Translations under genes and position numbers: made by a program
Shown: piece by piece, positions 1 through 9,618 of the stretch
Numbering within the stretch: position 1 is the stretch's first letter
Layout: the number at the start of each line of letters is the position of its first letter
Notes under the pieces: model-generated
What the model saw: the letters and a program-made list of their open reading frames with translations, nothing else
Databases searched by the model: none
Told to the model about the DNA's origin: nothing
IMG/VR virus record: IMGVR_UViG_2734482579_000011
Strand: one strand, 5' to 3'
Origin: a virus
Lineage: Duplodnaviria; Heunggongvirae; Uroviricota; Caudoviricetes
Length of the DNA stretch: 9,618 nucleotides

Positions 1-35
1 GAACAGGAGGGACAGCTGATAGAAACAGAAGCCAC
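1..35 (-). CDS. insA: IS1 InsA, N-terminal fragment (GTG start at 35..33, continues past the window edge)
   Basis: Minus-strand translation from the GTG at 35 gives ASVSISCPSC..., the known InsA N-terminus; truncated by the window, not by mutation. Confidence 0.8.
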   Translation of the reverse strand, partial: MASVSISCPSC

Positions 36-90
36 TGGAGCACCTCAAAAACACCATCATACACTAAATCAGTAAGTTGGCAGCATCACC
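1..90 (-). mobile_element. IS1 insertion sequence, partial (first 90 bp including the left terminal inverted repeat; body continues beyond the window start)
   Basis: Reverse complement of 1..90 reads GGTGATGCTGCCAACTTACTGATTTAGTG...CCAGTGGCTTCTGTTTCTATCAGCTGTCCCTCCTGTTC, which I recognise as the IS1 left end; the terminal IR is at 68..90 and the element boundary is 90/91. Confidence 0.92.
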
Positions 91-242
91 CCGCCACAGA
101 ACAATTATTGCTTTTGCCGTTGATGACAATAAAGTTTTTATCGCAGGCGTATACCACGGTGGGCAAATCTATGAAACCGATTTTTTATCCAGTGCACCGT
201 AAAACCCCCATCCTTCAGGGCGTGGCGGATATCAAACTTTGG

Positions 243-1325
243 TCATTTTCTCTGGCTGATCTTTACCGGATAACCATCCCGAAGATCAATTAAGTGCTCC
301 GGTTCAGAAGCAAACCATGCATAAGATCCCCACGCCAATTCTGGTATTGCCTTTTTAAAAGGCAGAGCACTTCTGTCCATAAATGCCGTAAGGAATGCAA
401 GATTTTTCTCGCTGAACCCAGCGTCAATAGCCAAATGAGTGAGAGTAACTTTTCGTTCCCTGTTTATAGGCCCATCTGTCGCAACTACTTCAGTGAAAAC
501 TACAAGCATGTCCGAACCCGTTCGGTCCTCTCCCAAATCAATCAAAATAATATCTGGAAGTGCTTTTGAGGCATCAATATTCAGCCCCAATGCTTTTGCC
601 AATACATCATCCTGAGCAACAACTTTATTCCCGGATTCAGACAACCAGAGCACAGTTGGATTCTTAAGAAAATTAGGAGCAAAAACTTCGATGACGGCCT
701 TAGCTATTGTACTTGACGGGCCCGGAGCTAAAGTTCTCTTCTCTCCATTTGGGAAAGTGACGACTACGGCATCAGCAGCAATCACTGCCCCTGATTTCAA
801 TAAACGCAACCTAGCAAGAGCGGCTTTGTTCAAATGATTTTCTTGCCAGGAACTTATTGCACTCAGCAGCGAATCTCCTTCAAGCCCGGCATCAAAGAGT
901 GCTGCAAAAGAGCGATTCAAACTGTAACGAGGACGAGAGGATGTGGTGGGTATACCTTTACGCTCAACAATTGCATTGCAAGGTATTAGGCCATTTTTTA
1001 TAGTTTCATCACGTATTGGCTCACGCGTATTTTCCGCATACCATGCATCAGCAGGCCTTATCTTTTGTTTAGAGAAAGTCATCTTTACCCAGCTTTCTCT
1101 GGACGCATCATCAGTAAGAGCAGCCTGCGAATCTCCCATACTTACAACCTGGCTGGGCCTTATCCATCGCCCCAGCCCCTCAACCGCACCAGCATAAAAC
1201 ATGACAAAAATTGTTTTTGCAGCTATTTCCCGAATTAAATATCCACGATTCTCAGTCCCTTCAGGGAAAATTAATTGTAATCTTTCCCGGATAACATTCA
1301 ATGGGGGAACAACAGGCAGATTCAT
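243..1325 (-). CDS. Putative type II restriction endonuclease (360 aa), partner of the upstream methyltransferase; possibly BsuBI/PstI-like, family unverified
   Basis: ATG at 1325..1323 overlaps the methyltransferase TGA (1324..1322) as ATGA, so the two are co-directional and translationally coupled. Contains LPDIILIDLGED...VVFTEVV, a possible degenerate PD-(D/E)XK core. Lower GC than the phage genes. Family is a recollection-based guess. Confidence 0.6.
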   Translation of the reverse strand: MNLPVVPPLNVIRERLQLIFPEGTENRGYLIREIAAKTIFVMFYAGAVEGLGRWIRPSQVVSMGDSQAALTDDASRESWVKMTFSKQKIRPADAWYAENTREPIRDETIKNGLIPCNAIVERKGIPTTSSRPRYSLNRSFAALFDAGLEGDSLLSAISSWQENHLNKAALARLRLLKSGAVIAADAVVVTFPNGEKRTLAPGPSSTIAKAVIEVFAPNFLKNPTVLWLSESGNKVVAQDDVLAKALGLNIDASKALPDIILIDLGEDRTGSDMLVVFTEVVATDGPINRERKVTLTHLAIDAGFSEKNLAFLTAFMDRSALPFKKAIPELAWGSYAWFASEPEHLIDLRDGYPVKISQRK

Positions 1326-3154
1326 GCAATCATCACTCCATAGAAACCAGCGATAGTTCTCTCAATAATCCGTCTGTGGACGCCAGCATCAATTAACGAT
1401 TGAATCTCCATCACCTGCTCCAGAGAAGGCAACGGGATTGAATTCAATTCATAGGCCGAAACAGCAACACTTCCGCTTATACACCTGAACGCCCGATCGA
1501 CAACATGCGAATTAAGTAGCATATCAATAACATCAGGGCGAACCGCAGAGAACAATCCGTTTGAATATACAATATTAATATGGTTTTCAACTACTACGCC
1601 ACCAGTTTCATCTATAAATCCCTGAGGTAAAATTGCCGCTAAAATCCTTCTGTCCTGTTCCTTCGATGTTGTCCGCTGAACAAGCACACATTCAGATTTT
1701 GTCACAAGGAAACCCTGTTGTGGGGTTATATCGATATAGGGAACATGATTTTTTCTGTCTGCACTAAAACGAAAACCAGCTGAAGTTATTGATTCCGCCC
1801 AGACTAATGGGTAGCTATTTTTTCCTTTCGTCGTACGCAACTGCGACTTAAATCGATTCCAGACTAACTGACCTGTAGAGACTGAGTATCCCAGATCAGC
1901 TAAACGCGTAGACATCTGTTTTAATACATTAAGAAAACAGGCATCATCTTTAACGCGTGGCAAAAGCCACGTTGCTCCACCTTTTTCTATATCAACATTA
2001 CCTATTTTCTCAATTTTTGCTTTGTTCAACCCCTTAGGGACAAGTGAGGATACCTGGGCCCGAACTTTATGTTCTCCCGCCTTGAATGCTGTCAACATTG
2101 TTTCCTGGAGAACATCGTCAAAGACCCCATCCCTGTCAGTGACGAAATCAAGGGCATACGGAGTAGTTTTTTCGGTCAAAAGGGTTCGCAGCGCGGTGAA
2201 ATACTGCCCACCAAGAAAAGAAGTTGGCGTAAGAAATGCAATAACTCCTGTTTTCTCTTTAACCATGCGAACAGCTAAGTCGGTGAACAATCCATATAGA
2301 TTTGCATGACCAAATAACGAACGAGAATATTTTTCTCTCGTTTTAATATCGAGAGTGACACGTCCGTAAGGCGGATTCCCTACCACAAGATCATAACCAG
2401 AAAATTTATCTTGCTGAAGCGCATCAGCAACAATAATTGTATCTTCAGGCAATCTACGTTTTACCTTTACACATAGTGGCATTAGTACAGATTCGAGCAA
2501 TACCAAACTCATCCAAGCCGCAAATGGATCGATCTCTATCCCCTTTAAACGACGACTGATTCTCCTCAACATCCATTCAGGGGAAGACCCCTTGTCTTTT
2601 TTTAACATTCGAATGGCTACTGGTGCCAAAAATGCACCGCCACCACACGCAGGATCAATAACCGATGCATGAGAAAAATCAACACCAGACTTTTCAGCCA
2701 GGTCCAAGAGACGCGCTACCAAAGGTGGGGGGGTATAGTAAGCCCCCAATTCCGAACGGTAAGCGGATGGCAGCATTACCGTATAAATTGACCCAATCAG
2801 ATATCCAGCGTCCTCCGCCGGAAATTGAGCAATAAGCTCACCTGTTCGTTCAGCGAGCTCGCGTGCATCACATGGAATGTCTTCTATGTAAACAGTGTGC
2901 GGTACTGCCCTCATTTTAATGCTGCTTTTTTGCTTTTTTGCAAGGGTATCCCAATATGCAGCTACGATGCTGAAGCAGTATGAGCGGGCATGCATCAACC
3001 TTGACTGCCCGGTTTTGTAATTGCCCGCATAACCTTTGGCCATGGCTTTACAAGTTTGATATCTTTCCAGATTAGAAAACTCATTATCTGTAAAAAAATC
3101 AAAATGTTGCACATTCATAATGTAAAATCCTAATGTATCAAACATGCGGGCCAT
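1322..3154 (-). CDS. Gamma-class N6-adenine DNA methyltransferase (610 aa), Eco57I/TaqI-like catalytic domain with a C-terminal target-recognition region
   Basis: Motif order in the translation: GAYYTPPPLVARLL (motif X), VIDPACGGGAFLAPV (motif I, AdoMet binding), VVGNPPYGR (motif IV, NPPY). About 330 aa follow as a presumptive TRD. Alternative in-frame ATGs at 3145 and 3118; the start is uncertain. Confidence 0.9.
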   Translation of the reverse strand: MARMFDTLGFYIMNVQHFDFFTDNEFSNLERYQTCKAMAKGYAGNYKTGQSRLMHARSYCFSIVAAYWDTLAKKQKSSIKMRAVPHTVYIEDIPCDARELAERTGELIAQFPAEDAGYLIGSIYTVMLPSAYRSELGAYYTPPPLVARLLDLAEKSGVDFSHASVIDPACGGGAFLAPVAIRMLKKDKGSSPEWMLRRISRRLKGIEIDPFAAWMSLVLLESVLMPLCVKVKRRLPEDTIIVADALQQDKFSGYDLVVGNPPYGRVTLDIKTREKYSRSLFGHANLYGLFTDLAVRMVKEKTGVIAFLTPTSFLGGQYFTALRTLLTEKTTPYALDFVTDRDGVFDDVLQETMLTAFKAGEHKVRAQVSSLVPKGLNKAKIEKIGNVDIEKGGATWLLPRVKDDACFLNVLKQMSTRLADLGYSVSTGQLVWNRFKSQLRTTKGKNSYPLVWAESITSAGFRFSADRKNHVPYIDITPQQGFLVTKSECVLVQRTTSKEQDRRILAAILPQGFIDETGGVVVENHINIVYSNGLFSAVRPDVIDMLLNSHVVDRAFRCISGSVAVSAYELNSIPLPSLEQVMEIQSLIDAGVHRRIIERTIAGFYGVMIA

Positions 3155-3368
3155 AACATCTCATGGTGGCGCATAGCAAACTGGCCCGAAGAATATCACG
3201 CACCAAGTCGATCTCATAACCCGTTATGACAATAAATCTTTGTAGCTGAACTCACTTGGTGATTTGTCAATCATTCCTGGCCTCCAGTTCGTCCTGAATC
3301 TCTTTATCGAGTTCACCGTATTTGTTAGTCCTCATCACTCACGACTTGACTTCCAGAAATAACCTTGA

Positions 3369-3725
3369 TTATTCGGGGCTATATTTTGTCACCCTGCGTA
3401 TCCGCGCTTTCGCATTACGCTCAATCTGGATTAGCTTTTCTATATTTTTTCGCCTTTCCCGCTCCTCCTGGCGCAAGAGCCTTACATCATCTGCCAGTCT
3501 GGTTTCTCTTTTCGCCACAGAGAGCATCCAGTCAAATGGCTCCACAACTGCACCGCAAATTTTACAGCGGACCTGACGCTCTTTTTCGTCAACCCGGACA
3601 GAAGCGTGATGGCAATATGGTCTTTCCGATGGCTCATAAAGAAAATTAACCTGATTACGAGGGTTATCCTCTTTTACCGGAAATAAAACAATATTGCTTA
3701 ACTCATCTTCTGGTTTTATTTCCAT
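3369..3725 (-). CDS. Hypothetical phage early protein (118 aa) with a putative zinc-ribbon (C-H-H...C-x2-C) and a basic, coiled-coil-like C-terminus
   Basis: ATG at 3725..3723 is preceded by a strong SD (minus strand AAGGAGAGGAGC then ATG). The track ORF extends to a GTG at 3782, but the internal ATG with SD is preferred. Cys/His cluster PYCHHASV...CKICGAV. Confidence 0.65.
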   Translation of the reverse strand: MEIKPEDELSNIVLFPVKEDNPRNQVNFLYEPSERPYCHHASVRVDEKERQVRCKICGAVVEPFDWMLSVAKRETRLADDVRLLRQEERERRKNIEKLIQIERNAKARIRRVTKYSPE

Positions 3726-3782
3726 GCTCCTCTCCTTTGATGCGAATGCCAGCGGTAATTGAAGCCTGATAGCTAATTTCAC

Positions 3783-4205
3783 TCACAGTACCGCCTCCTG
3801 AAAATCACCCTGATAGAAAGCCGGTACACGCTGCATAACTTCACTCTTCCGGCACTCGCGACAGATTATGTTCTGATGTCTGTCGTAGCGGCGTATTTCT
3901 CCGTCCGGTAATGACCAGATAAGGTCCGGATCAACCACAGATGGTTTCTTCAGCTTTGCCCTCGAGAGTTTTTTGCGGGCGTTTTGCCAGTCCTTACGAG
4001 CCTGTTCAGACGGGAATAACCCGTAGCCAGAGTTGTATACATCCCCACTGGCAACCAGCTCTCTGGCGAGAACGCTTATTAAATATCTTGTCGCCCCGGT
4101 TTTAGCTTCCAGTTGTCGTAACGTCTCGCGCCCACTCTGGCGTACGAGTTCAACAACCTGCCCCTTAATTTTTTCCCGCTCTTCCTGTGTAAATACTTTT
4201 GCCAT
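3783..4205 (-). CDS. Hypothetical phage early protein (140 aa), HTH-like N-terminus, CxxC near the C-terminus
   Basis: ATG at 4205..4203 (MAKVFTQEE...); the track ORF begins 5 codons upstream at a TTG. Ends ...NIICRECRKSEV.... Co-directional and tightly packed with flanking genes. Confidence 0.65.
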   Translation of the reverse strand: MAKVFTQEEREKIKGQVVELVRQSGRETLRQLEAKTGATRYLISVLARELVASGDVYNSGYGLFPSEQARKDWQNARKKLSRAKLKKPSVVDPDLIWSLPDGEIRRYDRHQNIICRECRKSEVMQRVPAFYQGDFQEAVL

Positions 4206-4220
4206 AAGCGCCCCCGGCAA

Positions 4221-4946
4221 TCACTTTTCCGACACAATACGACCGGAGGAATCGACAATCTGTCGAACAATATCCCGGTGCTTGTTCAGCTCCCGCAACG
4301 CGGCGCAGACACGCTCCCACTTCTGGACATGACTTTTCGCCCGACGCAGTTCGCGGTTTGCCATATGCAGCGATGGTAAAACCAGGTCATCCGCTTGCGT
4401 TTCGGTGAACGATGGCAACGACTGCACAATGTCCGCCACAGTTTCTGTTTTAATTTCTTCCTGTGTTGCAGCTTCCTGTACCGGTAACGCAACACCTGCT
4501 GGCTGAGGAAAGACTTTACCATCCGTTTCCGCTATGGATGCGGCTTTCGGCTCTGCCGGTAAATCAGCGCCCGGTATGCAGTACCGAAATTTACCGCCCT
4601 GATTCACGCGAATCAGACGCCCTTTGCTGATTGCCATGGCCAGCGATGAATTCGCCCGGCGGGAGGTAATCCCGAACATCAGTGCCAGCTCATCCGCCGT
4701 TTGTGGGCCATGTTGTTCAATCGCCTCAGTCAGCATTTGCGCTGTCACTTTCGGTACCGGTGACACTGGTTCACTTTCACCAGCCTGAATCAGCCACCAC
4801 ATCGAACCCTTGTTATCCGCTTCACCACGGCGCTTCAGTTTCCACAGTTCGTTGACCGCATCTTCACGGCTGATTCCAAGGCGGGACGCCACCACATGTG
4901 AAGAGGCTCTTTTCAGTGCTTTCAGTGCGTCAAATACAGTTTCCAT
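4221..4946 (-). CDS. Hypothetical phage protein (241 aa) with two predicted winged-helix-like segments; resembles DUF1627-type proteins found after replication genes in enterobacterial prophages (recollection)
   Basis: ATG at 4946..4944 with SD GGAGGA 7 nt upstream, 21 nt after the DnaC-like TAA stop. Similar segments ...[23 protein letters not shown]... and ...[25 protein letters not shown].... Confidence 0.7.
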
Positions 4947-4967
4947 TAAAACATCCTCCAACAAAAA

Positions 4968-5509
4968 TTACTTCACAACTCCCGGAAAGCTGACATTTGA
5001 ACGCCAGCTATCCCAGTTAAACGTCACCCACCGACAACCGTTCATGGTCATGCGGTCCATAATCCTCTCACCAAGAAGCGTGCTCATTGCGGCATGATTC
5101 AGGTTTGTTAACATCCCGACACTGCACAGTGATGCTGTCCGGCGATCAATTATCTGGTGCAATACCACCTGCTCGTTTTTCGTCTCCCGCTGAATGCCTA
5201 TTTCATCCAGGACCAGCAAATCAACCCCGCAAAGCTCCTGTAAAAATTTTTCACCGGATTTGCCGTTGTCGTAGCTGTCATGCAACACGCTCATGACATC
5301 AGACTCGGTGACGATAATCACGCTGCGCCCCTTCGCCATCAGCCGGTTACCCATCGCCGCTGCAAGGTGATTTTTCCCGGTGCCGGTTTTACCGCTGAAC
5401 ACAAAATTCGTGCACCCGGTCATCAGTTCGTCAGCTATGGATTTGGCCTGGCTCAGCGCGTATTTTTGCCCGTCGTTCTGCACCTGATAATTCGCAAACG
5501 AGCATTTGC
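4968..5509 (-). CDS. DnaC-like helicase loader / IstB-like AAA+ ATPase (phage replication protein), 5' end lost in the N gap
   Basis: Walker A FVFSGKTGTGKNHLAAA and Walker B DLLVLDEIG in the translation; the ORF is open up to the N run at 5510, so the true start lies in or beyond the gap. Confidence 0.85.
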
Positions 5510-5751
5510 NNNNNNNNNNNNNNNNNNNNNNNNNNNNNNNNNNNNNNNNNNNNNNNNNNNNNNNNNNNNNNNNNNNNNNNNNNNNNNNNNNNNNNNNNNN
5601 NNNNNNNNNNNNNNNNNNNNNNNNNNNNNNNNNNNNNNNNNNNNNNNNNNNNNNNNNNNNNNNNNNNNNNNNNNNNNNNNNNNNNNNNNNNNNNNNNNNN
5701 NNNNNNNNNNNNNNNNNNNNNNNNNNNNNNNNNNNNNNNNNNNNNNNNNNN
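5510..5751. other. Run of 242 N (assembly gap or masked sequence)
   Basis: Directly visible. It interrupts the junction between the initiator and the DnaC-like gene; true length and content unknown. Confidence 0.99.
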
Positions 5752-6739
5752 TTACCGGGAGCAACCAGGGGTTTTCAAAATTCCGGTCCGGCCCAAAAAA
5801 CGTCGTCGCTCGCTGAACAAATTCCGTTCCCGCTTTCCCGGTCGCCGCCAGGTATCTCGCGTAACGCCTCACACCATCCAGCATGGTCTCTGGTGGCACC
5901 CCCTCGCGCAATCTGGCCTTCCAGGCACTGAATGCGGATTTCTTCGGGTTTGCCCCGGCACGCAACGGGTATTCCCGCCAGACCTGTTCGAACACATCCG
6001 GATAATCCACTCGTCCCACAGGCTGCCCGGTGTTTTCCGGGGCTACCCGATCGGCTTCCCGCTGAATGGCGGAATCGGCTTCAGGCTGCTGCAGTTGGAG
6101 TGATTGCTCCGGCCTTGCGGTCATCACCTGCTGCACAGCGCCCGAATCGGCTTTCAGCGCATACGCTGAATCGGCTTCCGGTGTCGAGCCTGCTGGCTGA
6201 CCAGGATTGACGGTCTGAACATCCCCTGCCTGGTTCGTGGCGTTTTTTACGCCATGGACCATAGTGTTTTGATCTTCTTTATCTGTATCTTTATCTGTAT
6301 CTGTCGTGACTCGTCGTGACATGTGCGTGACATTTCGTGACGCGCCGTGACAATCGCCATTTTGTTCCCGCTTTCTTTCCCTCTCTCGCTGCGCCCTCTT
6401 GCGCTCTGCAGGAGATTTTGCGGTTTGCGAAATATTGCCGTTGTCCTCTTTAAGCACCTGGCGTTTTTCCCATCCAGTGATTAAATCACCATCAAGTACC
6501 CGCCCCTGCATCGTCTGCAAAATTGAATCAATTACCTCTTCTGTCACGTCGAGCGCACTTGCCAAATCTTCTGTCGTGACATCAATGTGACCTCGCGTGA
6601 CATTTCGTGACGCGCTCACCAGGAGGTGGATATACACTGCCATCACTGTTGCAATTGGCTGCCCTGACACCCTGGCAATTGTTCGCCACTTAGGGTCATT
6701 TGGCATGTCATGCCATAATCTGAGCCAGGCGTTAGCCAT
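5752..6739 (-). CDS. Phage replication initiation / replisome-organiser protein (O-like; YdaU-type context), 3' end lost in the N gap
   Basis: ATG at 6739..6737 with SD-like AGAGGTGA upstream (GTG alternative at 6745). Directly upstream of the DnaC-like gene, as in lambdoid replication modules. Acidic/TDKD linker and internal iterons. The track ORF's tail beyond the gap (to 5453) is a frame artefact. Confidence 0.7.
6277..6304. repeat. Tandem 12-bp repeat (CTTTATCTGTAT x2 plus partial) in an AT-rich stretch immediately beside the iterons
   Basis: Directly visible; encodes the TDKDTDKE acidic linker on the minus strand. It lies 3' of the iterons in the gene's direction, like the AT-rich region of lambda ori. 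Confidence 0.6.
6305..6351. repeat. Iteron-like array: five CGTGAC hexamers at 10-11 bp phasing inside the initiator gene (candidate phage ori)
   Basis: CGTGAC begins at 6305, 6315, 6326, 6336 and 6346. On the coding strand the hexamers fall in different reading frames, so this is a DNA-level periodicity and not a peptide repeat. Confidence 0.55.
6543..6615. repeat. Second iteron-like cluster (GTCACG/CGTGAC units at about 10 bp phasing) containing an exact 21-bp copy of part of the first array
   Basis: GTCACG at 6543; CGTGAC at 6575, 6596 and 6606; TGTGAC at 6586. The 21-mer GCGTGACATTTCGTGACGCGC occurs at 6325..6345 and again at 6595..6615. Confidence 0.5.
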
Positions 6740-6810
6740 ACTCACCTCTTCTGATACCGAATCTTTTTACTCACGAGTTGCCGGGAGCGATTCGATATGG
6801 CTATTGTCAG

Positions 6811-7236
6811 TCAATGTACTGCCACAGCATTTCCTGCCGGGCCACCACGGTTCATCTGATTGAAACCGGCGATTGCCACTGCGACAAAATCATCAGCGTC
6901 TCTCACCAGTCGTTCATGCGTCTCCACCAGTTCCCGAAAATAAGCTGAACTGTGGCTGCGCATTCGAGCCACCAGCGGAGGTGGCATTGCCCTTTCGATC
7001 GCAGGTAACAACGCCTGAATTTTTTCAACAGCGTCAGGGGTGTCTTTATCCAGCCAACGGAAAATCTTTTGGGTGTTGAGATAAAGCGTGTTGTGCTTGC
7101 TGTCGTTATGCAGAACCGGAAACGTCATTCCCAGTTCGAAATAAACCCTGGTTATTTCAGCTGCCGGAACTTTTTCACCGTCCGGATGCGCCCAGGCTTT
7201 CATCGCCATGCGGATGTGTTCATGCTTGATTTTCAT
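6811..7236 (-). CDS. ydaT: YdaT-like protein (141 aa), reported as a CII-like regulator in Rac/CP-933P-type prophages
   Basis: ATG at 7236..7234 overlaps the upstream gene's TGA (ATGA). Size and position immediately after the Cro-like gene match the ydaS-ydaT arrangement; homology is recollection-based. Confidence 0.55.
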   Translation of the reverse strand: MKIKHEHIRMAMKAWAHPDGEKVPAAEITRVYFELGMTFPVLHNDSKHNTLYLNTQKIFRWLDKDTPDAVEKIQALLPAIERAMPPPLVARMRSHSSAYFRELVETHERLVRDADDFVAVAIAGFNQMNRGGPAGNAVAVH

Positions 7237-7496
7237 GAATCAACCCCCGCCGATGGTTGTGTGTTAGCCTGAAACTCAGCAGGCAAGCCGTCAGTTGGGT
7301 TGGGGTAGGTTTTACTGTCAATCTCATGTGGGGTCACCACCCATCCCGTTGCTTCACACCAACGTAATATTTTTTCTCCTGTAAGTTTTGCACGCCCCGT
7401 TATAACGTGGCTGACCATCCCTTGGGATGCGCCAACAATCTCAGCAAATGAACTCTGGGTTATATGAAAATGATGCAAATATTCTCCAAGATTCAT
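7233..7496 (-). CDS. ydaS: Cro-like / YdaS-family HTH DNA-binding protein (87 aa)
   Basis: HTH-like segment ITQSSFAEIVGASQGMVSHVITGRAKLTGEKILRWCEATG; divergent from the repressor gene across an operator-rich intergenic region. Start taken as ATG at 7496 (the track ORF begins at a TTG at 7523). Confidence 0.7.
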   Translation of the reverse strand: MNLGEYLHHFHITQSSFAEIVGASQGMVSHVITGRAKLTGEKILRWCEATGWVVTPHEIDSKTYPNPTDGLPAEFQANTQPSAGVDS

Positions 7497-7532
7497 AATC
7501 CGCCCTATGTGATGTGTTACCAATGCATAATT

Positions 7533-7595
7533 AATAGCACTGTTATTTTTAAAAGTAAATAGTGATACTATTTCAAAGTGATTAGCAATCTTATT
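7533..7595. promoter_or_regulatory. OR-like operator cluster with divergent promoters between the cro-like and repressor genes
   Basis: Three 15-bp imperfect palindromes about 24 bp apart: AATAGCACTGTTATT (7533..7547), AATAGTGATACTATT (7558..7572), and weaker ATTAGCAATCTTATT (7581..7595). Candidate minus-strand promoter (-35 at 7554..7559, -10 at 7531..7536) and plus-strand promoter (-35 TTCAAA 7572..7577, -10 TAGAAT 7595..7600) overlap them. Confidence 0.55.
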
Positions 7596-7607
7596 AGAAT
7601 TGGATGT

Positions 7608-8108
7608 ATGAAAAGAAAATCATTGTCAGACACCGACCTCAACGCCGCCAGAAGACTGAAAGAAATCTGGATGGCAAAGAAATCTCAGTTGGGATTGACT
7701 CAGGAACGTGCGGCGGAAATTATGGGGTTTTCAACACAAGGGGCGGTAAGTCACTACCTAAATGGTCAAACCCCACTAAACCTTGAGGCTGTTCTAAAGT
7801 TTGCTGGCTTACTGAAAGTTCCCCCTGAGTCAATCAGGCCAGACATGGTAGATTTGCTGCAAATTGCAAGGATGTATTGTCGAGAACCACAGCAAGATAA
7901 CATAGTCGCATTACCAGCAGACACAGAACAAACAGAGGATGAACTACCGTTTGCCGTAGAGCCGATGGAACGAGATTTAATCCATACGTTCAGAGCTTTT
8001 CCGAAAGAAGATCAAGAACACATGCTTCAGGAGATGAAAGATAAAAAAGAATCAATGGATCGTACGGTTGCGCGGTGGTTAGCTGCACAAAAAGGCCGTC
8101 GCGCCTAA
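7608..8108 (+). CDS. paaR: CI-like HTH repressor without a peptidase domain (166 aa); probable PaaR-type regulator of the downstream toxin-antitoxin pair and candidate prophage immunity repressor
   Basis: HTH segment LGLTQERAAEIMGFSTQGAVSHYLNGQTP; ATG at 7608 (the track ORF starts at a GTG at 7578). First gene of a three-gene plus-strand operon; symbol assigned by recollection of the CP-933P paaR2-paaA2-parE2 locus. Confidence 0.7.
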   Translation: MKRKSLSDTDLNAARRLKEIWMAKKSQLGLTQERAAEIMGFSTQGAVSHYLNGQTPLNLEAVLKFAGLLKVPPESIRPDMVDLLQIARMYCREPQQDNIVALPADTEQTEDELPFAVEPMERDLIHTFRAFPKEDQEHMLQEMKDKKESMDRTVARWLAAQKGRRA

Positions 8109-8127
8109 ATCAGAGGAGATATGTAAA

Positions 8128-8322
8128 ATGAGTACAGTCCTTTCCCCAATGGTTTCAGAATTTGAGACAGTTGAGCAAGAAAATAGTTACAACGAATGGC
8201 TGCGGGCCAAAGTAGCAGCAAGCCTCGCGGATCCCCGCCCGGCGATTCCGCATGATGAGGTAATGGCGGAAATGGAACAAATTATTGCCCAAATTGCTGC
8301 TGCAACTCACAGAGGTGAATAA
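8128..8322 (+). CDS. paaA: Small antitoxin (64 aa) of a ParE-family toxin-antitoxin pair, PaaA-like
   Basis: SD AGGAGA 9 nt upstream; its TAA stop overlaps the toxin ATG (TAATG); 19-bp gap after the repressor gene implies co-transcription. Confidence 0.7.
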   Translation: MSTVLSPMVSEFETVEQENSYNEWLRAKVAASLADPRPAIPHDEVMAEMEQIIAQIAAATHRGE

Positions 8323-8612
8323 TGTTACCCGTTTTATGGCTACCATCTGCTCGTGATGATTTGCGCCAGATCGTAGCCTACATAGCTAAAGAAAATCCCG
8401 CGGCAGCACGCAGAATGAAAATTCGAATTGAAACATCCGTTTTGCCGCTCACAGAGCATCCTTACCTGTATCCTCCAAGCGAGCGAGTTCTTGGTCTTCG
8501 TGAAATTGTAACTCATCCTAACTACATCATCCTTTACCGAGTAACAGCATCAAGCATAGAAGTAGTAAATATTGTGCATTCTCGAAGACAGTATCCAGGC
8601 AAAAACAGTTAA
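8322..8612 (+). CDS. parE: ParE/RelE-superfamily toxin (96 aa)
   Basis: C-terminal signature ...NYIILYRVTASSIEVVNIVHSRRQ typical of ParE/RelE toxins; overlaps the antitoxin stop by 1 nt; an intrinsic terminator follows. Confidence 0.8.
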   Translation: MLPVLWLPSARDDLRQIVAYIAKENPAAARRMKIRIETSVLPLTEHPYLYPPSERVLGLREIVTHPNYIILYRVTASSIEVVNIVHSRRQYPGKNS

Positions 8613-8628
8613 TTATTCCCGCCGACAG

Positions 8629-8654
8629 AACCACCTTAGGGTGGTTTTTTCTTG
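8629..8654 (+). terminator. Rho-independent terminator of the repressor-antitoxin-toxin operon
   Basis: Perfect 7-bp stem AACCACC / GGTGGTT with a TTAG loop, followed by TTTTTTCTT. Confidence 0.8.
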
Positions 8655-8668
8655 CCCCAACAAAAAAC

Positions 8669-8711
8669 AATAGCGATGCTATTTACATCAAAAAAAAATA
8701 ATGATGCTATT
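8669..8711. promoter_or_regulatory. OL-like operator pair carrying the same palindrome consensus as the OR cluster; probable early-left promoter region
   Basis: AATAGCGATGCTATT (8669..8683) and AATAATGATGCTATT (8697..8711), 28 bp centre to centre, matching the OR sites (consensus roughly AATAGY-N3-RCTATT). They sit just after the operon terminator and upstream of the next plus-strand genes. Confidence 0.55.
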
Positions 8712-8892
8712 GTTTCAGGCGTCAACCCACCCCGCCCCACAGAATGCAGGGCAATACTTCGAGTTACCAGACAGTGGTCAGGGGTTAAGTAGCCAGCCCG
8801 AGGCGTAAGAACATGACGGCAGGGTTCAATCTTTAACTATGCAGCAGGTTTTTTGTTCCGCCACCCCGGCGTTAAGGGGAAATGAGGTCAGC

Positions 8893-9045
8893 ATGGATAC
8901 TATCGATCTTGGCAACAACGAATCTCTGGTGTGCGGCGTGTTCCCTAACCAGGATGGAACGTTTACCGCCATGACGTATACCAAAAGCAAAACGTTTAAA
9001 ACCGAATCTGGCGCGCGTTGCTGGTTAGCCAGAAACACTGACTGA
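8893..9045 (+). CDS. Small hypothetical early-left protein (50 aa), possibly of the YdfA/YdaF small-protein type (unverified)
   Basis: ATG at 8893 with GAGG 5 nt upstream; the track ORF's longer form from 8839 has no SD. Confidence 0.45.
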   Translation: MDTIDLGNNESLVCGVFPNQDGTFTAMTYTKSKTFKTESGARCWLARNTD

Positions 9046-9056
9046 TGAGGCTGACG

Positions 9057-9422
9057 ATGGAATTTAAAGATTTACCGTCTGATGTACAGAAAACAGCAGC
9101 TCATACATTGCATTCTGTGCTGCGAGAAATCGGGAAAGATATTGCAAGCGAGCCAGCAAAAGATCTGGCCCGGAAAATCAAGACCGCTTTCGTTGAGCTT
9201 TATAATGTTGGCACTGACTCTGAAACTGTCGAGACCAAGACCGTAAGTTCACCAATATTCTCACTTGAGCCAAGCGTATTATCAGGTGAAATATGCACCG
9301 AGATTTCCAGCGAACTGCTTCCGGTAATACGAGAAGCAATTCGCCGTCGCGGTTTGGATGGAAGTTATGATCATGACGTTCTGCAAGTTCTCAGGACAAT
9401 GGTGACTTCACTGGGGATTTGA
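9057..9422 (+). CDS. Hypothetical early-left protein (121 aa)
   Basis: ATG at 9057 with GAGG 7 nt upstream; the alternative ATG at 9045 overlaps the previous stop but lacks an SD. Confidence 0.55.
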   Translation: MEFKDLPSDVQKTAAHTLHSVLREIGKDIASEPAKDLARKIKTAFVELYNVGTDSETVETKTVSSPIFSLEPSVLSGEICTEISSELLPVIREAIRRRGLDGSYDHDVLQVLRTMVTSLGI

Positions 9423-9554
9423 TCCCTGCGTCCTCTAAGCTTTTGATATAGCGGTCCTCCAAGAAGCGGTAAATTTTGTCGAAATCATCTTTTCCCTCTG
9501 GTTTATTCAGAGGATTACAGGACCCGTAAGTAGCGGCATACATTTCAACCGTTT

Positions 9555-9618
9555 GGTAATGACTCCAACTTATTGATAGTGTTTTATGTTCAGATAATGC
9601 CCGATGACTTTGTCATGC
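9555..9618 (-). mobile_element. IS1 insertion sequence, partial (right terminal inverted repeat and the 3' end of insB; body continues beyond the window end)
   Basis: 9555..9618 is the reverse complement of the IS1 right end GCATGACAAAGTCATCGGGCATTATCTGAACATAAAACACTATCAATAAGTTGGAGTCATTACC. The terminal IR starts at 9555; orientation is the same as the left copy. Confidence 0.92.
9570..9618 (-). CDS. insB: IS1 InsB, C-terminal fragment (stop at 9572..9570, 5' end beyond the window)
   Basis: Minus-strand translation ends ...KVIGHYLNIKHYQ then stop, the known InsB C-terminus. Confidence 0.8.
   Translation of the reverse strand, partial: HDKVIGHYLNIKHYQ

Follow-up and report, generated by a model that had tools for sequence, protein, structure and literature searches.

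In Tn9, two IS1 copies in direct orientation flank a segment, and at the R100/NR1 r-determinant and at argF (Tn2901) of Escherichia coli K-12, direct IS1 copies recombine and excise or amplify the segment. For Shigella, where cryptic prophages and genes decay through IS activity, IS copies are described in general terms as interrupting genes and mediating deletions between homologous copies (Hawkey et al. 2020, PMC7373316). IS1 is the dominant IS of S. sonnei.

Here we examine a stretch of phage DNA of 9,618 nt (the window, meaning the whole of the DNA analysed), in which a block of 9,464 bp lies between two IS1 ends. The block occupies the same locus as the Qin cryptic prophage of K-12 (ydfI/ydfJ to the ynf operon) and its genes follow the same order there in the dicA/dicC-ydfA-dicB arm, whereas its cargo differs from that of K-12 Qin by a PstI-family restriction-modification (RM) pair, a PaaA2-ParE pair and a ParD-ParE remnant. 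It resembles Tn9 and other IS1 composite transposons in having a segment flanked by two intact IS1 copies in direct repeat, but differs from them in lacking an outer duplication, in having one copy with its own duplication, in occurring in a single context, and in consisting of prophage DNA in situ. With the r-determinant and argF it shares both geometry and expected RecA-dependent behaviour. We read the window as an early/immunity segment that has survived from a lambdoid prophage at the Qin locus of Shigella sonnei, bounded by two independent IS1 copies, and assign this reading a probability of about 0.9. What the locus records is ordinary IS-driven genome decay of a prophage, and not a mobile unit; no description of the specific block or its junction series was found in the literature searched.

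IS1 ends and genomic setting

Positions 1-90 of the window are the last 90 nt, and positions 9555-9618 the first 64 nt, of the same 768-bp IS1 element in the same orientation, each at 100% identity. The left end (copy a, 1..90, minus strand) is the insA-proximal part and is 100% identical to positions 912-1001 of record L008, while the right end (copy b, 9555..9618, minus strand) is the insB-distal part and is 100% identical to positions 10511-10574 of that record. The 23-bp inverted repeat on the insA side is present, as its reverse complement, at positions 68-90, and the other repeat at 9555-9577, the two agreeing at 18 of 23 positions. The transposase genes of both copies therefore lie on the minus strand, and the copies are direct repeats enclosing 91-9554. 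The window itself holds only these IS1 tips (90 and 64 nt), and full-length copies, flanks and species are read from near-identical genomes. The block is present at 99.9-100% identity in twelve long chromosome records of S. sonnei type, mostly complete genomes, and all 12 carry a full-length, intact 768-bp IS1 on each side of it, which bears out the original prediction that two IS1 copies of the same orientation bracket the module. The flanking 768-bp repeats show 99.6-100% identity.

The elements have the features of IS1, including a length of 768 bp, imperfect inverted repeats of 23 bp, insA and insB frames that are both open, an A6C -1 frameshift site (TTAAAAAAC) at position 305, and, at copy b and at a third copy, c, a target duplication of the kind (8-9 bp) expected of a simple insertion. 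The called IS1 genes match Pfam PF03811, PF12759 and PF03400 (InsA and DDE_Tnp_IS1 domains), and RefSeq annotates the matching DNA in E. coli as 'IS1-like element IS1A/IS1B family transposase'.

All long S. sonnei-type records carry the block at one and the same place, the Qin locus between ydfI/ydfJ and the ynf operon, with ydfI-ydfZ-rspR-ydfG on its left flank and ynfF-ynfG-ynfH-dmsD-clcB on its right. Two of these, FORC_011 (CP010829) and UKMCC1015 (CP060117; record L007), are S. sonnei by paper, and the other ten are placed there because they are nearly identical. To the left, the next IS1 again has the same orientation and encloses 8.2 kb of ordinary core genes.

Gene content and prophage origin

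The module had been predicted to comprise an RM system, a replication module, an immunity switch and a toxin-antitoxin (TA) pair, with no integrase or late genes, and this description was correct. The window encodes a PstI-family RM pair, a replisome organiser with a DnaC-like loader, a cro-like/cI-like pair with YdaT, and a PaaA2-ParE pair; Pfam and gene calls revealed no integrase or late-gene domains in the window, and an Rfam scan of it gave no match.

Next to copy a lies the 3' remnant of a parE/relE-type toxin gene (92..202, plus strand; 36 codons and a stop), cut by the IS1 element. The remnant aligns with the end of an intact 103-aa ParE gene adjoining ParD in L001 and L017, and the parD antitoxin partner, together with everything further left, is deleted. 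A BsuBI/PstI-family type II restriction endonuclease of 360 aa follows (243..1325, minus strand; PF06616, E 9e-45; PF17728, E 1e-30; RefSeq annotation of L001) with its partner, an N6-adenine DNA methyltransferase of 610 aa (1322..3154, minus strand; PF07669, PF02384), whose homologue in L001 is annotated 'HsdM family class I SAM-dependent methyltransferase'. Further along the minus strand are genes for a hypothetical protein of 137 aa (3369..3782; 118 aa by some gene calls), which is called in relatives and has a sub-threshold zinc-ribbon match only, a DUF977 protein of 140 aa (3783..4205; PF06163, E 3e-30; gene calls in relatives), a DUF1627 (YdaW-like) protein of 241 aa (4221..4946; PF07789, E 4e-93), and the 3' part of a DnaC/IstB-like helicase-loader ATPase (4968..5509; PF01695, PF00308), whose full gene in relatives encodes 248 aa. 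The next stretch (5510..5751) is a run of 242 N, either a scaffold gap or a mask, and corresponds to 288 bp in relatives that span the loader/organiser gene boundary; it hides the 5' part of the loader and the 3' end of the organiser, which leaves the window with incomplete replication genes. Two open reading frames, 4968-5483 and 5453-6745, were rejected as artefacts of the N run. The phage replisome organiser, an O-like initiator (5752..6739, minus strand, 3' end hidden; 354 aa by gene calls in relatives), has a homologue in L001 annotated 'phage replisome organizer'.

The minus strand further encodes a YdaT-family protein of 141 aa in the cII position (6811..7236; PF06254) and a Cro-like HTH regulator of 87 aa (7233..7496), the latter recognised by position, gene calls and a sub-threshold HTH_3 match. 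On the plus strand are a cI/DicA-like HTH repressor of 166 aa (7608..8108; PF01381, E 9e-9), in which Pfam detected no S24 peptidase domain, a PaaA2-type antitoxin of 64 aa (8128..8322; PF21217, E 3e-23), a ParE-family toxin of 96 aa (8322..8612; PF05016, E 2e-17), a DUF1391 (YdfA-like) protein of 50 aa (8893..9045; PF07151 and gene calls), and a hypothetical protein of 125 aa without a Pfam match (9045..9422). The last feature before copy b is the 3' part of a 66-aa hypothetical ORF (9391..9554, minus strand), the first ~12 codons of which are cut off by the IS1 element; the ORF is intact across the empty site in L005 (10347-10547) and L009 (9338-9538).

Window positions 91-4058 and 5752-7248 are collinear, at 95-99% identity, with the prophage of E. 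coli FDAARGOS_943 (L001), which is intact. In intact relatives the left side carries Q, lysis and terminase genes, and the right side dicB, exonuclease, xis and int. With early, immunity and replication genes collinear with intact lambdoid prophages, no integrase or late-gene domains, and a position at the Qin locus, the block is a defective lambdoid prophage of the Qin/Rac type.

Left and right junctions

Copy a is flanked by different sequences (TGTTATATG-IS1-CCGCCACAG) and has no target duplication. The sequence on its outer side, 48 bp upstream of ydfI, belongs to the E. coli core and is present in 5,397 of 5,426 genomes; that on its inner side is the interior of parE, the gene that stands intact beside parD in the two relatives named above. 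Judged by these flanks, copy a is a deletion junction at which the ydfI-ydfJ intergenic region has been joined to the middle of the toxin gene. The IS1 of this intergenic hot spot is now fused to the middle of the prophage parE, and ydfJ has gone together with the attachment site and the entire late region; the route may have been an IS1 adjacent deletion or recombination with a second IS1 in parE, the two being indistinguishable. An IS1 inserted in parE with its own duplication, a possible precursor of this junction, was not found in E. coli, and the exact left-junction 40-mer had 0 matches in GTDB representative genomes.

The right junction has a different history. The 9-bp target of copy b, CAACCGTTT (9546..9554 in the window), is perfectly duplicated on both sides of the element in five genomes (L003, L007, L016, L019 and L020) and occurs once, as an empty site, in L002, L005 and L009. 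Because it has its own duplication and matching empty sites, copy b is an independent simple insertion into a small prophage ORF. The third IS1, copy c, lies 1.24 kb to the right of copy b and is likewise a simple insertion: in L007 it has TTTCCGGTT on either side, and L009 has that sequence a single time. A recombinant b x c junction, CAACCGTTT-IS1-TTTCCGGTT, is present in L006 and L014; the junction CAACCGTTT-IS1-CGACCCGTG, with CGACCCGTG inside ynfF, is present in L008, L013, L015, L018 and L021; and the intermediate junction TTTCCGGTT-IS1-CGACCCGTG was seen in L003. When SNP lineages are distinguished by positions 2534 and 7567, poly-A length and a SNP upstream of ydfI, the two b x c products fall in different lineages, indicating recurrence. 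The order of events at the right is transposition of copy b with its 9-bp duplication and later recombination between b and c in several lineages; deletions from there, as the junction sequences show, reached into ynfF, and in those genomes the prophage ends on the right in IS1.

In less-deleted genomes, prophage DNA (a Rha/ASH-type gene, dicB and ydfD) runs past the right IS1 as far as an IS3-family element, and only derived genomes, FORC_011 among them, have IS1 as the prophage's right-hand end. The proposal that IS1 had truncated the prophage on both sides consequently stands for the left, and for the right it applies to these derived genomes. Whether copy b of the source strain keeps its duplication or is fused to ynfF is not readable from the window. 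The locus offers a resolved example of stepwise prophage erosion by IS1, from insertions through repeated recombination between direct copies to deletion into ynfF.

Mobility, assembly and deletion of the block

The geometry of the bracket had been likened to that of a composite transposon or translocatable unit. Two intact, identical, directly oriented IS1 copies, with transposase frames and frameshift site intact, would suit an 11-kb Tn9-like IS1-block-IS1 element that arrived at the site as a unit, but the outer flanks of the pair are unlike (TGTTATATG versus CAACCGTTT or CGACCCGTG), and the proposed check on target duplications found that copy b keeps an intact 9-bp duplication of its own, with matching empty sites, while copy a has none. 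The block is, moreover, collinear with intact prophages at its native Qin locus, and it turned up in no second context: of 5,426 E. coli genomes, 72,556 plasmids and 50,697 phage records, none reaches 80% coverage of the window, plasmid and phage matches extend over 30% of it at most, and neither IS1 junction occurs in the 5,426 complete E. coli genomes. The few hits of the junction search with at least 80% coverage were discarded as chance extensions, at 88-89%, at unrelated IS1 sites. Two complete IS copies are present, whereas a sole outer duplication and a second context were not found; the block has not moved as a unit, and arrival as a transposon has next to no probability. S. sonnei 53G contains 165 IS1 copies in 4.99 Mb, and random placement was calculated to give ~22 adjacent direct IS1 pairs no more than 9.5 kb apart per genome. 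With ~165 copies, about 20 direct brackets of such size are therefore expected by chance in each S. sonnei genome, so that the geometry alone is no evidence of a composite transposon, and the bracket is not statistically remarkable. The window is probably the whole of a short-read draft scaffold ending at IS1 repeats. Draft assemblies break at the IS1 copies of the block, the gene for the 125-aa protein being found on contigs of 5-10 kb in 633 of 792 index blocks, and contig AAVEHV010000132 spans exactly window 95 to 9549; in IS-rich genomes, a short contig with one and the same IS at either end usually reflects assembly breaks around ordinary DNA. It could be argued that the bracket itself is an artefact, the scaffold ending in collapsed IS1 repeats whose true neighbours are not IS1, given that the window stops 90 and 64 nt into a repeat with ~165 copies per genome and contains an N gap typical of a draft scaffold. 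Both junctions, however, match the twelve long chromosome records base for base, with complete IS1 copies, and we regard such an artefact as highly improbable.

As for the suggestion that the directly oriented copies form a substrate for deletion, direct IS1 repeats do drive deletions within the lineage, where copy b recombined with copy c in both SNP lineages. By analogy, it is plausible that RecA could delete the 9.46-kb block through its two 768-bp direct repeats; IS1 x IS1 deletion of the r-determinant kind is documented for the adjacent 1.24-kb segment, while among the genomes examined, all retrieved through block proteins, neither loss of the whole block nor its excision, circle formation or amplification was observed. 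A further possibility, which we consider very unlikely, is the release of a circle of ~10.2 kb (block plus one IS1) by recombination between the two IS1 copies, in effect a latent lambda-dv-like plasmid or translocatable unit stabilised by two addiction systems and able to re-enter any of the ~165 IS1 copies. If true, the circle would carry an O-like organiser with origin, a DnaC-like loader, an immunity switch, the RM pair and the TA pair, and would re-enter IS1 copies by homologous recombination. Compatible with erosion of the prophage by independent IS1 copies, and adding a selective reason for persistence, is the doubtful idea that the block is retained between its IS1 copies by addiction modules (the PstI-family RM pair and PaaA2-ParE), deletants being killed. 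Adjacent segments between direct IS1 copies have disappeared more than once, by b x c recombination in two lineages and by deletions reaching ynfF, with the block kept throughout, and its RM and TA genes are present and full-length. The block's presence in every genome examined is, however, subject to ascertainment bias, as each genome was retrieved through block proteins and block-less genomes are invisible. Retention by addiction is also countered by S. sonnei UKMCC1015, in which a deletion of 1,847 bp takes the N-terminus of the methyltransferase and leaves the endonuclease ORF intact; this deletion suggests that disturbance of the RM pair may be survivable.

Chromosomal locus and gene content of the block

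Every genome compared was found by way of proteins encoded in the block, the DNA enclosed by the two IS1 copies (91-9554). No record in E. coli complete genomes, plasmids or phages covered at least 80% of the window; exact-protein look-ups placed the block in many assemblies, and the records named here include CP010829 (S. sonnei FORC_011; PMC5447701) and CP060117 (S. sonnei UKMCC1015). The block was found in a single, chromosomal context, with ydfI-ydfZ-rspR-ydfG-dcp on its left and ynfF-ynfG-ynfH-dmsD-clcB-mlc on its right, which in E. coli K-12 is where the Qin prophage resides. Intact relatives carry, to the left, ParD-ParE, DUF968, RusA, Q, tRNAs, lysis genes, and terminase (in L001, which is E. 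coli FDAARGOS_943, and in L017) and, to the right, dicB, ydfD, an exonuclease, xis, and int (in L001, L004, and L005). These genes beyond the block reveal what the remnant has lost.

Gene content was established from Pfam matches in the window and from how the corresponding genes are called and annotated in relatives. From left to right, the block encodes the 3' remnant of a parE-type toxin gene (92-202, + strand), a PstI/BsuBI-family endonuclease (243-1325, -) and its partner methyltransferase (1322-3154, -), a hypothetical gene, DUF977, and DUF1627 (3369-4946, -), the 3' part of a DnaC-like loader (4968-5509, -), the 5' part of a replisome organiser (5752-6739, -), YdaT (6811-7236, -), a cro-like regulator (7233-7496, -), a cI/DicA-like repressor (7608-8108, +), PaaA2-ParE (8128-8612, +), DUF1391 (ydfA-like; 8893-9045, +), and a 125-aa hypothetical protein (9045-9422, +). 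Neither an integrase nor morphogenesis genes were detected in the window by Pfam, gene calls, or relatives' annotation, which bears out the original prediction that integrase and late genes are missing; an Rfam scan of the window gave no match. Positions 5510-5751 consist of 242 N, against 288 bp in all relatives. This length mismatch suggests a scaffold gap rather than a mask. The N run obscures the DnaC-like gene at its 5' end and the replisome-organiser gene at its 3' end, and the two long ORFs called at 4968-5483 and 5453-6745 are consequently artefacts. A second toxin-antitoxin pair, ParD-ParE (103-aa toxin; L001 5538-6112), once adjoined the endonuclease gene; its antitoxin and first ~66 toxin codons were removed by the left IS1 (copy a), leaving 36 codons (92-202).

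Origins of the IS1 copies

IS1 sequence occupies both window tips: ATCAGTAAGTTGGCAGCATCACC terminates 1-90 (copy a) and GGTAATGACTCCAACTTATTGAT opens at 9555 (copy b). In 12 long chromosome records (window identity 99.9-100%) the tips are parts of complete 768-bp IS1 copies, with window 1-90 and 9555-9618 matching L008 912-1001 and 10511-10574, respectively. In the 768-bp element the insA and insB frames are open, the frameshift site is TTAAAAAAC, and the 23-bp inverted repeats agree at 18 of 23 positions; Pfam finds InsA and DDE_Tnp_IS1 domains in the IS1 genes called in relatives, and E. coli RefSeq annotation names the matching DNA IS1A/IS1B. Given that the transposase lies on the - strand in both copies, they are direct repeats around 91-9554 (9,464 bp), and the IS1 coordinates and shared orientation originally predicted are correct.

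Junction reading revealed CAACCGTTT on both sides of copy b in L003, L007 (UKMCC1015), L016, L019, and L020, and an empty site with a single CAACCGTTT in L002, L005, and L009. Copy b, which interrupts a 66-aa ORF, is thus an ordinary IS1 that inserted independently into prophage DNA. A third IS1 (copy c) sits 1,244 bp to the right, with its own target duplication TTTCCGGTT in L007; L009 lacks both copies, its copy-c site being empty. In L006 and L014, copies b and c have recombined, which produced the junction CAACCGTTT-IS1-TTTCCGGTT. The junction TTTCCGGTT-IS1-CGACCCGTG in L003 joins copy c to ynfF at codon ~449, with deletion of dicB, ydfD, an IS3-family element, and the 5' half of ynfF, while CAACCGTTT-IS1-CGACCCGTG is found in L008, L013, L015, L018, and L021. 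The genomes fall into two lineages that differ by SNPs at 2534, at 7567, and upstream of ydfI and in the length of the poly-A at 8690; since each has one b-c-type product, recombination occurred at least twice. Deletion between IS1 copies beside the block is therefore recurrent.

Copy a is a deletion junction. It is bordered by TGTTATATG and CCGCCACAG without a target duplication, its outer border lying between ydfI and ydfJ, 48 bp upstream of the former, and its inner border in the interior of parE. The junction may have arisen via adjacent deletion or via recombination with a lost IS1; a search of E. coli for a precursor IS1 within parE found none. The ydfI-ydfJ intergenic region is a suspected IS1 hot spot, with three independent, identically oriented insertion points within 14 bp (L008 217-233; L025 3078-3845; L026 3066-3833). 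Relative to the S. sonnei junction, which is one of the three, the others lie 7 bp right in E. coli G3/10 (duplication TGAATAAAA) and 6 bp left in E. coli 720632 (duplication TGTTTTG), and further E. coli genomes carry an IS1 nearby, within ydfJ. The next IS1 to the left of copy a is direct and 8.2 kb away (L013, window orientation, 90-858 and 9081-9848); it has borders TTCCGCCTG and TGAACGGAG and no target duplication.

Composite transposition, deletion, and chance

Direct IS1 copies surround a segment in Tn9, the R100 r-determinant, and the argF segment, and the bracket in the window resembles these in geometry. Unlike a Tn9-type composite transposon, however, it has neither of the defining features, an outer duplication and multiple contexts, and a composite transposon was rejected. 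Because the outer borders of copies a and b differ, composite transposition did not occur; the mobile unit originally read from the geometry is contradicted by these borders, by the separate CAACCGTTT duplication of copy b, and by the one context. Deletion or circularisation of the 9.46-kb block through its two 768-bp repeats would be possible too; neither was seen in the genomes compared, a set biased towards carriers of the block by the way it was retrieved. Deletion between copies a and b would be expected to leave GTTTTGTTATATG-IS1 followed by CAACCGTTTTATC, TTTCCGGTTTTATC, or CGACCCGTGATGG. A lambda-dv-like circle derived from the block is very improbable, and none of the PLSDB plasmids resembled one. 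Post-segregational killing by the restriction-modification pair and PaaA2-ParE is a possible selective reason for block retention, an idea weakened by UKMCC1015, where a 1,847-bp deletion removed the methyltransferase N-terminus and the endonuclease ORF was kept.

Under random placement, the 165 IS1 copies in the 4,988,504 bp of S. sonnei 53G are expected to yield ~22 adjacent direct pairs this close by chance (165 x (1 - exp(-9.46 x 165/4988.5)) x 0.5). The direct left-neighbour IS1 and copy a likewise enclose 8,222 bp of core genes starting at ydfI (ydfI, ydfZ, rspR, ydfG, dcp, and others). Drafts break at copies a and b: the 125-aa gene lies on 5-10 kb contigs in 633 of 792 index blocks, and contig AAVEHV010000132 corresponds precisely to window 95-9549 with an added IS91-family insertion. 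Based on the IS1 tips at both ends and the N gap, the window is most likely a draft scaffold ending at IS1. In broad terms, the case agrees with what is described for Shigella, where IS elements mediate gene loss and deletions (PMC7373316).

Variation within the block

The UKMCC1015 deletion (2734-4580) also took out the hypothetical 137-aa gene, all of DUF977, and part of DUF1627, and it raises doubt about the activity of the restriction-modification pair. Its left edge adjoins a G7 homopolymer (2727-2733) inside the methyltransferase gene; this tract is G6, a frameshift, in L015, which is likely a sequencing error given several other frameshifts in that assembly, but may reflect slippage. 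The intergenic poly-A between parE and the DUF1391 gene (8690-8698) varies in length, being A9 in the window, A8 in FORC_011-type and A7 in UKMCC1015-type sequences, and shorter in L009. One draft genome carries a ~1.7-kb element with an IS91-family Y2 transposase in ydaT (L011 6217-7902; window ~6946-6950). In L010 (1-9770), Mu-like tail and baseplate genes lie immediately left of the DUF1391 gene, joining at window ~8816, which suggests that a Mu-like prophage inserted into the block or that the block was rearranged. L022 is 100% identical over 95-5509 (the restriction-modification-to-DnaC half) and divergent over 5752-8723, with a different organiser and cro/cI pair and no PaaA2-ParE, indicating mosaic exchange whose breakpoint falls within the replication genes, in the stretch that the N run covers in the window.

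Follow-up and report, generated by a model that had tools for sequence, protein, structure and literature searches.

A two-gene cassette encoding a DNA methyltransferase, M, and an endonuclease, R, was found in the analysed window, i.e., the whole stretch of 9,618 nucleotides of the virus record IMGVR_UViG_2734482579_000011. The cassette is an ordinary intact two-gene restriction–modification system, carried as AT-rich cargo of a lambdoid prophage of Shigella sonnei. Very probably, it represents a classical two-component system of type II, transported as cargo by a temperate phage. In public databases (RefSeq), the cassette is already correctly annotated: its proteins are named ‘BsuBI/PstI family type II restriction endonuclease’ and ‘N-6 DNA methylase’, and the label ‘HsdM family’ is also given to M.

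Organization of the cassette

The boundaries of the cassette given in the earlier note, 243–3154, are exact, with the correction that M and R alike are located on the minus strand. The following features were annotated in the window and are referred to below.

91..202, plus strand: 3' remnant of parE, a convergent toxin gene; in the intact prophage of E. coli, parE is found beside the cassette
243..1325, minus strand: R, putative endonuclease gene of the BsuBI/PstI (SdaI) family, 360 aa
279..764, minus strand: C-terminal catalytic domain of R (Pfam BsuBI_PstI_RE, PF06616), aa 188–349
483–491, minus strand: E279-x-V281 of R, invariant residues
552–557, minus strand: P257-D258 of R, invariant residues
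624–626, minus strand: K234 of R, invariant residue
810..1298, minus strand: N-terminal DNA-binding domain of R (Pfam BsuBI_PstI_RE_N, PF17728), aa 10–172
1322..1325, minus strand: ATGA, in which the stop codon of M (TGA at 1324–1322) overlaps the start codon of R (ATG at 1325–1323)
1322..3154, minus strand: M, putative gamma-class N6-adenine DNA methyltransferase gene, 610 aa from the first ATG at 3154
1336–1339, minus strand: GGAG, 10 nt 5' of the R start
2366..2377, minus strand: motif IV of M, NPPY, catalytic, aa 260–263
2630..2656, minus strand: motif I of M, DPACGGGAF, SAM-binding loop, aa 167–175
2729..2746, minus strand: motif X of M, GAYYTP, aa 137–142
3155..3368, minus strand: upstream spacer, belonging to the cassette
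3190–3198, minus strand: candidate extended -10 element TGaTATTCT, a consensus match with a putative function

The genes M and R overlap by four bases (junction sequence GCATGAAT). The ATGA link between the methyltransferase gene and the gene of the 360-aa endonuclease, pointed out previously, is seen directly at the junction and, together with the GGAG, is kept in the relatives from Kluyvera, Citrobacter and Serratia; translation of R is probably coupled to that of M. The likelier start of M is Met13, at 3118, which is preceded by AGGA and gives a protein of 598 aa; the equivalent start is called in the relatives from Kluyvera and Serratia and in one relative from Citrobacter.

No open reading frame was found between or beside M and R. 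As the earlier note had stated, the cassette lacks a controller gene: the spacers, 214 bp upstream and ~40 bp downstream, are too small for one, and the upstream neighbour genes differ in every relative. The PstI genes are reported to be transcribed divergently (Walder et al. 1984, cited in PMC4081073), whereas the genes of the window are co-directional and overlapping. This difference, to which attention had been drawn before, holds, but it is not a notable departure, being the rule in the subfamily: in ~76 of 80 loci, drawn from many phyla, R is preceded on its own strand by a homologous M that ends no more than ~50 nt before it, and the EcoGIII genes are arranged likewise. Values of dN/dS are 0.055–0.062 for both M and R, i.e., both genes are under strong purifying selection (dN/dS ~0.06).

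The 110–150 nt of the upstream spacer closest to M are conserved with the cassettes of Kluyvera and Citrobacter, and homology to prophages devoid of the restriction–modification genes starts again only at ~3365–3383. A standard promoter scan gave no sigma-70 match upstream of M, and scans for promoter and terminator consensus sequences gave none downstream of R either; inverted repeats of 10 bases or longer were not found in the leader, and the RNA fold of the spacer between R and parE is no better than that of shuffled sequences (z = 0.29). Expression in the lysogen presumably starts from a promoter within the conserved leader.

Methyltransferase, endonuclease and their characterized relatives

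Judging by its sequence, M is a gamma-class m6A methyltransferase. This class, already proposed for it, is borne out by the order of motifs, X–I–IV, by the Pfam matches Eco57I (1.7e-13) and N6_Mtase (2.1e-9), and by M.TaqI, the best sequence match of M in the PDB. The PADLOC model MTase_II PDLC03338 matches M with 996 bits (residues 7–608 on profile positions 2–602). The C-terminal half of M, ~aa 340–600, contains the target-recognition region, homologous to that of M.EcoGIII and of A-methyltransferases of the Alw26I/Eco31I/Esp3I type; residues 285–588 match the TRD-containing part of TIGR02987, and residues 248–584 align with M.EcoGIII. A nuclease domain is absent from M.

The endonuclease R is assigned to the PstI/BsuBI family. 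Both family domains were detected in it, PF17728 with an E-value of 1.2e-30 (106.6 bits against a cut-off of 27) and PF06616 with an E-value of 9.3e-45 (152 bits against a cut-off of 27), and the PADLOC model REase_II PDLC03589 matches R with 426 bits (residues 3–351 on profile positions 3–350). The N-terminal domain carries the helix motif YA..(S/T)RE..R at aa 96–105, common to R.EcoGIII and SdaI, and the C-terminal domain retains the catalytic core PD...E-x-V, a variant of PD-(D/E)XK. Residues K234, P257-D258, E279, V281 and G285 are invariant in 25 of 25 members of the subfamily, and P286 is nearly so (90% or more); all of them, P286 included, are invariant in an alignment of 19 sequences containing the R.EcoGIII type, which is experimentally known to be active. 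The catalytic lysine has migrated in the SdaI subfamily (PMC2441816).

The SdaI structure 2ixs matches R at the sequence level (E 1.8e-16). When the PDB was searched by Foldseek with the structure model of R, 2ixs_A was the only significant match (probability 1.00, E 2e-14), all others having E-values of 0.07 or above. The model itself is of moderate quality (pLDDT 76.8, pTM 0.49), and its global TM-score against SdaI is low (0.39–0.44), owing to this quality and to a different orientation of the domains. Accordingly, both nuclease homology, in the form of two Pfam domains, and a nuclease fold, that of SdaI, were found for the protein, and the earlier suggestion that it may resemble PstI and BsuBI agrees with the Pfam and PADLOC assignments, as well as with the sequence and fold matches to SdaI.

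One of the nearest known systems is EcoGIII, a PstI isoschizomer (CTGCAG) of Stx2-converting phages, e.g., TL-2011c, and of E. coli O104:H4 C227-11; PMC6602927 and PMC3893438, both citing Fang et al. 2012, describe it as methylating and cleaving CTGCAG and protecting against lambda-like phages. Like the cassette of the window, EcoGIII resides on a temperate lambdoid phage, and its gamma-class m6A methyltransferase gene is followed by a co-directional gene of a BsuBI/PstI-family endonuclease, with a four-base overlap and without a controller gene. EcoGIII lies directly downstream of cI, whereas the cassette of the window occupies a nin-type slot. With 459 and 317 aa, the proteins of EcoGIII are smaller than those of the window; they are only ~27% identical to R over 75% of its length and 26% identical to M over 355 aa, and belong to the PADLOC families PDLC03227/03420, as opposed to PDLC03338/03589 for the window. 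For M and R, the window and EcoGIII types are reciprocal second-best PADLOC families, and the window pair belongs to a sister branch of the EcoGIII/PstI type.

PstI of Providencia stuartii and BsuBI of Bacillus subtilis, the prototypes of PF06616/PF17728, share with the window the two-domain endonuclease family and a gamma-class adenine methyltransferase partner; at the sequence level, their relatedness to the window is that of the family only. SdaI (CCTGCAGG) is the only relative of R with a solved structure (PDB 2ixs); like R, it has a winged-helix recognition domain at the N-terminus and, at the C-terminus, a variant of PD-(D/E)XK whose lysine has moved (PMC2441816), and both proteins have the motifs YA..SRE..R and PD...E-x-V...GP. 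Identity in the fold alignment is 22%; SdaI has an 8-bp target, is shorter than R (323 aa) and has K-K in the helix after the conserved arginine, where R has D-E. In YenI of Yersinia enterocolitica (CTGCAG), the methyltransferase and the endonuclease are fused (PMC10742451); an Eco57I-like gamma methyltransferase module and a PstI-like nuclease module, as in the window, are combined in a single polypeptide instead of two genes. Both window proteins are matched, though weakly (94 and 48 bits), by the fused PADLOC model PDLC03359, which scores 444 and 470 bits with the EcoGIII pair; the model probably represents YenI, since it is a fused profile of 840 aa and strongly matches M and R of EcoGIII.

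Target specificity and proposed mode of action

The BsuBI/PstI/SdaI family is distinguished by recognition of a CTGCAG core and by cleavage leaving 3' overhangs, which in PstI-like enzymes are expected to span four bases within the site. Since, to our knowledge, all of its characterised members recognise this core, the target of the cassette is, by analogy, most likely CTGCAG itself or a related sequence built on that core. The positions of the recognition helix after the conserved arginine are acidic in R (R-D-E-T, invariant in the subfamily), whereas SdaI (R-K-K-T) and EcoGIII (R-R-Q-S) have basic or polar residues there. Because of this difference, there is an appreciable, though clearly smaller than even, chance that the sister branch may read a target other than CTGCAG.

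Site avoidance was analysed for palindromic hexamers with a fourth-order Markov expectation, in system-bearing sets only, without matched system-free control genomes. No special depletion of CTGCAG was seen, either in 1.29 Mb of host DNA flanking 80 systems (O/E 0.75, rank 19 of 64 palindromes) or inside 70 cassettes (O/E 0.90, rank 55). The most depleted words, CTCGAG, CAGCTG and AGATCT, were identical in the flanking and cassette sets, and the observed depletion is treated as general avoidance of palindromes. An exchange of partners was found in two loci, L023 and L025, in which an R of this type is paired with a different M, only 31–32% identical to M.EcoGIII, which gives no hint of the target. 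In the searchable literature, no experiment or methylome for the subfamily was found, nor any match for the RefSeq accessions of the two proteins (WP_001053102.1 and WP_000113425.1) or for methylomes of S. sonnei or the Burkholderia cepacia complex; a search of the supplements of Blow et al. 2016 for species carrying the subfamily likewise gave no match.

Both M and R are presumed to be enzymatically active. M would act as a stand-alone enzyme with its own C-terminal target-recognition region, transferring the methyl group of SAM to the N6 position of an adenine; its target on host and prophage DNA would be short and is probably a palindrome. In R, the winged-helix N-terminal domain would read the sequence, and the C-terminal PD-(D/E)XK-variant domain would serve as the nuclease. 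R would cleave the target of M when it is unmethylated, so that incoming phage and plasmid DNA would be cut. Synthesis of R probably depends on, and lags behind, translation of M, because R is located downstream, begins within the ATGA overlap and has a distantly spaced GGAG; such a lag would give methylation a head start, with no need for a controller protein. Upon loss of the prophage, the chromosome would be exposed to residual R.

Prophage context and possible roles of the cassette

The nin-type cargo position, proposed in the earlier note, is borne out by the gene order in the 99.9% identical prophage of E. coli FDAARGOS_943: cI/cro, ydaT, an O-like gene, a dnaC-like gene, a DUF977 gene, a hypothetical gene, M, R and, on the opposite strand, parDE; further on, DUF968, rusA, Q, tRNA and lysis genes are present. 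The cassette fills a variable slot flanked by the replication genes on one side and rusA/Q on the other; in related Rac-like prophages, the same slot contains hokD, ead/Ea22, DUF551 or DUF7167 genes. The closest relatives of the cassette are all prophage-borne: those of Kluyvera and Citrobacter occupy this same slot, and another is found in a P2-like prophage of Serratia. Among 5426 complete genomes of E. coli, only two contain the cassette, while identical proteins are encoded on at least 1000 contigs of S. sonnei. By megablast, nothing matching the cassette was found among 50,697 phage records; among phages, a protein-level search alone reached the distant EcoGIII type. The variable slot, the rarity in E. 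coli and the prophage-borne relatives uphold the previously suggested horizontal acquisition, and the M–R pair is a horizontally mobile cargo of a variable prophage slot.

The composition of the cassette (43.6% GC, GC3 0.36–0.37) differs, as had been noticed, from that of the replication genes at 3783–7236 (51–54.5% GC), but the cassette is not the sole AT-rich block: the adjacent gene for a 137-aa protein, the immunity region and the toxin–antitoxin region also have 44–47% GC. Related cassettes have 41–43% GC within flanks of 50–55%.

Insertions of IS1 are eroding the prophages of S. sonnei and have interrupted parE next to the cassette, while M and R stay intact. This persistence, the parDE pair adjoining the cassette in the intact E. 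coli prophage and the presence of hokD in the same slot of related prophages would suit a cassette acting mainly as an addiction (post-segregational killing) module that stabilizes the prophage or its cargo slot jointly with parDE. Killing of this kind, which type II systems can reportedly cause according to Kobayashi and colleagues, counts as established for them. As the principal role, addiction is nevertheless rather unlikely: it is compatible with defence, one biochemistry serving both roles, and the best studied phage-borne relative, EcoGIII, restricts lambda-like phages according to PMC6602927. The same source reports that methylation by M.EcoGIII alters the expression of many genes, and S. 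sonnei gathers pseudogenes and IS insertions, as in parE; an inactive R and an M acting in S. sonnei as a solitary epigenetic methyltransferase affecting gene expression would be in line with this. Such a loss of R is improbable, since R is full length on the family profile with every invariant family residue present, has dN/dS values as low as those of M (0.055–0.062) and is encoded as an identical 360-aa protein on at least 1000 contigs.

The names given to M, Eco57I for its domain in Pfam and ‘HsdM family’ in RefSeq, together with partial, low-scoring matches to PglX and MAD2 in NCBIfam and PADLOC, could suggest that M belongs to another methylation-based system (Eco57I-like type IIG, type I HsdM, BREX PglX or MADS) and that the PstI-like protein is an unrelated neighbour. 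This explanation is effectively refuted: in ~76 of 80 loci, spread over different phyla, M and R occur together, they evolve at the same rate, and the matches to other systems are confined to the shared catalytic domain, far below the cut-offs. BREX and MADS were rejected with NCBIfam scores of 21–37 bits against cut-offs of 400–900 (e.g., 37 against 900). Genes for HsdS, HsdR, PglZ or BrxC do not adjoin M, neither the window nor the prophage of E. coli contains the accessory genes of BREX or MADS, and a type I system was rejected too. Type IIG was rejected as well, since M has no fused nuclease and the PADLOC models of type IIG match only the methyltransferase core (E 3e-12 or weaker).

The classical type II restriction–modification system thus preferred involves no new mechanism: prophage-borne restriction–modification, PstI-like enzymes on Stx phages and controller-less operons with overlapping M and R are all documented. 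The cassette adds one more case in which temperate phages, lambdoid as well as P2-like, shuttle the same defence cassette among cargo slots, and its importance is practical, not conceptual. Should the sister branch indeed read a target other than CTGCAG, it would represent a new specificity on a known scaffold and an active, lineage-wide barrier of S. sonnei, shaping the entry of plasmids and phages. If the system is active, nearly all isolates of S. sonnei carry a restriction barrier that is almost never present in E. coli (2 of 5426 complete genomes); such a barrier would matter for plasmid transfer between S. sonnei and E. coli, for the genetic engineering of S. sonnei, and for selecting therapeutic phages and the host in which they are propagated.

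Methyltransferase and endonuclease of the cassette

The analysis confirmed the methyltransferase–endonuclease cassette described in the earlier note and supported its interpretation as a type II restriction–modification system. Two open reading frames were recovered exactly where they had been placed, both on the minus strand, with the junction sequence GGAGTGATGATTGCATGAATCTG.

Features of the cassette (243–3154)
1322..3154, minus strand: M, methyltransferase gene, 610-aa ORF
aa 137–142 of M: GAYYTP
aa 167–175 of M: DPACGGGAF
aa 260–263 of M: NPPY
243..1325, minus strand: R, endonuclease gene, 360-aa ORF
1325–1323 (start ATG of R) and 1324–1322 (stop TGA of M), minus strand: ATGA overlap

The assignment of M to gamma-class N6-adenine methyltransferases holds: the motifs follow in the order GAYYTP, DPACGGGAF, NPPY, which is the gamma-class arrangement with a C-terminal target-recognition region, and M matches Pfam families Eco57I and N6_Mtase. 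The PADLOC type II methyltransferase model matched M end to end (996 bits), and the closest solved relative is M.TaqI. Matches to BREX PglX, MADS, type I and type IIG proteins were limited to the shared catalytic core and far below family cut-offs, and these candidates were rejected. Gene callers placed the start of M at Met13 in the Kluyvera, Serratia and one of two Citrobacter assemblies; since this start is shared and in the window AGGA stands just before the Met13 ATG at 3118, a product of 598 aa is more likely than one of 610 aa.

The suspicion that R is a PstI/BsuBI-like endonuclease was borne out by the profile search proposed for it, which detected the Pfam BsuBI/PstI N-terminal HTH domain (1.2e-30) and nuclease domain (9.3e-45), and by a nuclease fold matching the solved relative SdaI. 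The PADLOC type II REase model covered R at full length (426 bits), and the chain of the SdaI crystal structure (PDB 2ixs) matched it by sequence with E 1.8e-16. An AlphaFold2 model of moderate quality (25 homologs, pLDDT 76.8) had SdaI as its sole significant Foldseek match in the PDB (E 2e-14; next E 0.07). Residues P257-D258, E279-x-V281, K234, G285 and R291 are invariant in alignments of the R subfamily, and P286 is nearly so; all seven residues, P286 included, are invariant in the alignment with the R.EcoGIII type, whose DNA cutting has been demonstrated experimentally (PMC3893438). Neither R nor R.EcoGIII has the canonical PD-(D/E)XK lysine after E-x, in keeping with the SdaI subfamily, where this lysine is reported to have moved (PMC2441816).

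Relationship to EcoGIII and target specificity

EcoGIII, a PstI isoschizomer (CTGCAG) of Stx2-converting phages, is the nearest phage-borne relative of the system. R shows ~27% identity to R.EcoGIII across 75% of its length; for M and M.EcoGIII the figure is 26%, in an alignment of 355 aa that takes in the recognition region. EcoGIII falls into PADLOC families PDLC03227 (M) and PDLC03420 (R), and the window's pair into PDLC03338 (M) and PDLC03589 (R). For both M proteins and the window's R, the second-best family is that of the other system; for R.EcoGIII the window's R family ranks fourth, after PDLC03420, the fused model PDLC03359 and PDLC03412. By this cross-matching of families, the pair is a sister branch of EcoGIII whose M and R diverged together. 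The co-directional M-then-R order without a controller gene, which had been considered distinctive, is already documented in EcoGIII of phage TL-2011c, where the genes also overlap by 4 bases.

At two loci with R of the same subfamily (56–60% identity), in a betaproteobacterial MAG (L023:8410-9987) and a Desulfurivibrio MAG (L025:8407-9942), a different methyltransferase of 511–525 aa was found, ~27% identical to M and 31–32% to M.EcoGIII, which suggests that partners have been exchanged within the family.

The target of SdaI is CCTGCAGG, with a CTGCAG core. This core is also found in the targets of PstI and SbfI (PMC4081073), YenI (PMC10742451) and EcoGIII (PMC6602927), and all characterised family members named in the consulted sources have it. 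R, SdaI and EcoGIII share the helix motif YA..(S/T)RE..R, followed by D-E in R, K-K in SdaI and R-Q in EcoGIII. Palindrome avoidance in the flanks of 80 loci and in 70 cassettes, calculated without a control set, singled out neither CTGCAG nor another plausible target. The rarest palindromic hexamers relative to expectation were CTCGAG and CAGCTG, with O/E of 0.57 and 0.61 in flanking host DNA and 0.43 and 0.43 inside the cassettes, where AGATCT joined them; this scarcity may be no more than general palindrome avoidance. CTGCAG has a roughly even chance of being the target of the window's system. In small counts, CTGCAG occurs twice in the window (6089, 6406), both times outside the cassette, and ATGCAT occurs four times within its 2.9 kb (317, 1043, 2665, 2990) and once elsewhere.

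Prophage context and distribution

The exact M and R proteins are present on at least 1000 contigs, those named being from Shigella sonnei; in RefSeq they are called 'N-6 DNA methylase / HsdM family methyltransferase' and 'BsuBI/PstI family type II restriction endonuclease'. Only two of 5426 complete E. coli genomes contain the cassette (99.3–99.9% identity). One is FDAARGOS_943, where a lambdoid prophage integrated at potC carries the cassette with the replication genes on one side and DUF968-rusA-Q on the other, and a convergent parDE pair adjoins it. Upstream neighbours of the cassette (137-aa protein, DUF977, DUF1627) are present in 4278 of the 5426 genomes, and homology to the prophages of these genomes ends at 3365–3383. 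Two such prophages carry DUF7167, ead/Ea22, DUF551 and hokD genes in the same slot, in agreement with the proposal that the cassette is prophage cargo located past the replication genes. Prophages also carry all three of the closest relatives of R (89%, 86% and 75% identity): two occupy the same slot in lambdoid prophages of Kluyvera and Citrobacter, and the third, from Serratia, is in a P2-like prophage, with gpA on one side and the portal gene on the other.

The cassette has 43.6% GC (GC3 0.36–0.37) and the replication genes 51–54.5%; related cassettes have 41–43%, and their flanks 50–55%. The cassette is thus AT-richer than the replication genes, as noted earlier, but low GC by itself does not mark it out, because the immunity and toxin–antitoxin parts of the window are at 44–47%.

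Other features of the window
91–202: last ~36 codons of a convergent parE toxin gene beside the cassette
3369–3782: 137-aa protein directly upstream of the cassette, weak TFIIB-type zinc-ribbon match (E 2e-4, under the Pfam cut-off)
7578–8108: 176-aa HTH_3 regulator
8128–8322: PaaA2-type antitoxin (Pfam PaaA2, 3e-23)
8322–8612: ParE toxin (1.8e-17)

The 137-aa protein, annotated in RefSeq as a shorter hypothetical protein of 118 aa, is part of the conserved backbone of the prophage and lies outside the cassette. The DUF1627 gene (4221–4964) is missing from the otherwise 99% identical FDAARGOS_943 prophage, in which homology skips from 4061 to 4965; the replication module is therefore a mosaic when the two hosts are compared. 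A stretch of 242 N (5510–5751) breaks the sequence where the replication-organiser gene meets the DnaC-like gene, and ORFs 5453–6745 and 4968–5483 across it are partly artefactual.

Positions 1–90 are the terminal 90 bases of IS1, identical (100%) to thousands of plasmid-borne sequences with an IS1-family annotation, and the homology with the intact E. coli prophage begins at base 91; IS1 has thus cut the convergent parE. Possibly the whole window is a contig from short reads that ends at IS copies. The antitoxin and toxin genes follow the HTH_3 regulator and overlap by one base, and 7578–8612 looks like paaR2-paaA2-parE2, a module of three genes in E. coli O157 prophages, so the 'cI-like' gene may be the regulator of such a module and not the phage repressor.

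Proposed function, expression and maintenance

In type II systems, the methyltransferase protects resident DNA and the endonuclease cuts the unmethylated target. On this basis, and with the experimentally studied EcoGIII (PMC6602927, PMC3893438) as the model, resident DNA would be methylated by M at an adenine of its target, and incoming DNA with the same target unmethylated would be cut by R. GGAG precedes the R start by 10 nt, and it is kept together with the ATGA overlap in the Kluyvera, Citrobacter and Serratia copies. To judge from the gene order, the overlap and the poor placement of the ribosome-binding site, ribosomes finishing M probably go on to translate R; on arrival in a new cell, such coupling would hold R back in both time and amount, standing in for a controller protein.

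Expression in the lysogen would need a promoter in the conserved leader. A promoter consensus scan upstream of M gave no match. The proximal 110–150 nt of the upstream spacer move with the cassette in the lambdoid copies, and a candidate extended -10-like element, TGaTATTCT (3190–3198, found by eye), identical in all three, is only a lead as a possible part of the M promoter. A perfect 14-base palindrome, CATAAC GG GTTATG (3215–3228), lies in the leader ~17 nt before this element, identical in the Kluyvera copy and partly retained in Citrobacter; about one of its size is expected by chance per 300 bases.

Scanning of one genome per species revealed 80 loci with this type of R in Gamma-, Beta- and Alphaproteobacteria, Syntrophomonadaceae, Acidobacteriota, Planctomycetes and others, and ~76 of them have a co-directional M homolog whose end lies immediately upstream of R. 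In a Paracoccaceae MAG (L040:7007-9957), the M homolog, upstream of an intact R, matches in two pieces ~1.1 kb apart, possibly because of an insertion into the methyltransferase gene. Relative to the Kluyvera and Citrobacter copies, dN/dS is 0.055–0.062 for M and R alike, with synonymous sites near saturation. Judged by these comparisons, the cassette is a real, maintained system. It is a type II restriction–modification system of a known family, forms part of an uncharacterised sister branch, occupies a prophage cargo slot of a familiar kind and is already annotated by standard pipelines.

Follow-up and report, generated by a model that had tools for sequence, protein, structure and literature searches.

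Three closely spaced, co-directional minus-strand genes at positions 3369-4946 of the window (the whole 9,618-nucleotide stretch of viral DNA that was analysed) encode proteins of 241, 140 and 118 aa (P1, P2 and P3). They belong to three very common families which, in the lambda-like prophages of E. coli and Shigella, come after the DNA-replication genes. The reading we favour, with a probability of roughly 0.6, is that P1 and P2, as accessory proteins of the replication module, fill the "ren slot", P3 belongs to the nin region, and the trio consists of independent genes and is no defence system. We infer the functions of all three; a literature search found no functional study for DUF1627/YdaW, DUF977/LygF, DUF7167 or the PHROG families. 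The three genes and their surroundings are as follows.

4968 to 5714, minus strand: DnaC/IstB-like helicase loader (PF01695, 5.6e-18 on the readable 171 aa)
4221 to 4946, minus strand: P1, DUF1627/Rac YdaW family, 241 aa from ATG (PF07789, phrog_630, AF2)
3783 to 4205, minus strand: P2, DUF977 ("LygF"), Ren-family winged-helix protein, 140 aa (PF06163, phrog_142)
3369 to 3725, minus strand: P3, zinc ribbon plus long basic helix, 118 aa (phrog_1621, AF2)
3369 to 3383, no strand: mosaic junction, homology to ordinary E. coli prophages ending within P3, about 14 nt from its 3' end
243 to 3154, minus strand: type II RM cassette, context outside the three-gene feature (Pfam, PADLOC)
1322 to 3154, minus strand: type II methyltransferase (PADLOC MTase_II, 1.8e-300)
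243 to 1325, minus strand: BsuBI/PstI-family endonuclease (PADLOC REase_II, 2.8e-128)

The layout agrees with that described in the sequence-only reading, namely three tightly packed co-directional genes with ribosome-binding sites between a helicase loader and an RM cassette; the upstream loader is DnaC/IstB-like, and the downstream cassette comprises a type II methyltransferase and a BsuBI/PstI endonuclease. Shine-Dalgarno sites are present for P1 (GGAGG 8 nt upstream, 21-nt gap from the loader stop codon), P2 (GGGGG upstream, 15-nt gap) and P3 (AAGGAGAGGAG upstream, 57-nt gap), and the NCBI annotation of a locus that is 90-95% identical has the same three starts and lengths. Longer versions from TTG or GTG starts (247, 145 and 137 aa) were rejected because neither ribosome-binding sites nor the N-termini of distant homologues support them. 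The N-terminal part of the loader falls in the masked N run at 5510-5751, and we infer its end at 5714 from a 248-aa full-length homologue in the related locus L175. All three proteins are under purifying selection, as indicated by dN/dS values against relatives of 0.21-0.28 for P1, 0.13-0.28 for P2 and 0.09 for P3. Scans of positions 3000-5100 returned no promoter-like site and three terminator-like sites, which are no more than chance would give and all fall on the non-coding strand. Rfam gave no RNA family over the whole window, and we found no conserved binding site or RNA element. Neither a sequence search against solved structures nor an NCBIfam scan gave a match for P1, P2 or P3.

P1 matches the full length of PF07789 (DUF1627; 5.9e-93; score 309.2 bits, cut-off 28.1; positions 1-155 of the 155-position model) and phrog_630 (1.7e-121), and these profile matches place it within DUF1627/YdaW, from which it differs in nothing of substance. 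The two winged-helix-like segments proposed earlier are borne out as two winged-helix domains in the AF2 model and by Foldseek: a first winged helix (residues 1-52), a linker and a second winged helix (66-124) are followed by an acidic disordered stretch (131-190, pI 4.1) and a basic C-terminal helix (191-240, pI 10.8). The Foldseek search of this model against the PDB returned generic wHTH and tandem-WH matches only; for ScpB, the values were E 2.8e-3, TM 0.21-0.32 and rmsd 14 Å. A low-confidence linker connects the two domains, and their relative position is therefore not predicted. A list of predicted transcription factors whose function is unknown includes E. coli YdaW (PMC9308461). P1 also matches PHROG 142 weakly (1.9e-4). 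An hhalign comparison of P1 with P2 was not significant, and we therefore do not claim that the two are paralogues.

For P2, the match to PF06163 (DUF977) again covers the whole model (2.2e-30; score 105.9 bits, cut-off 22.1; positions 1-134 of the 134-position model), and the profile assigns it to this family with no difference of substance. An earlier study had identified DUF977 as a winged-helix domain that also occurs in fusions to Fic domains (PMC2686095), in agreement with the HTH-like N-terminus noted before. Over their full lengths, P2 and lambda Ren both match phrog_142, "Ren-like exclusion protein" (2e-46 and 1.6e-41, respectively). The CxxC that the sequence-only reading had also pointed out is unlikely to form a zinc site by itself, since P2 has only two Cys residues and the first of them is Phe in lambda Ren. 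The name "LygF" is a locus name carried over in phage records and nothing more.

P3 matches phrog_1621 (1.1e-54), as did all 87 diverse relatives tested, and PHROGs 8538 and 4865 are grouped with it; the Pfam and NCBIfam scans gave no family above cut-off. An exhaustive search found at least 1678 clusters at 50% identity in this large, unnamed family. The acidic N-terminal part carries a conserved ELxNVVxFP motif and is followed by a putative zinc ribbon, CxH-x13-CxxC, in which C38, H40, C54 and C57 are invariant or nearly so (alignment A1), and by one long, nearly invariant basic helix (residues 63-115, pI 10.5) that ends in the nearly invariant NIEKLIQIERNAKARIRR. The earlier description of P3 as a zinc ribbon with a basic tail is thereby borne out at the sequence and model level. 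The very strong conservation of the helix surface across genera suggests a conserved partner. The AF2 model (pLDDT 74.8) had no Foldseek match in the PDB or BFVD at E <= 0.001. The similarity to the TFIIB-type zinc ribbon (PF08271) is below threshold (21.6 bits against a cut-off of 29; Foldseek E 0.44). A DksA/TraR-like identity was rejected, as there is no Pfam match and the DksA/TraR coiled coil precedes a C4 finger in another domain order; an Ogr-like identity likewise lacks Pfam support and has a different domain order. The sequence-only reading had been unable to assign a function to any of the three proteins, which proved too pessimistic at the family level, since P1 belongs to DUF1627/YdaW, P2 to DUF977/PHROG 142 and P3 to PHROG 1621. 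The profile searches that it proposed supplied families for P1 and P2, but none in Pfam for P3 and none in PADLOC for any of them, and the fold comparison that it also proposed yielded generic winged helices for P1 and nothing for P3.

The genomic context was compared in about 235 related prophage loci. Most of them are close relatives from "best 80" lists, and the fractions given here carry no phylogenetic correction. P1, P2 and P3 occurred in nearly every combination, always in constant order. P2 is directly upstream of P3 in 45/70 loci, and just 15 of those 45 also contain P1; P1 stands upstream of P2 in 36/75 loci and P3 downstream of P2 in 32/72, and the complete order P1>P2>P3 was present in only 7 of the 72 P1-anchored loci. 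We also found P2>P3 without P1, P1>P2 without P3, and P1 alone. The three genes thus assort independently and do not obligately co-occur, so that the co-occurrence analysis suggested in the sequence-only reading gave no sign of a unit kept together. They are common early phage families with no conserved linkage to one another or to defence genes, although not families of known housekeeping function. A helicase loader directly precedes P1 in 66/67 related loci, and these loaders belong to two unrelated families (lambda-P-type in 35, DnaC-type in 31); directly upstream of P2, we found either an O-like initiator (39) or P1 (36) in all 75 related loci.

In temperate phages of Enterobacterales, the P3 family has its place between replication genes and Q. 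The homologues from Kluyvera, Erwinia, Photorhabdus and Pantoea lie directly upstream of Q antiterminator genes of four different PHROGs; they are immediately before Q in 6/6 non-Escherichia loci, and the stop and start codons overlap once. In E. coli and Shigella, Q is about 3-5 kb from P3 with varying genes between them, and the usual downstream neighbour of P3 is DUF7167 (59/88 loci). Distant family members have many different neighbours, according to the alignment A6 scan of mostly enterobacterial relatives.

All E. coli matches to 3369-4964 begin at query base 15, and the C-terminal tail of P3 is unlike that of its relatives. Pieces of the three-gene region are found in 4278/5426 complete E. 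coli genomes, whereas the RM and ParDE island to the left of the junction (91-3368) is found in 2/5426. The cassette was present in 6/235 related loci, in all of which P3 is 96-100% identical and separated from the methyltransferase gene by a fixed 218-nt spacer. The island is best explained as a recent, rare insertion without a functional tie to P1, P2 or P3. Because the cassette is a rare insertion here, its proximity is no evidence of a defence role, contrary to what its neighbourhood had first been taken to suggest, and the trio should no longer be treated as a candidate defence module.

On the reading we favour, the three open reading frames would be independent accessory genes of a Rac/YdaS-YdaT-type lambdoid prophage, probably in Shigella sonnei, located in its delayed-early rightward operon, and would be transcribed along with the replication genes after induction. 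P1 and P2 would fill the ren slot, that is, the site directly downstream of the initiator and helicase-loader genes, as lambda ren does, and by analogy their mode of action is most likely like that of lambda Ren. Their targets during early lytic growth may be DNA, proteins of the machinery for replication and exclusion, or both, and such binding would allow phage replication to be maintained in a cell with another prophage's Rex-type exclusion system. P3 probably dimerises through its long helix, and its likely ligand is nucleic acid or else a conserved protein of the host or the phage. The lambda precedent is described in the supplement of 10.1101/2021.04.19.439022: lambda ren overlaps O and P and is co-translated with both, a ren gene is part of every initiator/helicase-loader module, growth of ren mutants on Rex+ lysogens is poor and suppressors of this defect map to O and P, and O and Ren are bound by RexA and RexB in two-hybrid assays. 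The anti-restriction role considered in the sequence-only reading, here widened to anti-exclusion, is retained for P2 only, through its homology to lambda Ren, mutants of which are excluded by Rex; it is given up for P1 and P3, and no family such as ArdA, KlcA/ArdB, Ocr or Ral was found in the Pfam, NCBIfam and PHROG scans of P1-P3.

An unlikely alternative is that P1, P2 and/or P3 regulate transcription of the phage programme, with P3 acting at the early-to-late switch together with or upstream of Q, where its basic helix could bind RNA or DNA. The MarR/ArsR-like winged helices of P1 and P2, the inclusion of YdaW in the list of predicted transcription factors, the highly basic and nearly invariant helix of P3 and its place before Q outside Escherichia are consistent with such a role, and the earlier suggestion of regulators is plausible as far as it concerns regulator-like DNA-binding proteins. 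However, the distance from Q and the variable intervening genes in E. coli and Shigella, the diverse neighbours of distant P3 relatives and the failure to find a conserved binding site or an RNA element argue against it, and the position last before Q may only mirror the mosaic layout of the nin region. It is quite unlikely that the three are host-takeover or superinfection-exclusion factors whose action on host targets (such as replication, division or RNA polymerase) would be independent of phage replication. Factors of this kind would be comparable to other small early lambdoid proteins. This possibility would fit their location in the early operon, their dispensable-type, patchy distribution, the PHROG category of phrog_142 ("moron, auxiliary metabolic gene and host takeover") and the conserved surface of the P3 helix, but P1 and P2 strictly adjoin replication genes, whichever type these are, an arrangement that speaks for the replication module over a host target, and Pfam, NCBIfam and PADLOC revealed no likeness to known takeover or exclusion proteins. 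A more speculative proposal, which we regard as a long shot, has two separate parts: the zinc ribbon and the nearly invariant, arginine-rich helix (ERNAKARIRR) of P3 would bind either RNA polymerase or a nucleic-acid element, be it RNA or DNA, at the early-to-late switch, which would explain its place before Q genes of four families outside Escherichia, and the DUF1627 and DUF977 proteins of the ren slot could be diversified counter-exclusion factors. If true, the slot would hold a set of such factors matched to the exclusion systems of different resident prophages.

The possibility that the trio is the small defence module proposed in the sequence-only reading, or an anti-defence module, and works with or regulates the RM cassette, for example with P3 controlling the methyltransferase and endonuclease genes, is highly improbable and already largely refuted by distribution. 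The trio does physically adjoin the cassette, P3 and the spacer are conserved in all six RM-bearing loci, and the RM genes might be read through from upstream, as no promoter-like site lies between P3 and the methyltransferase gene. Against this, the scan of PADLOC-DB 2.0 gave no match for P2 and P3 and a single chance-level match for P1 (SWIM_XIII, E 0.0099, 12.5 bits); the genes assort independently and lie in an early lytic operon without an internal promoter-like site; P1 is missing from the RM-bearing loci L017, L021 and L332; P3 is usually followed by DUF7167, and the mosaic junction cuts its 3' end. P3 was also rejected as an RM controller (C) protein, having no helix-turn-helix of that kind and belonging to a family that occurs overwhelmingly without an RM cassette.

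As a discovery, the region carries little weight: about four in five complete E. coli genomes contain pieces of it, and public databases already list proteins 96-100% identical under DUF1627, DUF977 and "hypothetical protein". The useful outcome is a negative one, namely that the RM neighbourhood is no pointer to defence. Of modest value is the very wide distribution of the ren slot beside lambdoid replication genes and of the zinc-ribbon/basic-helix family of P3, which together represent a long-standing small gap in lambdoid phage biology.

Compared with known systems, P2 resembles lambda Ren in its MarR-like N-terminal winged helix, in its place in the early rightward operon beside replication genes, and in the C-terminal motif N-[IL]-[IV]-x-x-E-C-R-x-S-x-x-M-x-R-V-x-A-x-Y, which reads NIICRECRKSEVMQRVPAFY in P2. 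P2 differs from lambda Ren in about 40 inserted residues that separate the winged helix from this motif, and in a second Cys, which makes the CxxC. The direct similarity (blastp 1e-5, hhalign 84.7% probability) is significant over the 24-residue C-terminal motif only, and lambda Ren falls below the Pfam DUF977 model, so that the link between the two proteins is made mainly via their shared PHROG. The window further differs from lambda in that P1 stands between the loader gene and P2, the replication module is O-like/DnaC-like instead of O/P, and there are no rexAB-like genes, their position being occupied by a PaaA2-ParE pair. P1 and the YdaW of an intact Rac phage share 80% identity, and the gene order ydaU-ydaV(DnaC)-ydaW-lygF is the same there as here. 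The DUF1627 model spans only residues 76-230 of P1, leaving its first winged helix outside.

The gene content around the three genes P1, P2 and P3 identifies the window as the immunity-to-replication-to-nin segment of a Rac-type lambdoid prophage, and the locus does not depart from the usual lambdoid layout. Its features are as follows.

4221-4946, minus strand: P1, 241 aa from its ATG
3783-4205, minus strand: P2, 140 aa from its ATG
3369-3725, minus strand: P3, 118 aa from its ATG
upstream of P1: DnaC/IstB-like helicase-loader gene, partly masked by a run of N
upstream of the three genes: O-like initiator gene, YdaT-like gene and Cro-like gene
7578-8108, plus strand: CI-like repressor gene, divergent, upstream of the three genes
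downstream of P3: type II methyltransferase gene and BsuBI/PstI-family endonuclease gene (RM cassette)

The run of N (242 bases, 5510-5751) hides part of the loader and its junction with the O-like initiator, so that a mechanical ORF list fuses or truncates both genes. The best protein match (99%) comes from Shigella sonnei.

P1, P2 and P3 are genuine protein-coding genes. As the sequence-only reading described them, they are co-directional and tightly packed, with gaps of 21, 15 and 57 nt in the order P1, P2, P3 and Shine-Dalgarno-like sequences (GGAGG, GGGGG and AAGGAGAGGAG, respectively) before the ATG codons. NCBI annotates the same three proteins, at the same lengths, in an E. coli locus that is 90-95% identical, dN/dS against relatives is 0.09-0.28 for each gene, and P3 can be aligned at 45-70% identity across genera with saturated synonymous sites. 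Proteins 96-100% identical had already been deposited and homologues are called hypothetical in every phage record; the three are already known, as uncharacterised families. That reading could assign none of them a function, but families were found for all three: DUF1627/YdaW, DUF977 with the Ren PHROG, and PHROG 1621. The folds it proposed, two winged-helix-like segments in P1, an HTH-like N terminus in P2 and a zinc ribbon with a basic tail in P3, were borne out by the matches and models below. Sequence comparison linked none of P1, P2 and P3 to a solved structure.

Judged by its sequence, P1 belongs to DUF1627/YdaW: it matches the whole Pfam DUF1627 model (309 bits) as well as PHROG 630, and shares 80% identity with the YdaW protein of an intact Rac phage, in which the order is ydaU, ydaV (DnaC-like), ydaW, lygF. 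The AlphaFold model (mean pLDDT 62.6; 70-85 within folded parts) predicts a winged helix of three helices (residues 1-52) joined by a short linker to a second winged helix (residues 66-124) and, beyond an acidic disordered stretch (residues 131-190, pI 4.1), a basic helix of 50 residues (pI 10.8). Foldseek returned only generic ArsR/MarR-type winged helices and tandem-winged-helix proteins, ScpB among them, with low TM-scores.

P2 matches end to end the Pfam family DUF977, a domain earlier recognised as a winged helix (PMC2686095). A further match is to PHROG 142, "Ren-like exclusion protein" (2e-46), which Ren from the lambda record matches over its full length (1.6e-41). Compared directly, P2 and lambda Ren are significantly similar only in a C-terminal motif, NIICRECRKSEVMQRVPAFY versus NLVFKECRQSAAMKRVLAVY (blastp 1e-5; hhalign probability 84.7%, E 6.7e-6); P2 carries an insertion of about 40 residues relative to lambda Ren, which, unlike P2, falls short of the DUF977 model. 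P2 and lambda Ren have a PHROG and a motif in common; on these grounds, and by its position, we treat P2 as a Ren-family protein and member of DUF977, not as an orthologue with proven identical function.

A profile match places P3 in PHROG 1621, a group without known function; the protein lies outside all Pfam and NCBIfam families, and its match to the Pfam TFIIB zinc ribbon is below threshold. Residues C38, H40, C54 and C57 are invariant in 33 Enterobacterales homologues, as are F15 and P16 of the N-terminal ELxNVVxFP motif and most of L84-R110 (NIEKLIQIERNAKARIRR). The predicted structure consists of a small beta ribbon followed by a single helix (residues 63-115), and had no significant structural match in PDB or BFVD. 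An exhaustive profile search (E <= 0.001) collected 1678 clusters at 50% identity, none in a Pfam family, with a common core of CxH...CxxC, DPFD and a helix ending in ERNxKARIRR. All 87 tested members match PHROG 1621 and most also match 8538 and 4865, three PHROGs with no known function. P3 represents a large zinc-ribbon/basic-helix family that has no Pfam model.

Of 5426 complete E. coli genomes, 4278 contain pieces of the 1.6-kb three-gene region (median two copies) and 168 contain P1, P2 and P3 all together. The three genes and their neighbours were also mapped in about 80 viral-contig loci per anchor gene (about 235 in all), the locus percentages referring to "best 80" lists of close relatives with relatedness uncorrected. 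The order P1, P2, P3 is constant throughout, though the genes assort freely. Among P3-anchored loci with enough upstream sequence, P2 lies directly upstream in 45/70 and P1 too in only 15 of these 45; P2-anchored loci have P1 upstream in 36/75 and P3 downstream in 32/72; the 72 P1-anchored loci read P1>P2>P3 in 7, P1>P2>other in 20 and P1>other in 45. The constant feature of P1 and P2 loci is the left-hand neighbour, a helicase-loader gene for P1 in 66/67 loci (lambda-P-family in 35, DnaC/IstB-family in 31) and an O-like initiator (39) or P1 (36) for P2 in 75/75.

The right-hand neighbour of P3 is usually an acidic DUF7167 protein (59/88 loci). This very acidic 60-aa protein (e.g. 5711-5893 in the related locus L001) is the most constant P3 neighbour in E. 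coli and Shigella, above P1 or P2; in the window the RM island takes its place. P2 was not detected in the P3-bearing species-representative genomes of Kluyvera, Erwinia (three), Photorhabdus and Pantoea, where a Q-like antiterminator gene always comes next after the P3 homologue (about 10000-11100 in the 20-kb loci L010-L013, L015 and L016). These Q genes span four PHROGs (304, 943, 79 and 753), and in L013 the stop codon of the P3 homologue overlaps the start codon of the Q-like gene. Farther out in the family, the nin-region genes beside the P3 homologues vary (Ea22-like, RusA, hok, NinB, Q). In Shigella flexneri (L006 and L008:10505-11191), the gene after P3 encodes a 228-aa protein that by eye looks like a QueH-type (DUF208) epoxyqueuosine reductase and may be further cargo at the same mosaic junction.

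Of the roughly 235 loci, 6 carry the methyltransferase and endonuclease genes, always just after a P3 copy 96-100% identical; with their ParDE neighbour (window 91-3368), these genes were found in 2 of 5426 complete E. coli genomes. In one of these genomes, which has no DUF1627 gene at the locus, the initiator gene is followed in turn by a frameshifted loader gene, DUF977, P3, the methyltransferase and endonuclease genes, an oppositely oriented ParE/ParD pair, DUF968, RusA and Q. The similarity between the window and ordinary prophages ends within P3, about 14 nt before the 3' end of the gene, and the C-terminal tail of P3 is unlike that of its relatives. The rarity of the RM genes, this end point and the divergent tail indicate that the RM and ParDE island is a rare insertion into the variable part of the nin region, and it replaces the usual DUF7167/Ea22/hok segment. 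The prophages that carry the PstI/BsuBI-type cassette in their nin region are otherwise common. At the left end, window bases 1 to about 120 match an IS1 end in thousands of E. coli records and the ORF at 77-202 (+) represents the leftover C-terminal part of a ParE-like toxin gene, so the island was cut there by IS1; in loci L017 and L332 the toxin gene is intact beyond the endonuclease gene, with a ParD antitoxin gene. A chimeric ORF in another locus (L019:6572-7009) joins the first ~70 methyltransferase residues to residues 44-118 of a P3 copy, which suggests that the cassette and a second P3 gene of the contig were brought together by deletion or recombination.

A joint module, whether for defence, as suggested earlier from the position beside the cassette, or for RM regulation, is very improbable: none of the PADLOC models was matched by P1, P2 or P3, and free assortment, the scarcity of the RM genes and a junction inside P3 itself all contradict it. 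A crude consensus scan detected no promoter-like site within or just after the three genes, in keeping with their being expressed from the early lytic promoter and not in the lysogen. The stretch from P3 to the methyltransferase gene likewise showed no sigma-70-like promoter. We favour, with a probability of about 0.6, independent early accessory genes, P1 and P2 being Ren-like occupants of the position directly downstream of the initiator and helicase-loader genes (the "ren slot") and P3 a nin-type gene. The winged helices and the adjacency of P3 to Q outside Escherichia would also suit a regulatory role in the phage programme, P3 being active near Q, but the variable neighbours of P3 elsewhere make this unlikely. 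Slightly less likely still are host takeover or exclusion factors with host targets, which would not explain why P1 and P2 lie so strictly next to replication genes.

As to how Ren-like occupants of the ren slot might work, Thomason and Court, in Phage in 2022, reportedly saw Ren alleviate host phenotypes that depend on RexA/RexB. The ren gene of lambda overlaps with O and P, together with which it is translated, and a ren gene is said to be present in every initiator/helicase-loader replication module; growth of ren mutants is poor on Rex+ lysogens and suppressors map to O and P, two-hybrid assays show binding of RexA and RexB to O and Ren, and a replication role for ren was suspected by the authors (10.1101/2021.04.19.439022). 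Plaque formation does not require ren (PMC10695390). By analogy, P1 and P2 would be winged-helix proteins co-produced with the replication proteins that bind DNA and/or replication or exclusion proteins, and phage replication could then continue in cells carrying the exclusion system of another prophage. We regard this Ren-like mechanism as a tentative proposal, somewhat short of an even chance. P3 would act separately, probably as a dimer that forms through its helix and binds nucleic acid or a conserved protein.

Directly downstream of the CI-like repressor gene and co-directional with it, the window encodes a PaaA2-type antitoxin (PF21217, 3e-23) and a ParE toxin (PF05016, 1.8e-17) at 8128-8612 (+). 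In lambda this position is occupied by rexA-rexB. The arrangement in the window resembles the paaR2-paaA2-parE2 arrangement known from E. coli O157 cryptic prophages.

Follow-up and report, generated by a model that had tools for sequence, protein, structure and literature searches.

The replication origin of phage lambda lies inside gene O, in the part that codes for the linker of the initiator, and is composed of iterons, an A+T-rich strand-asymmetric tract and an inverted repeat (PMC6022878). Direct repeats in the initiator gene are also found in phages of Gram-positive hosts: in oriL of SPP1, gp38 binds direct repeats in its own gene beside an A+T-rich DNA-unwinding element (DUE) (PMC6316719), the initiators of TP901-1 (ORF13) and Tuc2009 (Rep2009) likewise bind repeats of this kind in their own genes, beside an A+T-rich DUE (PMC8965321), these three systems having been characterised by experiment, and the r1t organizer ORF11 is paired with a DnaC-like loader (PMC6316719; PMC8965321). 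In iteron plasmids the iterons are helically phased, and the initiators can also bind the single-stranded DNA of the DUE (PMC10797057). The N-terminal winged-helix domain of DnaD, from the Firmicute primosome, is likewise counted among the systems closest to the locus considered here. In P1 (oriR and incA) and F (incB and incC), a single initiator binds both arrays of one short direct repeat; one array adjoins the DUE, while the other is a control element.

The DNA analysed is a window of 9,618 nucleotides from a tailed phage (Caudoviricetes, IMG/VR record IMGVR_UViG_2734482579_000011). It includes a region where, to judge from its sequence, vegetative replication of a lambdoid E. coli prophage very probably starts in theta mode, within the gene of its own initiator. 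The principle of an origin within the initiator gene is already well known, so that the finding extends existing knowledge and does not overturn it; the candidate origin follows this plan, but with two binding-site arrays. The features concerned are the following, in window coordinates:

5752-6739, minus strand: readable part of the initiator gene (replisome-organizer-like), with its ATG at 6739-6737 and a GAGGTG Shine-Dalgarno sequence upstream
6575-6611, minus strand: array A, with four iterons in phase that read GTCACG on the gene strand, except for GTCACA in third place
6543-6548, plus strand: single inverted iteron, GTCACG on the plus strand and CGTGAC on the gene strand
6305-6351, minus strand: array B, five perfect iterons spaced by 10/11/10/10 bp, proposed as the core initiator-binding array
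6262-6304, minus strand: A+T-rich tract, purine-rich on the gene strand, AGATAC-AGATAA-AGATAC-AGATAA-AGAAGATC, proposed as a DNA-unwinding element
6231-6261, no strand assigned: imperfect inverted repeat directly after the A+T-rich tract, with a 4-bp outer and a 6-bp GGCGT/ACGCC inner stem (predicted fold)
4968-5509, minus strand: DnaC-like helicase-loader gene immediately downstream of the initiator gene, its 5' end in a masked run

Followed in the direction of transcription, the order of elements is that of lambda, namely an iteron array, then an A+T-rich strand-asymmetric tract, then an inverted repeat. As in lambda, the initiator would consist of an N-terminal origin-specific and a C-terminal partner-specific domain, its gene is located downstream of cro/cII-like genes, and array B (codons 130-145) and the tract fall within a segment predicted to be disordered (residues 128-244). 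Lambda, however, has one array of four dyad-symmetric iterons of ~19 bp, whereas the core here is 6 bp long and occurs in two arrays, the second of which falls within the codons of the DNA-binding domain. In place of lambda P, the partner is an AAA+ loader of the DnaC/IstB type. The preliminary description had assigned the iterons to the linker-coding part of the gene and the whole to the lambda O/ori architecture. The former is true of array B and fails for the second cluster, which occupies codons 43-55 of the DNA-binding domain. As for the latter, the plan of linker iterons followed by an A+T-rich tract stands, whereas homology to O does not: PF04492 (Phage_rep_O) gave no match with the window protein at E≤0.01 or with the full-length orthologue of the related phage Tritos even at E≤10, and a lambda O homologue was therefore rejected.

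The replisome organizers of Gram-positive phages resemble this locus in having direct repeats in their own gene next to an A+T-rich tract, a loader gene directly downstream, the name given by NCBI ('phage replisome organizer') and a weak, full-length alignment to PF09681/TIGR01714. They differ in that the hosts here are Proteobacteria, the iteron sequence is unrelated, the PF09681 score is 16.4 bits against a cut-off of 23.3, and the present origin is a candidate defined from sequence. The second gp38-binding site of SPP1, oriR, is ~13 kb away, whereas the two arrays described here are ~230 bp apart and both inside the initiator gene; the Tritos genome holds no distant second hexamer site comparable to oriR. 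Two helically phased arrays of the same short direct repeat are also the layout of P1 and F, but this locus has no RepA/RepE WH1-WH2 initiator and no DnaA boxes, both of its arrays lie in coding sequence, and nothing observed at it points to copy-number control. By analogy, the candidate origin is best likened to lambda ori and SPP1 oriL, with an initiator that is neither an O-family protein nor an above-threshold member of PF09681.

The 3' end of the initiator gene enters a masked run of N (5510-5751), and its stop codon is expected near 5669 from homologues of 356 aa. The product is 96% identical to one of these, P0001, which bears the NCBI name 'phage replisome organizer', and the Tritos orthologue matches PHROG 3729 'replication initiation protein' with E=1e-257. 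An AF2 model comprises an N-domain (1-90), predicted to adopt a winged-helix-like fold, a disordered segment (128-244) and a helical C-domain (245-333); as modelled, the initiator is a modular protein whose disordered linker codes for array B and the A+T-rich tract. The N-domain alignment with PF09681 (E=0.009) spans positions 1-119 of the 121 in the family model. Among 71 homologues the best E-value for PF09681 was 7e-4 and only 5 had E≤0.01, and TIGR01714 scored 15.4 bits against a cut-off of 49.8, so that the initiator appears to be, at best, a remote and sub-threshold relative of the replisome-organizer N-domain. A sequence search of the PDB with the N-domain returned no match, and a Foldseek search of the PDB with the AF2 model returned nothing at E<1. 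Directly upstream lies a YdaT/CII-like gene. The downstream gene is recognised as a loader by PF01695 IstB_IS21 (E=5.6e-18), NCBIfam PRK12377 (E=9e-101), DnaC PRK07952 (E=5e-64) and PHROG 50 'DnaC-like helicase loader', in agreement with the pairing of an initiator and a DnaC-like gene suggested beforehand. Among homologues, the C-domain is exchanged along with the helicase or loader partner, and the junctions fall at the linker; the downstream partner is DnaB in Ralstonia phage Hennie and a 610-aa 'replication protein P' in phi1.

On the plus strand of the window, CGTGAC is found at 6305, 6315, 6326, 6336 and 6346 (array B, at spacings of 10, 11, 10 and 10) and at 6575, 6596 and 6606 (array A), accompanied by a 5/6 copy, TGTGAC, at 6586, which is in phase with array A, and by a single inverted copy, GTCACG, at 6543. 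Counting both strands, the whole 9.6-kb window contains nine exact copies of CGTGAC/GTCACG, all within 6305-6611, against 3.15 ± 1.85 expected from dinucleotide shuffles. The confinement of the nine to 307 of ~9,376 readable bases has, by our own arithmetic and assuming uniform positions, a chance of roughly 1e-11, and in a codon-shuffle control of the initiator gene at least three copies of one hexamer in each array region arose in 1 of 2,000 trials. The promoter region of the window (7523-7578) has zero hexamers, and in the 46-kb genome of Tritos the hexamer forms no second cluster. Being repeated every 10-11 bp, the copies all face one side of the helix, and a 10-bp period makes the hexamer pass through all three reading frames, so that on the coding (minus) strand it is read as VT, CH and SR. 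The conserved unit is the 6-bp core at a period of 10-11 bp, and conservation stops at the edges of the hexamer.

Array B spans gene nt 389-435 and codes for residues 130-145 (CHGASRNVTHMSRRVT) of the disordered linker. Array A spans gene nt 129-165; in the N-terminal domain this stretch codes for the end of helix 29-49 and for the loop that leads to helix 56-63. The inverted iteron takes up codons 64-66 (D-V-T), where a turn joins helices 2 and 3. An exact copy of 21 nt, GCGTGACATTTCGTGACGCGC, is present at 6325 and 6595, offset by 270 nt and in frame, and encodes ASRNVT both times. The five hexamers of array B at 10-11 bp spacing, the second cluster 270 bp away with its 21-bp copy and the A+T-rich 12-bp tandem repeat flanking array B, all pointed out in the preliminary description, were recovered at these positions, the tandem repeat at 6276-6302. 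The initiator gene also contains GAATCGGCTT four times, at spacings of 24, 72 and 24, as a genuine in-frame repeat of peptide and DNA.

About 75 homologous loci were compared (74 in the array tallies, 69 being the genome and phage loci). Useful divergence was obtained with tblastn against phages and a scan of genome contigs, a first scan of viral contigs having yielded near-identical E. coli sequences only. In 20 diverged homologues, with 73% amino acid identity and 47% identity at third positions, synonymous codon diversity was 0.10 inside the hexamers versus 0.58 outside (p=3.7e-7). The codons V47 GTC, T48 ACG, G50 GGT, H51 CAC, V54 GTC and T55 ACG were identical in 20/20 and V65, in the inverted iteron, was GTG in 18/18, whereas other conserved residues with four- to six-fold degeneracy used 3-6 codons. 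Homologues that keep the peptide with scrambled codons were not seen. Hexamer and phasing are thus conserved beyond the need of the peptide, and the use of three frames together with the frozen synonymous sites bears out the earlier proposal of repetition selected at the DNA level: the hexamers are evidently kept by selection on DNA and not on the encoded protein.

Array B was present as at least two phased copies in 54/74 loci, while ~20/74 were without a clean array B under an exact-hexamer criterion. It has five copies here, three in pAEv1818 and four in phi1; the peptides differ, whereas the 10-bp register is retained. An in-frame deletion allele, P0021, has neither array B nor the A+T-rich tract. 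In most homologous loci array A keeps its place, and it invariably carries the hexamer of the locus concerned; certain alleles of E. coli and E. albertii have two additional iterons in it, in homologues from Xanthomonadales it has moved to codons ~22-36, and in L152 and L154 it is inverted relative to array B. Several loci, with L123, L142 and L150 among them, are without array A, which is therefore not essential everywhere. Across loci, the spacing between copies was 10 bp in 174 cases and 11 bp in 35, and the register between the two arrays gave R=0.55 at a period of 10.0, the loci not being independent. On this comparison the position and the 10-bp phasing are conserved for both arrays, and the two-array layout is an ancient conserved feature and not the result of a recent duplication, a duplication having been considered earlier as a source of the second cluster.

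The 12-bp tandem repeat, TCTTTATCTGTA (2.2 copies at 6276-6302, found with TRF), adjoins array B and is contained in the GC minimum of the initiator gene (27.5% at 6260-6299). Over 54 loci, the 45 nt that follow array B have a mean GC content of 35% versus 55% for the gene (p=1.6e-10) and are 73% purine, and runs of AGATA hexamers (AGATAA/AGATAC) occur on the coding strand of 37/74 loci and on the other strand of 0/74. Codon choice in the tract is shifted towards GAT for Asp (92% vs 46%), AAA for Lys (80% vs 51%) and ACA for Thr (75% vs 16%). As judged from these loci, the tract is a family-wide companion of array B, nearly always present and enforced at synonymous sites, and it is proposed to be DUE-like by composition and conservation. 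The DK/DT peptide repeat encoded by it is read in one frame in 35/37 loci, so that some peptide-level contribution to the tract is possible. The inverted repeat at 6231-6261 has 13 pairs when G-T is allowed and forms a terminator-like hairpin (DNA fold of -8.7 kcal/mol, z=-3.4); about 14 other loci have a hairpin in a comparable position, with stems of another sequence. Neither a DnaA box nor an IHF consensus was found in the origin region. Promoter and terminator matches were as frequent as expected from shuffles, the only ones in the origin region being a 9/12 promoter-like match at 6327-6354, which overlaps array B, and the hairpin just mentioned. Rfam families and tRNA were absent from the scanned window.

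The hexamers of the compared loci fall into the classes GTCACG, GTAACG, CGAACG, GCAACG and ACTACG, and the same hexamer is used in both arrays of roughly 50/69 genome and phage loci. In distant homologues another hexamer occupies these two positions, and the inverted copy follows the switch: the inverted site of phage Hennie, CGTTGC, is the inverse of its GCAACG iteron, so that DVA is encoded there instead of DVT. Two classes occur within each of Pseudomonas, Serratia and Pantoea, and the GTCACG class spans gamma- and beta-proteobacteria; across these loci the class is independent of host genus, which points away from a host site. Since the iterons form part of the initiator gene, they are necessarily linked to the N-domain, and co-variation alone is no proof that they are read by the initiator. 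A search for class-specific recognition residues beyond the segment coded by array A yielded no clear pattern.

The sequence anatomy, DNA-level selection, concerted iteron change, modular protein and gene context observed directly here include the features of an iteron-type theta origin, namely at least three helically phased direct repeats conserved as DNA and an adjacent A+T-rich tract. In the best reading of these data, array B and the tract are the putative origin core and array A a putative auxiliary site. The N-terminal domain, predicted to be winged-helix-like, would bind the 6-bp core GTCACG, and its binding at array B, which abuts the (AGATAM)n tract, would stress and open the duplex; the helical C-terminal domain would then recruit the host DnaB helicase via the neighbouring DnaC-like loader. 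Array A, with four copies and one inverted copy ~230 bp upstream, would provide a second platform for the same initiator; looping or wrapping may let it act together with array B, or it may serve in initiator titration or handcuffing.

The variation of array A in position, copy number and orientation, and its absence from some loci, fit an accessory role and could also suggest that the sites mainly control the supply of initiator (as a roadblock or autoregulator, or by titration or handcuffing) while unwinding starts elsewhere, on the plan of P1 incA and F incC, where one of two identical-iteron arrays at the rep gene is a control locus. This is nevertheless unlikely: array B is almost always followed directly by a strand-asymmetric A+T-rich tract kept at synonymous sites, the hallmark of an unwinding element that adjoins initiator sites, neither the window nor the full Tritos genome offers an alternative hexamer cluster, and the promoter region at 7523-7578 is free of hexamers. 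It is more improbable still that the hexamers serve another protein, be it a host factor, the YdaT/CII-like neighbour or a repressor, even if the linkage of iterons and initiator gene is trivial and a CII-like gene lies directly upstream. A conserved host factor is hard to reconcile with hexamer classes that differ within a host genus and are common to several orders, or with the lack of DnaA box and IHF consensus in the region; against a neighbouring gene, the neighbours differ among E. coli, Aeromonas and Pseudomonas phages with the same GTCACG and N-domain, and in phi1 the region shown lacks an annotated YdaT/CII-like gene, the partner being the 'replication protein P'.

Two further explanations appear barely credible. 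The in-frame 21-nt copy, which encodes ASRNVT both times, and the four copies of the in-frame repeat in the same gene would be in keeping with arrays that are a by-product of peptide repeats or of neutral internal duplication, devoid of function as DNA; such an origin does not account for hexamers every 10-11 bp in all three frames with synonymous sites frozen across genera, for a register kept while copy number and peptide vary, or for a hexamer that switches together in both arrays. Phased short repeats are also known at the sites of terminase small subunits and at plasmid centromeres, yet a packaging (pac/terminase) or partition (centromere-like) site finds hardly any room here, as the terminase genes of Tritos are at the genome ends, ~32 kb from the initiator gene, no par genes are nearby, and the element is invariably associated with the initiator N-domain, irrespective of the structural module.

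Beyond the reading as an origin core with an auxiliary site, the arrangement might tentatively, and with considerable doubt, be taken as a conserved three-part origin grammar undescribed for phages, consisting of array A in the codons of the DNA-binding domain, the core array B and a sequence-specific tract. Because array A is written into these codons, the loop sequence of the initiator would be dictated by its own putative binding site. Array A is, by the alignments, flexible in orientation and position, and the core array, ~190-300 bp away, tends to keep the 10-bp register, which suggests looping or a continuous initiator filament. The strand-specific (AGATAA)n run would be more than A+T-rich DNA and would act as a single strand that the initiator, or host DnaA, recognises by its sequence, by analogy with DnaA-trios or Rep-DUE binding; the form of the tract is kept across iteron classes despite at least four switches of iteron specificity.

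The replication module is present in 1,817/5,426 complete E. coli genomes (about a third), and relatives are found in prophages of gamma-, beta- and alpha-proteobacteria, among them the D3-like phages of Pseudomonas aeruginosa. The database records inspected for this module have no origin annotation, literature searches on the hexamer, phage D3 iterons, Stx-phage Eru replication types and Rac oriJ brought up no account of the origin, and no published evidence of binding, unwinding or autonomous replication was found for this initiator family. A known origin would give a testable handle on prophage induction and onion-skin replication, and would account for an unusual conserved peptide (VT/CH/SR, DK/DT) as a side effect of signals in the DNA. 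The five hexamers would represent a natural series of matched initiator-iteron specificities for studying the co-evolution of initiator and site, and orthogonal replicons could be derived from the module. A plasmid collection yielded no minimal replicon based on this module, the records being large plasmids, mis-filed chromosomes and two 50.9-kb P. aeruginosa entries. These last two are about the size of D3-like phage genomes.

The hexamer CGTGAC (GTCACG on the gene strand), the iteron of this region, has nine copies in the whole window in either orientation, every one within 6305-6611, against a chance level of 3.15 ± 1.85 copies anywhere in the window, as estimated from dinucleotide shuffles. 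The copies form two phased arrays and a single inverted site, which lie with their neighbouring elements inside the initiator gene.

Elements of the candidate origin and the gene that contains them (window coordinates)
ATG at 6739, 3' side entering the N run at 5510-5751, minus strand: initiator gene, with GAGGTG upstream of the start codon
6575, 6596 and 6606, plus strand: array A, perfect CGTGAC copies, with a 5/6 copy (TGTGAC) at 6586
6543: single inverted hexamer, orientation opposite to arrays A and B
6305, 6315, 6326, 6336 and 6346, plus strand: array B, five perfect CGTGAC copies (start positions)
6276-6302: 12-bp tandem repeat TCTTTATCTGTA, where GC is lowest within the gene (27.5%)
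6231-6261: imperfect hairpin after the AT-rich tract, DNA fold -8.7 kcal/mol, z=-3.4

The TGTGAC at 6586 stays within the 10-11 bp register of array A, and an exact 21-nt copy is present at 6325 and 6595. When the codons of the initiator gene were shuffled, 1 of 2,000 trials put at least three copies of a single hexamer into each of the two array regions. The hexamers sit on the non-coding strand and are read on the coding strand as V-T, C-H and S-R in succession, using three reading frames, since a 10-bp step does not divide into whole codons. A recount reproduced in all details the hexamers, the 12-bp tandem repeat and the 21-nt copy of the preliminary description, and these codon readings agree with its statement that the hexamers fall in different frames.

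The readable 329 residues of the initiator share 96% identity with a 356-residue E. coli protein named 'phage replisome organizer' by NCBI, and the phage Tritos orthologue is a full-length match to PHROG 3729 ('replication initiation protein'); matches to PF09681 (16.4 bits, cut-off 23.3) and TIGR01714 (15.4 bits, cut-off 49.8) are sub-threshold. The 242 bases of the N run hide the 3' end of the gene (its last ~27 codons, by homology) as well as the DnaC-like gene's 5' end; the masked C-terminal tail bears a weak likeness to the DnaT C-terminus (NF002770, E=0.0015, Tritos orthologue). The AlphaFold model, which rests on a shallow alignment, comprises an N-domain (residues 1-90, helix-helix-helix-beta-hairpin, pLDDT 60-83), a long disordered linker (residues 128-244) and a helical C-domain modelled with confidence (residues 245-333, pLDDT about 90). 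Part of the disordered linker is encoded by array B and the AT-rich repeat. The earlier placement of the iterons in the linker-coding part of the gene thus holds for array B but not for array A, which codes residues 43-55 of the N-domain, where one helix ends and the loop ahead of the next follows; the inverted hexamer codes residues 64-66, the turn of the helix-turn-helix. Within 6048-6177 the linker sequence also carries four copies of GAATCGGCTT (6048, with two mismatches, 6072, 6144 and 6168; spacings 24, 72 and 24), all in frame and encoding EADS/EADR peptide repeats, which look like ordinary in-frame duplication, in contrast to the out-of-frame 10-bp iterons.

About 75 homologous loci, with 35-99% N-domain identity, were collected by tblastn against phage genomes and by scanning bacterial genomes, one for each species; apart from a few, they belong to gamma-, beta- and alpha-proteobacteria. 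In two phages, pAEv1818 of Aeromonas and the D3-like phi1 of Pseudomonas (about 70% amino acid identity), both GTCACG arrays keep their place in the gene and their 10-bp period, array B having three copies in pAEv1818, four in phi1 and five in the window, while the array B peptides differ (ACHDASRNVTTD and DDVTQCHAESRNVTLY, respectively, versus DCHGASRNVTHMSRRVTTD). Among 20 diverged GTCACG-class genes (mean 73% amino acid and 47% third-position identity), synonymous diversity was 0.10 in hexamer-overlapping codons versus 0.58 elsewhere (Mann-Whitney p=3.7e-7). The codons of Val47 (GTC), Thr48 (ACG), Gly50 (GGT), His51 (CAC), Val54 (GTC) and Thr55 (ACG) were invariant in 20/20, and Val65 GTG, in the inverted copy, was unchanged in 18/18; invariant Leu, Arg, Pro and Gly residues elsewhere use 3-6 codons each. 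Selection at the DNA level had been proposed from the window, together with a comparison of homologues, and that comparison bears it out: synonymous sites are frozen and the 10-bp phasing is kept across genera, which indicates that the hexamer repetition is selected as DNA.

More distant homologues carry another hexamer in place of GTCACG at the same gene positions. GCAACG is found in Ralstonia phage Hennie, Cupriavidus and Burkholderia, GTAACG in Pantoea, Enterobacter, Marinobacter and Sphingomonas, CGAACG(C) in many beta-proteobacterial, acidobacterial and alpha-proteobacterial loci, and ACTACG in two loci. The inverted copy switches too, being CGTTGC in Hennie, where the peptide is DVA instead of DVT. 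In roughly 50/69 loci one hexamer is the enriched word of both arrays; copy-to-copy gaps are of 10 bp in 174 cases and 11 bp in 35, and all classes have in common NNN-ACG(C) every 10 bp. Two classes can occur in one host genus (GTCACG and CGAACG in Pseudomonas, GTCACG and ACTACG in Serratia, GTAACG and ACTACG in Pantoea), and GTCACG itself ranges over Enterobacterales, Aeromonas, Pseudomonas, Bordetella, Acidovorax, Chromobacterium and Xanthomonadales. Class is independent of host, which makes a conserved host protein an unlikely reader of the hexamer. The reader is likely to be a phage-encoded protein diverging along with the module, and the initiator's own N-domain is the simplest candidate.

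On the gene strand the 12-bp repeat reads AGATAC-AGATAA-AGATAC-AGATAA. Where array B is clear (54 loci), the 45 nt past the last iteron average 35% GC versus 55% for the gene (Wilcoxon p=1.6e-10), and their coding strand is 73% purine. Three or more AGATA within 48 nt were found on the coding strand in 37/74 loci and on the other strand in 0/74, with a spacing of 6 in 95 cases and a background of 0.58 per kb. Over the first 15 codons past array B, GAT makes up 92% of Asp codons versus 46% elsewhere (p=8e-33), AAA 80% of Lys codons versus 51% (p=4e-11) and ACA 75% of Thr codons versus 16%. This bias persists in hosts where the gene exceeds 60% GC, which argues that the low stability of the tract is selected as DNA, whatever the iteron class; the AGATA motif probably is likewise, and the tract is read as a candidate DNA-unwinding element (DUE). 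Perfect stems of 7-11 bp lie 25-50 nt past array B in about 14 other loci (including L089, L096, L103, L104, L119, L124, L128, L138, L142 and L151), with sequences unrelated between loci and a loop that is often T(A/G)AC. The hairpin could act as a structural signal in DNA or RNA, for example as a cruciform or as a site for priming or loading. Neither a DnaA box nor an IHF consensus was found in the origin region. One E. coli homologue, P0021 (302 aa), is a natural allele with an in-frame deletion (…DCHGAS joined to PEADSAY…) whose missing codons take in most of array B together with the AT-rich tract and the hairpin; in-frame deletions of the lambda ori-minus kind are similar, and prophages with this allele may be replication-dead.

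Array A can be expanded, displaced, inverted or missing. Some E. coli and E. albertii alleles have two additional iterons, with a peptide insert TCHGVS(L/R) in an N-domain loop (L088 of E. albertii; proteins P0006, P0023, P0085 and P0117) which obeys the VT/CH/SR three-frame code. In Xanthomonadales prophages array A is at codons ~22-36 instead of 43-55; in Ferrovibrio, Lysobacter, Stenotrophomonas and Solilutibacter prophages (L152, L154, L149 and L153) it lies at gene nt ~65-107, in another part of the N-domain, its orientation being opposite to that of array B in L152 and L154. Among the loci compared, it is absent from L123, L142 and L150. Array A is thus plastic in the manner of a DNA element only, and array B with the tract after it is the constant part. 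The arrays are not a recent duplication; a duplication was one of the explanations the preliminary description had considered. Array A could be either a cooperative enhancer or a control site acting by titration, handcuffing or transcription block. Distances from the last A to the first B copy peak at about 189, 202, 211, 219, 229, 239 and 248 bp, with R=0.55 at period 10.0 over 46 non-independent loci, and this periodicity was counted towards the enhancer.

The N-domain, both arrays and the AT tract travel as one unit, while the C-terminal domain and the partner gene vary: the partner is DnaC-like in the window and pAEv1818, a 610-aa 'replication protein P' in phi1 and DnaB in Hennie, and other E. 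coli alleles have C-domains of the DnaT type (PF17948). Conversely, some E. coli proteins join an unrelated N-domain to the window-type C-domain at a junction in the acidic linker. In P0061, P0043 and P0110 the unrelated N-domain (MRDYAKVSPRFW…) meets the same linker end and C-domain at QEQE/DK; it would be an alternative module of origin specificity placed on a shared helicase-recruiting domain. The N-domain of lambda O is origin-specific and its C-domain partner-specific, and the window module divides labour in the same way. In the complete 46-kb genome of Tritos the only hexamer cluster is in the initiator gene (9 copies in 400 bp), the remaining 16 hexamers being scattered singly versus roughly 20 expected; the genome therefore has neither a distant second cluster like SPP1 oriR nor an operator-like one.

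The preliminary description had read the region as a candidate replication origin of lambda O/ori architecture. The origin interpretation is supported, and the likeness to lambda ori lies in the order of the elements: iterons where the initiator gene encodes its linker, next an AT-rich tract, and beyond it a palindrome. Membership of the lambda O family was rejected, as the initiator has no PF04492 match, the iterons lack the 19-bp dyad form and the partner is of another type than P. The two-array layout is like that of the iteron plasmids P1 and F, whose initiator is unrelated. In SPP1, Tuc2009, TP901-1 and r1t, the product binds direct repeats inside the organizer gene beside a DUE, sometimes with a DnaC-like loader (PMC6316719; PMC8965321), and by analogy the window origin would work like these. 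The principle is already known; a literature search found no description of an origin of the window type, and in the matches listed for E. coli genomes the annotation covers the protein only. The branch is new and proteobacterial, and a third of complete E. coli genomes carry it. Its form is new too, with 6-bp iterons, a 10-bp period, two arrays, one of them inside DNA-binding-domain coding sequence, and a conserved AGATAA-type DUE.

The region is thus very probably an initiator-bound origin with array B and the AT tract as its core. Alongside the observed anatomy, DNA-level constraint, concerted iteron switching and protein and gene context, the following course is proposed. Initiator N-domains would occupy the phased hexamers of arrays B and A on one helix face, the resulting nucleoprotein structure would destabilise the adjoining (AGATAM)n tract, and the C-domain would recruit DnaB via the DnaC-like loader, with early-promoter transcription running through the origin as in lambda.

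The surrounding genes follow the lambdoid early-right operon layout, in which the initiator gene occupies the place of lambda O; on the minus strand the order is cro-like HTH, YdaT/CII-like, initiator, DnaC/IstB-like loader, DUF1627 and DUF977.

Genes around the initiator gene (window coordinates)
7578-8108, divergent: repressor gene
7233-7523, minus strand: cro-like HTH gene
6811-7236, minus strand: YdaT/CII-like gene, directly upstream of the initiator gene
4968-5509, minus strand: DnaC/IstB-like AAA+ loader, downstream of the initiator gene
1322-3154, minus strand: N6-adenine methyltransferase, Eco57I/N6_Mtase type
243-1325, minus strand: BsuBI/PstI-family endonuclease (PF06616, E=9e-45)

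The immunity region (6811-7236 and 7233-8108) is of the Rac/Qin type (DicA/DicC-YdaS/YdaT). Tritos (L159, OV696610) has the same initiator and origin as the window at 32105-33638, and its record, outside the extent of the window, has DicF and dicB on the other side of the repressor gene. In Tritos a 140-aa hypothetical protein, not a DnaC-like loader, comes after the initiator gene, and from this gene order the loader may be dispensable or replaced. The endonuclease and methyltransferase (243-3154, minus strand) form a type II restriction-modification pair, a prophage cargo downstream of the replication module.

Follow-up and report, generated by a model that had tools for sequence, protein, structure and literature searches.

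The window, by which we mean the whole 9618-nucleotide stretch of caudoviral DNA analyzed here, contains a compact regulatory region (Table 1). A leftward pair of genes, coding for a YdaT-family protein and a Cro-like helix–turn–helix (HTH) protein, is separated by a short intergenic region from a rightward gene triplet coding for a repressor, a PaaA2-family antitoxin and a ParE-family toxin. This triplet ends in an intrinsic terminator, beyond which lie a candidate promoter, a conserved leader and a gene of the ydfA type. Copies of a 15-bp palindrome flank the repressor–toxin–antitoxin (TA) operon on both sides, overlapping the predicted promoters. Further, an IS1 end was found at about position 9555, and the prophage is degraded; thus, any circuit specified by this region may be partly non-functional.

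Table 1. Genes, promoters and operator-like sites of the regulatory region, with positions numbered along the window; promoters and operators are predictions.
Feature	Position	Strand	Remarks
YdaT-family gene, functional CII analogue	6811..7236	-	Pfam YdaT_toxin, E 5e-9
YdaT box TTGATTTTCATGAATCAA	7226..7243	.	At the cro/ydaT junction; sole perfect match in the window
Cro-like HTH gene, 87 aa	7233..7496	-	HTH_3, E 4e-4, below the Pfam cut-off
Predicted PR	7531..7559	-	-35 TTTACT (7559..7554), 17-bp spacer, -10 TATTAA (7536..7531); inferred from sequence
OR1-like operator AATAGCACTGTTATT	7533..7547		Overlaps PR -10; 1 mismatch; position kept in 7 relatives
OR2-like operator AATAGTGATACTATT	7558..7572		Overlaps PR -35, abuts PRM -35; perfect; kept in relatives
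Predicted PRM	7572..7600	+	TTCAAA, 17-bp spacer, TAGAAT; promoter scan
OR3-like weak operator ATTAGCAATCTTATT	7581..7595		Within PRM spacer, touching PRM -10; 3 mismatches
Repressor gene, 166 aa	7608..8108	+	Lambda-CI-type N-terminal HTH and PaaR-type C-terminal domain
PaaA2-family antitoxin, 64 aa	8128..8322	+	Pfam PaaA2 (PF21217), E 3e-23; PDB 3zbe, E 1.4e-23
ParE-family toxin, 96 aa	8322..8612	+	Pfam ParE_toxin (PF05016), E 2e-17; PDB 5cw7 (ParE2), E 7e-37
Intrinsic terminator of the repressor–antitoxin–toxin operon	8627..8650	+	-15.1 kcal/mol, z -3.35, then T-run
OL2-like operator AATAGCGATGCTATT	8669..8683		Overlaps PL -35; perfect match
Predicted PL	8682..8713	+	TTTACA, 20-bp spacer holding an A9 run, TATTGT
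OL1-like operator AATAATGATGCTATT	8697..8711		Overlaps PL -10; 1 mismatch; kept in relatives
Early-left leader	8720..8892	+	90% mean column identity across heteroimmune loci
ydfA-like DUF1391 gene	8893..9045	+	DUF1391, E 3e-28; annotated ydfA in relatives; first gene downstream of PL

The repressor combines two parts with different affinities. A Pfam search recovered only HTH models (HTH_3, E = 8e-9; also HTH_31) and no other type of domain, and the N-terminal domain shares homology with its counterpart in lambda CI (E = 3e-9; 31% identity by tblastn). Lambda CI is also the best match among the sequenced phages in our collection, none of which carries the window repressor. The C-terminal 44 residues (123–166) are 52% identical to PaaR2 (E = 5e-15), the regulator of the prophage CP-933P, and residues 103–166 are 56% identical over 64 residues to a second regulator from strain EDL933, whereas the N-terminal domains of the window repressor and PaaR2 do not align. 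The Pfam search found no S24 peptidase domain in the 166-aa protein, so RecA-mediated cleavage is not expected; PaaR2, too, is reported to be free of a peptidase motif. An alternative start at GTG 7578, giving a protein of 176 aa, was rejected: the relatives are annotated from the ATG corresponding to 7608, which itself lies at the predicted PRM start.

Relatives with 98–99% identity carry an HTH annotation for the product of the cro-like gene. BLASTP detected no similarity between it and YdaS, the Cro analogue of CP-933P, and its binding to the operators is therefore proposed from positional analogy. The YdaT-family protein is 77% identical to CP-933P YdaT (PDB 8bt1; E = 3e-70), which has been footprinted on a TTGATT-N6-AATCAA box at the ydaS end (Prolic-Kalinsek et al. 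2023, PMC9986795). By analogy, the perfect box at the equivalent place in the window is predicted to mark a PRE-like element reading towards the repressor operon. The antitoxin and toxin are 75% and 67% identical to the CP-933P PaaA2 and ParE2, respectively, and the toxin start overlaps the antitoxin stop (TAATG), suggestive of translational coupling. Among the sequenced phages in the collection, a ParE2-like gene was found in phage Evi only.

A scan of the window with the operator pattern AATAGYNNNRCTATT, i.e., the palindrome AATAGY-N3-RCTATT, yielded two perfect matches as against 0.00 expected from 200 dinucleotide shuffles. Allowing one mismatch raised the count to four, with 0.06 expected and none of the shuffles reaching four, which confirms the original prediction that the same motif is repeated on both sides of the repressor–TA operon. 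Beyond these four operators, no further site with two or fewer mismatches occurs in the 9618 bases; at three mismatches, the 15 sites observed against 10.8 expected are at the level of chance. To account for local composition, the AT-rich intergenic DNA was itself shuffled: a perfect site arose in 6 × 10−5 (OL) and 4 × 10−5 (OR) of 50,000 shuffles, and paired sites with at most one mismatch never did. Simple base-frequency arithmetic puts the chance expectation for a 5-Mb E. coli genome at about one perfect site.

On the left, the sites starting at 7533, 7558 and 7581 occupy the interval between the end of the cro-like gene (7496) and the repressor start (7608), with center-to-center spacings of 25 and 23 bp. 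The three phased sites originally proposed here are thus recovered as two strong ones and one weak one: by sequence the third is poor, and we accept it solely for its location and its conservation, with ATTAGCAATCTTATT or ATTAATAATCTTATT at this place in all seven relatives of the same type (see below). The center of the OR2-like site falls at about -42/-43 relative to the predicted PRM start. The repressor ATG follows the PRM -10 element by just 8 nt, and hence the repressor mRNA is probably leaderless; leaderless translation has been demonstrated for paaR2 of CP-933P (PMC8630535). The divergent PR was not called by a consensus promoter scan of the window because its -10 element lacks the final T.

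On the right, the OL2-like site has the same sequence as the OR2 site of two relatives (L001 and L005), and the promoter hexamers themselves incorporate half-sites (ctaTTTACa as the -35 and gcTATTgt as the -10 element). The layout of PR matches that of PL, including the PL of the relatives. Both OL sites and the terminator preceding them are present as had been proposed; the strict phasing is not, since the centers are 28 bp apart in the window as against 25 bp in the seven relatives and 24 bp in the viral contig L145. The promoter spacer, in which the run of A residues varies (A5, A6 or A9), measures 20 bp in the window, 17 bp in the seven relatives and 16 bp in L145. The A9 run with its 20-bp spacer suggests that PL of the window copy is crippled, being probably weak or dead, and OL may thereby have lost control of any active promoter. 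The scan called no plus-strand promoter here. It did call a leftward one over OL1 (TTGACG-16-CATTAT, 8725..8698), which is probably a chance match, given an expectation of 3.1 promoter-like sites for the region and the lack of the -35 element in the group-B relatives. Downstream, a single-sequence fold of 8720–8895 gave no support for a structured nut- or put-like RNA (z = +0.81), and the leader alignment has almost no covariation because its sequences are 90% identical. Rfam returned nothing credible, either for the whole window at the gathering threshold or for 8600–9100 in an E-value search.

We then compared the locus with seven relatives of the same type (about 42 kb in all), whose repressors are 80–99% identical. 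All seven have sites at all five equivalent places, and across these 42 kb sites with at most one mismatch are confined to OR and OL. In contrast, 11 kb from the heteroimmune loci L002 and L004 contain no site with at most one mismatch. The 20 different site sequences are invariant at positions 1, 3, 4 and 12–15, while the center can be any of the four bases. A comparison of three types, namely AATAG, AACAGTTTTT (L002, L130 and L134) and the published GTTTAGT (L004 and L131), showed that the best match between an OR and an OL 15-mer is 13–15 of 15 within an immunity type and 11–13 of 15 across types. As judged from these sequences, the motif common to OR and OL switches in step with the repressor's DNA-binding domain in at least three immunity types. 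A query containing the cassette of the repressor C-terminal domain and the TA genes had matches in 842 of 5426 complete E. coli genomes, and all matches fetched or listed span the cassette. This C-terminal domain and the TA genes thus travel as a single conserved cassette, and the DNA-binding domain and both flanking operator sets are exchanged jointly. A PL-specific pattern had 15 matches in IMG/VR, of which one, the aforementioned L145, is a true relative.

The organization of the locus recalls that of prophage CP-933P/Sp12 of E. coli O157:H7, in which PR, PRM and PRE are accompanied by a further promoter, PL933P, with OL1–3 located downstream of parE2 (Jurenas et al. 2021, PMC8630535). PL933P is repressed about 100-fold by PaaR2 and by YdaS. 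Both proteins footprint OR, where PaaR2 at a low level activates PRM while repressing PR; the repressor and the Cro analogue bind the operators with opposite preference. PaaR2 octamerizes, and the TA locus stabilizes plasmids (all PMC8630535). The two loci share the order ydaT, cro analogue, OR, repressor, paaA, parE, terminator, OL/PL and conserved leader, as well as the placement of the YdaT box, the leaderless-type repressor start, operators common to OR and OL, and a PL that repeats the hexamers of PR. They differ in the N-terminal domains of their repressors, which do not align, that of the window being lambda-CI-like, and in their Cro analogues, which are unrelated by BLAST; moreover, the window has a clean 15-bp palindrome as against GTTTAGTAA-type repeats in CP-933P, and two visible OL sites, with the longer PL spacer, as against three reported OL sites.

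A second PaaR-type locus from EDL933/ATCC 43894 (L002), which we take to be probably the paaR1–paaA1–parE1 system of Hallez et al. 2010, has an identical architecture, with a cassette that is about 75% identical in DNA over window positions 7981–8596, a related repressor C-terminal region and one motif common to OR and OL. Its HTH domain is a different one and its operators are of the form AAAAACTGT...ACAGTTTTT, making it a heteroimmune sibling. In lambda itself, the OR centers are spaced by 24 and 23 bp, close to the spacings in the window. The likeness extends to the three OR sites with the middle one at about -42 from PRM, the probably leaderless repressor mRNA, the recurrence of the operator at PL just past the terminator of the repressor operon, the two accessory genes co-transcribed with the repressor and the CI-like N-terminal domain. 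Unlike lambda, the window has a repressor without an S24 domain, 15-bp operators of another sequence, about 1.1 kb rather than about 2.4 kb between OR and OL, a ParE TA pair rather than RexAB, a YdaT POU-type protein in the role of CII and no identified N/nut system. Finally, the dicA/dicC locus of Qin, with its ydfABC–dicF–dicB operon, was reportedly described by Bejar, Bouche and co-workers in the 1980s. In Qin, the gene for a CI-like repressor precedes a promoter under repressor control that drives ydfA (DUF1391) and dicB-type division inhibitors; Qin is not known to have a TA pair separating the repressor from this promoter. Relatives of the window have ydfA–ydfB–ydfC–dicB downstream of OL, whereas dicB is missing from the window itself because IS1 truncates the region.

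Taken together, we interpret the window as deriving from a defective lambdoid prophage of the CP-933P/Sp12 class, truncated by IS1, whose immunity region works as an OR/OL switch (probability roughly 0.85). The lambda-like OR/OL layout that had been proposed from the sequence agrees with the site statistics, the seven relatives that conserve the sites, the co-variation of OR with OL and the experiments on CP-933P (PMC8630535). The following account of binding and looping, of promoter activity and of what the TA pair does is inferred from those published experiments on the homologue. A dimer of the repressor would bind the palindromes, and the Cro-like protein may bind the same ones. The OR1-like and OR2-like sites would cover the -10 and -35 elements of PR, respectively, with the OR2-like site lying at the point used by lambda CI for PRM activation. 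The weak OR3-like site over the PRM core might serve in negative autoregulation or in repression by Cro. PRM and a YdaT-dependent PRE-like start would transcribe repressor, paaA and parE as one operon up to the terminator. In turn, the OL2-like and OL1-like sites would cover the -35 and -10 elements of a rightward PL-like promoter leading into ydfA and the early-left genes. Operators common to PR and PL would thus allow one repressor to shut off both early promoters, and the PaaR-type oligomerizing domain could bridge OR and OL across the approximately 1.1 kb between them.

Could the palindromes be mere accidents of AT-rich intergenic sequence? The motif is AT-rich, its third OR copy is by sequence no better than chance, and the two-site pattern AATARYN3RBTATT-N8-13-AATARYN3RBTATT, run against a 596-Gb genome collection, retrieved more than 120 chance matches in unrelated AT-rich genomes, with no enterobacterial prophage among the 80 loci listed of these matches. 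The earlier chance estimate for the two-site pattern was too low. Against accident stand the near-zero expectation in the window, local composition included, the retention of the site positions in seven relatives with flanking DNA down to about 79% identity, and the co-variation of the OR and OL motifs between immunity types, by which this explanation is effectively refuted already. The repeated 15-bp palindrome is genuine and, in this defective lambda-like prophage, marks the OR and OL regions. It is also very improbable that the palindromes are classical TA operators bound by the antitoxin–toxin complex in place of the HTH repressor. Type II TA operons are, for the most part, autoregulated through palindromes near their promoter. 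However, Pfam detects in the antitoxin nothing beyond the 33-residue model PaaA2, which represents a toxin-binding segment, and the published PaaA2 has no DNA-binding motif; the operator motif follows the N-terminal domain of the repressor while the TA cassette stays constant, and a locus that has lost the TA genes (L134) retains both OR and OL.

The window copy of OL is possibly, though on balance doubtfully, a relic whose PL has been knocked out by a 3-bp lengthening of the A-run, or a looping partner that at most assists OR-bound repressor oligomers via a 1.1-kb loop. The 20-bp spacer, set against those of the relatives and L145, the absence of a plus-strand call in the promoter scan and the interruption of the early-left region by IS1 all speak for this, with octamerization and looping as a published analogy. 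On the other hand, both OL sites are intact, the A9 run may stem from a homopolymer error in sequencing or assembly, and a weak promoter with a long spacer is still compatible with the sequence. As to the TA pair, its placement where lambda carries rexAB, as originally proposed, is evident from the gene layout and has a precedent in the TA genes described as replacing rexA and rexB (PMC9986795). This position and the co-transcription with the repressor, as for rexAB, might suggest abortive infection or superinfection exclusion, set off by disturbed PRM transcription or antitoxin stability; the homologue PaaA2 is indeed degraded in a ClpAP/ClpXP-dependent manner (PMC8630535), as such a trigger would require. 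Nevertheless, we consider this unlikely, and the suggestion of a Rex-like function found no support: the only Pfam matches of the TA genes are PaaA2 and ParE, which are unrelated to RexA and RexB, PADLOC returned no match for the repressor, PaaA or ParE, and a literature search gave no phage-challenge data. In CP-933P, ParE2 activity was undetected in both states of the switch, and the authors favor addiction and genome stabilization (PMC8630535). By analogy, the pair in the rexAB slot is most likely an addiction module stabilizing the immunity region.

Given that the layout has already been demonstrated experimentally in a sister prophage of E. coli O157:H7, the system is a known one, to which the window adds a new immunity type. 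New here are the joining of a lambda-CI-type N-terminal domain to a PaaR C-terminal domain, a distinct operator sequence, which amounts to a different immunity specificity, and the A9 run that lengthens the PL spacer relative to that of the relatives. Current understanding is unchanged, publications of 2021–2023 having already covered both the architecture and how it is regulated. A more speculative and rather improbable extension is that the cassette of the PaaR C-terminal domain, paaA and parE (about 7981–8596) is a portable guard of the switch that can be joined to any set of HTH domain and operators, acting both as a Rex-like device and as an addiction module, with the A-run as a slippage-prone knob. 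If true, the antitoxin would be made from repressor-controlled promoters only, and shut-off of PRM/PRE or deletion of the region would free ParE, be it through the Cro or antirepressor of a superinfecting phage or through replacement of the immunity region by recombination. The common OR/OL operators would then make the toxin an abortive or exclusion device in addition to an addiction module, and the PL A-run (A5, A6 or A9) would tune or silence toxic early-left genes by slippage. More immediately, the locus offers a second, cleaner case of a lambda-style bistable switch with a ParE TA pair, which is usable for annotating the immunity types of prophages, including those of O104:H4 strains, and is a candidate tractable system for studies on operators and looping.

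The palindrome AATAGY-N3-RCTATT lies where the original prediction had placed it, on both sides of the repressor-antitoxin-toxin operon: OR (the operators between the cro-like and repressor genes) and OL (those past the operon terminator) each hold a perfect and a one-mismatch copy (see table). Dinucleotide shuffles of the window gave 0.00 perfect sites expected against the two found, and 0.06 sites with at most one mismatch against four, a number reached in no shuffle. Because both intergenic segments are AT-rich, these were also shuffled alone; a perfect site arose in ~5e-5 of the shuffles, and a pair of sites with at most one mismatch in none of 50,000. A scan of the whole 9.6 kb found no further site with at most two mismatches. 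Of the three OR sites, those at 7533 and 7558 are strong, whereas that at 7581 falls in a three-mismatch class (15 found, 10.8 expected) that is at chance level by sequence alone. Centres are 25 and 23 bp apart in OR and 28 bp apart in OL.

Features of the immunity region and the restriction-modification pair
Feature	Position	Strand	Details
BsuBI/PstI-family endonuclease	243-1325	-	PADLOC REase_II, E 3e-128
Eco57I/N6-type methyltransferase	1322-3154	-	PADLOC MTase_II, E 2e-300
YdaT-family gene	7236..6811	-	
YdaT box	7226-7243		perfect
Cro-like HTH gene	7496..7233	-	87 aa
OR operator	7533-7547		one mismatch
Predicted PR	7559..7531	-	TTTACT-17-TATTAA
OR operator	7558-7572		AATAGTGATACTATT, perfect
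Predicted PRM	7572-7600		TTCAAA-17-TAGAAT
Third OR site, weak	7581-7595		ATTAGCAATCTTATT, 3 mismatches
HTH repressor gene	7608..8108	+	166 aa
PaaA2-family antitoxin gene	8128..8322	+	Pfam E 3e-23
ParE toxin gene	8322..8612	+	ATG overlaps antitoxin stop codon
Intrinsic terminator	8627-8650		-15.1 kcal/mol, z -3.35; graded good
OL operator	8669-8683		AATAGCGATGCTATT, perfect
Predicted PL	8682-8687, 8708-8713		TTTACA, TATTGT
OL operator	8697-8711		one mismatch

Two complete E. coli genomes carry the region 7497-8720 at 99% identity, and ~70 more, O104:H4 strains among them, match it from end to end at 78-79%. Among seven loci with the same repressor type (L001, L003 and L005-L009), all five operator places are occupied in every case. 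The 20 distinct operator sequences are invariant at positions 1, 3, 4 and 12-15 and accept all four bases at the centre, a pattern that would be expected of a dimer-bound operator. Sites with at most one mismatch are restricted to OR and OL across ~42 kb of same-type loci, and none occurs in 11 kb of heteroimmune loci. The repressor HTH segment is conserved across these relatives, with whole repressors being 80% identical. OR2 (7558-7572) has T...A at positions 6/10 where the 99% relatives (L001, 6359-6373) have C...G, a symmetric double change preserving the dyad; in the 99% relatives, OR2 and OL2 are the same sequence.

Other E. coli loci match the window only across 7981-8596, i.e., the last ~44 repressor codons, paaA and parE, with the repressor N-terminal domain, cro, OR, terminator and OL all differing. 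Homology to heteroimmune PaaR1- and PaaR2-type loci begins at about repressor codon 125 and stops just before the parE stop codon; given these mosaic junctions, the sequence for the repressor C-terminal domain makes up a single conserved cassette with paaA and parE. Of 5,426 complete E. coli genomes, 842 were hit by a query that includes this cassette. The OR and OL motif is common within each immunity type, though type-specific: AAAAACTGT/ACAGTTTTT in the second EDL933 locus and its relatives (L002, L130, L134), and GTTTAGT in CP-933P itself (L004, L131). The best OR-versus-OL 15-mer matches are block-diagonal (13-15 within a type, 11-13 between types). The DNA-binding domain and both cassette-flanking operator sets are exchanged together. 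L134 has lost the toxin-antitoxin (TA) genes and kept OR and OL, which argues for the repressor, and against the TA complex, as the user of the sites. This PaaR1-type locus (NZ_CP047378.1, 1956-2340) is a natural deletion with an intact repressor, retaining only the first 22 antitoxin codons and the last toxin codons; the addiction module evidently can be lost.

The site at 7533 would cover the -10 of the predicted cro-side promoter PR, and that at 7558 would span its -35 and adjoin the -35 of the predicted repressor promoter PRM, centred at about -42/-43 relative to the predicted PRM start. Lambda CI bound at OR2 activates PRM from this position. The weak site at 7581 would lie inside the PRM core. 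As the repressor ATG is 8 nt past the predicted -10 and lacks a Shine-Dalgarno sequence, its mRNA is probably leaderless, like lambda cI and paaR2. Both hexamers of the predicted early-left promoter PL would incorporate operator half-sites, as in PR. The PL spacer (8688-8707) is 20 bp in the window, from an A9 run (8690-8698); it is 17 bp in the seven relatives (A6 in the near-identical L001 and L005) and 16 bp, with A5, in the IMG/VR contig L145, whose repressor is 99.4% identical. Unless the A-run is an assembly error, the 20-bp spacer probably cripples PL here. Such homopolymer variation among otherwise near-identical loci could be slippage tuning or killing PL, or sequencing error. A consensus scan also called a leftward promoter over OL1 (TTGACG-16-CATTAT, 8698-8725, minus strand), from which transcription would run antisense into parE. 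L001 and L005 share its -35, group-B relatives lack it, and the call is probably chance.

The architecture is known from the O157:H7 prophage CP-933P, the published locus corresponding to L004, as the encoded ParE2 is exactly that of PDB 5cw7. There, OR is footprinted by PaaR2 and YdaS, low-level PaaR2 activates PRM and represses PR, PL933P with OL1-3 beside the operon is repressed ~100-fold by PaaR2 and by YdaS, YdaT activates a PRE-like promoter, paaR2 undergoes leaderless translation, and the locus is bistable (Jurenas et al. 2021, PMC8630535). A YdaT box, TTGATT-N6-AATCAA, was mapped at the ydaS/ydaT junction, and paaA2-parE2 are stated to replace rexA and rexB, and PaaR2 to replace CI (Prolic-Kalinsek et al. 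2023, PMC9986795). The window has this box and a YdaT 77% identical to that of CP-933P. Thus, the predicted lambda-like layout with a TA pair in the rexAB position, the core of which is supported here, is in essence the model published for CP-933P, extended to an uncharacterised sibling.

The further proposal of Rex-like exclusion found no support: no PADLOC model matches the operon proteins, and the sole experimental data on a homologous pair point to addiction and stabilisation, the CP-933P pair being addictive and ParE2 activity being undetected in both switch states (Jurenas et al. 2021, PMC8630535). A defence role is possible but unsupported. Elsewhere in the prophage, a type II restriction-modification pair (243-3154, minus strand), downstream of the replication genes, looks like defence cargo. 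A stretch of 242 N (5510-5751) masks the surroundings of the overlap between a replication-initiator-like ORF (5453-6745) and a DnaC-like ATPase ORF (4968-5483).

Beyond parE come the terminator and the two OL sites, then a conserved leader that precedes a ydfA-like gene (DUF1391). The leader (8720-8892) averages 90% column identity between loci with unrelated operators and repressors, varies too little for covariation testing, has no Rfam match and does not fold with unusual stability (z +0.81). At ~8855-9554 the DNA matches hypothetical genes from phage mEp460_ev081 with 97.7% identity and differs from ydfB-ydfC in the closest E. coli relatives, marking another mosaic junction; a 125-aa ORF 3' of ydfA (9045-9422) has no Pfam match. 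An IS1 end cuts the prophage at ~9555 (9552-9618 matches the IS1 of many records at 98-100% identity). As the early-left region is truncated there, the dicB-type genes that relatives carry downstream are missing.

The window departs from CP-933P in several respects. Its repressor is a chimera: over its N-terminal ~90 residues it shows homology to the DNA-binding domain of lambda CI (E 3e-9), which takes in the basic N-terminal arm and helix 1, whereas residues 123-166 are the PaaR-type C-terminal segment, 52% identical to PaaR2. A domain search of the 166-aa protein found no S24 peptidase domain, and the phage collection searched held no phage with this repressor type. Sequence comparison detected no similarity between the Cro-like protein and YdaS, the 15-bp operator is cleanly palindromic, and only two OL sites are visible against OL1-3. 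The locus is a new heteroimmune sibling of the CP-933P-type system, with an architecture that was already known.
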